Shown: in pieces, positions 1 to 64,000 of the stretch | How the letters are laid out: each line of letters starts with the position of its first letter | Numbering within the stretch: position 1 is the stretch's first letter | DNA from: an uncultured Acidimicrobiia bacterium | Lineage (GTDB): Bacteria; Acidobacteriota; Terriglobia; Versatilivoradales; Versatilivoraceae | Direction of reading: 5' to 3' | Length of the DNA: 64,000 bases | NCBI GenBank assembly: GCA_963786955.1 | Contig: CAWBAT010000008.1 | Span: 416,001 to 480,000, forward strand | The notes under the pieces: model-generated | Seen by the model: the letters and a program-made list of their open reading frames with translations, nothing else | Told to the model about the DNA's origin: nothing | Databases searched by the model: none | Made by a program: the position numbers and the translations under genes

Positions 1-51
1 TACTTAGACTGTCGTTTTGATCCGCCTTGAAGAGTCATTCCGTCCCCCATA

Positions 52-339
52 ATGGCAAACCCTGTTCCTCTATCCACGGTCGAGGTGCAAACGCGAGTCC
101 TGACGATACTTCGTCAACTCCTCGTTGAGCTGGGCGCTCAACACGCACTGCGACACCTTTCTGTAAACTCTGAATTAGACCGGGAATTGGGTTTGGGAAG
201 CCTGGAACGTCTGGAATTACTTGAACGGCTGGGAAATGAGTTCTCGACTCGTTTACCAGACGAAGCTTATAAGGATGCCAGGACCCCTGCCGATTTGGCA
301 GCATTTTTAGTCAAGACCGTAGTTAGAATGAGGGAATGA
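52..339 (+). CDS. Acyl carrier protein (phosphopantetheine-binding); may be the N-terminal domain of the downstream ligase
   Basis: 95 aa with ELDRELGLGSLERLELL, matching the ACP (D/G)SL serine motif; stop overlaps the next ATG (ATGA). Confidence 0.8.
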   Translation: MANPVPLSTVEVQTRVLTILRQLLVELGAQHALRHLSVNSELDRELGLGSLERLELLERLGNEFSTRLPDEAYKDARTPADLAAFLVKTVVRMRE

Positions 340-3008
340 TTCCCTCAGCCCTTGATTTAAAACAGCAGGGAACTCTTGCAATGCTTACTGGACAAAGCGA
401 GCCTTTGTCTTCAGACCTAAAACCGATTGACCGGCAATTTGATCCAGCACAATTTCACACACTGGGTGAGGTGTTAGCCGGATATGCTGCAGTCGATCCC
501 CACCGGGTCCACGTTCAACTCTATCTTGAGGACGACTCCATCAGACCGGTGACGTATGGGCAGCTTCTATCCGGGGCGATGACGGTTGCCGGGAAACTAA
601 TGGATCGTGGTCTAAAGCCCGGGCAGACCGTAGCTATCATGCTTCCTACCGGTTCGGATTTTTTCTTTTCCTTTTTCGGGACGCTGCTTGCCGGCTGCAT
701 TCCAGTTCCCATTTATCCGCCCTTCCGGGTTGACCGTTTGGAAGAATACGCCGGGCGTCAATCCCGGAGCCTCGTAAACGCCGGGGTTCGTCTCTTGATC
801 ACCTTCCGCCGGGCAGAAAAGCTGGCGAGGTTGCTGCAGCCTACGGTCCCCTCTCTTTCTGCTGTAGTGAATGTGGATGAATTTGGATTGGATGGAGCGG
901 GGAAACTGCCGCTGCCCCCTGGTCCTCTTGAAGTCGACGGTTGGCGTCCTGCGCGGGCCGAAGACATCGCCTTAATCCAATACACTTCCGGGAGTACTGG
1001 AGACCCTAAAGGGGTTGTTCTAACGCAGGGCAATGTGATGGCCAACATTCGGGCGATCGGCGCCGGGCTCGAGATTCAATCAACAGACAAAGCGGTCAGC
1101 TGGCTGCCGCTTTACCACGATATGGGGCTCATTGGCTCCTGGCTGGCTGCGTTGTACTTTGGCGTTCCCATTGCCATCCTGTCTCCTCTCGCTTTCTTGA
1201 GCCGCCCGGAACGCTGGCTGTGGGCTATTCATCACCATCGGGCTACCATTTCAGCGGCGCCGAATTTTGCTTATGAACTTTGCACGCGCCGGATTGACGA
1301 GAGTGCCCTCGAAGGATTAGATCTAAGCTGTTGGCGTGCGGCATTAAATGGCGCTGAACCCGTGAGTCCCGACACCCTCGGGCGATTTACAGAACGATTT
1401 AAGCGTTATCGGGTTTTCACCGAATGCTTTTTTGCCTGTTTATGGGCTTGCGGAATCATCCGTTGCATTGAGCTTCCCAGCACCGGGCAGCACGCCTCGG
1501 GTCACCCGCATCGAGAGAAAACGATTTCAGCAAGAAGGGATTGCTCAATCCTGCTGAACCTTCTGATCAATCCGCACTCCGTTTTGTCTCCGTAGGGAGA
1601 GCCCTGCCTGGACACGAGATCCGAATCGTGGATGGAGAGGGTCGACAATTGGACGAGAGGATTCAAGGACAGATTCAGTTCCGTGGCCCCTCGACCATGC
1701 AGGGCTATTTTATGAACCGGGAAGCGACCCAGGCTGTGTTCCAGGGAGATTGGGTCAGAACCGGCGATTTGGGCTATATCGCTGATGGAGAACTTTATGT
1801 GACAGGGCGCAGTAAGGATCTGATCATCAAAGGCGGCCGAAACCTCTACCCTCAGGAAATCGAGGAGCTGTCAGCTGCCGTTCCCGGAGTGCGGCGTGGA
1901 TGTGTTGCTGCCTTTGGCACAAAAGATGAGGTTCTGGGGACGGAACGATTGGTCATCGTGGCAGAGACCCGGGAGCAAGATTCTCTCCGAAAAGATGATC
2001 TTGCCTCCGCAATCGTCGCCAAGATCGACATTGAATTAGGTGTTCCTCCGGATCTGGTTGTTCTTGTCCCGCCACAGACCGTTCCCAAGACGTCTAGCGG
2101 AAAAATCCGGCGGGACGCCTGCAAATTGATGTTCTTCAATAGCCAGCTGACGAACAAGTCATCTCCCGTTTGGTGGCAGCTTGTCCGAATGACACTCCAG
2201 AACTGGACTCGGCGGGCTGGCCTGGGATTTCGGCGTCTCGCAAATGTCGATATTTGGCATCTATGCATGATCTGGTTTTGATCACATTCCTACTGTCGTG
2301 CTGGGTCATGCTAGTGCCGATCCGGACATACCCCAGGTCGAGGTTTCCTCGAAAAGCGCTGCGTTGGACGTGCCGCCTTGTTCTGCGGCTCGCGGGACTC
2401 TCCCCCAAGGTAGAAGAGGCGGAACACTTGGCTTCGGCAATCCGCCAATGTCGAGAACAACAATGTACTTTCCTCGTGGCTTCAAACCATGCCAGCTTCC
2501 TCGACGCGTTGATCGTGAGTTCCGTATGTCCGGCTGAAATTGGTTACGTGGCAAAACTGGAGGCGGCTTCCTGGCCCCTGGTCGGAAGAGTCATTCGAAA
2601 ATGTGGTTTTGTGCTGATTGACAGGAATGAAGTCTCCAAGGCCGTTTCGGACGGAGAACAAATCTCTCTTCAACTCAAGGAAGGGATGCCAATCCATGTG
2701 TTTCCTGAAGGAACCTTTACTCGGGAATCCGGCTTGCGGCCATTTCAGATGGGGGTATTTAAATCAGCGGTTGAAACCGGGTCCCCCATACTTCCTCTTT
2801 CGCTTAGGGGAACGCGTGCTGTGTTTCGGGATGGGACCTTGTTCCCCGACCCGGTTCCGTTGAAGCCGTTTTTGGCCCTCTGATCTGGCCACAGGGAAAA
2901 GGTTGGCCGGAAATGGTCCGACTGCGAGATGAGGTCAGAAAAGAGATCCTCAAGCATTGCGGAGAACAGTCGCTCGAAATCATCCTCGCGGGACCTCCAC
3001 GTGAATAA
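336..3008 (+). CDS. Fatty acyl-AMP ligase fused to a PlsC-type acyltransferase, split by several frameshifts
   Basis: AMP-binding motifs IQYTSGSTGDPKG, SWLPLYHDMGLIG, RTGDLG and PKTSSGK. The YGLAE motif appears in a shifted frame after an extra base at about 1410, and there is a second shift near 1545. Acyltransferase motifs NHASFLD and FPEGT lie in 2170..2883; the C-terminus ends in another frame at TAA 3006-3008. Confidence 0.8.
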
Positions 3009-3014
3009 AGCTCG

Positions 3015-3776
3015 ATGAAAGAAGCCGTCGTGGGAGGGTGGTCCCCTCCGCGCAATCCCCTCGAATCCGACTTGGCCGACTGGCTCCAAGCCAAAGGTCT
3101 CCCGGGCGAACTAGCCTCCGGACTTGTAGATGCCCAGGTTACTGCCGAGAAGATCCAACCCCTTACTTCACTTATCTCCACTGAAGTCCTCACGCTGGGA
3201 CTCCGCCTCCTGGTTGCCGACTTCGAGATTCTCTGCCTCACACGCGAGTTGGAAGAGGCCTCGCGCCGCATGTCCGATCTGGTGCAAGCCGTTAAATCTT
3301 ACTCCTATATGGACCAGAGCTCCGTCGCCGAAGTGGATATCGAACAGGGTATCGATGTGACGTTGCGCATGTTTCAACACCAGCTCAAGCATGGCATAAA
3401 GGTATCGCGTCAATTTGCTCAAAACCTGCCACGTGTCCGTGCCAATGGCAGTGCCCTGAACCAGATTTGGACCAATATCATCGACAATGCGATCCATGCG
3501 ATGGGAAGTCTACCACCGGGCCAGCCTAAACTGCTCCGCATCAGAACCTGCGTTGAGCCTGACGGAATTTTGGTCGAAATCGTGGATAATGGAACGGGTA
3601 TTGCGGCCGACGTGCAGAGCCGTATTTTCGATCCGTTCTTCACTACCAAGCCCGTGGGCGAAGGCACCGGACTTGGACTCGATATCGTGCAACGCATCAT
3701 CCGGAACCATAAAGGATCGATCCGCGTTGAGTCAGCCCCTGGCCGTACCGTATTTCAAGTGCGCCTGCCTCTCTAG
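3015..3776 (+). pseudogene. 5'-truncated sensor histidine kinase (HATPase_c domain only)
   Basis: N, G1, F and G2 boxes are present (NQIWTNIIDNAI, DNGTGI, FDPFFTTK, GTGLGL) but there is no H-box or sensor domain. Confidence 0.6.
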
Positions 3777-4488
3777 AAGCGACAACCTGGGACAACGGTT
3801 TCGACCATTCCTCAATTTCTGGAAAGCTCCGACATACGGAATCCAAACCGCGTCCGGGTTATGACAGTGACCTTCAACTCGATTGACAAACCAAGCAATC
3901 CGACCCCACGCAGTTCTTGGATACAGCACACCAGAAACACATTCGATTTCGTGGTCCGGTGTGGCCACTCAAGTAGTGTCTGCACTCAACGGCGACGAGA
4001 GATTCATTGGTTAAGAATAGCTCCGCGTCAACGGTTCCAGTGATATCGGCCAGCAGGCGAGTCCAGCCTATTCCAATCCATCCACTCTCAAATGAGTAAT
4101 CGAGTTGAAATCGCAGGCGATGTTGGAGGATGAGAAAAGGTCATTTGAGGAAGTATAGGGAGGGTGTAAGCTATGGAATGTCAATTTGTTCGAGTTTTTT
4201 GACCACAGGGGTTTCTCTAGAAAAGCAGTGACGAGTGCAGGAGATACCTTCGTAAAGATTGTAAGAGCCCTTGGTTGTGATCCAGACCCCAAAGCTTTCT
4301 CTGCATTAAAGAATCTTCTTTCACATTAGCTTTTTGATAATATTCATACGCTAGTCCTTCTTGCCCTTAGTACAGTCGGTATCAACATGGCAACTCCCGC
4401 CCTTAAGGCCTACCACTTCTTCAGTCTCCTAACCACGGCGCAGAATCAACTTCCCAAATTCGTTTGAATTCGAGGAGGTACCACACCT

Positions 4489-5784
4489 TTGAAACTGAGT
4501 TTATTTTTTGGCAGTTATTTGCTTCTAAGCTTACTGACAGCCCCTCTCACCCTCGCATCCGATTTTCCATCTGAGATTAGCTTGTCGCAGGCAATTGAAC
4601 GTGCCTTGGCCGACCACCCTGCATTAAAGGGTTCTCAAGCCAGAATTTCTGGTGCCGCGGGACTCCAGCGGCAGGCGGAGTTGCGCCCCAATCCTCTTTT
4701 TACCTTGCAATCTGAGAATTGGCGTTTCACCGGAGAGCCCCCCTTTAATGCGGGCAACGATCTTGACGTCTTCGCGTTTCTCTCTCAACCGATTGAAACT
4801 GCTGGAAAGCGAAATCGTCGCATGGCCCTCACGGCTTTGGAACGGGAAGGAGCAGAACTGGAGGGAGATGTTTTGCGATGGGCTATCCGAAATCGTGTCA
4901 AGCTGGCATTCCTTAGAGCCCTCTCCTCGCAAAAGCAACTCGAGTTAATCTCCGAAAATAGCCGCAATTTTCAGCAGATCATTGATTATCATCGCATTCG
5001 TGTCGAACAGGGCGCCATGGCTGAAGCCGATCTCATCAAAGTCTGGCTGGAAGGGGAACGGTTGACGCTCGCAGAGAATTCTACGGCCATCGAAGCCGAA
5101 CGAACGCGGCTGGACCTGGTCAGGGCGATGGGGGCAGCGGCTCCTTCGACCCCTTTTAGGCTCATCGAAAGCCCTCCGGGTCCTGTTTCAGTCAACTTTA
5201 CAACGGGACAACAAATCGTCGAGCAGGCTTTATCCAAGCGGCCGGAGGTTTTACTTGGCCAAGCAGCCATTCGACGCAGCCAAGCGAATGTGGGACTGCA
5301 ACAGTCTTTGGCGCGGCCGGACTGGGCTGCCATCATGGGGTACAAGCGAAATTCGGGTTTCAATACTCTGATGGCTGGGGTGGCGGTTCCGCTCCCATTC
5401 TTCAATCGCAACCAAGGGAACGTGGCAACCAGCAGGAGTGAAGTGGAACAGTCCGAGGCTGCGTTGCAGGAAATTATTGTCCAGGTAAAATCCGACATAG
5501 CCGCCGCCCTTTCAGGAGTGCGCCGACGCCATGGCATGCTCGCTCAAATGGAAAAAGGAATGTTAGAACGGGCTGAGCAATCTCTTCGGATCGCTCTTGC
5601 GGCCTACCAAGAGGGTGGCACCGACCTTTTGAGGCTCTTAGACGCACAACGTTCCCGCAATGAAGTGCGCCTTCTTTACACTCGAACTCAAATGGATTAC
5701 CGCATCAGCTTGGCTGATTTGGAATATGCTGCTGGAGAAGAGAATTTGGCTCTTGGAGCGGAGGTCTTGGGTGCGAATCCGTAA
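4489..5784 (+). CDS. TolC/CzcC-family outer membrane efflux protein
   Basis: Signal peptide, PIETAGKR and PLPFFNRNQG motifs; GAGGAGG RBS before the TTG start; first gene of an RND operon. Confidence 0.88.
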   Translation: MKLSLFFGSYLLLSLLTAPLTLASDFPSEISLSQAIERALADHPALKGSQARISGAAGLQRQAELRPNPLFTLQSENWRFTGEPPFNAGNDLDVFAFLSQPIETAGKRNRRMALTALEREGAELEGDVLRWAIRNRVKLAFLRALSSQKQLELISENSRNFQQIIDYHRIRVEQGAMAEADLIKVWLEGERLTLAENSTAIEAERTRLDLVRAMGAAAPSTPFRLIESPPGPVSVNFTTGQQIVEQALSKRPEVLLGQAAIRRSQANVGLQQSLARPDWAAIMGYKRNSGFNTLMAGVAVPLPFFNRNQGNVATSRSEVEQSEAALQEIIVQVKSDIAAALSGVRRRHGMLAQMEKGMLERAEQSLRIALAAYQEGGTDLLRLLDAQRSRNEVRLLYTRTQMDYRISLADLEYAAGEENLALGAEVLGANP

Positions 5785-7018
5785 ATTGACGCGGGAGAAT
5801 ATCATTCGGTTGGCCCTACTGCTGACTTTGGCGCATTGCTCTTGCTCCACTCGTGAGCCCGAAGTCAACGCACCCGCAACACCGGGCAAGACGGAGAACA
5901 ATATCGTCACACTTCATCCGTCCGCGCTCCAGGAGAGTCACCTCGTCATTGATGAAGCAAGAATCGGACGACTCCCCGAAATCCTTGTCGTCACTGGCAA
6001 GATCGGAGTCGATGAGAACCGGACTGCCCGTGTCGGAGCCATCGCCAATGGCCGTGTTGCCAATGTTTTGGCCAACGTGGGAGAACACGTAAAAGAAGGC
6101 CAGCGTCTCGCAGAGCTCAACAGCCATGAGATCCATGACACTCGAAGTGAGTACGCGAAAGCTGGTGCAGAGCTAGACAGGCGCCAAGGTGAGCTTCAAT
6201 ATGCGCGCACTGTCAGAGACCGGGCTGCCCGGCTCTATGAATTGAAAGCAGGATCTCTGGAACAACTTCAGCGGGCGGACGCAGATCTCCGAAACGCCGA
6301 AATGGCCATCACTTCTGCCAAGGCAGAGATTGGACGGATTATCGAACACTTGGATCACCTCGGATTGTCCGCTGAAGGAGCTATGGAGGAATACGCTAAT
6401 TTCGGGGAGAAACCAGGAAAGAGGTTTGAGCAGAATGAATTGATTCCTGTTGAATCCCCGATCTCCGGAACAATTCTTAAACGGCTGGTCAGCACGGGGA
6501 CAGTAGTGACTCCTGCCAGCGACCTTTTCGTGATCAGTGACCTCAGTTCACTTTGGGTCAATGCGGAAGTTCCCGAGAAGTATCTTGGATTCCTGAAAGT
6601 GGGACAAACTGTTCAAATTAAAGTTCAGGCCTACGCAGAGGAAATCTTTTTCGCGCGGATTACCCAAATTGGTGATGTGCTTGACCCAGACACTCGAATG
6701 GTGCAGGTGCGCTGCCAAACCAATAGCTCCGGGCAACGACTGAAACCGGAGATGTATGCCAGTATCCGATTCGAATTCGAGCCGGGGGTTGAAGGGATCG
6801 TGGTGCCTTCCGCGGCCATTCACGAAGTGAGAGGCTCGCCGGTGGTATTTACTCCTACGAGTGAAACTCAGTTCCGCCTGCGCCAGGTCCGCCTCGGACG
6901 CCAGACAGGGAACCTGGTGGAAATCATCGAGGGGCTGAAGCCGGGAGAGAAAGTCGTTACGACCGGGAGCTTTCGGCTGAAGTCGGAAGTACTGAAACGC
7001 GAGATGGCTGGAGAATAA
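5771..7018 (+). CDS. RND efflux periplasmic adaptor (CzcB-like)
   Basis: SPISGTI, DPDTR, LKPEMY and GLKPGEKVV motifs; probable GTG start at 5771 with a lipoprotein-like signal. Confidence 0.88.
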   Translation: MRIRKLTRENIIRLALLLTLAHCSCSTREPEVNAPATPGKTENNIVTLHPSALQESHLVIDEARIGRLPEILVVTGKIGVDENRTARVGAIANGRVANVLANVGEHVKEGQRLAELNSHEIHDTRSEYAKAGAELDRRQGELQYARTVRDRAARLYELKAGSLEQLQRADADLRNAEMAITSAKAEIGRIIEHLDHLGLSAEGAMEEYANFGEKPGKRFEQNELIPVESPISGTILKRLVSTGTVVTPASDLFVISDLSSLWVNAEVPEKYLGFLKVGQTVQIKVQAYAEEIFFARITQIGDVLDPDTRMVQVRCQTNSSGQRLKPEMYASIRFEFEPGVEGIVVPSAAIHEVRGSPVVFTPTSETQFRLRQVRLGRQTGNLVEIIEGLKPGEKVVTTGSFRLKSEVLKREMAGE

Positions 7019-7224
7019 TCATCGATGGTGATCATTGCCTTGGGATTAATCGGAAACTCAAGGATTGGATTTTTCACCTGAGAGGACAAGCAGGGCAAGA
7101 ACAAAACCGAACTGATTGGAGGACAATGTTCATTATTTATCATTCACTCTTTTTGGGAAAAACCCCACCAATGCCAGCGAACTTTAAAGGATAAAATATG
7201 AAATTTACTGCCTGACCATCCCAC

Positions 7225-10200
7225 ATGTTCCTTCATAAGCTGATTGACTTTCATCTTCATCATCGATTCTTCGTGTTGACCGGCCTGGGAGGGCTGATTA
7301 TCGCAGGGACCTACGCCTTGACGCAGATCCCCATCGACGCTTTCCCCGACTTAACGAACAATCAGGTGGTCGTTATTACGGAAGCTCCGGGAATGGCCCC
7401 CGACGAAGTTGAGCAGCTTGTCACTTTTCCGATTGAGACCGCCATGATGGGACTACCTCATACGGAAACAGTCCGTTCGATTTCCAAACTCGGACTTTCG
7501 ATCGTTTCCATCGTGTTTGAGGATCGGGTTAATCTCTACCTAGCCCGGCAACTGGTCGGAGAAAGGCTATCGGAGGCGAAAGTCAGGATCCCTTCAGGTC
7601 TGGAACCGGCACTGGGCCCTGTAGCGACTGCCTTTGGAGAAATCTACCAATACACTCTCGAGGGCGGAGGCCTGTCGCTCATGGATCTGAAGACGCTCCA
7701 TGAATGGCAGCTCAAATACCAACTGCGTGCGGTCCGCGGTGTGAATGAAATTAATACCTGGGGCGGACTCACTCGCCAGATTCATGTCATTGCCGATCCG
7801 GCGCGGCTGCAAAGTTACGGACTGACGCTGCGCGAGGTATATGAGCGAATTCGTGAGAATAATGACAACTTTGGGGGTGGGTTCATCGAACATGCCTCCG
7901 AACAGTTTACCGTCAGAGGACTGGGGAGGGTTCGGAATCCTCAGGAACTGGAACAGATCGTCATTTCCAGTCATGCTGGCACACCTGTTTACCTGCGGGA
8001 TATCGCCGAAGTTCGAACCGGCGCTATGGCGCGCCAGGGTGCAGTCACCCGTGACGCCGAAGGCGAGACGGTTTCCGGAATGGTGATCATGTTGAAAGGG
8101 GAAAACGGGAAACAGGTCAGTCAGCGCGTTAAAACAGCTTTCAACCAGATCGAAAAAACGCTGCCGCCTGGAGTTAAGATTATTCCCTTTTATGATCAGT
8201 CCGAGGTCATTGACCGGACGATTCGCACAGTGCGCAATAATCTCCTGGAGGGAGGCGCACTGGTCATTGCCGTGCTTTTTCTATTCCTGGGCAATATTCG
8301 CGGCGCCGTCATTGTGGCTGCCGTCATTCCCCTTTCCATGTTGGTCAGTTTTATTGGCATGCAGTTATTCGGGATCTCCGCCAACCTGATGAGCTTGGGC
8401 GCCATTGATTTTGGGTTGATCGTCGATGGGGCCGTCGTCATGATGGAAAATTTCGTGCGCCGTTTACACCTGATGAATCCCCAATCCCCGCTGTCCGCCC
8501 GCGAGGAGATCCGGATGGCAGCTCATGAGGTCGCCCGTCCCATTGTTTTTGGAATCGCGATCATTATCGCTGTTTACCTACCGATCTTCACGCTGGAAGG
8601 CTTAGAAGGCAGGATGTTCCGGCCCATGGCGGTTACTGTGTGTTCCGCCTTACTAGGATCTCTGATCCTTGCTCTGACTGTAGTGCCCGCAGCCGCCTCC
8701 ACAGTCTTTCGCAAACCGCTTCCAGCCCACCGGGAACGGTTGTTTCATTTCATACGGGAGAATTATATTCGCTTGCTCACCGTTGTGTTAAACCACCGTG
8801 GCTGGGTTTTGATTTCCGCAGCCGCAGCTGTTTCACTGTCATTAGGCTCACTAGCTTTCATTGGGACAGAATTCATGCCCCGATTGGACGAAGGTTCCTT
8901 GTTGATTGAAACCCGCAAGTTGCCCAGTATCTCCCTCACCGAATCCATTGCGTTGAGCTCAGAAATCGAGCGCGTCTTGAGGAAGTTTCCGGAAGTCGAA
9001 CGCGTCGTAACCAAGATCGGTCGTCCGGACTTAGCCACGGAGGCCATGGGAATTTATCAAGGGGACGTTTATGTCCGGTTGAAGCCCTACTCCGAGTGGA
9101 CAACTGTTCGACATAAAGATGAACTGATTAAAGTGCTTTCTAAGGAACTGGAGAATATTCCGGGAGTCGTCTACAACTTCACACAGCCCATGGCTATGCG
9201 CCTCGATGAGGTCGTTTCGGGCGTTAAAGCAGATCTGGCCGTCAAGATCTTTGGTGAAGACGAGCGAGTCCTGGACCAAAAGGCCGATCAAGTGTTGCAG
9301 ATTCTCTCGCGGCTTCGAGGTTCGGCAGACGTGCAGAAAGAACTCTTCACGGGAGCTGCGGAGTGGCGAATTGACATTAATCGCCCTGAGTTGGCCCGCT
9401 ATGGTCTAAACGTTTCCAACGTCAGAGAGTTGACCGAAACGGCGGTAGGCGGACATTGGGTGACTGAGCTGATCGAAGGGCAGAGGCGATTTGCGATCAT
9501 CTTGCGGTTGCCTGAGGGTTTTCGCCGCGATCGCGAATCACTTGCCAGTTTGCAGCTGAAGGCTCCAGGAGGAGAAATGGTTCCCTTGGGTCAAGTGGCC
9601 AGCATAAAGCAAACGCAGGCTCCAGAGATCATTAATCGCGAGGATAGTCAGCGCCGCATTGTGGTTCAATCCAACGTCAGGGGACGTGACCTTGGAAGTT
9701 TTGTGGCCGAGGCAAAACAGTTGATTGAGACCCAGGTTCCACTTCCCCCAGGATATTTTTATCGCTGGGGTGGGCAATTCGAGAATCAGGAACGCGCCAT
9801 GATGCGGCTGGCAATCGTTGTCCCGGTGGCGATCCTCATCATTTTCGCCTTGCTGTTCTCTACCTTTGACTCAGTGAAACAGGCGCTGCTGATTCTATTG
9901 AACGTCCCATTTGCGGCAGTCGGAGGGATTGCAGCGCTTTGGCTGAGGGGAATGAATCTCAATCTTTCGGCTGCGGTTGGGTTCATTGCCTTATTCGGAG
10001 TCGCTGTCTTGAACGGGGTTGTCATGGTGGCTTATTTTAATCGCCTGCTCGAGGAAGGAAGAGGGATGAGGGCTGCCATCCTCGAGGGAGCCGCTGTTCG
10101 TCTGCGTCCGGTGTTGATGACGGCATTGGTCGCGAGTTTAGGATTCGTTCCGATGGCTGTCGCGACATCGGCTGGAGCTGAAGTTCAGCGGCCGCTCGCT

Positions 10201-10293
10201 ACTGTGGTCATCGGCGGGTTACTGACCTCCACTTTGCTGACTCTTTTAGTGCTGCCAGCGTTGTTTTCTCTCTGGGGTGATAAACGGGAATAA
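7225..10293 (+). CDS. CusA/CzcA-family heavy-metal RND efflux transporter
   Basis: 1022 aa; IDAFPDL, SLGAIDFGLIVDGAVVMMEN, RLRPVLMTA and AEVQRPLATVVIGG motifs. Confidence 0.93.
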   Translation: MFLHKLIDFHLHHRFFVLTGLGGLIIAGTYALTQIPIDAFPDLTNNQVVVITEAPGMAPDEVEQLVTFPIETAMMGLPHTETVRSISKLGLSIVSIVFEDRVNLYLARQLVGERLSEAKVRIPSGLEPALGPVATAFGEIYQYTLEGGGLSLMDLKTLHEWQLKYQLRAVRGVNEINTWGGLTRQIHVIADPARLQSYGLTLREVYERIRENNDNFGGGFIEHASEQFTVRGLGRVRNPQELEQIVISSHAGTPVYLRDIAEVRTGAMARQGAVTRDAEGETVSGMVIMLKGENGKQVSQRVKTAFNQIEKTLPPGVKIIPFYDQSEVIDRTIRTVRNNLLEGGALVIAVLFLFLGNIRGAVIVAAVIPLSMLVSFIGMQLFGISANLMSLGAIDFGLIVDGAVVMMENFVRRLHLMNPQSPLSAREEIRMAAHEVARPIVFGIAIIIAVYLPIFTLEGLEGRMFRPMAVTVCSALLGSLILALTVVPAAASTVFRKPLPAHRERLFHFIRENYIRLLTVVLNHRGWVLISAAAAVSLSLGSLAFIGTEFMPRLDEGSLLIETRKLPSISLTESIALSSEIERVLRKFPEVERVVTKIGRPDLATEAMGIYQGDVYVRLKPYSEWTTVRHKDELIKVLSKELENIPGVVYNFTQPMAMRLDEVVSGVKADLAVKIFGEDERVLDQKADQVLQILSRLRGSADVQKELFTGAAEWRIDINRPELARYGLNVSNVRELTETAVGGHWVTELIEGQRRFAIILRLPEGFRRDRESLASLQLKAPGGEMVPLGQVASIKQTQAPEIINREDSQRRIVVQSNVRGRDLGSFVAEAKQLIETQVPLPPGYFYRWGGQFENQERAMMRLAIVVPVAILIIFALLFSTFDSVKQALLILLNVPFAAVGGIAALWLRGMNLNLSAAVGFIALFGVAVLNGVVMVAYFNRLLEEGRGMRAAILEGAAVRLRPVLMTALVASLGFVPMAVATSAGAEVQRPLATVVIGGLLTSTLLTLLVLPALFSLWGDKRE

Positions 10294-10505
10294 AGGAATA
10301 GTCTCCGTGCAGGCTGCCGTGTCCTTGCGGATCGGTCATATGGATGGGCAGCGGCAGTCCGGTGCCTTTGGCGGCCAACACCCGTACCAGCCCTTGGAAT
10401 CAGTCTCACCAATCGTTGGGATCCGCTCATTTTCTGAGGGATGCCATAAGGATCATACTTAAATCCCCAATTGATTTCATACTTACCTGGTCGAGAGAGG
10501 TAATC

Positions 10506-13286
10506 ATGTCCGAAAAACCTAGCAAGGACGGTTTTCCGAGATCTTCTTCCAATCAGCCAAACACTGATCACCATTGTTCCGGCGCCGATTGTTCCTGCGA
10601 TATGGATCGCCGGGATTTTGTTAAAGTAGCCGGAATCAGTGCGGCCAGCCTATTCCAACTGACTTCTTCCTCCAATTTAGCGTCGGCCACGTTACGACCA
10701 TCTCCTCACCAAACCATTCCCTCCAGACTTCTGCTAGATGCTTCATGGCCTGTTCTGCGTTATTACACAGGGGGCTATCTGGCTCGAATCGCGATGCCGC
10801 TGGGGGGAATTGGCACTGGGACAGTTTCACTGGGCGGTCGCGGTGACTTCCGTGATTGGGAAATCATGAATCGCCCCGCCAAAGGCTTCGTCCCTTCAGG
10901 TGGTGGGACCAGCCCCTTTTTTGCGCTGTATGCCAAATTCTCTGGTAAAGAGGCCATCTGCCGCATCCTCGAGGGTCCGCTGGAGCCTTTCGAATTCGAA
11001 GGAGGGTTCGGTTCTCCAGTCCCCAACCAAAATTTTCCTCGCTTTCGAGAATCTGCCTTTGCCACGGCCTACCCCTTTGGCCGTGTCATTCTGACAGACG
11101 CCGATTTACCTCTGGAAGTTCATATCAAGGCCTTTAATCCACTGATTCCGACCGATCCGGAGGAGAGCGGTCTGCCAATGGCAGCTCTCTGTTTTGAACT
11201 GCACAATAAAGGCCAAGAGAATTTGGAAGCCACGATTTGCGGTACCCTCCCTAATTTCATTGGCATGGACGGCTGGGATACCCGCCGGGACTGGAAAGGA
11301 GACCCAGTCATCCAGGGTGCTGCTCGAAACCGCAATGAATTCCGGCGCGGTTCGCAGGTTCAGGGAATTTTCTTTCAATCGGAGGGGGTTGACCATTCCT
11401 CTCCCGCCTGGGGAAGCATGGCACTGGTGACTGCACTGGAAAGTCGAGTCAGCTATCGCACTTCCTGGGCACGGGAGGAATGGGGGTTCCCTTTGCTCGA
11501 TTTTTGGGATGATTTCAGCCAGGACGGTCGGCTGGAAGAACGCGAGAAAGGAGAGAAGACCCAGGCGCCCGCGGGCTCGTTGGCCGTGGAGGTGGCAGTC
11601 CCGCCGCAGGCTTCCAAACAGGTTTGGTTTCTGCTCACCTGGCATTTCCCCAACCGATACAGCTGGACCCCGAAGCACTCAACTTCCCACGAAGAGGATT
11701 GGATTGGGAATTATTACTGCTCGAAATCCCGCAATGCTTGGGAATGCGCAGAAAACAACCTGCCGCGGCTGGGAACGCTTCACGCCAAAACAGCAGACTT
11801 CGTTCGGACTTTCTGCGTGAGCGACCTGCCTGAAGTGGTTAAGGAGGCGGCGCTTTTCAACGTGAGTACGCTGCGGACACAAACCTGTTTTCGGACTCCG
11901 GATGGACGATTCTTTGGCTGGGAAGGGTGCAGCACTCACGCCGGTTGTTGTCACGGTTCCTGTACGCACGTCTGGAACTATGAACAGGCCACACCCTTCC
12001 TCTTTGGAAGTCTGGCAGACACTATGCGCGAGGTGGAATTTGCCCAGGCTACCGATTCAGACGGGTTGATGAGTTTTCGCGTGCATCTGCCGCTGAGCCG
12101 TGCCCACGATTTTGGCAAAGCAGCGGCAGACGGGCAAATGGGCTGCATCATGAAAATGTGCCGGGATTGGCAGCTTTCCGGAAATGACGTTTTGCTCAAA
12201 CAACTCTGGCCTCAAGTTCGCAAAGCCATGGAATTCTGTTGGATCCCTGGTGGCTGGGATGCGAACCGGGATGGAGTCATGGAAGGGTGCCAGCACAATA
12301 CGATGGATGTGGAGTATTATGGTCCCAATCCCCAAATGGGAATCTGGTACCTGGGAGCACTGCGCGCCGCGGAAGAGATGGCCCGTCACTTGAAGGAGGA
12401 ATCGTTTGCCGAGACCTGTCGCGAGCTTTATGAAAAAGGGCGGAACTGGCTCGACCGGGAACTGTTTAATGGAGAATACTACGAACATAAAGTCATGGCC
12501 CCCCGGAGTGTGGAAGAAATTGCTCCCAGTTTGCTCGTCGGCATGGGGGCCGCGGATGTTTCCCATCCCGATTACCAACTGGCACAAGGCTGCCTCGTAG
12601 ACCAGTTAGTAGGTCAACTCCTGGCACATGTCTGCAACTTGGGATACCTGGTGGACCCCGCCCACGTCCGAAAGACCCTGGAGAGCATTCTCAAATACAA
12701 CCGCAAAGCGGATCTCCATGAGCATTTCAATTCCATGAGGGGCTTCGCGCTCGATTCAGAAGAGGCCCTTTTGATGGCTAGCTATCCCAAAGGACGCCCT
12801 CGCAATCCTTTCCCTTATTTCACGGAAGTGATGACTGGATTTGAATACACGGCAGCGGTGGGGATGATTTACGAGGGGATGGTGGAGGAGGGTCTGAACT
12901 GCATCCAGGCCCTTCGTGACCGCTATGACGGCCTCAAACGCAATCCCTTTGACGAGGCGGAATGCGGTCATCATTATGCCAGAGCTATGGCGAGTTGGGC
13001 CGCAGTGCTGGCCTTAACTGGGTTTCACTATTCTGCGGTCAGCGGGACCATGACTCTTAGCCCGCGGCCGGGCAGACACTTCTGGTCGACTGGTTTCGCC
13101 TGGGGCAGTTGCCGCCTATCTCTGTCCGGCAACGAATGTCGATTGAATCTGAAAGTTCACCAGGGAACAGTTGCTCTGTCCCGATTGAACCTGACCTCGT
13201 TTGGAAAACACGAGCTAGCTGCCTCACGCCGCCTCCAGGCCGGTGAAGAATTCACTCAAGTCATCCAGAAAGGATCGAGGGCGTGA
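10506..13286 (+). CDS. GH116 non-lysosomal glucosylceramidase-family glycoside hydrolase, Tat-exported
   Basis: MPLGGIGTG, GSCTHVWNY, AADGQMG and ECGHHYARAMASW motifs; Tat signal DRRDFVK; start moved to ATG 10506 behind a GAGAGG RBS. Confidence 0.88.
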   Translation: MSEKPSKDGFPRSSSNQPNTDHHCSGADCSCDMDRRDFVKVAGISAASLFQLTSSSNLASATLRPSPHQTIPSRLLLDASWPVLRYYTGGYLARIAMPLGGIGTGTVSLGGRGDFRDWEIMNRPAKGFVPSGGGTSPFFALYAKFSGKEAICRILEGPLEPFEFEGGFGSPVPNQNFPRFRESAFATAYPFGRVILTDADLPLEVHIKAFNPLIPTDPEESGLPMAALCFELHNKGQENLEATICGTLPNFIGMDGWDTRRDWKGDPVIQGAARNRNEFRRGSQVQGIFFQSEGVDHSSPAWGSMALVTALESRVSYRTSWAREEWGFPLLDFWDDFSQDGRLEEREKGEKTQAPAGSLAVEVAVPPQASKQVWFLLTWHFPNRYSWTPKHSTSHEEDWIGNYYCSKSRNAWECAENNLPRLGTLHAKTADFVRTFCVSDLPEVVKEAALFNVSTLRTQTCFRTPDGRFFGWEGCSTHAGCCHGSCTHVWNYEQATPFLFGSLADTMREVEFAQATDSDGLMSFRVHLPLSRAHDFGKAAADGQMGCIMKMCRDWQLSGNDVLLKQLWPQVRKAMEFCWIPGGWDANRDGVMEGCQHNTMDVEYYGPNPQMGIWYLGALRAAEEMARHLKEESFAETCRELYEKGRNWLDRELFNGEYYEHKVMAPRSVEEIAPSLLVGMGAADVSHPDYQLAQGCLVDQLVGQLLAHVCNLGYLVDPAHVRKTLESILKYNRKADLHEHFNSMRGFALDSEEALLMASYPKGRPRNPFPYFTEVMTGFEYTAAVGMIYEGMVEEGLNCIQALRDRYDGLKRNPFDEAECGHHYARAMASWAAVLALTGFHYSAVSGTMTLSPRPGRHFWSTGFAWGSCRLSLSGNECRLNLKVHQGTVALSRLNLTSFGKHELAASRRLQAGEEFTQVIQKGSRA

Positions 13287-13479
13287 AGGCATGGAATTAG
13301 GCAGCCAATACGAGCCCAGGACCTCAGATAGAGGCCCGGGCTCTCGGCGTGCTTAAGGCAATAAGCTGGTAACAGTACACGACGGAAGCACCTACCCAAC
13401 TCCCGACTATAGAAACGAATACCTTCAAACGGTTAACCGTGTCGCCGTGATGTGGGGATAGGAAAAGAATTTCATTTGG

Positions 13480-14910
13480 ATGCGCCTAATAGACGGACTG
13501 AAGAATCTCGAAAGTGAATTCAAGCCGATGCTCCGCTTATCAGTTCCGGTAGTATTGGCCGAGTTGGGCTGGGTGACGATGGGGATTATCGACACCATGA
13601 TGGTAGGTCGTGTCGGGCCGGAAGCCATCGGAGGGGTCAGTCTGGGGAGTATTATGTTTTTCAGCGTTGCGATTTTTGGAATGGGATTATTGTTGGGACT
13701 CGACACTTTAGTCTCACAAGCATTTCGGGGCCGGCGATCTGGAAGCCTGTCACAGTAACCTTTTCCAGGGAGCTTATCTCAGTTTGTTTTCTGACGATTC
13801 CACTCTCGCTCTTGGTTCTTAGTTTTATCCCGTTCTTGAATTCATGGGGATTAAATCCCGGCGTCTTAAAGCAAACTTTCCCTTATTTGAAGGCCATCGT
13901 CTGGAGTTTGTTGCCGCTATTGCTCTACGCCACATTTCGACGTTATTTGCAAGCGATGAACCAGGTGAAGCCGATCATGTTTGCCCTGATCAGTGCGAAC
14001 CTGGTCAATGCCGTCGGGAACTGGATCCTCATCTTCGGTCACCTGGGGGCGCCCGCCATGGGGGCCGAAGGGGCTGGATGGGCGACCTGTTTTTCACGAA
14101 TCTATATGGCGTTGGCGCTACTCGCAGCTATCTGGGCTTATGATCGCCGTACCCGATCCGGCTTATGGACGGGCACAAAGAGTCTCGACGTGAGACAACA
14201 GTTAGACTGATCCAGCTGGGACTGCCTGCTTCGCTGCAAATTACTCATGGAAGTGGGTGTGTTTGGAGCGGCGACAGCACTGGCCGGGAAATTGACTCCC
14301 ATTGCCTTGGCATCCCATCACATTGCCTTGAATGCGGCCAGCTTTACCTTCATGGTCCCATTGGGTATTGCCTCTGCAGGAGCTGTCCGGGTCGGGCAAG
14401 CCATTGGGCGGGCTGATCCCAGCTGGGGCAAGCCGATCGGGATGGACTGCCTTGTGTCTTGGCACTGGCTTCATGGCTGTGTCCGGGTTGGCTTTTTTGA
14501 CAATTCCACATCAGATTCTCCGAATATTTACCACCAATTCGGTTGTTATTGATTCCGGGGTCACTTTGCTCTATGTTGCAGCCGTGTTTCAATTATTTGA
14601 CGGCCTTCAAGTCGTGGCTACGGGTATCCTGCGTGGAGCCGGGGACACACGAACGCCAATGATCTGTAACTTGATTGGTCATTGGTTTTTGGGTCTGCCC
14701 ACAGGATACATCCTGTGCTTCGTAGTAGATTGGGGGGTCCTTGGACTGTGGATGGGACTCTCGGTGGGATTGATTCTTGTAGGCGTATTTCTCTTGTTGG
14801 TGTGGTCAAGAAAAGTCATGCAATTGAACCGAGAACTCAGTCGGATCAAGAACGCACCAATGAATGAGAAGGAGTCTGCATTTTTCCCGGGGGCTATCCC
14901 AATTCCCTGA
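13480..14910 (+). CDS. MATE-family efflux transporter (NorM-like), frameshifted
   Basis: Consecutive fragments with IDTMMVGR, GLDTLVSQA, GAEGAGWAT, FMVPLG and FQLFDGLQVVATGILRG. Confidence 0.82.
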
Positions 14911-14925
14911 GAAGCTGCATCTCCA

Positions 14926-16015
14926 TTAGAGCTTCCCGATCTCCTGGACAATTCGGTCGCCCAAGTCTCGAGTAGAAAGATTTCCCCCTAAGTCGCGCGT
15001 CCGATTGGTGGGCTTTCTCAGAACGGACTCAACCGCGGATCGAATGAATGAGGCACCACGAATCGTCTTCGGATGATCCAGCCACTCTAACAGCATCGCA
15101 ACGGAAAGAATCATGGCCACGGGATTAGCAATGCCTTGACCCGCAATGTCTGGGGCGGAGCCGTGGCAAGGTTGAAAGACTCCAAAGTGGTCTCCCAAGT
15201 CTGCTGAAGGAGCCATCCCCATGCCGCCGATCAAGCCAGCGGCAAGATCGGAAAGGATGTCTCCGAACATATTCTCGGTGACCAGCACATCGAAGGTTTC
15301 AGGACGCTGCAGCAGATAAAGGCTGGCGGCATCCACGTAAATCTTTTCTGTTTCCACTCCCGGAAACTCGCCCGGATACTTCATCGAAGATCTGGCGGAA
15401 ATAAGCCATGGAGGGCAGGACATTTGCTTTGTCAACTAACGTGAGACGCCGATGCCGCCGGGCGGCGTGTTGAAAAGCAGCCCGAAACAGTCGCTCCGAT
15501 CGGAATCGCGTCACGCGCAGCGTGTCACACACTTCATCGGACCCCGGCGCCTGTTTTTTGTGGCGCTCAGAAAAAAGCCCCTCCGTGCTCTCCCGAACAA
15601 TCAGCAAGTCGATCTCTCCGCCCCGCAAGTTCTTTAGAGGGCTGTGGTCTTTGTGATAGAGATGAACGGGTCTTAAGCCGCAATACAAATCCAGTTGCTC
15701 GCGGATGTCAATTTGGGGGGTCATTTCTACTCCATCGGGCCAGCGAATCTCAGGCAGCCCCATAGCGCCCAATAAGATTGCATCATGCTGCTTCAGCGCC
15801 TCCAGTGTGCTTGCCGGTAAGGGATCCCCATGGCGAAGATATTCGCCAGCCCCAACCGAGTAATCCGTGTAAACGAAGTGGATGTCAGAAAGCTTGGATT
15901 CGACCGTGCGCAGAGCGGCCAGCCCTTCCTCCATGACTTCCAGCCCGATGCCGTCGCCGGGAAGCACTGCAATGCTGTAACTAACTGGGTCCATGGAGTT
16001 CAATCCCGCATTCAC
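14926..16015 (-). CDS. Isocitrate/isopropylmalate/tartrate dehydrogenase family, one frameshift near 15375
   Basis: [24 protein letters not shown] and HGSAPDIAG motifs split over two ORFs. Confidence 0.85.
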
Positions 16016-16063
16016 ACCAATAGAATCGCCATGCTTATACGAAGTTACTTAAGAGAAAACAAA

Positions 16064-17128
16064 TTAAGTCGAGTGCCAATTCTCCTCTCCCGACTTCTGT
16101 CCACTCCGCTCAAGGCCCACAGCCTGTCGGGTTGTCGCGGAGCGATAACAGGCTTCCACTGCCTCAACCGTTTTTAAATATTCTGTCCCTTCAGTTTCAC
16201 ACAGGTTGCCGGTCTTCAGGCAATCAAGATAATGCTCCTGGGCGGCTCTGACGCTGTCCCCTTTGTACCCGAGCTCGGAAGAAGGGAAGTGGTGAGCCGC
16301 TTCTTCCTGGCCAATTTCCGAAACAAAAAGACGCCCGCTAGAAGTGAGCCGGATCATGCCGCGATCTCCTTCAAGGCGGAAAGACCCCATCGCGATTTTG
16401 GAAGGTTCCCGGCCATTGATTCGATTGGCGTCAATCAATCCGTGGATCCCGTTAGCCATGATCAATTGGATCTGTGCATAATCCTCTCCTTGAATGACAG
16501 GGTTGATTCGTTGGGTCTGACAATGAAGGGATTGGATTTCTCCTGCCAGGTAACGAGCGGTGTCGAGCTGGTGAACGAGCATTTCGTAAATGAGTAAACG
16601 AGGCATCTCGCGGAAATAGGGCTGAGCCTTGTAAGGATCGGGCCCAAGTCCGTCACCGGAGCGCATGCGAAAGGCAAGCTGGTAGGGTTTACCCACTCCT
16701 CCTGTCTCCATCAGTCGCTTCACTTCCCGGTACCAGGGCTGCCAGCGCCAATTCTCATGCATTAAGAGCCTTACCCCCGCCTTGGCGCAGGTCTCAACCA
16801 TAGCTTCAGCGTCCTTCTGGCCGGCGGCCATCGGCTTCTGGCAGATGATATGAACACCTTGGCGAGCGGCCAGAGAAACGAGAGTCGGGTGGGAATCGGG
16901 TCGGGTGACAATATCCACAAAGTCGGGGTTTTCACTTTGGATCATTGTTTCGGCATCTGTGTAGGCCCTGCTAATTCCCCATTGATCGGCAAATTGCTGG
17001 GCGCGACCCGGAATGAGATCAGCAATGGCCGCGATTCGGGCACCACCCATGCGGCTCCAGGCCTCCGCATGAAAATGGGCGAAGAACCCGGCTCCAATCA
17101 TGACTCCCTTCATCTCTCCCCTCTGCAT
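16064..17128 (-). CDS. Gfo/Idh/MocA-family oxidoreductase
   Basis: IGAGFFA Rossmann motif, CQKP and HENWRW motifs. Confidence 0.88.
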   Translation of the reverse strand: MQRGEMKGVMIGAGFFAHFHAEAWSRMGGARIAAIADLIPGRAQQFADQWGISRAYTDAETMIQSENPDFVDIVTRPDSHPTLVSLAARQGVHIICQKPMAAGQKDAEAMVETCAKAGVRLLMHENWRWQPWYREVKRLMETGGVGKPYQLAFRMRSGDGLGPDPYKAQPYFREMPRLLIYEMLVHQLDTARYLAGEIQSLHCQTQRINPVIQGEDYAQIQLIMANGIHGLIDANRINGREPSKIAMGSFRLEGDRGMIRLTSSGRLFVSEIGQEEAAHHFPSSELGYKGDSVRAAQEHYLDCLKTGNLCETEGTEYLKTVEAVEACYRSATTRQAVGLERSGQKSGEENWHST

Positions 17129-17354
17129 GTTGTCAAAACTCCTAAGATCTTATTTCCGCAGGCGGATGCACCCAGAGTCAACGGCCTCGAGTCTGGAGTT
17201 TGACTCTTTGTCCTTTGGCCTTGATTCTTCAGCTACAAAGCTGTGGAATAATGATTCAAGAGTGAAAGAGAAGTCAAATTTAGGGTGCCCCGAGGATTTT
17301 TTTGTGAATTGTTGTTCAGCTACCAAACTCTCGCAATAAACACTTCCTAAACTT

Positions 17355-18413
17355 ATGAATGGAGAAATCGTGATGAAAAGGATGTTTGGAATCGGTGCTC
17401 TTCTGGCCCTTTGTGTTCTACTGATGACCTGTTCTCAGGCGCCTTCCCCTGGTCAAGGTCCTCACACATCCATTCCGGTGCCCGCAGGCGCTGGGACCAT
17501 AGTCGAAATAGATCCCGCGATGAGGGCGATTTTTCCGGCGGAAGTAAAGATCGAAAAATTGGCGGACGGATTTGCCTTTATCGAAGGACCGATTTGGATT
17601 CACGAAGAAGGTGGGGTCCTTCTCTTCAGCGATATTCCCAGAAATCAAATCATGAAATGGACCCCCAGCGGGAACGTCACTGAATTTCGCAAGCCGAGCG
17701 GATATACGGGTCCTCCCGAGCGTGCCAGTGCCTACAGTGGGTCCAATGGACTGACCCTCGATAAGCAGGGGAGATTAATCATTTGCGAACACGGCGACCG
17801 GCGCGTAACGCGCTTGGAAAAGGACGGGAAGGTTACCGTGCTCGCGAGTCAATACGAAGGGAAAAAGCTCAATAGTCCGAACGATGCCGTTTACCGGTCC
17901 GACGGCAGTCTCTACTTCACGGATCCTCCCTATGGACTGGCCAGTGAGAAAGACCAAGAGCTGGATTTTTCCGGGATCTACCGGATAAAACCCGATGGGC
18001 AGTTGGAGCTCCTAAGTAAGAAACTCAGCCGGCCCAACGGACTGGCATTTTCGCCCGATGAAAAAACTCTTTATGTTTCCAACTCAGACCCTCAGCAAAG
18101 ACTGTGGATGGCCTATGATGTGGCAGAAGAAGGGACTCTCTCCAACGGCCGGGTTCTTCTTGATGTCACAGCTGAGAAAGACGAAGGGCTTCCAGACGGG
18201 CTCAAGGTTGATACGCAGGGGATTATTTATGCCACTGGCCCCGGAGGTATCTGGATCATCAGTCCCCAAGGAAAGCACCTGGGAACGATTAAACCGAATG
18301 AGAACCCGGCCAATTGTCATTGGGGGGACACAGACGGCAAGACCCTTTACATGACGGCGAAGACGGGTTTGTACCGGATTCGCTTAATCAATCCAGGCAT
18401 CCGACCGCAATAA
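17355..18413 (+). CDS. SMP-30/gluconolactonase family, probable lipoprotein
   Basis: EGPIW, SNGL, NSPND, FTDPPYG, PNGLAFSPD and PDGLKVD motifs. Confidence 0.9.
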   Translation: MNGEIVMKRMFGIGALLALCVLLMTCSQAPSPGQGPHTSIPVPAGAGTIVEIDPAMRAIFPAEVKIEKLADGFAFIEGPIWIHEEGGVLLFSDIPRNQIMKWTPSGNVTEFRKPSGYTGPPERASAYSGSNGLTLDKQGRLIICEHGDRRVTRLEKDGKVTVLASQYEGKKLNSPNDAVYRSDGSLYFTDPPYGLASEKDQELDFSGIYRIKPDGQLELLSKKLSRPNGLAFSPDEKTLYVSNSDPQQRLWMAYDVAEEGTLSNGRVLLDVTAEKDEGLPDGLKVDTQGIIYATGPGGIWIISPQGKHLGTIKPNENPANCHWGDTDGKTLYMTAKTGLYRIRLINPGIRPQ

Positions 18414-18599
18414 GTTGGGTCGGGTGGTTCTGGATGGCACCCTAGAAACTATCAGGGGTCGCGAGTTCGGAATCCGAAGCCCTGCCGGCCACTATCGGAG
18501 TTCTCAATCGGCACTCGGCAATTGGAATTCGTGACTCTTCTTGCGCGTCTTTAGATCCTCCTGCGATAATCTGAATAATTTTGGAATGATAGGATTCGT

Positions 18600-20021
18600 A
18601 TGGACAGCGTGATCGTTGCATCAAGTCTTGCTTTGGGGATTTTCCTGGGAGCCGTGGTGGGCTGGCTTTTGACTAAAGCCACTATGGGGCAGCAGTCTGC
18701 CGAAGAGCTGGCCGAAGCCAAAGTGCAAGGCGCCGCCCTGTTGGAACGAATTACGAGCCGGGATCAGGAAATTGCCCAACTCTCGCAAAGGCTCAATGAG
18801 TTTGAGGAAGCGTGTGAGAAGCTAAGGGCAGACTTGGTGCAAGAATCAAACGCCCGAGCCACCGCCGAAGAAAGAGCTCGATCCATCCCGGAGTTGAAAG
18901 ATGCTGAAGAGCAGCTGCGGAATATGTTCCAAGCGCTTTCCGCCCAGGCTCTAAATGAGAACAACCAGACCTTTCTGACACTGGCGAAATCAACTCTGGA
19001 ACGATATCAGTCTGAAGCGCAAGGCGACCTGGACCAGCGGCAGAAAGCCGTAGAAACTTTGGTTTCGCCCATCAGAGAAACCTTGGAAAAATATGATCAG
19101 CAGATTCAAGCCATTGAAAAATCCCGCAGCGAAGCCTACGGCAGTTTATCCCAACAAGTACAGTCGCTGTTGACGTCACAACATAAATTGGAAGCGGAGA
19201 CGGGCAACCTCGTCAAAGCCTTGCGCATGCCGCAGGTTCGAGGGCGTTGGGGAGAACTGACGCTGCGGCGAGTCGTCGAGTTGGCATTAATGATTCCTTA
19301 TTGCGACTTTGACGAGCAGCAAAGCCTCTCGACCGAGAACGGAAAGCTGCGACCGGATATGACGGTGCATTTACCCGGAGGGAAGAACATTGTGGTGGAT
19401 GCGAAGGCCCCTATCCAGGCCTACCTGGATGCTTTGGATGCTCCCGATGAAGAATCGCGCCGCCTCTGTCTGCAGGCCCATGCCAGGCAAATTCGCGCCC
19501 GCTTGCAGGACCTGAGCAGCAAAGCTTACTGGGATCGGTTGGACTCAAGCCCTGAGTTCGTGATTATGTTTATCCCGGGTGAATCCTTTTATGGAGCGGC
19601 GTTGGAACAGGATCCGCAGCTTATCGAAGATGGAGTGGCCCAACGCGTCATCTTGGCAACTCCTCTGACCTTAATTGCTCTCTTGCGGGCCGTGGCCTTC
19701 GGTTGGCGCCAAGAGAGGATTGCTGAAAATGCACGCCAGATTAGCGACCTCGGCAAAGAACTTTATGAGCGCGTGGCCATTTTAACCGAACATTTGCGGG
19801 GCCTCGGAAGAAACCTGGGCAGCAGCGTTGACGCATACAACAAATTCATCGGCTCACTGGAGAGCCGGGTTCTGGTTTCAGCCAGGAAGTTCAAGGAGCT
19901 TGGAGCAACCGCACAGGAGGACATTCTTGAATTAGCCCCCATTGAGCCATCCATCCGCGACGTGCAAGCTCAAGAATTGTTGCTCGTCGATGGGGAGAAG
20001 ACGAGAGGAGGCGAAAACTAA
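18600..20021 (+). CDS. rmuC: DNA recombination protein RmuC
   Basis: N-terminal TM helix, coiled coil, RGRWGE, RPD, VDAK and FVIMFIPGE motifs. Confidence 0.9.
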   Translation: MDSVIVASSLALGIFLGAVVGWLLTKATMGQQSAEELAEAKVQGAALLERITSRDQEIAQLSQRLNEFEEACEKLRADLVQESNARATAEERARSIPELKDAEEQLRNMFQALSAQALNENNQTFLTLAKSTLERYQSEAQGDLDQRQKAVETLVSPIRETLEKYDQQIQAIEKSRSEAYGSLSQQVQSLLTSQHKLEAETGNLVKALRMPQVRGRWGELTLRRVVELALMIPYCDFDEQQSLSTENGKLRPDMTVHLPGGKNIVVDAKAPIQAYLDALDAPDEESRRLCLQAHARQIRARLQDLSSKAYWDRLDSSPEFVIMFIPGESFYGAALEQDPQLIEDGVAQRVILATPLTLIALLRAVAFGWRQERIAENARQISDLGKELYERVAILTEHLRGLGRNLGSSVDAYNKFIGSLESRVLVSARKFKELGATAQEDILELAPIEPSIRDVQAQELLLVDGEKTRGGEN

Positions 20022-20461
20022 CGATTACGGATTGCAGAACATAGTGGCTCGCCCCTGCCCCCTGATCCCTCTTCAATGCTCCAGTTTTGAATATATCTAT
20101 TCTCTTATATTCCCATATTCATTTCTTTGCGCCGGCTGCGGTGACAAAAAAAGCACGTCATTTGTTGTCACTTGTCGTTTTTTGTCGTTGGTCCTCCAAC
20201 AACATCTCCCCCCCACCAGTTTCATATCTGAAATTCGCCTTGTGAATCTCCTTGAAAACATTCATCGAGTAATTTCCAGAGATCAGAGGGTCTCCGGAAA
20301 ATTTTCATAAGGTGTCTAGGTAGCCAAATTGCAAGCTCCAGGCTGGAACGCACATATCTTGTACGCATTCTCCGTGTTTCAGCACCTGGCAGAGTTTAAA
20401 CATCTAAGAAAAGCACTTTTGTATTTTTGTTCTGCTCAAAATCTACTGAGGTGAAACTCCT

Positions 20462-22258
20462 ATGCCTTTCAACTTATCTGTGAACACAAGTCGGGGATTG
20501 ATCGCTGTTTTTATTCTCATGGCGGCACTATTCGCTCCTCTACAAGCTCTTGAAGCTCAATCGGGGTTTTCGGTTCCTGCTGCAGTTTGGGGTGTTTCGC
20601 CAGCCTTTGAAAGGTCGTCGTTTCAAGTTGCAAACACCGGGTCTAACGTCTATGTGGTTTGGTCAGAGAAGGCCGCTATCAACCCAACTCCGGGCCCCGG
20701 GATTTATTTCGCTCGATCAATAGACGGAGGGCGGAACTTTCAACCGCCCGTGAACTTGACCAGTTCTGAAGATACTCCGCAGATTGCCGCAAGTGGTAAC
20801 GATGTTTATGTGATGTACTCAGGGGTCAGTGGAGATATCCTTTTAATCTCGACGGATGGGGGACAGAATTTTGGGAGTCCGCAAAATCTCACGATTGCCA
20901 GCGGGATTCAAACTCTTGGATCGGGTTCGATTGCAGTTTCTGGTTCGAATATGTTTATCAGTTGGCAGAAAACGGATTCGACTTTGACGGGTGGATTTGC
21001 CGACACGTTTGTGTCGCACTCCTTTGACAAAGGATCGACTTTTTCGACTCCGATCAATGTTTCAACCTCGCCGGCGACAGGCTCTAGTCGCTCTCGTATC
21101 GCAGCAAGTGGATCTAATGTCTATGTTGCCTGGGTTGAAGGAACATCAACCGGGAGCGACATCCACTTCACGCGCTCCACCGACAGCGGCGTCAGTTTCG
21201 AGACAATGAAGAACCTGTCCAATAACGACGGCACATCGGCTAATGTGGCGCTGGATGCAGATGGAACAAATGTTTGGGTTGCATGGAATGACCGATTGTC
21301 CCCGGCCGCAGATGAAATTTTATTTACGCGTTCTACCGATAGCGGCACAAACTTCGGGGGGGTTCGGGATCTCTCAAATAATACATCCCCCTCGAGCGCT
21401 CCGGCCGTGAAAGGAAAGGGCACCCGGTTCTACTTGGCTTGGGGTGATGGAGCTTCGGACTATCCAACGAACACCGCCGAAGAAGTCTATCTACTGAGCT
21501 CAAATAACTCGGGAACTGATTTTGATACCGCCCAAAATATTTCTCTAAGCACGAGTGTTCGGTCTCGGACTCCAAAACTGGGCCTCAGCGATACAGCGGT
21601 CTCCGTTTTCTGGCTGGAAGGCTCTTTCCGCGATGTTTACTATTCCTACTTGGAGGTAGCGGCGCCCATTCCTCCACCGACGCTCTTGAGTATTGCTCCT
21701 GGGTCTGCCCAACAGGACCAGACGATTGATATGATCCTCACAGGGAGTGACTTCAAGGAGGGTGCCACGCTTCAGTTCGGCGGCGATGGAATCACGGTGA
21801 ATGCTGTCGACTTTCACGCAGCGAACGAGCTCGCCGCGAACGTTTCTGTAGCCCTGAGCGCCAAAACGGGCCCTCGCGATGTGTCGGTGATTAACCCTGA
21901 TAAGAAGTCTTCAACCTTGCCCGGCGGATTCTTGGTTGTCTCGGCTTCTGCGCTAAACTTGATTGAGATCGCTCGAGTGGATACGGAATACGGGGCCAAG
22001 AGAGGCGGGCTCCTTGGAGGGAACAGCAGTTATAATAGCTTGCTCGTTCATTTAAGAAATGCTGAAACGGCCCTCCTGCGCCAGCCCCCCGATACTTTGC
22101 AGGCCATCGATCAGATGGAAGCTTTTTACATCAAGATAAGAAACATGCGGAAGGCCAAGAAACCAGAGATTATGGATTCTTTATATATGACTCTCTACAA
22201 TGACTATCTGCTCATTATGAATAGTCTTGGAGGAAACCCCAAGCCGGCTGCGTTCTGA
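20462..22258 (+). CDS. Secreted BNR/Asp-box repeat (sialidase-like propeller) protein with an IPT/Ig-like domain
   Basis: Signal peptide; repeated S-x-D-x-G-x-x-F boxes; PTLLSIAPGS...LTGSDF Ig-like segment; helical C-terminus. Confidence 0.65.
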   Translation: MPFNLSVNTSRGLIAVFILMAALFAPLQALEAQSGFSVPAAVWGVSPAFERSSFQVANTGSNVYVVWSEKAAINPTPGPGIYFARSIDGGRNFQPPVNLTSSEDTPQIAASGNDVYVMYSGVSGDILLISTDGGQNFGSPQNLTIASGIQTLGSGSIAVSGSNMFISWQKTDSTLTGGFADTFVSHSFDKGSTFSTPINVSTSPATGSSRSRIAASGSNVYVAWVEGTSTGSDIHFTRSTDSGVSFETMKNLSNNDGTSANVALDADGTNVWVAWNDRLSPAADEILFTRSTDSGTNFGGVRDLSNNTSPSSAPAVKGKGTRFYLAWGDGASDYPTNTAEEVYLLSSNNSGTDFDTAQNISLSTSVRSRTPKLGLSDTAVSVFWLEGSFRDVYYSYLEVAAPIPPPTLLSIAPGSAQQDQTIDMILTGSDFKEGATLQFGGDGITVNAVDFHAANELAANVSVALSAKTGPRDVSVINPDKKSSTLPGGFLVVSASALNLIEIARVDTEYGAKRGGLLGGNSSYNSLLVHLRNAETALLRQPPDTLQAIDQMEAFYIKIRNMRKAKKPEIMDSLYMTLYNDYLLIMNSLGGNPKPAAF

Positions 22259-22313
22259 ACCATCGTCGATTTTGACCTCCACAGTAACTGAGAGGAAGGT
22301 TAGTGTTAGAGAA

Positions 22314-22424
22314 TATTTGTTATTTGCGATTTTCGATCTGCTATTGATTGTTTCTACTTCGTGGGCTGGACTTTGGTTTGTAGTCAATAAGAAATGAGAA
22401 ATAGCCAATCAGCAATGACAAATA
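22314..22424. repeat. Inverted pair of 7-bp degenerate tandem arrays (TATTTGY-like; 6 units, 27-nt loop, 6 units)
   Basis: TATTTGT TATTTGC GATTTTC GATCTGC TATTGAT TGTTTCT ... GTCAATA AGAAATG AGAAATA GCCAATC AGCAATG ACAAATA. Confidence 0.8.
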
Positions 22425-22531
22425 CCTTCCTCTTAATATTTCGTCCCTCAGTTGTTTAACCTGCCCGACAACAGAATGTCGCTGGCTGCCTTTGACCCTC
22501 CGGTTTCCTGGTGCTATAGTCATGCCCGTCT

Positions 22532-23431
22532 ATGCACAATGGAAATGCCTCCATCATCCTCCATTCGATTTACAAATCCTTCGGGTCCTTAGCCGCTGTC
22601 CACGACGTTTCTTTTTCGGTTGAACCGGGGGAAATCTTCGGGCTGCTGGGTCCAAACGGAGCAGGGAAGACAACCCTTCTTCGCCTCATGATGGATATTA
22701 TCCGTCCTGACGAAGGCTTTATCGAGATCTTCGGAGGGAAACTCGGAGAAGATGACAAGAACCGAATAGGATACCTTCCCGAGGAAAGGGGTTTGTATAC
22801 CCGGCAAAAAGTTCTGGGGGTTCTCAAGTACCTCGTCCAATTGAAGGGGTTGACGGAACGTCAGGCCAAAGCCAACGTCTTGCATTGGTTGGCGCGGATG
22901 GAAATGAGTGATGTGCGGGATCGTAAAATCCAGGAACTTTCCAAAGGCAATCAACAGAAAATTCAATTCATCGCGACGGTAGCTTCTGATCCCGCTGTTC
23001 TGGTCCTGGACGAACCCTTCTCAGGGCTTGATCCTGTCAATGCCAGGGTGATGCTGGAAACCATTCGAGAACTCGCGGTAGCCGGCAAGACCATCGTCCT
23101 TTCCACCCACCAGATGGGTCTCGTTGAATCTCTGTGCCGGAGAATCTTCATGATCCATTCTGGTCGCCAGGTACTCTATGGCAACCTGGAGGAAGTGCAG
23201 CAGCGTCATTCCGACAACTCCTTTTTAGTCCGGTCGGACGCAGACTACAGCCGTTGTTCGTGTATCTTGAAAGCTTCGCCGGATGGTCGTGGGACACGAA
23301 TTATTTTAAACTCAGGGGCTACCGGAAGGGACCTTCTTTCCTGGTTGGTGGAGTCAGGGGCTCAGGTGGACACCTTTGAAAAGGCCGTTACTCCGCTGGA
23401 AGATATTTTTGTGAGGCTAGCAAAAAAATAA
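22532..23431 (+). CDS. ABC transporter ATP-binding protein (NatA-like)
   Basis: GPNGAGKTT, LSKGNQQK and LDEPFSGLD motifs. Confidence 0.92.
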   Translation: MHNGNASIILHSIYKSFGSLAAVHDVSFSVEPGEIFGLLGPNGAGKTTLLRLMMDIIRPDEGFIEIFGGKLGEDDKNRIGYLPEERGLYTRQKVLGVLKYLVQLKGLTERQAKANVLHWLARMEMSDVRDRKIQELSKGNQQKIQFIATVASDPAVLVLDEPFSGLDPVNARVMLETIRELAVAGKTIVLSTHQMGLVESLCRRIFMIHSGRQVLYGNLEEVQQRHSDNSFLVRSDADYSRCSCILKASPDGRGTRIILNSGATGRDLLSWLVESGAQVDTFEKAVTPLEDIFVRLAKK

Positions 23432-23539
23432 TAGGGTCGCTCGCTCGGGTGGAGTGATAGGGGCAAGCCTTTGAGATCGATTTCCGGTTGAGACGATTCC
23501 TATCCGGCAACTCCGAGAATCCTCTTCCTCAAGGTTTCG

Positions 23540-24817
23540 ATGAGTAAAACCTGGATTATTGCCAAACACGAGTTCATTGTGACTGTCAGCCGCAAAGGTT
23601 ACCTTTTGGTGCTGTTCGGTATGCCTTTGCTCTTTGGCGGAATTATTGGCGTGAGCCTGGTGAGTCAGGAATCGTTGGAGAACGCCGTCTCCAATTCCGC
23701 CCCTACAGGAGTGATCGATCAGTCGGGTCTCATCGATTTCAGCCTCGGGAGTGGCTTAGATACAGAGGCGGCCAAGAATGCTCCAGACCCCAATCTGCTG
23801 GCAAAGCCACTTCGGGGGAAAAATTCCAGAATCATCTCCTATGCCGAACCAGATGAAGCATTGCGTGATCTCAAGAATGGACGCCTATCAGTCGTTTATC
23901 TGATGGAAAAGGACTATCTCGAGACAGGAAAGATTGCTTGTTATGTAGCGGAAAAAGGGATTTTCTCAGACCTGACCCCCATAGATCGCGGGCGCCTCTA
24001 CACCCTCATCCGAGCCAGCTTAATCAAGAACCAAATGGACTCTCAGATTGCCAGGAGAGTCCTAGCCCCGGGAATGATTCGGCAAGTGAAGGTGTCCAAG
24101 AATGGGCTTGAAAAAGCTTCCAATGAGTCATTCAAGGAAATGGCTGAATTCTTTGGACCCTTCAGCATGTTTCTTCTCTTAACCATGTCTATTTTTTTCT
24201 CCTCCGGATACCTGTTACAAGGTATCGCGGAAGAGAAGCAGAATCGTGTGATCGAGGTAATCTTATCTTCCGTTCGCCCCACCGAGTTGCTGGTTGGCAA
24301 GATTATGGGTCTGGGTGCGGCAGGCCTACTGCAGGTCTTTTTCTATGTGGGCTTGTTGTTTCTTCCAGCCATTACAGTCTTTGCCCTCTTTCACGTGAGC
24401 GTGACCAACCTACTTCTCTCGGTGGTTTACTTTCTTTTGGGTTACCTGCTATTTGCCGGTCTAATGGCTGGGACAGGTATCCTGGGAAATTCTCCGCAAG
24501 AAAGTGCTCAGCTCTCTGCCATCTGGACATTGGCCAGCGTGATTCCGATGTTCCTGCTCGCACCAATCAGTGAATCTCCGAATTCATGGCTGGCACGAGG
24601 ACTGTCTTTTTTCCCCCTTACGGCTCCTGTCACCATGCTGTTACGTGTCAGTGCCGCTGAGGTGCCCACGTTGGATATTGTCATTTCGATCGGGGTCTTA
24701 ATCCTCGGAATTGCTGCAGCCATCCGGGGATCGGCAAAGATTTTCCGGGCGGCAGCACTCATGTACGGAAAACGTCCGTCGCTCGGAGAAATCATACGGT
24801 GGCTCAGAGAAGCCTGA
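23540..24817 (+). CDS. ABC-2 type permease (NatB-like)
   Basis: EEKQNRVIEVILSSV motif and multiple TM helices. Confidence 0.9.
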   Translation: MSKTWIIAKHEFIVTVSRKGYLLVLFGMPLLFGGIIGVSLVSQESLENAVSNSAPTGVIDQSGLIDFSLGSGLDTEAAKNAPDPNLLAKPLRGKNSRIISYAEPDEALRDLKNGRLSVVYLMEKDYLETGKIACYVAEKGIFSDLTPIDRGRLYTLIRASLIKNQMDSQIARRVLAPGMIRQVKVSKNGLEKASNESFKEMAEFFGPFSMFLLLTMSIFFSSGYLLQGIAEEKQNRVIEVILSSVRPTELLVGKIMGLGAAGLLQVFFYVGLLFLPAITVFALFHVSVTNLLLSVVYFLLGYLLFAGLMAGTGILGNSPQESAQLSAIWTLASVIPMFLLAPISESPNSWLARGLSFFPLTAPVTMLLRVSAAEVPTLDIVISIGVLILGIAAAIRGSAKIFRAAALMYGKRPSLGEIIRWLREA

Positions 24818-24833
24818 TGGGAACGCAGGGATT

Positions 24834-24929
24834 TACTGGCTATTGGTTATTTCCTATTTGCGATTTGTTATCGAGAGAAAGGCGGTGTCCAATAGCAAAT
24901 AAGAAATAAACGATAGCCAATATCAAATT
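24834..24929. repeat. Inverted pair of 7-bp arrays, same family as 22314..22424 (6 units, 12-nt loop, 6 units)
   Basis: TACTGGC TATTGGT TATTTCC TATTTGC GATTTGT TATCGAG ... TCCAATA GCAAATA AGAAATA AACGATA GCCAATA TCAAATT; shares TATTTGCGATTT with the first copy. Confidence 0.8.
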
Positions 24930-24964
24930 GCTTTCGACGCAAGATCCCAATCGGAGGGGGTTAG

Positions 24965-25682
24965 ATGAATTCTGCGGAAAGAGTATTTCGAGGATTCTCG
25001 ATGGAGGCGCTGGATTTCCTTCGCAGGCTGAAGCGAAACAATCGCCGGCCGTGGTTTCAAAAAAATAAACCAATCTATGACGAAAAAGTCAGGCAACCCA
25101 TGGTTGAACTGGTCCAGGCCCTGAACCATGAGTTGCTAGGCATTGCCCCGGAAATGGTGACCGAACCGCGGAGAGCCATTTATCGAATTTATCGTGACGT
25201 TCGGTTCAGTCCCGATAAGTCTCCTTACAAAACACACATTGCTGCCTTATTCACCCCGCGAAACCTTCCCAAGCATGCTGGCGGCGGGTTTTACATCCAT
25301 CTCTCTCCGGATGAACTTTTAGTGGCGGGGGGAGTCTACATGCCGGGCCCCAAAGAACTCTGGGAAATTCGGAACCACATTGCGCAGAATGCCGCGACTT
25401 TAAGGAGGATTGTAGCCGAACGCCGGTTTAAAGAATATTTTGGCTCTCTGGAAGGCGACCAGTTAACCAGGGTTCCAAAAGGATTTCCCTGCGACTCATC
25501 CAGCCGCGGATCTTCTCCGACATAAACAATTCTTAGTGAGCGTCACCCATTCACCAGAACAGGGTTTGGATCCAGGACTGTTAGGGTTCTTAATCCGATA
25601 TTTCCGGGCGATGACCCCCTTGATCCGATTTTTAAATAAACCCCTGATGGGTGCTCTGAAGCGAGATCCGTTCGAGTTTTGA
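24965..25682 (+). CDS. DUF2461 / TIGR02453 family protein, frameshift near 25490
   Basis: NNRRPWFQ and RIYRDVRFSPDKSPYK motifs; C-terminus HPAADLLRHKQF... continues in a shifted frame to TGA 25680-25682. Confidence 0.82.
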
Positions 25683-25726
25683 AAAGCAATTTTTTTGAGG
25701 TGAAAGTTTTGCCCGCGAAGCAAGTC

Positions 25727-25836
25727 AGCCCCGTCGGGGCGACCTATCTATAGATTGGCATCCGCATCTACCGACGAAAAATCTCCCTCTCCCCAACGCG
25801 GGAGAGGGATGTCCGTTAGGACCGGGTGAGGGGGAC
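25727..25836. repeat. REP-like palindromes: AGCCCCGTCGGGGCGAC and CCCTCTCCC...GGGAGAGGG...GGGTGAGGGG
   Basis: Short palindromes between convergent genes; the second type recurs at 30441 and 37652. Confidence 0.65.
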
Positions 25837-25961
25837 CTCCCCCGTTGTTTTGTTTCAAATTCTAAACGCTTCCTTGTATAGAGAGAGGAATTGGAAAAAA
25901 TACCGAGGAATTGCTCAGACTAGTACATTCCCCGCAGCCCACGCCGGCTATCCGCTTCCAA

Positions 25962-27266
25962 TCAGGACGTCAAGGCGTGTTCAAACCAGGAGTTGGAGAG
26001 GATGATCGTGTCATCACGATCGGGACCCGTGGAAACGAAAGAGAATTCCGTTTCAGTGATTTCAGAAAGGATTTTCAGATAGTCTTTTGCTTTTTCAGGA
26101 AGAGCCTCGAAGTCGCGAATTCCGGCGGTCTGACACTGCCAACCTGGAACAGTTTTGTATACGGGCCTGATGGATTCCAATCGCTTAATGTCCGCCGGGA
26201 ATTCCTTCAGCTTCGAACCTTTGTACTCGTAATCAGTGCACACTGGAATCTCGTTAAACTCGTCCAATACATCGAGCTTGGTGAGGGCAATGGCCTGCAG
26301 ATTATTAATCACGGCTGAATAGTGTGTGGCAGGTCCGTCAAACCAGCCACAACGCCGCGGGCGGCCAGTAGAGGCTCCAAACTCGCCGCCGCGCTGCCGA
26401 ATTGTTTCTCCCAATGGACCCTCAATCTCCGTCGGGAAGGGGCCTCCGCCTACGCGAGTCGTATACGCTTTGGCGATACCCATCGCGGCGTGAATCAAGG
26501 AAGGAGCTACCCCCGTTCCAACACAGGCCCCGCCTGCACAGGCGCTGGAAGAAGTCACATAAGGATAGGTGCCATGGTCGACATCCAGCAGCGTCCCTTG
26601 AGCCCCTTCGAAGAGGATGCTGCGGCCGGCACGAATTTGGCTATTTAGGTAAAATGCTACGTCAACCACAAATTCCTGTAACTGGGATCCATATTCCAGG
26701 TATTGCTCGTAAATCTCCTGGGGATCGAGGGCCTGGCCACCATAGAGCTTTTGGATGAGACAGTTTTTTTCGCGCGCCACCGAGAAGATGATCTCTTTGA
26801 GGGCCTCGGGATTAAACAAGTCGGTGACTCGAACGCCACGACGTCCGGCCTTGTCTTCGTAGGCAGGGCCAATTCCTCGCGAAGTGGTCCCAATTTTCTT
26901 CTCGCCGCGTGCCGTTTCTGCGGCCTGTTCGATTGCCATATGATAAGGAAGGATCAGATGGGCTCGGTCGCTGATGAACAGGTTGCCGCGGACTTGCACC
27001 CCGGCTTCCTCGAGGGTCCGGATCTCCTCCAGCAGGGCTTTAGGATAAAGGACCATCCCTGCTCCCATGACGCAGGTTTTTTTCCGATGCAATATTCCCG
27101 ATGGAATAAGATGAAGAACATACTTCTTTCCCTGAGTGATTACCGTGTGGCCGGCATTGTGGCCGCCCTGAAACCGGGCCACGATGTCAAAGCGCTCAGT
27201 CAATAAATCGACAATCTTCCCTTTTCCTTCATCGCCCCATTGGGCGCCAAGTACCACCAGATTCAT
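25962..27266 (-). CDS. purA: Adenylosuccinate synthetase
   Basis: GAQWGDEGKGK, GGHNAGHT and TGRPRRCGW motifs. Confidence 0.97.
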   Translation of the reverse strand: MNLVVLGAQWGDEGKGKIVDLLTERFDIVARFQGGHNAGHTVITQGKKYVLHLIPSGILHRKKTCVMGAGMVLYPKALLEEIRTLEEAGVQVRGNLFISDRAHLILPYHMAIEQAAETARGEKKIGTTSRGIGPAYEDKAGRRGVRVTDLFNPEALKEIIFSVAREKNCLIQKLYGGQALDPQEIYEQYLEYGSQLQEFVVDVAFYLNSQIRAGRSILFEGAQGTLLDVDHGTYPYVTSSSACAGGACVGTGVAPSLIHAAMGIAKAYTTRVGGGPFPTEIEGPLGETIRQRGGEFGASTGRPRRCGWFDGPATHYSAVINNLQAIALTKLDVLDEFNEIPVCTDYEYKGSKLKEFPADIKRLESIRPVYKTVPGWQCQTAGIRDFEALPEKAKDYLKILSEITETEFSFVSTGPDRDDTIILSNSWFEHALTS

Positions 27267-27346
27267 GAGAAGTCCATTCGATTGAGGATGAAAACGACCA
27301 CTGAAATAAATGAGAAAATCATTCAGACGGGGTCCGCAGCGACAAA

Positions 27347-27673
27347 TTACAAATGTTTATCGATGACTTTGGCGATATTCTCGCGTGTATTAGTGCCCAC
27401 AATCTGATCTTTTACTGCCCCGTCCCTAAAGAGGAGCAGAGTGGGGATTCCTTTTATGTTGTAGCGCGACGGGACGGCAATATTTTGATCGACGTTGATC
27501 TTGACGACCTTTGCGCGTCCAAGATAATCCTTGGCCACAGCTTCCAGCGTGGGGGCTATCGCCTTGCAGGGGCCGCACCATTCGGCCCAGAAGTCGACGA
27601 GCACGGGAATTCTTGATTTGAGGACCTCTACTTCAAAACTCACGTCTGTGACGTCACCAATATTAATAGACAT
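27347..27673 (-). CDS. trxA: Thioredoxin
   Basis: WCGPC active site; 108 aa. Confidence 0.95.
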   Translation of the reverse strand: MSINIGDVTDVSFEVEVLKSRIPVLVDFWAEWCGPCKAIAPTLEAVAKDYLGRAKVVKINVDQNIAVPSRYNIKGIPTLLLFRDGAVKDQIVGTNTRENIAKVIDKHL

Positions 27674-27795
27674 GGATATACTCCTGGGAGGGTAAAATCA
27701 ATGAATGGGGATGAATATTGCCTAGAATTATGTTTCCAATCCCATCGATATTGCTTCTCCGCTAACGCTTAGTTGTAAAAATTCACGGTAATTGC

Positions 27796-27852
27796 TGTAG
27801 CCGGGGTCGTTGACCCCGGCTTGTGATACCGGGACCAGCGGTCCCGGCTACA
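27796..27852. repeat. GTAG-type REP doublet (REPIN-like)
   Basis: TGTAGCCGGGGTCGTTGACCCCGGC ... CCGGGACCAGCGGTCCCGGCTACA: two hairpins with GTAG/CTAC at the outer ends. Confidence 0.75.
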
Positions 27853-27874
27853 ACAAGACTACTGCAATTTCGTA

Positions 27875-29308
27875 CTAGCGCGGCAAGAGCGATTTGTACA
27901 GTTCCACATACTTACGGGCCGACTGATGCCAAGAGTAGTCTTTGCTCATGCCATTCTTCATCAATTGGAGCCATCTTTGCGGCGTCGAATAAACCGCGAA
28001 GGCCCGCCGCACCGTGCGCAACAATTCCGCGGGGGTCGTACTGGAAAACTTAAATCCGGTCGGCTCGGGCGACTGATCAAAATCGCCGATGGTGTCGTCG
28101 AGTCCACCCGTGGCTCTGACCAATGGCACTGTCCCGTACCGTAGGGAATAGATCTGATTCAATCCGCATGGCTCATAACGGGAAGGCATCAGGAACGTGT
28201 CTGCCCCTGCTTCGATCTTATGAGCAAGCGCCTCATCATACATGATCTTGACCCCGACGTAATCAGGATATCTCTCCTGCAACTTCAGAAAATAATTGGC
28301 ATACTTTTCTTCACCCGTTCCAATGGCAACCAATGACCATCCATCCTCGATAATGCTCTCTCCCACGTTGAGAAGCAGGTCAAAACCTTTTTGATAGGCC
28401 AGCCTGGAAACGATTCCGATGACCGGGCGACGAATGGACTCGGGGATCCCGAATACGCTCAGTAGGTCCTTTTTGCAGATTTCTTTGCCGGCCAGGTTTT
28501 CTATCGAATAATTGGCAGCCAGATAGGGATCCGTTTCAGGATTCCATTGTGAATAGTCCACTCCGTTCAAGATGCCGGTAAGAGCCGATGCTCTCTTCCG
28601 CAGAACGCCTTCGAGACCATGCCCAAAATGGGGGGTCAAAATCTCTTCGCTATAACGACGGCTGACTGTCGAGAGTTTGTCGGCAAACAGGATGCCTCCT
28701 TTGAGGAGACAAATGTTGCCAAAAAACTCAAGTCCTTCAGGATTATACAGAGTTTGAGGTAGCGAAATTCTGCTCATGGCAGTCCGCGGGAAAACCCCTT
28801 GATACGCCATATTGTGAATTGTCAGTAAAGTTCTGGTCTTTTGGAAAAAAAGGTCATCTTCGTAAAGGGTCTTTAAATAAACAGGGACCAGGGCCGTTTG
28901 CCAATCATTACAATGGATCACGTCAGGTGCCAGGGAAGCGCGTTTCGCAAACTCTAATGAAGCCAGTGACAAGAAGGCAAAACGTTCGGCGTTGTCCGGA
29001 TAATCCTGATGATTGGTGAGGTAGAGATCTTCTCGATTATAGTATTCACCGTAATCGACAAAAAAATAGCGCACCCCTTCGATAGGATCCGATTCCTGGA
29101 TGGAACAAAACCGATGCACTCCTCCAAGGGAAACAGTAAGGCTAGGTACTAAAATCTTCTTGGTCTGAATGCCGCGGTAACGAGGCATGATCACGGCGGT
29201 TTCATGGCCCAACTGCCGGACGTATTTTGGAAGTGCTCCCATGACGTCAGCCAGTCCTCCGGTTTTAGCAAACGGGACTGCCTCTGACGCGATATACAGA
29301 ATTCTCAA
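27875..29308 (-). CDS. glgA: Glycogen synthase
   Basis: KTGGLADV, HCNDWQT and PSRYEPCGLNQ motifs. Confidence 0.95.
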   Translation of the reverse strand: MRILYIASEAVPFAKTGGLADVMGALPKYVRQLGHETAVIMPRYRGIQTKKILVPSLTVSLGGVHRFCSIQESDPIEGVRYFFVDYGEYYNREDLYLTNHQDYPDNAERFAFLSLASLEFAKRASLAPDVIHCNDWQTALVPVYLKTLYEDDLFFQKTRTLLTIHNMAYQGVFPRTAMSRISLPQTLYNPEGLEFFGNICLLKGGILFADKLSTVSRRYSEEILTPHFGHGLEGVLRKRASALTGILNGVDYSQWNPETDPYLAANYSIENLAGKEICKKDLLSVFGIPESIRRPVIGIVSRLAYQKGFDLLLNVGESIIEDGWSLVAIGTGEEKYANYFLKLQERYPDYVGVKIMYDEALAHKIEAGADTFLMPSRYEPCGLNQIYSLRYGTVPLVRATGGLDDTIGDFDQSPEPTGFKFSSTTPAELLRTVRRAFAVYSTPQRWLQLMKNGMSKDYSWHQSARKYVELYKSLLPR

Positions 29309-29403
29309 GTTGCTTGCCTCATACGACTCAGATCTAACAAAGCCAGCCGGTTAAGTTAACGAAATTGATTTAGGGATGCAACAAAAAGAGAGATACTTTA
29401 CAA

Positions 29404-30213
29404 GTGATTGCAAAAAAAAAGCTTGGCCAGAACTTTCTCCGCGACCGGGAAATCATTCGAAAGATTGTCGCAAGTCTGAAACTGACCCAAGAGGACGTGC
29501 TCTTAGAAATCGGGTGCGGCAGAGGCGCGCTCACCCAACATCTGGTTGGAGCCACGCGCCATTTTATCGGAATCGAACTGGATTCTAAACTTTGCTCAGA
29601 ATTAGATGCCAGGTATCGCAGTCCTTCGGCTCAATTTCTGAACCAGGATATTCTAACTGTTCATCTCCCAGCCCTCCTCCCGACCTTATCCATCGAGCGA
29701 GCGCCTATCAAGGTTGTCGGTAACATCCCCTACTACATTTCATCCTTCCTGGTTCAATGGCTCACCACGCAAGTCGAGTCTTTGGATTCGGCTACGATCA
29801 TGTTCCAAAAGGAGGTGGCGGAACGGCTTTCGGCCGAACCGCGGACAAAAGAATACGGCCTTTTGACACTTCTCGGTCAGTATTATTTTCAGGTGTCTCC
29901 GTTGTTCTTGGTGGGGCGAAAAGCATTTTGGCCCGAACCAAAGGTAGACTCCCAAGTCATCCGATTTGATCCATTGTCAAAAAGAATTCTAACAAAAGAA
30001 AAGGAGGCGGTCTTTTTCTCTTTTCTCAAGAGCTGTTTTTCTCAGCGGCGGAAGATTTTGGTCAATTGCTTGAAATCTTCTCCGTTTTCTGCCAGTGCAC
30101 TGGAGGTCGCAATGAAGAACTTGGGATTCATGCGGGAAACCAGAGCGGAAGAGCTATCCCTCAAAGAATTATGCAGCCTCTTTCTAGAATTAGAATGCAA
30201 AAATCCTAATTAG
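29404..30213 (+). CDS. rsmA: 16S rRNA adenine dimethyltransferase
   Basis: KKLGQNFL, EIGCGRG, GNIPYYIS and FQKEVAER motifs. Confidence 0.94.
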   Translation: MIAKKKLGQNFLRDREIIRKIVASLKLTQEDVLLEIGCGRGALTQHLVGATRHFIGIELDSKLCSELDARYRSPSAQFLNQDILTVHLPALLPTLSIERAPIKVVGNIPYYISSFLVQWLTTQVESLDSATIMFQKEVAERLSAEPRTKEYGLLTLLGQYYFQVSPLFLVGRKAFWPEPKVDSQVIRFDPLSKRILTKEKEAVFFSFLKSCFSQRRKILVNCLKSSPFSASALEVAMKNLGFMRETRAEELSLKELCSLFLELECKNPN

Positions 30214-30257
30214 ACATTCGGTTTCATACTGTTACCCCATAGGGGTTGCCGTGAGAG

Positions 30258-30620
30258 TTGTAGCCCGGATTTCTCACGACCGGGGGAAAACAGACACAGT
30301 AGAGTAGCGAAACTATTTGAATTCAAATCTCCTTGGCAACGGGGGGAACGCTGCGGCGAGCGCTCCCTACAAACAGTTCGACAATTTCTTTTCACCTTCC
30401 CTCTCCCTTGGAAAGAGGAACCCAATCATGAATTATCGGCTCCCCTCGCCCCAATGCGGGAGAGGGGAGGTGTGAAAAGATTCCGCCGGGTCGGGTGACC
30501 CGGCCTACAACATAATGGTAAGCCCTTTGAAATCATTGTAGGCTTCAGGCTTTCTCAAAGCCTGAACCTCACGCGGCGTTTTCCAATTCTTTCACATCTT
30601 CAGGGGACCGGGGGTGCGGA
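30258..30620. repeat. Composite REP cluster: GTAG...CTAC unit, CCCTCTCCC hairpins and a nested MITE-like element
   Basis: TTGTAG at 30258 to CTACAA at 30372; CCCTCTCCCTTGGAAAGAGG at 30399; interrupted CCCCTCGCCCC...GGGAGAGGGG at 30441. Confidence 0.7.
30466..30601. mobile_element. 136-bp MITE-like insertion with imperfect TIRs and an AGG(GG) duplication
   Basis: Ends GGAGGTGTGAAAAGA and TTCTTTCACATCTTC. AGG flanks both sides. Removing it restores GGGAGAGGGGACCGGGGGTG. Confidence 0.6.
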
Positions 30621-30854
30621 AAAATAGGGCGCTGGTGGTGAAAAATCCCGACTAGTGTTATGCACTCCGGCTTGATAGTGAAGTGCGAAAGATAGCCAAA
30701 GCCATCCTGAGGAACGATCGCGGCTGCTTTCCGGATGTTTCGGTGCCTTTCGAACGGCCATGAAGTCCGTCCGATTCGGCCATAGACATTCCTTCAAATG
30801 GCCGAATGTGTTAGACTTCGGGGGATTTGAAATTGAAAAGGCAAAGGTCTGCAA

Positions 30855-32528
30855 TTGAAACCATCTGAATTTATTGAAGCGACTCCCCTGGGCGGATTAG
30901 GCGAGTTCGGGATGAACATGATGGTCCTTCGCTACGGGGACCACATGATTGTCATCGATGCCGGACTCATGTTCCCCGATGAGGAACTGCTGGGCATAGA
31001 TATTATTGTCCCGGATATCAGTTATCTGATTGAGAATGCGACTCACGTCAAAGCCATCTTCTTAACTCACGGGCATGAGGATCACATCGGGGCGTTGCCC
31101 TTTATTCTTCCGGCTCTGATCCACGTCCCGGTTTACGGAACACGTTTTACGCTCGAGCTGGTCAAAGCCAAACTGGCCGAGCATGGTCTGGAAAAAGACG
31201 CCAAGTTAGTAACAGTCCGCCCCCGCCAGGTAGAGGTCGTGGGTCCCTTCAGCGTGGAATTTATTCACGTGACCCATAGCATCGTCGATGCCGTCATGCT
31301 GGCGATTACCACCCCCATTGGGGTGATTCTTCACAGTGGGGATTATAAGATCGACTCGTCTCCCCTGGACGGCCAGGTGATGGACTTGCCGACCATCTCT
31401 GAATACGGCAGAAGAGGCGTTCTGGCTCTCTTTTCAGACAGCACAAACAGCAACCGTGCGGGTTATACCCCGTCCGAAACGACCGTCATTGAGCGTCTCG
31501 ATGAGATCTTTCATCACGCCGAAGGTAAGGTGATTGTCTCGTGTTTTTCTTCCTCGGTTCATCGAATTCAGATTGTCTTAAACTTGGCCCAGAAGTATCA
31601 CCGGAAAGTCGTGTTGGCGGGCAGGAGCCTGAACACGGTGGCCCGGGTCGCCGATGAATTGGGTTTTCTAAAGATCCCTGACGGAATCCTGCTGAAGCCA
31701 CAGGATGCCAAGAAATTGCCTTCCAATCGGATCGCCGTCCTTGCCACCGGGACTCAGGGAGAGCCGATGGCAGCGCTGCCCCGCCTCTGCGTAGATAGCT
31801 TTAAAGGGATTAAAATTGAGGCAGGGGATTCCGTCATCATTTCGGCAAGAATCATTCCAGGGAACGAAAAAGCGATCATGCGGATGATCAACCACATCTG
31901 CAAAAGTCAAGCCCATGCCTATTACGATGATGGATCACTCCCGCCGGTGCACGTTTCCGGTCACGGAAGCGCCGAAGAGCTCAAACTGATCCTGAATCTT
32001 GTCCGGCCGCAATACTTCATCCCCATTCATGGCGAGTATCGTCAACTCTTCCGCCACGCCGAAATCGCGCAATCGATCAATGCCGTGAGCAAGAAAGTGA
32101 TCATCGCTGAAACGGGCGACCGGATCCAAATCAGCTCGCATGGAGCCCGACTCGCCGGGAAAGTTCCTGTTGGAAGAATCTTTATCGACGAAGGCAGTTT
32201 GGATGAAGTGGAAGATGTGGTCGTGCGGGACCGCCGCCACCTGGCTGAAGATGGCATCGTTCTGCCGATTTTGGCGATTCATCGATCGACTGGAAAGCTT
32301 GAAGGCCAGCCTGAAATCATCACCCGAGGTTTCGTCGTGATGGATGATGCCGATCCGTTATTAGAAGAGTCTCGCCAACGCGTGTTAAAAACTTTGGAAG
32401 AATCCACTTTTGAAGAGCGAACCGATTGGGCCGTGATCAAAGAGAAGATCCGGACCGACCTGCGGCGTTTCCTTTTCAAACAAACCTCCAAACGCCCCTT
32501 GGTTCTCCCGGTAATATTGGAGATTTAG
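30855..32528 (+). CDS. rnj: Ribonuclease J
   Basis: PLGGLGEFGMN, THGHEDHIG, HVSGH and PIHGEYR motifs. Confidence 0.95.
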   Translation: MKPSEFIEATPLGGLGEFGMNMMVLRYGDHMIVIDAGLMFPDEELLGIDIIVPDISYLIENATHVKAIFLTHGHEDHIGALPFILPALIHVPVYGTRFTLELVKAKLAEHGLEKDAKLVTVRPRQVEVVGPFSVEFIHVTHSIVDAVMLAITTPIGVILHSGDYKIDSSPLDGQVMDLPTISEYGRRGVLALFSDSTNSNRAGYTPSETTVIERLDEIFHHAEGKVIVSCFSSSVHRIQIVLNLAQKYHRKVVLAGRSLNTVARVADELGFLKIPDGILLKPQDAKKLPSNRIAVLATGTQGEPMAALPRLCVDSFKGIKIEAGDSVIISARIIPGNEKAIMRMINHICKSQAHAYYDDGSLPPVHVSGHGSAEELKLILNLVRPQYFIPIHGEYRQLFRHAEIAQSINAVSKKVIIAETGDRIQISSHGARLAGKVPVGRIFIDEGSLDEVEDVVVRDRRHLAEDGIVLPILAIHRSTGKLEGQPEIITRGFVVMDDADPLLEESRQRVLKTLEESTFEERTDWAVIKEKIRTDLRRFLFKQTSKRPLVLPVILEI

Positions 32529-32533
32529 CGTGT

Positions 32534-32978
32534 GTAGCGACAGGCGTCCACGCCTGTCGGCGCCGTGTGGCAAAGCGCTGGTGCCGGAGCCGTTGCCCCC
32601 GAGCGGACAGGGAATTTGTGAAGTAATTCAATTTTGGTTCCCCTCCTTGCTAAGTACTGCTATTCGTAATTACGGTGACGTTTCTGAGGTATGGCGCCGC
32701 GTGGGGTCACGCGGCCTACAAAGTTGTAGGCCGGGTCACCGACCCGGCGTTAACGTCACCGTATTTATGAAATGCAGTACTAAGGAGGGGGGCGAGGGGG
32801 TGGCCGTTCTGGTGGGGCGCGCACGCCCTGCCCGCCGAACTAACGGCCTGAAAGGCCTCTTCATACCGTAGCCGAGGGCAACGCCCTCGGTTACGATTCC
32901 AAAATGTCCGTTGCCCTGTAAGGGCAACACAAACTGGTGCACCGAATCTCTAGGGCTGTCTCAGCGAGACAGCCGTAC
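32534..32978. repeat. Composite cluster of at least three palindromic repeat families
   Basis: GTAGCGACAGGCGTCCACGCCTGTCG; CCCTCCTT..TAAGGAGGGG; GGCCTGAAAGGCC..TAGCCGAGGGCAACGCCCTCGG..GCCCTGTAAGGGC; GGCTGTCTCAGCGAGACAGCC. Confidence 0.75.
32654..32780. mobile_element. 127-bp MITE-like element with 29-bp TIRs (25/29 match) and a TAA target duplication
   Basis: Left end GTACTGCTATTCGTAATTACGGTGACGTT; reverse complement of the right end GTACTGCATTTCATAAATACGGTGACGTT; TAA at 32651-53 and 32781-83. Confidence 0.78.
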
Positions 32979-33059
32979 CAATTGACTCTTTGATCATGTG
33001 TGACAACTTCAGGCCTAAACGCATAGGTCCGCCCCTGACGACCTCTTAACCAACTTCTC

Positions 33060-33887
33060 ATGAATGCCATTCAAGCCATTATCCTCGGCGCGGTGCAAGG
33101 GTTTACGGAATTTCTCCCTATTAGTAGTTCGGCTCATTTGATTTTGGTTCCCTGGATTATGGGTTGGGAGGACCAGGGCCTGACGTTTGATGTGGTTCTT
33201 CATGCCGGAACACTCCTGGCCATTCTTACCTACTTCTGGAAAGACTGGTACGGCATGCTTCGAGGGATTCTGAACTGGAAAAGCAATACCGAGGTTGAAG
33301 GAAACGCTGTTGAATCAAGACTTTTTTTATATGTGGTTTGTGCCACCATCCCGGCAGCCCTAGCGGGGTTCTTGGCCGAAAAGACAGTGGAGACAACCCT
33401 CAGGAGTCCCTTTGTCCTTTCCTTTACGATGATTGGAGTGGCGGTTCTTTTGTGGGTAGCTGAAAAGACTGCCAAACTCAAGAAAGGGCTTTCTGAACTG
33501 ACGCTGCCAGATGCACTCAGCATTGGTACGGCCCAGGCTCTTGCCCTGATCCCGGGAACATCCCGATCCGGAATCACGATTACCACCGGGCTTTTTCTCG
33601 GCTTCACCCGGGAAACAGCGGCCCGCTTTTCCTTTCTGTTATCCGCCCCAATCATCGCCGGAGCCGGCCTGAAGAAAGCGCTGGAACTCCGGCACGAAGG
33701 CATCCCCCACACGCATTTGTTCCCCATACTGCTGGGTTTTCTCTCCTCTCTGGTTGTGGGATACTTGACCATCCGGTTCCTGATGAGTTATCTTCAAAAA
33801 AATTCATTGTTCATCTTTATCTGCTACCGTATTCTGCTAGGGATGGTGATTTTGTTTTTGATCCATTTCGCAGGGTTCCGCCCATGA
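33060..33887 (+). CDS. uppP: Undecaprenyl-diphosphate phosphatase
   Basis: QGFTEFLPISSSAH and PGTSRSG motifs. Confidence 0.95.
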   Translation: MNAIQAIILGAVQGFTEFLPISSSAHLILVPWIMGWEDQGLTFDVVLHAGTLLAILTYFWKDWYGMLRGILNWKSNTEVEGNAVESRLFLYVVCATIPAALAGFLAEKTVETTLRSPFVLSFTMIGVAVLLWVAEKTAKLKKGLSELTLPDALSIGTAQALALIPGTSRSGITITTGLFLGFTRETAARFSFLLSAPIIAGAGLKKALELRHEGIPHTHLFPILLGFLSSLVVGYLTIRFLMSYLQKNSLFIFICYRILLGMVILFLIHFAGFRP

Positions 33888-36196
33888 GCCTTCTGGTGCC
33901 CTCAAAACATCCACGCATCAATGAAGCCGTCGGTATTGTGTTTTTCACGTTGACGTTTCTGATCTTTCTGAGCCTGATCTCCTATCACCCGTCTGACCCT
34001 TCGCTCAACAGTTCGCGAAACCTGTTAACCGATCATAATGTGGGGAATCTCATTGGACGGTTCGGTTCGACGCTCTCCGATTTGTTGCTCCAGTTGCTGG
34101 GTTACCCTTCTTTCCTGCTGCCGGTGATGTTTTCGATTCTCGGCTGGAGATGGCTGAAATCGCAGCCCATCGAAATCCCGTGGATCAAGGCCTTAGGCTT
34201 GGTCGGGCTGCTGGCTTCCACTTGTGCTCTGGCCGGACTTCTTTTCCCCAATTATCTCAGCATCGGCTGGTCTCTCAAGGCCGGAGGGCTATGGGGCGAC
34301 CTGCTCGGGGATTGGTTGAAGTCCCGGTTTAATTTGGCCGGTTCGTTGATTCTGACCGTGTCCGTCCTTCTGATTTCGCTCTTTGTTTCGACGCGATTCT
34401 CGTTCTCTGCCCTAGTTGCCTGGTTCAAGAATCATAGTGGATTTATCATGGAGTGGCGTGACCGTTGGGTTCTTAATCGTAAGGTCAGGGCCAAGGAAAA
34501 AGAACGAGTCCGGCTTGAAAAGGCAATGTTAGCGGAGGCGAAGGCCCGGGAAACTGCCAAGACAGTGATCAAACAATCCGTGACAGAGCTCAAAGAGCAG
34601 GGGGAAGCCTCCGCCAGGCGGATTCCCAAAGAGCCCTCTCCACGAAACATGGATTTTGCCGATGCCGAGCCGGTAATTCATTCGAAACGGGCTCCCATCG
34701 AGAAGGCCCATTTTATCCCGACCGGGACCAAGGATTTTGTTTTTCCCCGCATCACTTCGTTACATCCCTCGGAAGGTCAACAGATCGTCAATGAAAAAGA
34801 ACTGCGGCAGCGGGCGATCCAGTTGACGGAAAAATGCAAAGAGTTCGATGTCCACGGTCAGGTGATGCAGATTCACCCAGGCCCCGTCGTCACGACTTAT
34901 GAATTCAAGCCCGAGCCAGGCGTGAAATACAGCCGGATCACGAATTTGGTAGATGACCTTTGTCTCGCGTTGAAAGCCGAATCGGTTCGCATCGACCGGC
35001 TGCCCGGGAAATCTACGGTAGGCGTCGAAGTACCGAATTCTTTTCGCGAGACAATTTATCTTCGCGAGATCATCGAATCGGTCGAATTTCAGAACTCCCC
35101 ATCCAAGTTGACCATTGCCTTAGGGAAAGACATTGCAGGCAAAATCACGGTTGCCGACCTGACCAAGATGCCGCACTTGCTGATTGCAGGGCAAACTGGA
35201 TCCGGCAAGAGCGTTGCCGTCAATGCCATGATTCTTTCCATTCTGTATAAGGCAACACCGGACGAAGTAAAATTTATCCTGGTGGACCCGAAACGTCTCG
35301 AATTGGGCCTGTATGAAGACATTCCCCATTTGCTCACCCCGGTGGTCACGGAGCCCAAGCGCGCCTCGAACGCGCTGAAATGGGCAACCAATGAAATGGA
35401 GAATCGCTATAAGCTTCTAGCGACGGTGGGTGTCAGAAACATCGAACAATACAATGCACTGGTCAGTAAGCCCAAAACCCTGGAGCTCTTTCCGGTAGAG
35501 GAGATCGAAAGAAAGCCACTCCCGTTCATTGTCATTGTCATCGACGAATTGGCTGACCTGATGATGGTGGCCTCAAAAGACGTCGAAGACTCGGTGATGC
35601 GCTTGGCGCAGATGGCCAGGGCTGTGGGGATCCATTTGATTGTCGCGACTCAACGGCCTTCGGTGGATATCCTGACGGGTGTCATCAAGGCGAATTTTCC
35701 GTGCCGCATCTCGTTCCGTGTGGCCCAGAAGGTGGACTCTCGTACAATCTTGGATCAAATGGGGGCCCAGCAGTTATTGGGGAAAGGCGACATGCTTTTC
35801 ATTCCACCGGGTTCGTCCAAAATGGTGCGAGTGCATGCTCCCTTTGTGAGTGAAGATGAAACCAGCGAGATTGTGAAGCATCTTAAGGCTCAGTGCCAAC
35901 CCGTCTACAACCAGAAGGTGCTGGAAGACACCGGAGAGAAGGACAAGCAGCTCGCCGAGGTTGACGCTGAGGTGGACGAGATGTATGAAGAGGCCGTGCG
36001 TATTGTGGTCGAGATGGGGAAAGGCTCAACCTCCATCCTCCAGCGGCGGTTGCGACTCGGTTATGGTCGCGCTGCTCGCCTCATCGATATGATGGAACGC
36101 GACGGCATCGTCGGCCCCGCAGATGGCAGCAAACCGCGCGAAATTCTCAAACGGCGTGATTTCTTTAAGGAAATTGACGAAGAGCGGGGAGCGTAG
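33884..36196 (+). CDS. ftsK: DNA translocase FtsK
   Basis: N-terminal 4TM domain; HLLIAGQTGSGKS, IDELADLM and ATQRPS motifs; gamma domain LQRRLRLGYGRAARLID. Confidence 0.96.
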   Translation: MSLLVPSKHPRINEAVGIVFFTLTFLIFLSLISYHPSDPSLNSSRNLLTDHNVGNLIGRFGSTLSDLLLQLLGYPSFLLPVMFSILGWRWLKSQPIEIPWIKALGLVGLLASTCALAGLLFPNYLSIGWSLKAGGLWGDLLGDWLKSRFNLAGSLILTVSVLLISLFVSTRFSFSALVAWFKNHSGFIMEWRDRWVLNRKVRAKEKERVRLEKAMLAEAKARETAKTVIKQSVTELKEQGEASARRIPKEPSPRNMDFADAEPVIHSKRAPIEKAHFIPTGTKDFVFPRITSLHPSEGQQIVNEKELRQRAIQLTEKCKEFDVHGQVMQIHPGPVVTTYEFKPEPGVKYSRITNLVDDLCLALKAESVRIDRLPGKSTVGVEVPNSFRETIYLREIIESVEFQNSPSKLTIALGKDIAGKITVADLTKMPHLLIAGQTGSGKSVAVNAMILSILYKATPDEVKFILVDPKRLELGLYEDIPHLLTPVVTEPKRASNALKWATNEMENRYKLLATVGVRNIEQYNALVSKPKTLELFPVEEIERKPLPFIVIVIDELADLMMVASKDVEDSVMRLAQMARAVGIHLIVATQRPSVDILTGVIKANFPCRISFRVAQKVDSRTILDQMGAQQLLGKGDMLFIPPGSSKMVRVHAPFVSEDETSEIVKHLKAQCQPVYNQKVLEDTGEKDKQLAEVDAEVDEMYEEAVRIVVEMGKGSTSILQRRLRLGYGRAARLIDMMERDGIVGPADGSKPREILKRRDFFKEIDEERGA

Positions 36197-36205
36197 AAAA
36201 AATTG

Positions 36206-36383
36206 TCCACGGTCTAAGGTCAAAAGCAAATCTCTTATGTCCAAAGTCGAAGGTCTAGGGTCCAACGTCCAGGGTCGAATAAAAGGTCAAAAGTCGAAGG
36301 TCAGAATTAGAAGTCTAAGGTCTAAGGTCGAAGGTCGGAACTAAAAAATCCAAGGTCGAAGGTCGAGAGCCTAGAGTCCAGGA
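36206..36383 (+). repeat. About 20 degenerate 7-bp units (consensus TCNAAGG) upstream of the four-helix-bundle gene
   Basis: TCCACGG TCTAAGG TCAAAAG ... TCCAAAG TCGAAGG TCTAGGG TCCAACG TCCAGGG ... TCTAAGG TCTAAGG TCGAAGG TCGGAAC ... TCCAAGG TCGAAGG TCGAGAG. Confidence 0.88.
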
Positions 36384-36412
36384 AATAGAGGTTCCAGATT
36401 GAGGACTGAAGC

Positions 36413-36811
36413 ATGGCCGGGATTGAGAAATTTGAAGATATCGAGGCTTGGCAAGAGGCAAGAAACCTGACTCAAACGATTTACGCATTATCTTCAAATG
36501 GCAATTTCTCTAAAGATTTTGCGCTCAAGGATCAGGTCCGGAGAGCTGCAGTTTCCATCATGTCCAATATTGCTGAGGGATTTGAGCGAAGGGGAGACAG
36601 AGAGTTTCATCACTTCTTGTCCATAGCCAAGGCATCAAGCGGGGAATTACGCTCCCAACTTTATGTTGCCTTGGATCAACATTACATGGACCTGCAGCAG
36701 TTCACTACACTTTCAAACCAGGTAACTCACATTAGCTGCCTCATTGCAGGATTCATGAAGTACCTTGAACAATCAATCGAGAATAGGAACAAGAAGAGCC
36801 CTGGTCTATGA
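36413..36811 (+). CDS. Four helix bundle protein (23S rRNA IVS protein family, TIGR02436-like)
   Basis: FEDIEAWQ, DQVRRAAVSIMSNIAEGFER and FLSIAKASSGELRSQLY motifs. Confidence 0.92.
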   Translation: MAGIEKFEDIEAWQEARNLTQTIYALSSNGNFSKDFALKDQVRRAAVSIMSNIAEGFERRGDREFHHFLSIAKASSGELRSQLYVALDQHYMDLQQFTTLSNQVTHISCLIAGFMKYLEQSIENRNKKSPGL

Positions 36812-36823
36812 ATCTACATTGGG

Positions 36824-36872
36824 CTTTAGACCTTTGACGTTTGACCTTAGACTTTTGACCTTCGACCCGGGA
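36824..36872 (-). repeat. Seven 7-bp units, reverse complement of the upstream array
   Basis: CTTTAGA CCTTTGA CGTTTGA CCTTAGA CTTTTGA CCTTCGA CCCGGGA. Confidence 0.88.
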
Positions 36873-36874
36873 CC

Positions 36875-37204
36875 TTATTTGTCTTCAGTCTTGACGTTTT
36901 CCTCAATCCAATTCAAATAATTAGCAGAACCAGCGACGATCGGAAGCGCAATGATTTCCGGCACGGCATAAGAATGCAAGCGCTCCACCTCCTTCTGAAG
37001 TTCCGGGAACTTCTCGCGTGAAGTTTTCATGATAAGCAAGACTTCTTGATCTTCAGTCACTTTCCCTTCCCACCAATACCAGGAAGTAATGGAGGGTACA
37101 AGATTCACGCAAGCCGCAAATTTCTTCTCTACGAGGTCCTTGGCTAATTTTGCTGCCTCTGCGGAGTCCCCAACTGTCACCATCACGACGATCTTGTCAG
37201 TCAT
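36875..37204 (-). CDS. cutA: Divalent-cation tolerance protein CutA
   Basis: AACVN, SWYWWEGK and HSYAVPEII motifs. Confidence 0.92.
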   Translation of the reverse strand: MTDKIVVMVTVGDSAEAAKLAKDLVEKKFAACVNLVPSITSWYWWEGKVTEDQEVLLIMKTSREKFPELQKEVERLHSYAVPEIIALPIVAGSANYLNWIEENVKTEDK

Positions 37205-37558
37205 TCAGCCCTCCAGCACAGCACCGTATTTAAAGAGGTCCGTGTGAATAATTGTTTCTCATTATAACGATTTTGAGCTAGACTACCGCTACATTTCGGA
37301 ATGGAGAAGCCAACCCCTGAAAACTCCTATGCAGTTGGGGTTTCCGGCGGGTTGATCATAGACAAAGACAGGCAAATTGGATGGCGTCCTTAGACATTTC
37401 GAGATGAATATCCAGGTTCCCCGAAACCAAGAAGTTTTAAGAAGCTCTCCTGACACGGGAGACAACGCATAGAATAGCAGGGCACTGCACATTTCATATT
37501 TTATAGGCGGCCAGCCCCTTGCGGCGTTGCGAGAAAACGAAAGTTATGTTTACCGGTT

Positions 37559-37697
37559 GCCCCTGAAAGGGGCGGAACAAGAATAGCCCAGGGCAGAGCG
37601 AGTGGCGCCAGCCACAAGCGGCGCCCTGGGTAAGAATGCGTTACATCAAAACCCCTCTCCCCCGCGTGGGGTGAAGGAGAGGGATTGGGTGAGGGGG
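37559..37697. repeat. REP-like palindromes: GCCCCTGAAAGGGGC..TAGCCCAGGGC..GCCCTGGG plus CCCCTCTCCC..GGAGAGGG..GGGTGAGGGG
   Basis: Same families as those at 32845-32928 and 25785-25836. Confidence 0.7.
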
Positions 37698-37724
37698 TAG
37701 TTGATGTGATTCGCGTCGGGTTTC

Positions 37725-38090
37725 ATGAAACCACCGAAAAAAACCCTAGCTGATATGAAAAATTTCTCGCTCAGGCAGATTTTAATTCTTTTTATTGCTA
37801 TTCTCCTATTGCTGGCGGGTTATTCAGCGCTGTTTGGAGAATACGGTTTTGTCGCCATAAGAAAAGCGGAACGACACTCGCAGGAATACATCCAGCGAGT
37901 AGAGCAGTTGAAGAAAGAGAACCTGGAAATCAGAAACGAAATTCGCGCATTGAAAAAAGATCCGACAGCAATTGAAAAAATTGCTCGTGAAGAGCTGGGC
38001 CTCGTCAAAGAAGGAGAGATCAAAATGTCTCCTGCGAAACAGCATGAAGATCCTCCTAAAAGCCCTCCCACACAAGATTCCCACCCTTAA
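37725..38090 (+). CDS. ftsB: Septum formation initiator (FtsB/DivIC family)
   Basis: TM helix, coiled coil and IEKIAREELGLVKEGE motif. Confidence 0.85.
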   Translation: MKPPKKTLADMKNFSLRQILILFIAILLLLAGYSALFGEYGFVAIRKAERHSQEYIQRVEQLKKENLEIRNEIRALKKDPTAIEKIAREELGLVKEGEIKMSPAKQHEDPPKSPPTQDSHP

Positions 38091-38112
38091 CAGAATCCAC
38101 GACTCCTCCTCA

Positions 38113-38230
38113 ATCTTGACTTCTAACCCTTGACTTTTTACCTTTGAACTTAGACCTCCAACATTCGGCCTTCGACTTTAGACTTTCGACCTCCGACTTT
38201 TGATTCCGACCTTCGACCTTAGACTTTTGA
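38113..38230 (-). repeat. About 17 heptamer units (CCTTNGA) directly upstream of the tRNA promoter
   Basis: CCCTTGA CTTTTTA CCTTTGA ACTTAGA ... CCTTCGA CTTTAGA CTTTCGA CCTCCGA CTTTTGA ... CCTTCGA CCTTAGA CTTTTGA. Confidence 0.88.
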
Positions 38231-38236
38231 ATTGCC

Positions 38237-38266
38237 TTGACTCGAATCTCATCCAATCCATATAAT
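38237..38266 (+). promoter_or_regulatory. Sigma70-type promoter of tRNA-Met
   Basis: TTGACT - 18 bp - TATAAT, ending 14 bp before the tRNA. Confidence 0.7.
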
Positions 38267-38280
38267 GCTCTTAGATCAGA

Positions 38281-38357
<77 letters not shown>

Positions 38358-38462
38358 AATTTCCTCAGCTCTTCAATCCTTCCAACCCTTTATTGCTCCG
38401 TACCTTATAGGCTAGTTCAGTCTTTCCGGCAAGTCCTCCTCTTGATCGTCATTTTCCTCATT

Positions 38463-38482
38463 TGCTAACAAACTGCTAACAA
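38463..38482. repeat. TGCTAACAA direct repeat with 11-bp period; candidate integrase arm-binding sites
   Basis: TGCTAACAA at 38463 and 38474, overlapping the integrase stop, about 105 bp from the tRNA 3' end. Confidence 0.5.
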
Positions 38483-39613
38483 TTGGTTTTTTCGCGGCCC
38501 TTTAACATCCGTTTTTCTAGCTTCGCGCAAGCTTCAGCTTTAGCCTGTGGGAATAAGTGTCCGTAAGTGTCGAATGTGATCTGAATGCTCGAATGTCCCA
38601 GTTGGTCAGAAACATATTTTGCACTTTCTCCCTGGGAAATCAACATCGATGCAAAGAAATGGCGGAGATCGTGGAATCGAGCAGTGCCCAATCCGGCGGC
38701 GCGCTTGATCGGCTTGAAAATGTGGTCGTCGAAGAAGTCTGGATCAATAAGATTTCCCTGACTACCACGGAAAATGAAACTGTCTGAGCTCTCCGCTGCC
38801 TGCTTCAACCGAGAGAGTAGCTGGATTACGTGATCGCTGAGCCCGACCCGTCGCGAAGATCTTTTTGATTTCGGAGGACCAATTTTCCAAAGCCATTTAT
38901 GAACCCCATCGGTCGCCGCGCACTTCGACAGCGCCTTATTGACGCGAAGCTCTTTTTGAAACCAGTCAATGTCCTCAAACCGTAAAGCCAGAATCTCCCC
39001 TCGACGCAGCCCAGTGAACGCATCCAGATAGATAATCCCATGGCCAATGTTCTTAAGCTCAGCGGCAGTGTCGATCAGTTTCCACACTTGGTCTACTGTG
39101 GGTGGAACAATTTGTTCATGGTTGATCAACGGAAGTTCTACACCCTCGACCGGATTGAAGTGAATGTAACCCTGTTTTCGCGCGCTGCTGCCTTTTGGGC
39201 TGAAACAGCATGACTCTCAGGAGGGTCACGGTATTTCGCAGCGTCTTGGTGGAAACATCCTTGGCGAGCTGAGCAACAAAACTTTGGACATTCTCCAGTC
39301 GAATTTGCTGCAACTTCATGGGACCAAAGAGTGGAATCAGATGCTTTCGAATAATCGACTCATAAGCCGATGAGGTCGAGCCACGGATGCTCAACCGGCT
39401 GGAGATGTAGCTCTCGGCAAACTCAGCAAATGTGACCGTCCTGGGCTCGACATAATCGCCCTTATTGATCTGAGTGAGTATCTCATTGAGCTGTGCGCGG
39501 GCGGATGCCTTGTTTGGAAAGCCCCCCAGCCACTTCTGCTTTCCCCCAGGAATTCGGTAGACAATGGTGTAAGAGCCACCTCGACAAATGATTGAACCAC
39601 TTTGCCTTCGCAT
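38476..39613 (-). CDS. Tyrosine recombinase/phage-type integrase, frameshift near 39200
   Basis: N-terminal arm and SAM-like region in 39116..39613; catalytic TGLRRGE, PKS, FHDLRH, LGHS and TYGH in 38476..39129. Confidence 0.88.
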
Positions 39614-40278
39614 TGCTCAGTCCTTATGGGAGAGGGAGGCGACCACATGACCTGTTGCTCCCCGTGTTTCAGCGAGTTCAGCGCCTTGGTTGACCAAGCT
39701 CGGTATCGTAAGCGGATCGTTGTCGGAGGGATTTGTACCTTCCTGCTGATGACAATTGGGTTGGCAACGTGGCTTGGCCTCAGTCACTGGCGCTCGATCG
39801 TCGGGTGAGTCGATAACCCGTAAGCCCCCTTCAGCAGGGCAACCAGAGCAGAGAGGAAACCGCAACAAAAAATCCGTATGAGCCCAATCGTGAGGAGCAG
39901 CCGACCGAGATGGCTAGTCAGCAGCCTAAACCGAAAATCTATCAGGATGTGATTCTGGACGTAAGAGATCAAGCTGTGACGCGGGGTCAGAAAACATCCC
40001 CGCCTAAAGGGAAATATCCCGAGATCCCAAGGGGACACCTCAACCTGTCAATCTATTTGCCATTCGCAAGCGAACCTGGGGAATACCAGGTCAGAATCTA
40101 TAAAGATCCAAATAAACCCTTACTGGACACAACCGGTATGGCCACGATCCAAAAATCCATCACGATTCTCGAAATCAAAGTAAACGCCAGCTACTTCACA
40201 CCGGGTGAGTATGTACTAGAAACTCGCCGCAGCGGATGGACTTTGAGTTACAAATACACTTTCCTGGTCGCGGAGTAG
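39602..40278 (+). pseudogene. Degenerate zinc-finger anti-sigma-factor-like membrane protein
   Basis: HMTCCSPC fits H-x3-C-x2-C; a TM helix follows; after a stop and frame change comes a beta-rich domain (39910..40278). Confidence 0.45.
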
Positions 40279-40385
40279 GTAGCTAGACCTATTGTGAGAG
40301 GACCTCTACCTCCGGCTGACCGACCGAGGATTCTAGCAGCAGGCCTTGCCATCTTCGAAAGTTTCTTGCAAAGAAGTGCATGACT

Positions 40386-40405
40386 ATATAGTATAATTGC
40401 TATAT
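40386..40405. promoter_or_regulatory. Palindrome ATATAG-TATAATTG-CTATAT over a -10 box; candidate TA operator
   Basis: 6-bp inverted arms enclosing TATAAT, ending 16 bp before the toxin TTG start. Confidence 0.4.
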
Positions 40406-40421
40406 TAAGCTGGAGGTCTAG

Positions 40422-40784
40422 TTGCCGACAATAAAGCCGCTGCGCTGGGTGGCAAGTAGCAAGAAAGATCTGCTCGCTTTCCCAGAGGATGTACGTCAAG
40501 AAATCGGATATGCCCTGTACTTCGCCCAGGCGGGAGACAAGCACCCAGCAGCCAAACCTCTGAAAGGCTTTCATGGAGCTGGGGTTTTGGAAATCGTGGA
40601 GGACCAAAAGGGAGCCACGTATCGGGCCGTTTACACGGTGAAATTCGCGGCGGTGGTCTATGTTCTTCACGCCTTTCAAAAGAAATCGACGAAGGGAATT
40701 GCAACTCCGCAGCATGAAATCGAACTGATTAAGGATCGGCTGAAACTAGCTGAAGCTAATTACAAAAGGGGGCAAGAGTCATGA
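40422..40784 (+). CDS. Type II TA toxin, RelE/ParE superfamily (Gp49/HigB-like)
   Basis: SKKDLLAFP, YRAVYTV and YVLHAFQKKS motifs; toxin-first order. Confidence 0.88.
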   Translation: MPTIKPLRWVASSKKDLLAFPEDVRQEIGYALYFAQAGDKHPAAKPLKGFHGAGVLEIVEDQKGATYRAVYTVKFAAVVYVLHAFQKKSTKGIATPQHEIELIKDRLKLAEANYKRGQES

Positions 40785-41101
40785 AACTAGTAACCGAAAG
40801 CAGTGGGAATGTATTTGAGGATTTGGGATTTGCCAACTCGAAAGAATTGTTGGCAAAAACCGAGCTGGCTCGCCAGGTCTACCTCATCATTAAGAAACGT
40901 GGTCTGACTCAAACGGCTGCAGCCGATCTGCTCGGATTGAAGCAGCCCGATGTCTCCTTGTTGATGCGTGGCCGTTTATCGAGGTTCTCTACCGACCGTT
41001 TGATCCAAATGCTAAATGTGCTGGATCGAGATGTGGAAATCGTGGTCAAACGCAAGTCCAGTTCCAAGCGGAAGGGGTCCGTGAGAGTTATCGCCGCATG
41101 A
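40781..41101 (+). CDS. XRE-family HTH antitoxin (HigA-like)
   Basis: SSGNVFEDLG, LTQTAAADLLGLKQPDVS and FSTDRL motifs; ATGA overlap with the toxin. Confidence 0.88.
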   Translation: MKLVTESSGNVFEDLGFANSKELLAKTELARQVYLIIKKRGLTQTAAADLLGLKQPDVSLLMRGRLSRFSTDRLIQMLNVLDRDVEIVVKRKSSSKRKGSVRVIAA

Positions 41102-41516
41102 TGTTGGAAGACTCTCTGTGCACCCGCTTTGACTTCTCGGCTTTGTCAGGTGGGCTACCGTTTTTCAATGAAATCTTCTTTCCATCGACATAGTGGAGGG
41201 CCGCACCTTGGCAAAGAGTCACACATAAGACCCTATCTGCGTATAATTTTGCAACCTTACGATTCCTAAGAAACAGATCCTCACGGTCAAGATGGGCGAT
41301 ATCCATAAACCTGCTGAGGTCTGAAATACTAATCGGTACGATGGATCGTTCAGGGGCTAGCATTGAAATTAGCTCTGCATATCCAATCTTGCTTCAATGT
41401 TATCCTTAAAATCCGCTGGCGTCGCCGAGTTATGATTAAGGTCATTGGTTCGGTAACTGCAAAATTAGGTTTGGAGTGCCACTCTTTTTGAGTCGTTCAA
41501 ATCCCTCACGCATATT

Positions 41517-44150
41517 TCATCCCAATGACACGATGGACGCTTCCCCAACATTGCTGTACCGATCAGGAACACAGGTGAAGATAACGACCTGGCATTCCTT
41601 GGCAGCTTTGGCCAGAACGGCACCCATGAGACGCAACCTCTCAGGGTCCGTATAGCCCAACGCATCATCCAGAATGAGCGGGGTCCCGCCGTCCTTGGCC
41701 ACAATCATCGAGCAAGCGGATCGGAAAATCAGTGAGAGCTGTTCCTTTGTGCCACCACTCAACGAGTCAAATGGCACTGTGACTCCCTTGACCGTCCGGC
41801 TGGCGATTTGCAGTTCATCGCTGATGTCCACCTGGAAAGAGTCATCGAAAACCAGCCGCCCAAGTTGTTCGATCTTCTCCTTGAGCGGGGCCACATAAGC
41901 CCGCCGCGCCTTGTCGCGCTCTTCTCGCATGGTTTCAAAAAGGTATCTTGCCGAGGATGCCCGACGAAACAGAGACTTGTTGTCTGCCCCTAGACGCTCA
42001 AGAACGATTTGGGCCGCGTGCAGTTTCTCGTGAAGCCCTTCCTCCCCGTGGATTTTGAGCCGCGTCTGTACCTCCGTCAGTTCCGTTTGAGCTGCATTCC
42101 GGCGATTCTGCGTCGTTACCAGGGACCCCTTCGCCGTCTCGGCCAATGCCTTCACCCGCTCGGGGTTCTTTGCCTTCAGCGATGTCTCGGCGGTACGAAC
42201 GCTGACATCTTCGGAAGCCACGGCCTGGACCGCGTTCGCCAGAGCCATGTCCAAATCATCATCGGGAACGCTCTTTCTCGCCCGGTCGAGGTTATCGCGT
42301 GCCTGATTGAGATCTTTGGACAACAGGTCGAGTTGGACTCGCGATTCCTGATGCTTGATGTTCAAGCCATCCCGCACGCTTCGGGCTGTATCAAGAGACC
42401 CGCGAGCCGATTCCCACTGACCGACCGTTTCCTGTAGTAACGCCTCAGCACTTGCCCGCTCCTTTTTCGCCGAGTCCAGATCACGACAAATAGAGGGTTC
42501 GGCCACGCGCATGGCAAGATAGTCGGGCACTACTTGCTGAAGGCCAAGCAGTTTCTTGTCCAGTTCCTCGTAGGTCAAATCACGGAGATTATCCTTCTCC
42601 ACCTGCACTTTGGATTCCATATGCCGGGTTGCTTCGCGGCGCTCTTCATATGCCTTCCGTGCCTCATCAGGACTGGAAACGCCCGCTTTCGCGCAGGCAT
42701 TATCCAGAATTTGACGCGCCTCTTCGACCTTCCTGGACAGCCCCTCCGCGCTGGAACCGGCCGTGATCTCTACATCCAACGCACCGGGTATGGTCAACCG
42801 TGATCTGTCCGCAACCGAGATCGTTCGTACTTCCCCCTTGCCGAGTTTGACCTCGGCATCGTCAACGGACAGTTGGCAATCGGCCAGTCCGCGAAGGAGC
42901 ACGCTCGGCGCACCGGTCTGCAACTGCGCGTTGGCGGTCAGCAACCCACGTTCGGCGTCCTGGATTGACTTCAATGCGCGGGAGTCTACCTTATTTCGGG
43001 CCAGCAGCGCCTCTGCCTGGGCCGCATTCTGTCGGGCTTGGTCAATGCGTTCCTTGCGTTCCCGGAGTTGATCAAGATGCAGTTTATTGTTGTAGTAGTC
43101 GAAATCGGCTCGCCGGAGAATGGCAAGGGCATCTGCCGCTTTTTTCTCTTGGTCACTTTCATCGAAAGCCTTCTGCTCTGCCTTGAGTTCGGCCTCGGCC
43201 TGGTTCAACGCCGAGAGGGACATTACGCTGGATTCTCTAATATCGTCATGCGCCTTGGCGGCTTTGGCAACCGTATCAACGAGACCTTGGCGCGCGTCCT
43301 TGTCTCGGCGTGCGACCTGCTCGGATTTCTGCGCCGAGTCCAGCTTCAAACGAGCCGCCGAAAGGGCATTTTCCAGAGTGCCTATTTCCTCAAGTGAAGT
43401 TGCGTGGGCAGCCACCGCCTTCGTCAGTTCGTCTTCCTGCTTCTTCAGTTGACTCAGTTCCCGCTGAAGAGAGCCCGCGCGGTCGATGTCCTGGTCAAGG
43501 TCGCGGATTGTCTGCTCAATACGGGCAACTTCCGATTCGGCATCTGTCTGGGCCTTGCGGGATTCCGCGAGTTCCTTCCGTTCACCACCCCGCTCCGTAA
43601 AGTAATGGAGGTACTCCTCACGCACCTTTTGGAAAAGTCCTTCTTCCCGTGGATCGGCGGGACGCCCACCGGCAGCCTTATCGAGCGCGACCGAGAGCGA
43701 TGTCTGTTTCGTCAGGACAGGCTGGTGGATGGCGTCGCCCTGTTGAATAGTCAATGCCTTCCAGAGGTCAATGTCGAGGGTTTCTCGGAGGATGGCCTCG
43801 GCGCGTTCGTGCGCTTCGCGTCCCGTGTGGTTCTCGGGCTTGGGTTTGGTGATAGTGAGTTTGGTCTCCGGTTTCTTGAGGAACCGCTTGAGGTAAGTGA
43901 AGGAGTAAGGCCCGCTCTCTGCCTGCAACTCGATCTCCGGCCCTTCGTCGCGATGGACCGGCTTGATGGCTTCGATACTGCGGTGCTTGCTTGAATCTAA
44001 ATACTCAAAGAGAAGCCCTATGGCCTCGCCTAGGCTGGTTTTCCCGGCTTCATTCGGCCCCTGCACGAGAGTAATGCCAGCGGGTCCGAACTTCACTTCG
44101 GCAGCAGCAATGCCCCGGTAATTGGCGACTCGAAGACGGATGAATTTCAT
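41517..44150 (-). CDS. SbcC/Rad50-like coiled-coil ATPase
   Basis: GPNEAGKT Walker A, long coiled coil, LSGGTKEQL signature and ILDDALG Walker B. Confidence 0.88.
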   Translation of the reverse strand: MKFIRLRVANYRGIAAAEVKFGPAGITLVQGPNEAGKTSLGEAIGLLFEYLDSSKHRSIEAIKPVHRDEGPEIELQAESGPYSFTYLKRFLKKPETKLTITKPKPENHTGREAHERAEAILRETLDIDLWKALTIQQGDAIHQPVLTKQTSLSVALDKAAGGRPADPREEGLFQKVREEYLHYFTERGGERKELAESRKAQTDAESEVARIEQTIRDLDQDIDRAGSLQRELSQLKKQEDELTKAVAAHATSLEEIGTLENALSAARLKLDSAQKSEQVARRDKDARQGLVDTVAKAAKAHDDIRESSVMSLSALNQAEAELKAEQKAFDESDQEKKAADALAILRRADFDYYNNKLHLDQLRERKERIDQARQNAAQAEALLARNKVDSRALKSIQDAERGLLTANAQLQTGAPSVLLRGLADCQLSVDDAEVKLGKGEVRTISVADRSRLTIPGALDVEITAGSSAEGLSRKVEEARQILDNACAKAGVSSPDEARKAYEERREATRHMESKVQVEKDNLRDLTYEELDKKLLGLQQVVPDYLAMRVAEPSICRDLDSAKKERASAEALLQETVGQWESARGSLDTARSVRDGLNIKHQESRVQLDLLSKDLNQARDNLDRARKSVPDDDLDMALANAVQAVASEDVSVRTAETSLKAKNPERVKALAETAKGSLVTTQNRRNAAQTELTEVQTRLKIHGEEGLHEKLHAAQIVLERLGADNKSLFRRASSARYLFETMREERDKARRAYVAPLKEKIEQLGRLVFDDSFQVDISDELQIASRTVKGVTVPFDSLSGGTKEQLSLIFRSACSMIVAKDGGTPLILDDALGYTDPERLRLMGAVLAKAAKECQVVIFTCVPDRYSNVGEASIVSLG

Positions 44151-45287
44151 GCCGCCCCCCTTGCCAGCCGAAGCATAAGCATCAAAGCTTCGCGGGCCAC
44201 CGTGCTTTCATCTCCACCTTCCGAGATCTTGCTTCGAAGCCGCTGCACGGTTCGGTCGGCAAAGCCCGAGAATCCAAGGTTGGCAAAATCCGTATCGTCC
44301 GGTAGCACGAGCAGCTCGTCTTCCCGAACATCGAAGGCCCCCAACACATCCTTCGCGACAACAAGATAGGTCTGAAGTACGCCCTGCAAAGACAGGGATA
44401 GGGAACCGACGAGATTCAGCCGAACAACGGTGCGCTCTTTGTTCTCAATATCCTCCAACGACTTCCGTAATGACTCCACGTCTTCAGCGGTGTTCAAATC
44501 AACGCGACTCGCGCTCGATAAATCGCCACTGGCCGACTTGGACGGCCTTGGTGGTTACTCGACCCTCGTCGACCTCAACGACTTGAGCATAGCCAGACTG
44601 TGTCTCGGAGAAGTCCGTAGCCTCAGGCGTCCCTGAGTACCAGATACGGTCGCCGGTGCCCACCTTGGTCAGGGAGTGACGGTCACCTAGCGCCACGAAG
44701 TGAATCTTTCCTTCGTCAATGGCGCATTCGAGCGATGGCAACAGCAATAACTCCAGGCGGCTTCCCGATCCGGCGTAAGCGTATCGACCGCGCCATGCCC
44801 CATACAAATGCGAACTATCCCGCTCGCAGGGGTGAGATCGTTGAGCGCATCGTCAATGGGGTTGGTGACAGGCCGCTTGGACATCCAGGGAGCGCCCACA
44901 AGCTCCACGCCCTCGTTCACCTTGATCGGGATGGCGTTTTCAACGACCTGAACATGCGCGGGTTTTCGTTCGATGAAGGTGCTCGAACGGTAAACAGAAG
45001 CCACATTCAAGTGGGTCGTGGTTCCCCGGAAGGATAAAGACCGGAACAGGTACTTCCTTAAGGGCCTCGAGTGCCCGTGCAACTGTCTTCCGATCCACTT
45101 GGTTAGACTCGAAGGCGTCGCCGCACACCAGCATGAACTGGCAAGCTTCCTCTTTTGCGATTCGCCCCATGGTTCGAATGGCATCAAACCGTGCTTGGGT
45201 GAACCTCTCCTGAGCTCCTTCCGAGAGGAAGTGGCGAGTCATGCCCAACTGCCAGTCGCTCGTATGCAGGAAACGGATCACTGACAC
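44147..45287 (-). CDS. SbcD/Mre11-like metallophosphoesterase nuclease, at least three frameshifts
   Basis: HTSDWQLG, CGDAFE, PGNHD, GHG, ALGDRHS and YSGTPE motifs spread over successive frames. Confidence 0.82.
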
Positions 45288-45452
45288 TCCTTTTCAATCA
45301 AAGCGAATTAGCTTTTGGCCATGCTCCGGACATCCCATTCAATCGATCACCATCCCAGTCTTGTTAATAGATCTCCCTATTACCCAGCAGCCTAAATGTG
45401 CTGACAGGAGGGGCGTATTCATTCCACCAACATAGTCGGTACTGTTGGCATC

Positions 45453-46067
45453 TTACTCTTCTGGCAATTCGTGGAGCTGTGGGAATTCTTCTAATTTTGG
45501 CAAGGTTGGCAACTTCGGCCAATCTGAAAGTTTAGGCTGATCTGGAATGTTGAATGAATCACTCTTACCACGGATCTGAAGTCCAGTACCATAGGGATTC
45601 CAAGGGCTATCGTTCTTGTACGGACTCCCAGCCCCGAACTGGTTCATGATGCTCTCGCTCGAAAAAGGTGATCCATATTTTCCATACGGATTCGAGATGC
45701 TGTCGGCATCATAAGGATTAGAACTAAGTTTCCCGCGATATTTTCCCTGGCTGTCATAAAGCTTGGGCGTGTCGGTTGCATATGGGTTGGTTGTAGATTT
45801 GCTCGAAAAGGGCGATCCATATGTACTAAATTCATTTTTTATCGAGTTTGCTGAATAAGGATTGCCGTGGGGTCCATAATGATTCCCCGTCGAGTTTGGT
45901 CCGTACGGATTTACACTGAAGTCTCCAAGGTATATCGATCTGGGAGCCTTTTTATTTAGTTCCATCAGGTTCTTGAAAGCCTTCTCATAATATTCGTCCG
46001 ATTTCCCCTGCCCAAAAAACATTCCGCAAAAGAACAGCGACAATGTAATTGTCAATAGGCACTTCAT
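45453..46067 (-). CDS. Secreted hypothetical protein with NPY/YGSPFS repeats
   Basis: Signal peptide; duplicated YGSPFSS and NPY units; PKL-rich tail. Confidence 0.65.
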   Translation of the reverse strand: MKCLLTITLSLFFCGMFFGQGKSDEYYEKAFKNLMELNKKAPRSIYLGDFSVNPYGPNSTGNHYGPHGNPYSANSIKNEFSTYGSPFSSKSTTNPYATDTPKLYDSQGKYRGKLSSNPYDADSISNPYGKYGSPFSSESIMNQFGAGSPYKNDSPWNPYGTGLQIRGKSDSFNIPDQPKLSDWPKLPTLPKLEEFPQLHELPEE

Positions 46068-46927
46068 TGTTCACCTCCGGTATTCAAGAATGGACAACTT
46101 CACCCCCCTCTGTTTTTCACCTTCGCTTTTTGGACCCTCTCCAATTGTATGTTGTTTAAAGCTTATGCGCCGCCTCTTTTCAGGAGAGTGGCATGATCAC
46201 CGACGAAGCCCGCCGGCGTCTTCCGTTGCGTCCGATCTACTTTCTAGCGCCCGAATCATAAGACCAAAAGGGTCCAATAAGACCACGCACAGGAACCGTG
46301 CAAGCGGCGTTTTCGACCCAGCCTGTACAAGGGACCGATGCATCAAGGCCCTCTAAAATAGCCTGTCTACACTACTTTTTGCCTTTCCCAAGCACCCGCC
46401 TGCCTGGCCGCTTGATGCTGTAGAGATTGAGAATACAACCCTTGCCGGAAGAAAGCACTTCTGTTGCTGCTCCGCCGACTAATCTTGCAGCCGTTGGAAA
46501 AAAGCCAATGACCTCAGGTAGACGCTTGCCCTTCTTTCCGAGTGGGAGAAGAAGAACGCTCCAAGCTTCGATCACCACGACATTAGGCAGGCCCTCGCCG
46601 TATGGTTGGCGTTGATGTTGGTGTTTTTATCGTTCGCCGCAATTCCCATTGAGGGGCCGCGATTTCAAATCAACTTTTTGTGGTTAATTAACGATAACCA
46701 TTTGAATATGGCGGATCAAATAAGTGTCACGAGATTGCAAGCATACATCAGGAAAGGTCCAAGACCGCGTTCATTGTTCGACTTAGCAGAAACCCTAATT
46801 TACTCGGAGAATCACACAACTCTAATGTCGCCCTTGAATCATTATCAACAACTGTCTTGGTAAATTGGACGCTACGCAAGTAAGATTAAGGCATTAAACA
46901 TAGGGATGAGAGGTGCAAAGGAGCCTG

Positions 46928-47707
46928 ATGAAAGATTATAACGGAATCTTTCGAGGCATTGAAGCCACAGTAATCAAGATGGCGTCGAATCATTTGTCAC
47001 AAGCGCAAATTGAAGAGAAACTGCAAGCGTTCAAGGATGTGGAATCACAGAAATTCTCAGATGCAGATTACTATAGAAAACTCGTTGCTGTTATTTTCTA
47101 TTCTGGGTATAGAGCCTCTACAGTCAAGAAGATGCTTCCTGCAATTTGTCGGTGTTTCCATGACCATATTACTGTGGCCGACTACAAAGAAAAAGATATT
47201 GAAGCAATTCTTCTGAATTCAGAAATCATACGAAACAGGAGAAAAGTTGAAGCTTGCGTCAAAAACGCTCATACCTTTAAGAGCATTGTCAGCAAGTTCG
47301 GGTCATTCTCAGCGTACAGTTTCAGGCCAAAGGAATCATTCGAGAATCTCTTGGTCTTAAAAGAGGACATTCAAGGAAAATTAGAAGGGTTTGGCAAAGT
47401 AACGACTTTTCATTTTCTCACTGAGATTGGTTTGCCGGTGATTAAACCGGATCGAGTAGTGTGCCGTATTTTTAAGAGATTGGGCCTAATTGAAAGCCAG
47501 GAAGAATTACTAGAGGCCGTCAAACAAGGGCGGCAGATTTCTGTAATAACGGGCGAGGCAATCCGATATGTCGACTACATCTTCGTGGTCTACGGCCAGG
47601 TAGAATCAGCCACTCTGGGATTCAAAGGAATATGTCTGGAGAAAAATCCACATTGTGAAATCTGTGGCGTGACACAGTATTGCGATTACTTTAGAAATCG
47701 TTCTTAA
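46928..47707 (+). CDS. HhH-superfamily DNA glycosylase (TAG-like) with C-terminal 4Fe-4S motif
   Basis: IFYSG, IIRNRRKVEA, FGKVTTFHFL and KPDRVV motifs; C-x6-C-x2-C-x5-C (CLEKNPHCEICGVTQYC); AT-rich; in-frame GTG alternative at 46913. Confidence 0.78.
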   Translation: MKDYNGIFRGIEATVIKMASNHLSQAQIEEKLQAFKDVESQKFSDADYYRKLVAVIFYSGYRASTVKKMLPAICRCFHDHITVADYKEKDIEAILLNSEIIRNRRKVEACVKNAHTFKSIVSKFGSFSAYSFRPKESFENLLVLKEDIQGKLEGFGKVTTFHFLTEIGLPVIKPDRVVCRIFKRLGLIESQEELLEAVKQGRQISVITGEAIRYVDYIFVVYGQVESATLGFKGICLEKNPHCEICGVTQYCDYFRNRS

Positions 47708-47841
47708 AAGTGAAATTCACCGATTAGATTGGTTACCACCCAGTAATTCGTTCGGAAACTCGCCAAATACTGCAATACTCGTTAGGTTCTACGGCTTGTC
47801 GTCCGCTGTTTCATTGAAGTGAGGCAGATCTTTTCAAAGTT

Positions 47842-49536
47842 ATGCAAATCGATAAGCCGACTATTCAATATTACAGCTCGAATGCAGACGACCTGGCATC
47901 AGTCTATGAGCAGGCCATGGGAGGTGTAGTCGATCTTTTTCAACTTGCTTACCCTGCCGGCTCACGCGTACTTGATATCGGCTGCGGAAGTGGTAGAAAC
48001 ATGGCCGAGCTCCTCAGGCATGGGTACGACGCATACGGTGTGGAACCATGTGAAGCCTTCAGGAGCATTGCAATCAGGAAACATCCCGAACTTCAAGGCA
48101 GACTTGCTGAAGCATCTCTCCCCGAACTCGTTAATCCGTTTGATGGGGAGTTCGACGGCATCCTGTGTTCCGCAGTTTTGATGCACGTCTCCAAAGAATC
48201 GCTCTTCGATTGCGCATATTCCTTCAAGAGGGTCCTAAAACAGGGAGGGCGATTACTGCTCTCTGTTCCGAAAGAAAGACCCGATATAAATAGTTCAGGT
48301 CGCGATCCCCATGGAAGACTATTTGAGGAACTCCCCGCCAATTATCTCCAGTTACTATTCGAACGCCTTGGTTTCAGGGAGATCGGAAGATGGGATACTG
48401 CTGACAGTATTGGTCGCCAAGGATACAGCTGGTTAACGCTGCTCTATACCTTGGAGAGCTTGACGGCCAACCGCCACATCGATCAGATTGAAGGTATCAT
48501 CACAAAGGACAGGAAGACTGCCACATATAAGCTGGCCCTCTTCAGGGCATTGAGCGAGATCGCAGTCAATGAGTCCCGCGCTGCAGTCTGGTTACGCGGT
48601 GATGAAGTGGGGATCCCATTGAATAGTATAACGGAGAAATGGATTCAGTACTACTGGCCTCTATTTGCATCGCCCCGCTTCATCCCGCAGATCAGGGGTG
48701 AGAGCCAGGTAAGCAACAAACCTATTAAGTTCCGGAGAAATCTCTCAAAGTTGGTTGAACATTATTCTGACAGCGGTGGTCTTACCAAGTTCGTCCTTGA
48801 CTATCGGAAAAGTTCACTGTCACACATTGCTGAGAAATTGTTGCAGAAGACCGCCCACAGTATCTCTCAGGCAATCATCGAGGGTCCAGTCCAACATGCC
48901 GGAGGAGCATTGCAAATTGGGCGAGTATTTCGTTATGACGCATCAAGGAAGATCGTATTGATGGATTCCGGTATATGGAAAGAACTCTCATTAATGGCTC
49001 ACTGGATACTGGGAGCACTGAAACTGAGATGGGCAGAAATTACTGCAGATATGTCCAAAGGAGAAGTTCCAGCTGGAGAAGTTCTCGACTTGTTATTGAC
49101 GGATCCAATACCTGAGCGAGAGGTGGGCGACGCAAGAAATGTTTTCAACAGCATTGTGGGTAAGGAGTGTGTTTGGAGCGGTGATCCTATCAAAAGCAAA
49201 TTTGAAGTGGACCACGTCATCCCATTCAGCCTTTGGGGAAACAATGACCTTTGGAATCTACTTCCTGTTTTACCGGCCGTTAATCGGGACAAGAAAGACG
49301 GACTGCCATCCAGATCACTACTTTTTCGACGCCGGGATCTGATCATCTACTATTGGAGAGAACTGCGCAAAGCTCACAAGGCAAGATTCGATAAGGAAGC
49401 AAGGCCTCAAGTGGAGCCCAGAGCCAGAACCAAATTTGACATGAGCACAAACTGGGAGGTCCCTCTCTTCCTGAGTATGTCACAATCGATCCAAATGACT
49501 TCCACGCAATTCGGTATGAAACCCTGGGAACCTTGA
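47842..49536 (+). CDS. Class I SAM-methyltransferase - HNH endonuclease fusion
   Basis: LDIGCGSG and FDGILCSAVLMH motifs; central TYKLALFRAL region; EVDHVIPFSLWGNNDLWNLLP..VNRDK HNH motif. Confidence 0.85.
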   Translation: MQIDKPTIQYYSSNADDLASVYEQAMGGVVDLFQLAYPAGSRVLDIGCGSGRNMAELLRHGYDAYGVEPCEAFRSIAIRKHPELQGRLAEASLPELVNPFDGEFDGILCSAVLMHVSKESLFDCAYSFKRVLKQGGRLLLSVPKERPDINSSGRDPHGRLFEELPANYLQLLFERLGFREIGRWDTADSIGRQGYSWLTLLYTLESLTANRHIDQIEGIITKDRKTATYKLALFRALSEIAVNESRAAVWLRGDEVGIPLNSITEKWIQYYWPLFASPRFIPQIRGESQVSNKPIKFRRNLSKLVEHYSDSGGLTKFVLDYRKSSLSHIAEKLLQKTAHSISQAIIEGPVQHAGGALQIGRVFRYDASRKIVLMDSGIWKELSLMAHWILGALKLRWAEITADMSKGEVPAGEVLDLLLTDPIPEREVGDARNVFNSIVGKECVWSGDPIKSKFEVDHVIPFSLWGNNDLWNLLPVLPAVNRDKKDGLPSRSLLFRRRDLIIYYWRELRKAHKARFDKEARPQVEPRARTKFDMSTNWEVPLFLSMSQSIQMTSTQFGMKPWEP

Positions 49537-49669
49537 TGACTGTTCAGATGATACCAATCAAGTGCTGATCTCAAAGTTGGCCTCCTTTTTCAGGTTTATC
49601 ATTTTCAACTTAGGATCTCTTCTGAATTTGATCAAGGCAACTCCAATAAATTGACACTATCAAAACCGA

Positions 49670-50165
49670 TACGTTCCCGAGCCAGGCCGACTTGTTCGCC
49701 GTCGGCGATTAGCATTCCTTCGTAAGTCATTTCAGGAATCAAGGCCGGGAGTACACTTTTGATCGAAAACGACCCCTTAAAATTTGGGTGGTAAGCATTG
49801 TCTCTAATAAATGGTGGTAGATCCCAAAAGCGGGCCTGGATGTTTTCGATTTGAGACCTGAACTTATGCAGCAAAGCGGGGGACCACCACCCCTGTGTCC
49901 CCTTCTTAACTAAGGAGGGGAGCGAAGAACTTGACGACCTCCCCCTGGCCCCTTCATTGTGCAAGGAGCGGGATAACATAAAAGCACCACCCCTGGTCGT
50001 GGCATGATTGCCACGACCTTTCCCCTCCTTAAAAAAGGATGGGAGCAAAAGCCTTTTTCCAAATTGTTTAAACGCCCCGACTCGAAGCTTCTGCTATAGA
50101 CAATAATATTCCCTTTTTCTTTCAATAACTTAATCAAATCATCCAAGAATTCTTGGCGAGGGATG
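49670..50165 (-). pseudogene. DUF2779-like fragment interrupted by a repeat insertion
   Basis: PRQEFLDDL..IIVYSRSFE on one side and WDL..YHPNFKGSFSIKSVLPAL..YEGMLIADG on the other. Confidence 0.65.
49876..50049. repeat. Three tandem ACCACCCC..CCCCTCCTT..AAGGAGGGG-type palindromes
   Basis: Copies near 49883, 49935 and 49985; same family as the hairpin split at 32641/32781. Confidence 0.68.
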
Positions 50166-50216
50166 TCCAATATCTTTACATGTCCATGAATCGTGGACAA
50201 TTAGATATTATGGACA
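50164..50216. promoter_or_regulatory. Two inverted 23-bp arms (TGTCCA-N11-TGTCCA / TGGACA-N11-TGGACA); candidate AbiEi operator
   Basis: Arms at 50164-50186 and 50194-50216 with a 7-bp spacer; the second arm overlaps ATG 50210. Confidence 0.7.
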
Positions 50217-51235
50217 CGAATCTACCAGAACCCAAGAACGAACTCCTTAAAGCCGCTTTTGCGGCGGGTGAGCGGGTTGGCCTGCACTGGACTTTGGCCG
50301 AGCTAGAACCTCGGCAAGAGGGGGGGCAGCCTGATGCCATCATCAAGCTGCGTTTTGGCGCTCAGGATCTGATGTATGAAGCCGAAATCAAACGCGCCCT
50401 GCGCCCGGCTACTCTCGGCGTGATGTTGCACCAACTGGCCGCGCATGGCAAGCGTGTGCTGTTGGTGGCTGATCATGTAACTCCTCCAATGGCAGATGAA
50501 TTACGCGCGCGCGACGTCCAGTTCATCGATGCTGCTGGAAATGCCTATCTGAACCATCCACCGCTACTGGTGTGGGTAAAAGGGCAATGGCCAGTGGGAC
50601 TTACAGTGGCTCGCGAGGGGGTAATGGGCAGGGCATTCCAAGCTAGCGGGCTGCAAGTGTTATTTGCTTTGCTATGCAACCCTGAACTAGCCGATCGGCC
50701 TTACCGTGAGATAGCCCATTTGACGGGTGTGGCGCACGGTACGGTCGGTTGGGTGATGCCTGAGCTGCCGCGCTTGGGCTACATTGCAAAGGTAAAAGGG
50801 AAGCGAAGGCTACTGAATCCCGAGAGACTCTTGCAGCAATGGGTAGAGGCTTACGTGCGCACATTGCGCCCAAAATTGGTTATAGGTCGCTACATTGCCG
50901 AAACGCTGGACTGGACTATAGGGTTCGATGGCGGCAAGTATGACCTACTGTTGGGCGGCGAACCCGCCGCACGGCTGTTAACGGACCATTTACGCCCAGC
51001 CACAGTGACTTTATACGGTGCTAAAGCCGATCCACGGCTGCTCTTGGACAAGCGACTGCGCCCGGAGAGAAATGGCAACGTGGAAATCCTGCGGCGATTC
51101 TGGCACTTCGATGGTGAGCGACCAGGGTTGGTACCGACTGTGCTGGTATACGCAGACCTTCTTGCTATCGGCGATGCCAGGTGCAGCGAAACGGCGAAAT
51201 TAATCTATGAGCACATCATTAAACGATTTGTCTAA
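50210..51235 (+). CDS. Type IV TA antitoxin, AbiEi family
   Basis: FIDAAGNAYL, winged-HTH YREIAHLTGVAHGTV, GGEPAA and LVYADLL..GDAR motifs; start taken as ATG 50210. Confidence 0.82.
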   Translation: MDTNLPEPKNELLKAAFAAGERVGLHWTLAELEPRQEGGQPDAIIKLRFGAQDLMYEAEIKRALRPATLGVMLHQLAAHGKRVLLVADHVTPPMADELRARDVQFIDAAGNAYLNHPPLLVWVKGQWPVGLTVAREGVMGRAFQASGLQVLFALLCNPELADRPYREIAHLTGVAHGTVGWVMPELPRLGYIAKVKGKRRLLNPERLLQQWVEAYVRTLRPKLVIGRYIAETLDWTIGFDGGKYDLLLGGEPAARLLTDHLRPATVTLYGAKADPRLLLDKRLRPERNGNVEILRRFWHFDGERPGLVPTVLVYADLLAIGDARCSETAKLIYEHIIKRFV

Positions 51236-51422
51236 ATGTGGTGATCTTGACCAATTGGCCGAAGTAATCGCAGTCCTTCGGCGTTATGCACCAAATTATA
51301 AACCATTGCTAGTAGGCGCGATGGCGCGCGACGTGTTGCTGTCTTACGCACATGAGATACCAATCGCATGTGCCACGATGGACATCGATCTCGCTTTTGC
51401 CGAACAGTTTCGAGTGTTTTGA
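51207..51422 (+). pseudogene. Truncated AbiEii-type nucleotidyltransferase toxin
   Basis: LVGAMARD and ATMDIDLA motifs followed by a stop at 71 aa; no continuation recognised. Confidence 0.7.
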
Positions 51423-51621
51423 TGACCTATGATAGCCAGAGGTGGCAGGCTTCACAATGTTTCTAAATCGTTACAGATCAACAAATACGAGGTTTTTCGG
51501 GTAGACAAGGTCAAATTGGAGTGGATGAAGTCTTGGCAAAGGACAGTATATCCTTCTTTGACTCTTGATCAGGGAGTTTTCATACAGTCTCGCGCCGTGT
51601 TAGACGCCTCGTCGATCATTC

Positions 51622-52062
51622 CTACCCGCCTTGTGATTGAAGCAGGAATATCCCGGCCGCGATCAACACGATCGCCAAGACTCGCACCCCGGTCAGGGGT
51701 TCCCGCAGTGCAAGAAACCCCGCGAAGAGGACAAGTGCGTTGGAAGTTCCCCAGATGATAAGCGATGAGGTGACCCGCAATCCGCGCTCGTAGGCGAGCA
51801 GCGCGAAAATGTCCACGCCCGCTGCGGCGATACCCGCGCCAGCCAGTATCCAGAATGCTTCCTGCGTGAGAACGATCTCGTGCCCACGAGCCCTCATCGT
51901 GAGCATAGCGACAGAATTGACCAAGAAGGCGACGGCAGTGATCACCATCGCTCCAAGGGCCGCGTTGATCTTAGTGGACCCGAGCTTCAAGCAGATGGTC
52001 CACGCGGCGGCTGACACGCCCGAGAGCAGCGCAAAGACGATTGCGGATGTAGGCACTTTCAC
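51622..52062 (-). CDS. EamA/DMT-family small membrane transporter
   Basis: Five hydrophobic helices; LREPLT...LAIVLIAAGIFLL ending. Confidence 0.75.
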   Translation of the reverse strand: MKVPTSAIVFALLSGVSAAAWTICLKLGSTKINAALGAMVITAVAFLVNSVAMLTMRARGHEIVLTQEAFWILAGAGIAAAGVDIFALLAYERGLRVTSSLIIWGTSNALVLFAGFLALREPLTGVRVLAIVLIAAGIFLLQSQGG

Positions 52063-52272
52063 CTCCCCGATAGGGCTTGGCGTTGACGTCCCCTGCTCTT
52101 AGCTGGCTGCTGACAAAGCCGAGTTGTCAACATTAGCACTCTACCTCAATAATGGCGAACCATTGATTAATCGACAATTTTGCCCTGATAATTGCCTAAT
52201 AGCGAGGTTTTAGGGCATTTTCGCCCAAAGCTTATTACCAACCAAACTGCGCCACTTCCCGAGCAGAACCTT

Positions 52273-52368
52273 ATGCCCGCCCCCGGCAAAAGTCAATAAC
52301 CCAGACTCTTGGATGAGGTTCGACAAGTCCTTCGTTTCCATTACTATTCCATCCATGCCGAGCGCGCG
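52273..52368 (+). pseudogene. N-terminal remnant of an integron-type integrase
   Basis: Manual translation MPAPGKSQ*PRLLDEVRQVLRFHYYSIHAERA resembles the IntI N-terminal LLDxVRxxxRxxHYSxxTExAY motif; absent from the ORF track. Confidence 0.65.
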
Positions 52369-52641
52369 GATAAGAAAGTGAATGTTCCTGTAGGTCTTGG
52401 CGAACGACATGCAATTTGTTCTTGACAGAGAAGAATTGTCCTAGCTAAAGTTCGCGTTGGGATCCAGGATCCAATTATGCTGCTCGGATTCTTCGACACT
52501 CCAACCAAGAGCAGCCAGCCGAGAAACCCTATAACGAGGATAAGCCGGAAACTGAGTCTACTGAAAACAGCCTGTCTCCTCCAATCTCTTTCAAAAAACG
52601 AGGCAAGCACTCTAAGTAAATTGTCAAAGTGAAACTGTTCA

Positions 52642-53052
52642 ATGAACCATAAGATTAGAATCCTTATTGCGAAGATCGGCCTGGATGGTCACGATCGCGG
52701 GGCCAAGGTTGTAGCTCGTGGTCTCCGTGATGCGGGAATGGACATTATTTACACTGGACTCCATCGAACTCCTGAAGAAGTTGTGTCCGCCGCCGTCCAG
52801 GAGGATGTTGATGTCCTCGGAGTGAGCTTGCTCTCCGGTGCCCATATGACGATTCTTCCCCGTATTTTTAAGTTACTTAAAGAAGCTAATGCCGAAGACA
52901 TCCTCGTGGTAGTTGGCGGCGTCATTCCAGATGAAGATATTTCGATGTTGCACGAAATTGGCGTTGCGCATGTGTTTTTGCAGGACACACCTCTCGACGT
53001 GCTGGTCAGCCGCATCAAGGAATTGGTCGAGGTTCGTCTGTCTCGTAGATAA
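52642..53052 (+). CDS. hcmB: B12-binding small subunit of an acyl-CoA mutase (HcmB-like)
   Basis: GLDGHDRG (DxHxxG), SLLSGAH and VGGVIP motifs; operon context. Confidence 0.8.
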   Translation: MNHKIRILIAKIGLDGHDRGAKVVARGLRDAGMDIIYTGLHRTPEEVVSAAVQEDVDVLGVSLLSGAHMTILPRIFKLLKEANAEDILVVVGGVIPDEDISMLHEIGVAHVFLQDTPLDVLVSRIKELVEVRLSRR

Positions 53053-53060
53053 TCAGGCGT

Positions 53061-54518
53061 ATGAGTTCAATTGACCTCCAACAGCTCAAACGGGAACGTG
53101 GGGTTGACCTGACCGTCTGGCCACCATGTTACGAATCGGGCTATCGGCCGCATGCGGGGCAGGAACATTGGCTACCAGAAATCGAATGTGCTGATCCGGC
53201 AGAACGCGACGAAATCATTTTTGCTAAACTAAGGCATCAGATTTCTTACGCTTGGGAGCACAGTCCCTTCTATCGGAGTAAGTGGCAGCAAGCCGGCGTC
53301 TCCCCAGAAAGCTTGAAAAGCCTCAGTGACTTGAGTCGGTTCCCCGTAGTCCAGAAATCAGATCTTCGTGAGGCCCAGTCCAAAAATCCGCCCTTTGGGG
53401 ACTACCTCTGTATCGAGTCGGCTGATGTATCGCGTATCCACGGTACAAGCGGAACCACTGGACTGCCGACAATCTTTGGCATAGGAGTTGATGACTTGGA
53501 ACGAATTGGTGAAGCCCATGCTCGCATCATGTGGGGAGCAGGTCTTCGATCAGAAGACCGCATCATGATCTGCTCATTCTTCAGCCTATATGTTGGTTCT
53601 TGGGGAGCTCTTAAGGGTGGCGAGCGACTAGGTGCTACGATGCTTCCATTTGGTGCCGGTGTTACTGGTCAGACAAGAATGGCGGTCAGCTGGGCTCGCA
53701 GATTACAGCTGACTGCCTTCTACAGTACGCCCTCGTATATCTTGCATTTTGCCGAAACCGCAAGGCGTGAAGGGATTGATCCACGAACCTTGGGATTTCG
53801 CACGTTATTTTTCTCAGGGGAACCAGGAGCTGGGATTCCGGCAACAAAAAAACTGATTGAGGATACATTTGGAGGTATCTGCATCGACATGGGGAGTATG
53901 GCAGAGATGCTGCCGTGGATGACAAATAGTGAATGCCGTTACCGAACGGGCATGCATCTGTGGCAGGACTTAGTCTATACAGAAGTGTGTGATCCAGTGA
54001 CGTTCAAGAGGGTTGATTTCGGTTGCGAAGGAACCCCGGTCTATACCCACTTGGAGCGTACTTCGCAGCCGATGATCCGCCTCGTCTCAAATGATCGAAC
54101 CCGTTGGGTCAATGACTCCTGTCCTTGTGGGAGAACATATCCTCGCCTCCCTTCCGGACTATATGGACGTTACGATGATATGTTCATTGTGCGTGGGGAA
54201 AACATCTATCCCAGCGCAATCGAAGACACCCTCCGAACCATTGACGGATTTGGTGGGGAGTTTAGCGTCATCATATCCAGGCAGGAGAACATGGACGACT
54301 TGCTCATTCGGGCTGAATACATTCCCGAATACGGTACACCCTGTCAATTGGATGGATTGCGGATCGAGATGAGAGATCGTCTCCGTTCCCGGATCGGAGT
54401 CCGTCCAGTAATTGAGTTATTACCGCAAGGGACCTTGCCTCGAACGGAATTTAAGGCCCGCAGAGTCATCGACGATCGAGATCTTTACCATAAGGGTCTT
54501 GCCAAGGAATATCTATGA
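53061..54518 (+). CDS. Phenylacetate-CoA-ligase-family enzyme, probable 2-hydroxyisobutyrate-CoA ligase
   Basis: HGTSGTTG, SGEPG and GRYDDMFIVRGENIYPS motifs; lies between the mutase subunit genes. Confidence 0.8.
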   Translation: MSSIDLQQLKRERGVDLTVWPPCYESGYRPHAGQEHWLPEIECADPAERDEIIFAKLRHQISYAWEHSPFYRSKWQQAGVSPESLKSLSDLSRFPVVQKSDLREAQSKNPPFGDYLCIESADVSRIHGTSGTTGLPTIFGIGVDDLERIGEAHARIMWGAGLRSEDRIMICSFFSLYVGSWGALKGGERLGATMLPFGAGVTGQTRMAVSWARRLQLTAFYSTPSYILHFAETARREGIDPRTLGFRTLFFSGEPGAGIPATKKLIEDTFGGICIDMGSMAEMLPWMTNSECRYRTGMHLWQDLVYTEVCDPVTFKRVDFGCEGTPVYTHLERTSQPMIRLVSNDRTRWVNDSCPCGRTYPRLPSGLYGRYDDMFIVRGENIYPSAIEDTLRTIDGFGGEFSVIISRQENMDDLLIRAEYIPEYGTPCQLDGLRIEMRDRLRSRIGVRPVIELLPQGTLPRTEFKARRVIDDRDLYHKGLAKEYL

Positions 54519-55525
54519 CCGTGAATATCGACCATCTTGAGAAAGAAATTCTCGGAGGGTCGATTCGCGCACTGGCCCGCGGCCTAACTTTGGTTGAGGA
54601 TGGAGGAAAACAGGCCGAGGCACTTTGTGAGAAGCTTTACGTGCACACTGGCGGGGCCCACGTAGTAGGGATCACCGGAAGTCCGGGAACCGGTAAAAGT
54701 ACATTAGCGCGTGCCCTCGCTCGATCAGCCCGAGCGCGTGGACTCAGTGTCGGGATCATTGCGGTGGACCCTTCGTCTCCTTTTTCCGGTGGATCTATTC
54801 TTGGTGATCGTATCCGCATGAATGATCTGGCACTAGACCCGGGAGTCTTTATTCGCAGCATGGCAACGCACGGGGCCTTAGGTGGACTGTGTCCAGCGGT
54901 TGCCGAGGGCGTCGATTTGATGGATGCGGCGGGCAGGGAACTGGTCATTGTTGAAACCGTCGGAGTGGGACAGGACGAAGTGGACATCATGGAAATTGCC
55001 CACACTGTCGGTGTGGTTAGCGTGCCGGGACTCGGCGATGATATTCAGACTCTCAAAGCGGGCATTCTGGAGATTGCAGATCTTCATATCGTCAACAAAG
55101 CTGACCGAGACGGAGCCAGTCGCCTTATTGCGGATCTCCGCTCCATCTCGATGTTTTCTCCAACAAGAGAGAGTGCTTGGGTCCCTCCGATCTTGAGTTG
55201 CGTGGCTACACGGGAAGAGGGAATCGAGGTTCTTCTGGAAAACATTTTCAAGCATGCAACCACACTTAGGAACTGCGGCGAACTGAATCTCCGACGACGT
55301 CGTATTGTAAGGGCCCGGGTACTAAGGATTGCCCAGCAGCTCTTCAAGGATGCAATCGCATACACCGGGGATAATTTGGAAACGATGCTGGAGCGAGTTG
55401 AACGGCGTGAGCTCGGGCCACATGCCTGTGCCAGGGCGATCTTGGCAGAGGTGGCCAGCTCAGAAGTAGCCCGTCGCTGTACTACGGAACACCTTCGCCT
55501 CCAAAAAACGAGTCCCATACAATAG
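54515..55525 (+). CDS. meaB: MeaB/MeaH-family GTPase chaperone
   Basis: GITGSPGTGKST, DPSSPFSGGSILGDRIRM, ETVGVGQ and NKAD motifs. Confidence 0.92.
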   Translation: MTVNIDHLEKEILGGSIRALARGLTLVEDGGKQAEALCEKLYVHTGGAHVVGITGSPGTGKSTLARALARSARARGLSVGIIAVDPSSPFSGGSILGDRIRMNDLALDPGVFIRSMATHGALGGLCPAVAEGVDLMDAAGRELVIVETVGVGQDEVDIMEIAHTVGVVSVPGLGDDIQTLKAGILEIADLHIVNKADRDGASRLIADLRSISMFSPTRESAWVPPILSCVATREEGIEVLLENIFKHATTLRNCGELNLRRRRIVRARVLRIAQQLFKDAIAYTGDNLETMLERVERRELGPHACARAILAEVASSEVARRCTTEHLRLQKTSPIQ

Positions 55526-55645
55526 CTTGCGACTGCTATCGCTGCAGGGTTCTCCTCGGGCCTTTGCCTTAAATTTGTTGGAACCCTGACAGAAGACTTG
55601 GACTTTCACGACACTCAACAACGGAATTCTTAAGGAGCCTAAAAG

Positions 55646-57328
55646 ATGTTCAGCAAGGAACCCTCGGAGCGGGCAAAATTAATGAGGGAGGACTGGGAAA
55701 GAAGAGAACTCCAAGAATTTCTCGATCGCCAGCCGGAGTCCAAATCCGAGTATCACAGTGCCTCGGGGCTCCCTCTAAAGCGCGTCTATACGCCAGTGGA
55801 TGTTGCCGAGACATCCTTCGAAGATATTGGTTTGCCGGGAAAGTATCCCTTTCTTCGTGGACCTTATCCGACGATGTATCGAGGACGTCCGTGGACGATG
55901 CGGCAGATCGCGGGATATGGCACCGGAGCGGATACCAATGACCGCTTACGTTACTTGATTGCACAGGGGCAAACCGGAATCTCAGTCGACTTCGATATGC
56001 CGACGCTTATGGGCTATGACTCGGATGATCCTCGATCCCTTGGCGAAGTTGGCCGTGAAGGGGTTGCGGTCGATACCATTGAGGACATGGAAGCCCTATT
56101 TCAGGGAATCAATTTGGAAGAGATTTCGGTTTCAATGACGATTAATCCCACGGCTTGGATTCTCTTGGGGATGTATGTGGCGCTGGCAGAGTCCCGTGGA
56201 AATGATTTGAATAAACTCTCGGGCACTGTGCAGACAGACATTTTGAAAGAATACATTGCTCAAAAGGAATGGATTTTCCCAATTCGTCCTTCAATGAGGC
56301 TGGTCCGGGATATGATCGTTTACAGCACGCAGCACTTAAAGCGCTATAATCCTATCAATATCAGCGGCTATCATATTTCCGAAGCAGGCGCCACTTCAGT
56401 ACAGGAACTCGCCTTCACTATTGCCAATGGGATCGCCTACGTTGAAGAAGTTGTGCGTGCTGGACTTCCTGTCGATTCTTTCGCACCCCGGCTTGCATTC
56501 TACTTTGTTGCTCAAGCTGACTTTTTTGAGGAAATTGCCAAGTTCCGAGCAGCGCGTCGGATTTGGGCCAAAATCATGAGAGACCGTTTTGGAGCCCAGA
56601 AACCGGAATCGATGCGATTGCGCTTCCATTGTCAGACAGCAGCCATAACGCTCACCAAGTCGCAACCTCTAAACAATATTGTGCGCACTGCGCTCCAGGC
56701 GCTTTCCGCAGTTTTGGGCGGGGCACAATCACTGCATACAAATGGTCTGGATGAAGCTTACGCTATTCCCAGCGAAGAAGCTATGAAGGTGGCCCTCCGG
56801 ACTCAGCAGATCATCGCCGAAGAATCCGGAGTGACTAGCGTCATCGATCCGTTAGGCGGCTCATATTATGTTGAAGCATTGACCAACCAGATCGAAGCCG
56901 CCGTGTTCGAAATGTTAACAAAAGTGGACGGCATGGGAGGCACGGTCAAAGCTATTGAGGAAGGGTACTTCCAACACGAAATCGCCAATTCTGCGTACGA
57001 GTTTTCACGCCGGAAGTCTTCAGGAGAGCGGACTGTGATTGGAGTGAACAAGTTTGTCGATCCCGACAAACCAACGCCTTTGCAGATTCACCGTGTCGAT
57101 CCTCAGACTGAAGATCGACAAGTCGGGCGGCTACGAAGGATACGACAGGAACGTGACAATAGTGAGGTCACGGGGCTTCTGGACCGCCTGGAACGGGAGG
57201 CACATGACCCTTCCTCAAACCTCATGCCTGTCACAATCGAACTTGTTAAGGCTCGTGCAACAATGGGGGAAATTGTGAAGCGACTCCGTGGAGTATTTGG
57301 TTCCTACGAGGAACTTGCGGTCTTCTGA
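55646..57328 (+). CDS. hcmA: 2-hydroxyisobutyryl-CoA mutase large subunit (HcmA-like)
   Basis: Mutase barrel with RQIAG (Ile88 where MCM has Tyr), ISVDFD (Asp115) and KEYIAQ (Gln where MCM has Arg). Confidence 0.82.
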   Translation: MFSKEPSERAKLMREDWERRELQEFLDRQPESKSEYHSASGLPLKRVYTPVDVAETSFEDIGLPGKYPFLRGPYPTMYRGRPWTMRQIAGYGTGADTNDRLRYLIAQGQTGISVDFDMPTLMGYDSDDPRSLGEVGREGVAVDTIEDMEALFQGINLEEISVSMTINPTAWILLGMYVALAESRGNDLNKLSGTVQTDILKEYIAQKEWIFPIRPSMRLVRDMIVYSTQHLKRYNPINISGYHISEAGATSVQELAFTIANGIAYVEEVVRAGLPVDSFAPRLAFYFVAQADFFEEIAKFRAARRIWAKIMRDRFGAQKPESMRLRFHCQTAAITLTKSQPLNNIVRTALQALSAVLGGAQSLHTNGLDEAYAIPSEEAMKVALRTQQIIAEESGVTSVIDPLGGSYYVEALTNQIEAAVFEMLTKVDGMGGTVKAIEEGYFQHEIANSAYEFSRRKSSGERTVIGVNKFVDPDKPTPLQIHRVDPQTEDRQVGRLRRIRQERDNSEVTGLLDRLEREAHDPSSNLMPVTIELVKARATMGEIVKRLRGVFGSYEELAVF

Positions 57329-57592
57329 AAATTCTGAATTCTTCTGTATCACACGTTCGACAGAAAGAGTTCATGAGATTCCTACGAGGTAGGATTTTAA
57401 GAGATAGGGCTTCTCCCAGCGCGCTACTTCAAGTAAGTAACTGGCGGCTTTTGTACAAAGAATCTTGGAAGAATCACGAGAACCGCCGAATATTTTGAGG
57501 TGAACGATTGCTTTAGAAAATCAAATTGGCAAATCAGAGCGATGCGATGGACGATTTCATGCCTTAGGAAACGGAGCGCGCGCCGGAAACTA

Positions 57593-58324
57593 TCATAGGC
57601 GGCTACTGTCAGAACTACTGGTTTCTTTATGCTCGGAGGTGGGCCTCAGCAGCAATCGCATTGCACTGAGGATGTGGTTTTTCATCAGCTTGGCGGCCAT
57701 TGTCTTATTATGAGCCTTTAAGGCATTCAAAATTTCGATGTGTTGGTGCCAGATTTCGACCGGGTACTCGGGAATAAGCAAAACTGCGTGCATCACACGT
57801 CCAAGTTGACTCCAATAACGGTCTAAACCCTCCTGAAGAACACGGTTGCCACTGGCTTTATAGATGAGCTGGTGGAAACGTTGGTCCAACCGAATCAACT
57901 TCATCAAATCTTTTCGCTTTAAGGATTGCTTAGCTTCTTGAGCGAGTCTTTCAAGTTGGGCCAGCTCTACACTAGTGATCGAAGCAGTGGACCGCTCAAT
58001 GGCAAGGATCTCGAGCTGAGCCCTTACCTCGTAAAGATCCCGGACGAAATCTAGTTCTAATGGCGCTACCATAGCGCCACCATTTGCAAGCCTGACAATC
58101 AGACCTTCAGTGGCTAGAACTTCTAAGGCTTGTCTCACTGGCTGACGGCTAACCCTGTACCCTTTGGCTAATTCTTCTTGAGTAAGGGTTTGACCGGGCG
58201 CAAGCCGGCCTTCGATAATCGCCTGGCGCAATTGGCAGAGCAGTTGATGCCGAACATTAGCTCGTTCAACCTTGCCCAGAAGCAGTGACTTGGAAGTTTT
58301 CTGAGACGGTCTCATTAAATCCAC
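57593..58324 (-). CDS. GntR/FCD-family transcriptional regulator
   Basis: ELAKGYRVSRQPVRQAL HTH; DQRFHQLIYKASGN FCD motif. Confidence 0.9.
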   Translation of the reverse strand: MDLMRPSQKTSKSLLLGKVERANVRHQLLCQLRQAIIEGRLAPGQTLTQEELAKGYRVSRQPVRQALEVLATEGLIVRLANGGAMVAPLELDFVRDLYEVRAQLEILAIERSTASITSVELAQLERLAQEAKQSLKRKDLMKLIRLDQRFHQLIYKASGNRVLQEGLDRYWSQLGRVMHAVLLIPEYPVEIWHQHIEILNALKAHNKTMAAKLMKNHILSAMRLLLRPTSEHKETSSSDSSRL

Positions 58325-58871
58325 TAATTTGCTGAAACCTACACCCTAGATGTCTAGCCGCGCTTAACGTGCCAGTCCAGCAGAAATGGAACCTGTGACA
58401 GTCTGGCCTAAGGTGCGAACAATACTAACAGAACCATGCCGTCCCAACAACCAACACACGTTCTCGGCGGAGATTTCGGATTCATTTTGGCGATTGCAGG
58501 GAATTAACTGAAAAGCATCGAATTAAGTGAGAGTACGTGGTGAAGGAAGAAATTCCATTGGGATTTCTTCCTGAATGAGAAATTGCATTTCCGGTAAAAA
58601 TTGGCTTGCGGGGTGTCCGCATAAACACGAGTGCCGAGGCCTGAAGGTCTGCTGCGACAGACTGCCGAGACATGAGACAAGCACAACCAGGCGGATAAAT
58701 TAACGCCAAACCGTGGCAGCATTGTGCAAAAGTCAGTGGCGATCAAATGGGCCCAAGAGATCTCGTAATAGCCGCGAAGAGGCTGTGGTCGAGATTGAGA
58801 CGCAGAAAAGAGTGAAATAGGTTATAAGGAATTTGACAATAGACTATCAGCACTCGATGATGAAAGAATCT

Positions 58872-59729
58872 TCAATATACCTGTTTGAGCACCGATTCGT
58901 CTCGCCACTGCTTGAAGTTCTTCCTCAACTCGAAGGCCTTTTCAGACAGACAGCTACAGTTCTGTGCAAGTACTTCAAAAATGCGGTTCGCAATGACTCG
59001 ATGCCCGAGATTGTTGGCGTGCACGCCATCAGGATCGATCATCCAGGTCGCCATGCCCTCCGCCGCAAACACGTCGGCGTACAACGCGTCGCATTCCTCC
59101 GCGAGGCGCTTCAGACTGCAGTTATAACCCATGAACGTGGCAATGTTGCCTTTGTTAAAGGGCAAGTACCGGTCAAACCCCGTCATAAAGTACGCATTTA
59201 CAATCACGATGAGAGCCCCTGTCTGATTCTGGATGTCCGAAACGATATGCCGCAGATCCTCGAGGAAAATCGCCAGTGGCGTTCCTGCTCGCGCATCGTT
59301 CAGGCCGTAGGAAACCAGAACTAAGTCGGGTCGATGCGCAATGACGTGCTTCGAGTACCGTTCCATCGCGCTGGGCTTACCAGAATGCTCATACTCCTCA
59401 CTTCTTTGAGAGACAACATTGGCGCCTATCCCGCTATTGATCATTTTGAGGGGTTCGAGCTGAGATTCATTAATCAAGTCTGCCAATCGGCTTACCCATG
59501 TCAAAGAAGGGCTGGTCGCTGTCCCTCCTGCTGTGGTGCTTTCCCCGAGGGCCACGGCGACCCGGAACGGCTTTTCGCAACGGTCCCGTTTCTGAAGTTG
59601 TGGGGATATCCCGGCCAATTTGGTTCCTGATGCGGGCTTGGGCATTTCGCCTTGCGCTCCCACTCCTACCGTGAGTGTCGTGGCTGTAATGCCAATCGCC
59701 GAGTTCATAAATTCTCGCCTTGAGTTCAT
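58872..59729 (-). CDS. SGNH/GDSL hydrolase, Tat-exported
   Basis: SRREF Tat motif; GESTT, SGIGA, YGLND and DGVH blocks. Confidence 0.85.
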   Translation of the reverse strand: MNSRREFMNSAIGITATTLTVGVGAQGEMPKPASGTKLAGISPQLQKRDRCEKPFRVAVALGESTTAGGTATSPSLTWVSRLADLINESQLEPLKMINSGIGANVVSQRSEEYEHSGKPSAMERYSKHVIAHRPDLVLVSYGLNDARAGTPLAIFLEDLRHIVSDIQNQTGALIVIVNAYFMTGFDRYLPFNKGNIATFMGYNCSLKRLAEECDALYADVFAAEGMATWMIDPDGVHANNLGHRVIANRIFEVLAQNCSCLSEKAFELRKNFKQWRDESVLKQVY

Positions 59730-60247
59730 AGAGATGCCTCTCCCAATAGTGTCTTTTATTTCCGACGTTATGAGTTGACGAGCTGCTGAACTTCGCCGAG
59801 GCTCATCCCGGCGACATGGCTACCTCCGTGGGTCACTGCAACAACCGTTCCATTTCCTTCCACCCACATTACTTTCCAAACTTTCCAACCATCCGAAAGA
59901 AAATCGAAAGTCAAAAGCAACTCTGGCACTTATATTATATTTTTTACATATGAACTAATAGAAGCAAAAAAGTCCTCGTAATTGGTGAATTTTAATATAT
60001 TAATTAATTATCTCAGAAAAGAATGGACATTTTAACATCGATTTCCGATAATTCCACCGAAATACATCAGCAACCTTTTCCCTAACAGTTTCGCAGAACT
60101 ATCTCGCAGCCGTAGCTTTTGTTCTTCACCCTCAGATGCTCCTCAAGTTCTGCTTGGGAATATTTTTGTCGACGATGGGGAGCTGTTAATCGCCTCTAGG
60201 AGCAATAAATTGACCCGCAGTCCTGAAAAGAAAGGGTTTTTGAAGCC

Positions 60248-62773
60248 ATGACTTCAGGTGCTAAACAGATCGTGTCGAACAAGTCTACAGCGGGAGCAAG
60301 GGAATGGACATTTAAACGGGCGAAAAGCCTTTGGCGGCCGATGACAAGAGCTGTGCAGCATGTTGGTGTTCCCGGCTACCAGTGGCAGGCTTCGGTCCTC
60401 TGGGACGGCTCACTTTTTTTCGGACCTCTTTTGTGGCGGGACAATCCGGCAGTAAGAGAGGAAGCGGCATCGCTGGGTGATAACTTGCTGGATGTTTCCG
60501 TGGGTTACGGTAATCCGATGCGCTTTCTAGACCGCGCTGGCCTAGGTAGTCCCAGCATTATTCAAAGCCTCGATGAGGGTCGTCTTCTCATTCCCCATGT
60601 TGAGACAAGAGAAGGCAAGTTAGTTTGGGATGAAACTGTTTTTGGTCATCTTCTGGGTCGCAAGACTGAGGAAGGCATGAACCCTTGCCCAGACGACGTA
60701 CTCATTGTACATGCGCTATTTAAGGTCCGGAATACCAGCAAGAAGTCTAAGCGAGGCCATTTGTGGCTTCATTTTGGAAATTCAAGCCAGCTCAGGTTGG
60801 GTTACAAGGTGGGCCGAGGCGACAAACTCAGCCGGGCGATCCCACACCGATTCGAACCACCGTTTGGAGTACTTGGAACGAAGGTTCGCTATGTGATTCC
60901 GAATCCGGCGAAAGGAACTTTGGTCTGGCACGGTCAAATCGCGCGGCCGAAGGGGGTTGAAAATCTGGCCACAAGAGTTGTTGAATGGAATGTGCCGCTA
61001 TCCGCTGGTGAGGAAGCCGAACTACGACTGATTGTGCCCTTTGGAGTGATTGACAGAAAGACCGCCAACCGGATCGCAGATCTGAATGGCGATTCCTTGT
61101 TAAGTGAAGTGCGACACTTTTGGAAAAGGCTCGCTGGCGATTCGGCGGCAGTCATCACTACCGCAGACAGTTTTATAAATGACTATGCCGCCGCCGCGGC
61201 CGCACAAACCATAGGACAGATCGGCTATCGCCATCAGGCACGGGTGTGGATGTGCAAGACGACTCCGGCCTGGTACGAACTCTATTGGCCGCCATGTTCG
61301 GCATGTGCTCTTCCCACATTGGATCTCCGAGGCCTGACAAAGTATTCACGTCCGGTGCTTCAAAGCTTTCTTGATTCCCAGACTGATCGAGCCTATAACC
61401 TGACAAAGGATCGACGGCCAAAGAAAGGGGAAAGTGTCCGGAGTGAAGGGTTTGCGAAGGCGCCAGGTTTCTTGGGAAATTTTGGAGTATGGACTATGAA
61501 CACTCTGCTCCTGAGTCACGGGCTGGAACTCTGGGCTCTGGCTTCTCATTACCGGATCACGCGCGACCGCACGTGGCTGGGTGAGGGCCCGGGATCGCGA
61601 CTGGAATCCATCGTTGCAGCCTGCGACTGGCTTGCGGTCCAGCGACGGCGAACGATGCGAAAAGAAAACGGAAGAAAGGTTCCACAGTGGGGGCTATTGC
61701 CAGCGGCCGCAGCACACGACTGGATGTCTGGCTATACGATCTTCAACGATGCCTATTGCCTTTATGGGATGATCGAGGCTGTTCGGCTACTCCGCGAAAT
61801 CGGCCATCCGAGGATAGAAGAACTAGCTAGAGAATTGAATGATTATCGCACCTGCACTCGGGACCGGTACCGAGATGCACGTGACCAGGCTCGCCGGGTT
61901 CCTGCAGCGGACGGCTCAGAATTGCCTTATGTGCCTCGCGAAATAAATGAGCTGGATTGGAGAGATACCGACTGGACATATACAGGTTACGGGCCACTTC
62001 GCGCTGGTGCGTGGGGAGCGTGGGATCCGCATGATGAATTGGTAGACCAGGCGTTAGCATTTCTTGAATCGGGGATGCCGAAAGGAAAGGGATTTTACTT
62101 TCATCGGTCCCGCTTCTCTGGGAAAGACAAGTTCGGGCACAGAACAGCCGACGATAATTTTAATGACATTGATGATTCCAGAGCCGCCCGGCATTTTCTC
62201 TGGAGGCATTACGTCGAATACGAAACCGCGTTCCCTGTCGGTCTTGATCTTTTCCTTCAGCGAGACGACCTACCGCGGTTCTTTGATTGCTTTTTCAACA
62301 ACATGTCCGCTGCTGTCCATCACGGTTTCCGAGTCGGAGTTGAATCGTTGGATGGTGTTCCCTCGGAGACTCCAGGAGAGGCAGCGCGCTGGCGAGCCAT
62401 ACGCGGCATGTTTATAAATGAACGTGACGGCTATGATGGTACACAACAATCCTTATGGCTTCTTCAGGCGGTCCCGCGGTCCTGGCTCAAGCCCGGCGGG
62501 CATCTTGCAGTCAAAAAGATGGGAACGCATTTTGGCGGCCACGTCGATCTCGACATCAGCCTGGCTCAGGACCGGAATTCAATTATGGTTTCAGCCTCAC
62601 TTGACTTGTCGGTAGCGCCTACAGAGGTGCGCATGAGGCTGCGTTCCGATGACGGCCGGCCACTTGTTGCGGCACGGATCGATGGAGCTGACACGCCGGT
62701 CCTGGAAGGGGACACGATCAGGCTGCCGGATCAGATCAAGGGGACATATAGAGTTGATGGGTGCTTTGCGTAG
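60248..62773 (+). CDS. Large hypothetical protein, probable (alpha/alpha)6 glycosidase-like fold
   Basis: 841 aa; HYRITRDRTWL, GLLP..AHDW and LWLLQAVPRSWL segments resemble six-hairpin glycosidase-like proteins. Confidence 0.55.
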   Translation: MTSGAKQIVSNKSTAGAREWTFKRAKSLWRPMTRAVQHVGVPGYQWQASVLWDGSLFFGPLLWRDNPAVREEAASLGDNLLDVSVGYGNPMRFLDRAGLGSPSIIQSLDEGRLLIPHVETREGKLVWDETVFGHLLGRKTEEGMNPCPDDVLIVHALFKVRNTSKKSKRGHLWLHFGNSSQLRLGYKVGRGDKLSRAIPHRFEPPFGVLGTKVRYVIPNPAKGTLVWHGQIARPKGVENLATRVVEWNVPLSAGEEAELRLIVPFGVIDRKTANRIADLNGDSLLSEVRHFWKRLAGDSAAVITTADSFINDYAAAAAAQTIGQIGYRHQARVWMCKTTPAWYELYWPPCSACALPTLDLRGLTKYSRPVLQSFLDSQTDRAYNLTKDRRPKKGESVRSEGFAKAPGFLGNFGVWTMNTLLLSHGLELWALASHYRITRDRTWLGEGPGSRLESIVAACDWLAVQRRRTMRKENGRKVPQWGLLPAAAAHDWMSGYTIFNDAYCLYGMIEAVRLLREIGHPRIEELARELNDYRTCTRDRYRDARDQARRVPAADGSELPYVPREINELDWRDTDWTYTGYGPLRAGAWGAWDPHDELVDQALAFLESGMPKGKGFYFHRSRFSGKDKFGHRTADDNFNDIDDSRAARHFLWRHYVEYETAFPVGLDLFLQRDDLPRFFDCFFNNMSAAVHHGFRVGVESLDGVPSETPGEAARWRAIRGMFINERDGYDGTQQSLWLLQAVPRSWLKPGGHLAVKKMGTHFGGHVDLDISLAQDRNSIMVSASLDLSVAPTEVRMRLRSDDGRPLVAARIDGADTPVLEGDTIRLPDQIKGTYRVDGCFA

Positions 62774-62834
62774 AATAAGCAGTCGGACAGCAATACTCAG
62801 TTTATTCCAATGATGGTCGAAGGAGGAAAGAGCA

Positions 62835-64000
62835 ATGGCAAAAGGTTCTCGGAAGACAGGCGGCTCCAAGCCGCCGGTATTGCCGCCGTACATAGCGAAT
62901 GAGAAGCAGCAGTTTTCGTTTCTGATGAGTGAGGATTTCTTGGAGAGGCACAACGTTGCCTGGCGTGTTGAGCCGGGAGAACAAGACCCGGCCAATCCTC
63001 TGGTTGAGCCCAAGTATCCGTGGGACTCCGGCTGCACTTTCCTCCACGGAAGCATCATGGTAGACCCGATGGATCAGTTATGGAAGGCCTGGTATCTCAG
63101 CAAGCCGCTAGGGAAGGGGCCTTCCGAGAACCCGGCCGCGGGCCGGATTCTGACCTATGCCGAGTCCGAGGATGGCGTGCATTGGACAAGGCCCGAGCTG
63201 GACATCGCCCTGTATGAGGGACGTACACGGAGCAACATTCTTTTTGACCTCGACTCGGGTGGGCTGTCGCAGCATCCTTCGGTGATTGTTCATCCCGATG
63301 CCGATCCCGATTGGCGTTATGAGATGTTCGTGTTGCGCTATCCGGGGCACGGAGGTTCGGCCGAAGTCGTCCGGGGCTTTCCGTTACCGCCAGGCGAGAC
63401 AAAGCATAGCGGCGGTGTGTATCGTTACCACTCGTCCGATGGTAAGCACTGGCAGCCTTGGGAGATCTTGGGCCTCAGTACACGCGACAGCATTCTGGTT
63501 CACCAGTTACAGGATGGAACGTATCGCACTTTCTACAAAGGCATAACCGCAGTTCCTCCCGGCGGCCTGGTTCCGTATGACGTTGCCGTTGGCGAATGCC
63601 GCATTATCGTCGTTCGCACCAGCGAGGACGGGACCAACTGGTCGGGATACGAACCGGTCATCACGCCGGACTGGATGGACCCGCAAGATACGCAGTTCAT
63701 GGAGCTGGATACAGTGCCTGAGAAGGGCGGCTATATCGGAACACTGGCTGTGTACCACCTTCTTACCCAAAGCATTGACATTCAGTTTGCGGCCTCGCGC
63801 GACGGCAAGCGCTGGTGGCGGCCGGACCGTCGTCCTTGCGTTCCCTTGAACACCCTTGGCGATTACGGCGGCGGCATGATCTGGCCTTTGCAATCGCCCC
63901 TTCACCATAACGGCAGGCTGTATTTCTACTATTCCGGTTGCGACGGATTGCACGCCGATTACATGACTACGGAGTTGGTGCAGGAATTTCGCCGGAGTTT
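62835..64000 (+). CDS. Beta-propeller glycoside-hydrolase-like protein (GH32/43/130-like), running off the window end
   Basis: Not in the ORF track. AGGAGG RBS at 62821; frame open to the end; NPLVEPKYPWD and four S-x-D-G-x-x-W repeats. Confidence 0.75.
   Translation, partial: MAKGSRKTGGSKPPVLPPYIANEKQQFSFLMSEDFLERHNVAWRVEPGEQDPANPLVEPKYPWDSGCTFLHGSIMVDPMDQLWKAWYLSKPLGKGPSENPAAGRILTYAESEDGVHWTRPELDIALYEGRTRSNILFDLDSGGLSQHPSVIVHPDADPDWRYEMFVLRYPGHGGSAEVVRGFPLPPGETKHSGGVYRYHSSDGKHWQPWEILGLSTRDSILVHQLQDGTYRTFYKGITAVPPGGLVPYDVAVGECRIIVVRTSEDGTNWSGYEPVITPDWMDPQDTQFMELDTVPEKGGYIGTLAVYHLLTQSIDIQFAASRDGKRWWRPDRRPCVPLNTLGDYGGGMIWPLQSPLHHNGRLYFYYSGCDGLHADYMTTELVQEFRRS

Follow-up and report, generated by a model that had tools for sequence, protein, structure and literature searches.

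The PF05635 family was first found in 23S rRNA intervening sequences (IVSs). Tandem heptanucleotides are known from another setting: the STRR repeats of filamentous cyanobacteria are intergenic, occur as several unit types per genome and have an obscure function. To our knowledge, STRR are neither defined by inverted pairs around a gene nor linked to PF05635. IVSs that carry an open reading frame (ORF) occur in Coxiella burnetii (helix 45), Leptospira, Brucella and Xanthomonas (PMC4990558). The Coxiella IVS is described there as a 428-nt selfish element with an S23p ORF and a 28-bp terminal stem, within which RNase III cuts, and tandem GACAGAT heptamers precede the S23p start codon in a number that varies between strains (PMC4990558). 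Decay of this ORF and its lack of expression in vivo are reported in the same text (PMC4990558). PF05635 is also the Pfam family found most commonly in DGR loci and resembles Avd, as stated in another paper (PMC10053308), and a third records 18 genes of the family in cas loci and mentions no repeats (PMC3936711).

Here, we analyze a PF05635 gene that lies between two housekeeping genes, ftsK and cutA, and is enclosed by inverted arrays of 7-bp repeats. The locus very probably belongs to a widespread class of hairpin cassettes, judging from the sequences compared below. It lies in a window of 64,000 nt, by which we mean the whole stretch of DNA that was analyzed (GCA_963786955.1, contig CAWBAT010000008.1, positions 416,001 to 480,000, forward strand). 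The features of the locus, in window coordinates, are as follows:

33884-36196, + strand: ftsK, ORF (Pfam FtsK_SpoIIIE, FtsK_4TM, FtsK_alpha and FtsK_gamma), with its stop about 10 nt before the first heptamers
36206-36381, + strand: upstream arm of about 20 degenerate heptamers, RGTCNAR (AAGGTCN), in four phase blocks
36382-36412, + strand: inner spacer, with a Shine-Dalgarno-like GAGGA at 36401-36405, 7 nt 5' of the ATG
36413-36811, + strand: PF05635/TIGR02436 gene, ORF of 132 aa (Pfam E 3.4e-34)
36819-36874, - strand: downstream arm of 7 heptamers (NGACYTT on the + strand), the reverse complement of the upstream unit
36875-37204, - strand: cutA, convergent neighbor 3' of the cassette, ORF (Pfam CutA1, E 1.6e-39)
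38113-38232, - strand: orphan heptamer array matching the downstream arm in type and polarity, between tRNA-Met and the stop of ftsB (DivIC)
38281-38357: tRNA-Met

The initial annotation had described about 20 degenerate heptamers upstream of the gene and seven reverse-complement heptamers between the gene and cutA, and it had proposed that the two arrays could form a stem with the ORF as its loop. The first number is a fair count: we found 16 RGTC-anchored units at 36211-36381 in four phase blocks, so the upstream array is interrupted by short insertions, and Tandem Repeats Finder reported 17.7 copies of the unit GTCGAAG at 36246-36366 with 65% matches. The downstream arm does contain seven units and terminates exactly at the cutA stop codon; Tandem Repeats Finder assigned 6.1 copies at 36824-36867 to the unit CTTTGAC, the reverse complement of GTCGAAG. 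Allowing at most one mismatch, the double-heptamer pattern RGTCNARRGTCNAR occurs 35 times in the window, compared with 3.92 ± 1.85 times in shuffled sequence, and none of 100 shuffles reached 35. Its matches include 15 on the + strand at 36211-36381, 7 on the - strand at 36819-36874 and 9 on the - strand at 38129-38232, a third array that is absent from the initial annotation. These counts confirm that the heptamer pattern around the PF05635 gene is far beyond chance.

The predicted minimum free energy RNA fold of 36197-36880 does pair the upstream arm (36206-36381) with the downstream arm (36819-36874) around the ORF, at -216.2 kcal/mol (z -5.3; 0/20 shuffles as good). Read directly from the sequence, the Shine-Dalgarno-like GAGGA falls in the loop, outside the stem. 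A simple scan found no terminator at the arms, and promoter and terminator scans gave results at the level of chance (2 vs 1.3 and 1 vs 2.0 expected). No partner arm was found beside the orphan array at 38113-38232. On the far side of that array, tyrosine-recombinase ORFs at 38476-39613 adjoin the tRNA-Met and are split.

The enclosed gene encodes the only macromolecule of the cassette. Its product scores above the curated Pfam threshold for PF05635 (117.7 bits vs a cut-off of 33.8) and matches TIGR02436 (112.2 bits vs a cut-off of 24, E 1.3e-32), and among proteins of known structure it matches 2GSC (XCC0516, E 3.6e-14) and 2RLD (BT_0352 of Bacteroides thetaiotaomicron), each of which is deposited with five chains. 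In the predicted model (pLDDT 86.7), four long helices span residues 8-27, 36-58, 62-88 and 94-128. When this model was searched with Foldseek, 2GSC and 2RLD were the best matches, followed by the Avd chains of 4DWL and 8UB7. The match to 2GSC has a TM score to the target of 0.88 and an rmsd of 1.6 Å, and those to Avd have TM scores normalized to the target of 0.81-0.83 and rmsds of 2.1-2.3 Å at an identity of only 12%, so that the label "Avd-like" is valid at the level of the fold. The assignment to the four-helix-bundle S23p/IVS family made from the sequence thus agrees with the family and structure matches, with Avd as the more distant structural relative. Compared with its ortholog in a congener (G002), the gene has a dN/dS of 0.12, which indicates that it is maintained by purifying selection.

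Among known systems, the ORF-bearing 23S rRNA IVS comes closest, and on sequence features the cassette can best be classed as an IVS-type element that lies outside rRNA. In each, complementary termini form a stem whose loop carries an S23p/PF05635 ORF, a transposase is missing and the size is about 0.4-0.7 kb (PMC4990558). Unlike a 23S rRNA IVS, the cassette lies between ftsK and cutA and not in rRNA (helix 9, 25 or 45); the genome has a single 23S gene (G000:C5:357151-360105), which aligns with the model over its full length and contains no insert. The arms here consist of about 20 and 7 degenerate units, whereas the Coxiella IVS is described as having a 28-bp near-perfect stem, and purifying selection maintains the present gene, in contrast to the decay described for the Coxiella IVS ORF (PMC4990558). 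Excision by RNase III has been shown for the IVS and is a prediction for the cassette.

Three further systems share parts of this design. With STRR, the cassette shares tandem 7-bp repeats in intergenic DNA and several unit types per genome, but the units differ, and we do not claim membership. With REP/REPIN and their RAYT genes, it shares dispersed intergenic hairpin repeats, a gene-bearing form flanked by inverted copies and many gene-less copies; unlike RAYT, the enclosed gene encodes a four-helix bundle without a known catalytic motif and not a Y1 transposase. The genome has 21 Y1 transposase matches. Among the ten examined, seven were flanked by their own REP-type palindromes, and none had a period-7 signal in its flanks (maximum self-match 0.50). 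We therefore rejected REP/REPIN-RAYT membership on the basis of the PF05635 identity of the enclosed gene, the separate palindromes and the missing 7-bp periodicity at the Y1 genes examined. With Avd (4DWL; DGR ribonucleoprotein 8UB7), the cassette shares the four-helix-bundle fold of its protein. Membership in a DGR was rejected because no reverse transcriptase or template/variable repeat adjoins the gene: the four RVT_1 matches of the genome are on contigs C5 and C4, none of them in the window or next to a PF05635 gene, with the closest one about 7 kb from C5:11892. An integron cassette was rejected as well, since arms stand on both sides of the ORF in place of a single 3' attC and there is no cassette array. 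The initial annotation knew of no mechanistic description of such an arrangement, and a full-text literature search likewise found none in print. It also found no work linking the PF05635 family to inverted heptamer arrays outside rRNA; most subscription journals lay outside this search, and an older description is possible. As a class, the inverted-heptamer cassette seems to be undescribed in print; the heptameric repeats of the Coxiella IVS have been published (PMC4990558).

The design is repeated throughout this genome. The assembly (5.65 Mb, 9 contigs, 93% complete) contains ten PF05635 matches at eight loci, two of them frameshifted, and inverted 7-bp arrays stand on both sides at 8/8 loci. 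The unit differs by locus and includes AAGGTCN, GAGTYCN, GATRCGR (at two paralogous copies) and AAGGTTY. Using one detector (35-nt window, at least 68% self-match), we found 101 period-7 arrays genome-wide, compared with 0, 7, 0, 4 and 0 at periods 5, 6, 8, 9 and 10. This genome-wide class of arrays is absent from the initial annotation. Thirty-eight of the 101 are accompanied by an inverted partner no more than 1.2 kb away, and 63 lack one at the threshold used. The gaps between partners are bimodal: around or next to a PF05635 gene, partners are mostly about 400-650 nt apart, and gene-less pairs are mostly 8-160 nt apart. Fourteen arrays lie within 400 nt of the eight PF05635 genes, which in sum account for about 0.2% of the genome; the other 87 lie more than 400 nt from any such gene, so that most arrays are gene-less. 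For one abundant unit type, GCAGAAA, the 93%-complete assembly contains no PF05635 gene. Together with the 63 partnerless arrays, this indicates that arrays can occur without the protein gene nearby. Arrays are also located between the genes of one long gene cluster.

We then compared loci from other organisms, including the named strains Desulfacinum hydrothermale DSM 13146, Mariprofundus ferrooxydans PV-1 and Prosthecochloris vibrioformis DSM 260. A first set, clade A, comprised 80 loci whose proteins are 52-64% identical, with one genome per species searched, from Planctomycetota, Acidobacteriota, Verrucomicrobiota, Desulfobacterota, Bacteroidota, Nitrospirota and other phyla. In 250-nt flanks, period-7 self-match reached at least 0.75 upstream in 33/80 loci, downstream in 41/80 and on both sides in 22/80. 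At the same threshold, periods 5, 6 and 9 gave no signal, and period 8 gave four upstream and one downstream, including one locus with octamers on both sides. The flanks are inverted with respect to each other: the median alignment score was 42 for inverted flanks, compared with 20 for direct and 18.6 for shuffled ones, and a score of at least 40 was reached by 43/78 inverted and 4/78 direct pairs. Array length has its mode at 4-5 units, but since arrays of fewer than four escape the detector, this is no evidence for a pentamer. The prediction that other family members would show 7-bp periodicity in inverted orientation was thus borne out at all eight loci of this genome and in most sampled relatives in other phyla.

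The arrays of clade A also have a constant polarity and a constant core. On the gene-sense strand, GT is more frequent than AC in 106 of 108 arrays from 67 loci. One consensus unit per locus (67 units), aligned circularly without a seed motif, gave the logo D-R-G-T-Y-N-C, in which G is present in 66/67 units, T in 67/67 and Y in 67/67, and positions 1 and 6 are freely variable. The information content of this logo was 7.15 bits, compared with 3.40 ± 0.16 bits for shuffled units. Complementarity between arms would not by itself fix particular bases, so the core is selected for something that reads the sequence.

Other clades of the family have arrays of the same period and other cores. Clade B comprises 80 metagenome loci related to a second paralog (52-92% identity). 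Period-7 arrays were present upstream in 48/69 and downstream in 47/70, with none at other periods, and the units were mostly GGATRCR. The core was GAT at 59 clade B loci, GTY at 8 and neither at 13; in clade A it was GTY at 66 and GAT at one. The GACAGAT unit described for the Coxiella IVS (PMC4990558) contains the GAT core of clade B. A third clade of 30 loci reached a period-7 self-match of at least 0.75 upstream in 17/30 and downstream in 16/30, with CATTKNT or other cores. On a joint FastTree of 174 proteins, from which 16 had been dropped for internal stops or short length, unit class changed 21 times, compared with a mean of 67.9 when labels were shuffled. Because kin share unit labels, co-evolution does not follow from this concordance by itself, and common descent could suffice to make unit class and protein clade coincide; a comparison of residues with cores lacked power, with only 4-6 independent contrasts in the sample. 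A stronger argument comes from the distribution of cores: several occur within one genome, and one occurs across phyla together with one clade, so the core follows the cassette and not the host.

To follow the cassette at its own site, we used the ftsK-cassette-cutA stretch as a query against 30 relatives and inspected the junction itself in 12 genomes, the present one (G000) among them. The forms observed were:

G014, G006 and G007: bare spacer of 45-67 nt, no heptamers
G011: short gene-less hairpin, with arms around about 60 nt
G012: arms, no recognizable gene
G016 and G017: arms and a decayed gene remnant, in the same sense as here in G016 and flipped in G017
G000, G001 and G008: intact gene, same sense as here
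G002: intact flipped gene, 87% amino-acid identity, arm polarity unchanged
G010: flipped gene with three stops within the first 25 codons

A further junction, that of G004, is bare judging from coordinates only. An empty site had been suggested as a check on the proposal that arms and gene form one transposase-free unit inserted between housekeeping genes, and three relatives provide such a site in their bare spacers; the arms at all eight paralogous loci speak for the same unit. The series of bare, filled and decayed junctions indicates that the cassette can be inserted or deleted. On a tree of the FtsK C-terminus, gene-less forms stand amid gene-bearing ones, and two retain remnants, which indicates that the hairpins at this junction derive from cassettes. 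Bare sites occur in two places of this tree and flips in three genera; given its weak backbone (support 71-85), the tree is compatible both with several insertions and with a single old insertion that was later lost in some lineages.

The arms at the junction behave as a pair. They evolve in concert at the orthologous site: in seven kin genomes, arms within a genome were more alike than arms between genomes (cosine 0.58 vs 0.47; 14/2000 permutations as high). Three of the seven gene-bearing or remnant copies are flipped relative to their arms, one of the three being intact, and in G002 the inner spacer flipped along with the gene. Since the loop has flipped between unchanged arms, the arms recombine as DNA, and since one flipped copy is intact, arm polarity is not absolute.

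The orientation of neighboring genes bears on the level at which the cassette acts. Neighbors were called by a crude rule based on stop-to-stop ORFs, which left 16-24 loci ambiguous in each tally. By this rule, they were co-oriented with the cassette gene at a ratio of 50:5 upstream and 54:4 downstream in clade A, and at 26:8 and 29:7 in clade B. The convergent downstream neighbor at the present locus is therefore a minority layout (4/58 clear calls in clade A). Taken together, the co-orientation, the arm polarity that is tied to it, the Shine-Dalgarno-like motif in the loop and the presence of an RNase III gene in the genome are evidence, at the level of sequence features, for a putative transcript-level role. 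Public data covered this DNA sparsely: 20 datasets (sediment metagenome contigs and one metatranscriptome) contained at most 0.47 of the sampled words, and no contig spanned the cassette.

Based on these observations, we favor the reading that the insert is a transposase-free stem-loop cassette that is read within the host transcript and whose heptamers are recognized in a sequence- and strand-specific manner, and we give this reading as a whole a probability of about 0.6. A promoter-less PF05635 gene between two inverted 7-bp arrays would then be one copy of a widespread stem-loop cassette, placed in the ftsK-cutA spacer in an ancestor within the bacterial family and later, depending on the lineage, retained, inverted, disrupted or cut down to a gene-less hairpin. 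The cassette would share the host mRNA through read-through transcription, and its arms would pair into a long imperfect duplex, as in the ORF-bearing 23S rRNA IVS. Because RNase III could cut such a duplex, the insert would do little harm to its neighbors. The tandem heptamers would be read sequence- and strand-specifically, most simply by the cassette's own homo-oligomeric protein. The parts of this reading differ in strength. The RNA stem and its processing by RNase III, for which we argue by analogy with the IVS, are tentative and somewhat short of an even chance. Recognition of the heptamers by the protein fits the conserved clade-specific core and comes close to an even chance without reaching it.

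The arms could instead act at the level of DNA, as single-stranded hairpins or cruciforms used by a host or trans-acting enzyme, as in REP/RAYT, IS200/IS605 or attC, with the protein as an accessory or a passenger. Several results point this way. Among arm mismatches from 61 of 78 loci, G.U did not exceed A.C on the gene-sense strand (85 vs 80, P = 0.76), so there is no sign of RNA-level selection on pairing, and such strand symmetry is expected for pairing in DNA or in both strands. The gain and loss polymorphism at the ftsK-cutA junction, gene-less hairpins that behave like internally deleted derivatives, the repeated loop flips between unchanged arms and the many Y1 transposase genes (21 matches) would also suit a DNA element. 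However, the ten Y1 genes examined lack period-7 flanks (maximum 0.50), seven of them have palindromes of their own, and no recombinase is encoded inside the cassette. In addition, the polarity of the arms is tied to the transcription of the gene and its neighbors at about 90% or more, and a replication-strand bias would be expected to be weaker. We consider a DNA-level hairpin element unlikely.

A second alternative assigns the hairpins to the host, as intergenic RNA elements that serve as terminators, mRNA stabilizers or operon punctuation, like REP/BIME, in whose loops the PF05635 gene lodges. The 87 of 101 arrays that lie more than 400 nt from any PF05635 gene and the arrays between the genes of the long gene cluster are what such elements would produce, as is the cassette's position in place of a short spacer between genes that are convergent in relatives. 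The junction series argues the other way, since gene-less forms stand among gene-bearing ones on the FtsK tree, two with remnants, and the hairpins there derive from cassettes. The core, moreover, follows the protein clade and not the host, with GTY, GAT and other cores in one genome and GTY across many phyla, and the simple terminator scan was empty at the arms. This makes a host-serving role improbable as the explanation.

The flips themselves suggest an invertible DNA switch, in which recombination between the arms would turn the gene so that it is read from either ftsK or cutA, for on/off or alternative expression. Both gene orientations do occur between species: flipped loops are present in G002 (87% identity, intact), G010 and the G017 remnant, each from a different genus, with arm polarity kept. 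Yet flipped states must be rare or short-lived, given the canonical polarity of 106/108 arrays from 67 loci; two of the three flipped copies are broken, and the unit has no recombinase within it and no invertase gene in or beside it. Low-depth metagenome contigs contained no reliable strand-switch joint: the two joints seen were short-sided (27 nt) or had extra letters and are probably repeats or other organisms. We regard a switch as very improbable. That generic STRR-like heptamer repeats merely happen to flank the gene, as the 101 period-7 arrays of this genome might suggest, has almost no probability left in view of the inverted arms at 8/8 loci, the 14/101 arrays within 400 nt of eight genes that represent about 0.2% of the genome, and the repetition of the design at 80 + 80 + 30 loci of other organisms, where periods 5, 6 and 9 gave no signal.

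If the cassette reading is extended to the family as a whole, PF05635 proteins might be sequence-specific readers of tandem heptamers, possibly with one heptamer per ring subunit, and with clade-specific cores (R-G-T-Y-N-C vs G-A-T-R-C and others). Protein and arms would form a self-contained, transposase-free mobile unit that moves via an RNA or single-stranded-DNA hairpin, and rRNA IVSs, dispersed heptamer repeats (including STRR-like ones) and Avd would be branches of one system. This extension is speculative, and we think it unlikely to hold in full.

The function of the very widespread PF05635/TIGR02436 family is unknown, and genomes of several phyla contain many copies of it. Tandem heptamer repeats were recognized decades ago in the intergenic DNA of bacteria and remain unexplained. 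The present locus and its relatives connect the two with rRNA intervening sequences. From the sequences compared, the rRNA IVS appears to be a general hairpin cassette at one special landing site, and the gene-less heptamer hairpins appear to be decayed remains of that cassette. The clade-specific heptamer core provides a concrete hypothesis for the bench, namely that the protein reads its own repeats. If true, the cassette would represent a new kind of small, transposase-free selfish element, and PF05635 proteins might form a new family of Avd-related nucleic-acid binders that read repeats.

Between the ftsB (DivIC) stop and the tRNA-Met gene, the whole gap is taken up by a further heptamer array, which matches the cassette's downstream arm in heptamer type and in polarity. 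The features of this part of the window are:

38113-38232, minus strand: heptamer array of about 17 units
38281-38357: tRNA-Met
38476-39129, minus strand: first of two adjacent ORFs after tRNA-Met
39116-39613, minus strand: second of the two ORFs

No inverted partner was present immediately beside the array, and the relative G001, which retains an intact same-sense cassette gene, carries matching arrays at the corresponding place. The array could be an orphan arm left from a lost cassette. Alternatively, the surplus units of the cassette's long upstream arm could find their partner in it. The two ORFs beyond the tRNA resemble a tyrosine recombinase/integrase gene broken into two halves, and the region from the tRNA to the second ORF (window 38281-39613) probably marks the edge of an integrated island.

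Elsewhere in the source genome (G000), a cassette occurs as two paralogous copies whose gene surroundings are duplicated as well:

C5:10580-12460: paralogous cassette copy
C4:381210-383020: paralogous cassette copy

In each copy, the gene is flanked on either side by a complete GATRCGR/YCGYATC hairpin, with an additional hairpin about 1 kb upstream.

Heptamer arrays also occur in other settings in this genome. Non-coding, purine-rich stretches at C4:772300-774700 are built of modules at spacings of 118-192 nt, and the same 30-nt heptamer block recurs unchanged in every module (six copies, single polarity); the stretches lie on both sides of a small minus-strand ORF pair, and the N-terminus of one member is PIN-like. 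Many intergenic gaps of a long minus-strand gene cluster (C5:200000-256000) hold arrays as well. Read on the plus strand, these are pyrimidine-rich at 200-220 kb, whereas they are purine-rich at 242-255 kb, so that array polarity switches across an array-free stretch of about 22 kb. Both arrays and hairpins of the GCAGAAA/GCAGAAG type are common, for example at:

C7:157173-157286
C6:833511-833682
C4:300843-301004
C2:134276-134465

No PF05635 gene with a unit of this type was found in the G000 assembly.

Genes for Y1_Tnp (RAYT/IS200-like) transposases are numerous in this genome, at 21 places, including:

C2:96449-96790
C6:101177-101518
C8:30963-31307

Seven of the ten examined are flanked by their own inverted REP-like palindromic blocks of 65-105 nt, which vary among copies, and 7-bp periodicity was seen at none of the ten.

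Among PF05635-family loci of other organisms, a few relatives have octamer instead of heptamer arms (L029, from an Armatimonadota MAG, L090, L058 and L095); in L029, with unit GGTTAGAA, the upstream and downstream self-matches at period 8 are 0.86 and 0.82. Within the third protein clade, the nearest relatives of G000:C8:340605-340979 (L184-L192) have a pyrimidine-rich upstream arm (TCATTKN), opposite in polarity to the purine-first arms of more distant members (AATGCAA, GATGAAC and similar). This reversal could be explained by an old, stably inherited flip, or by a different recognition core.
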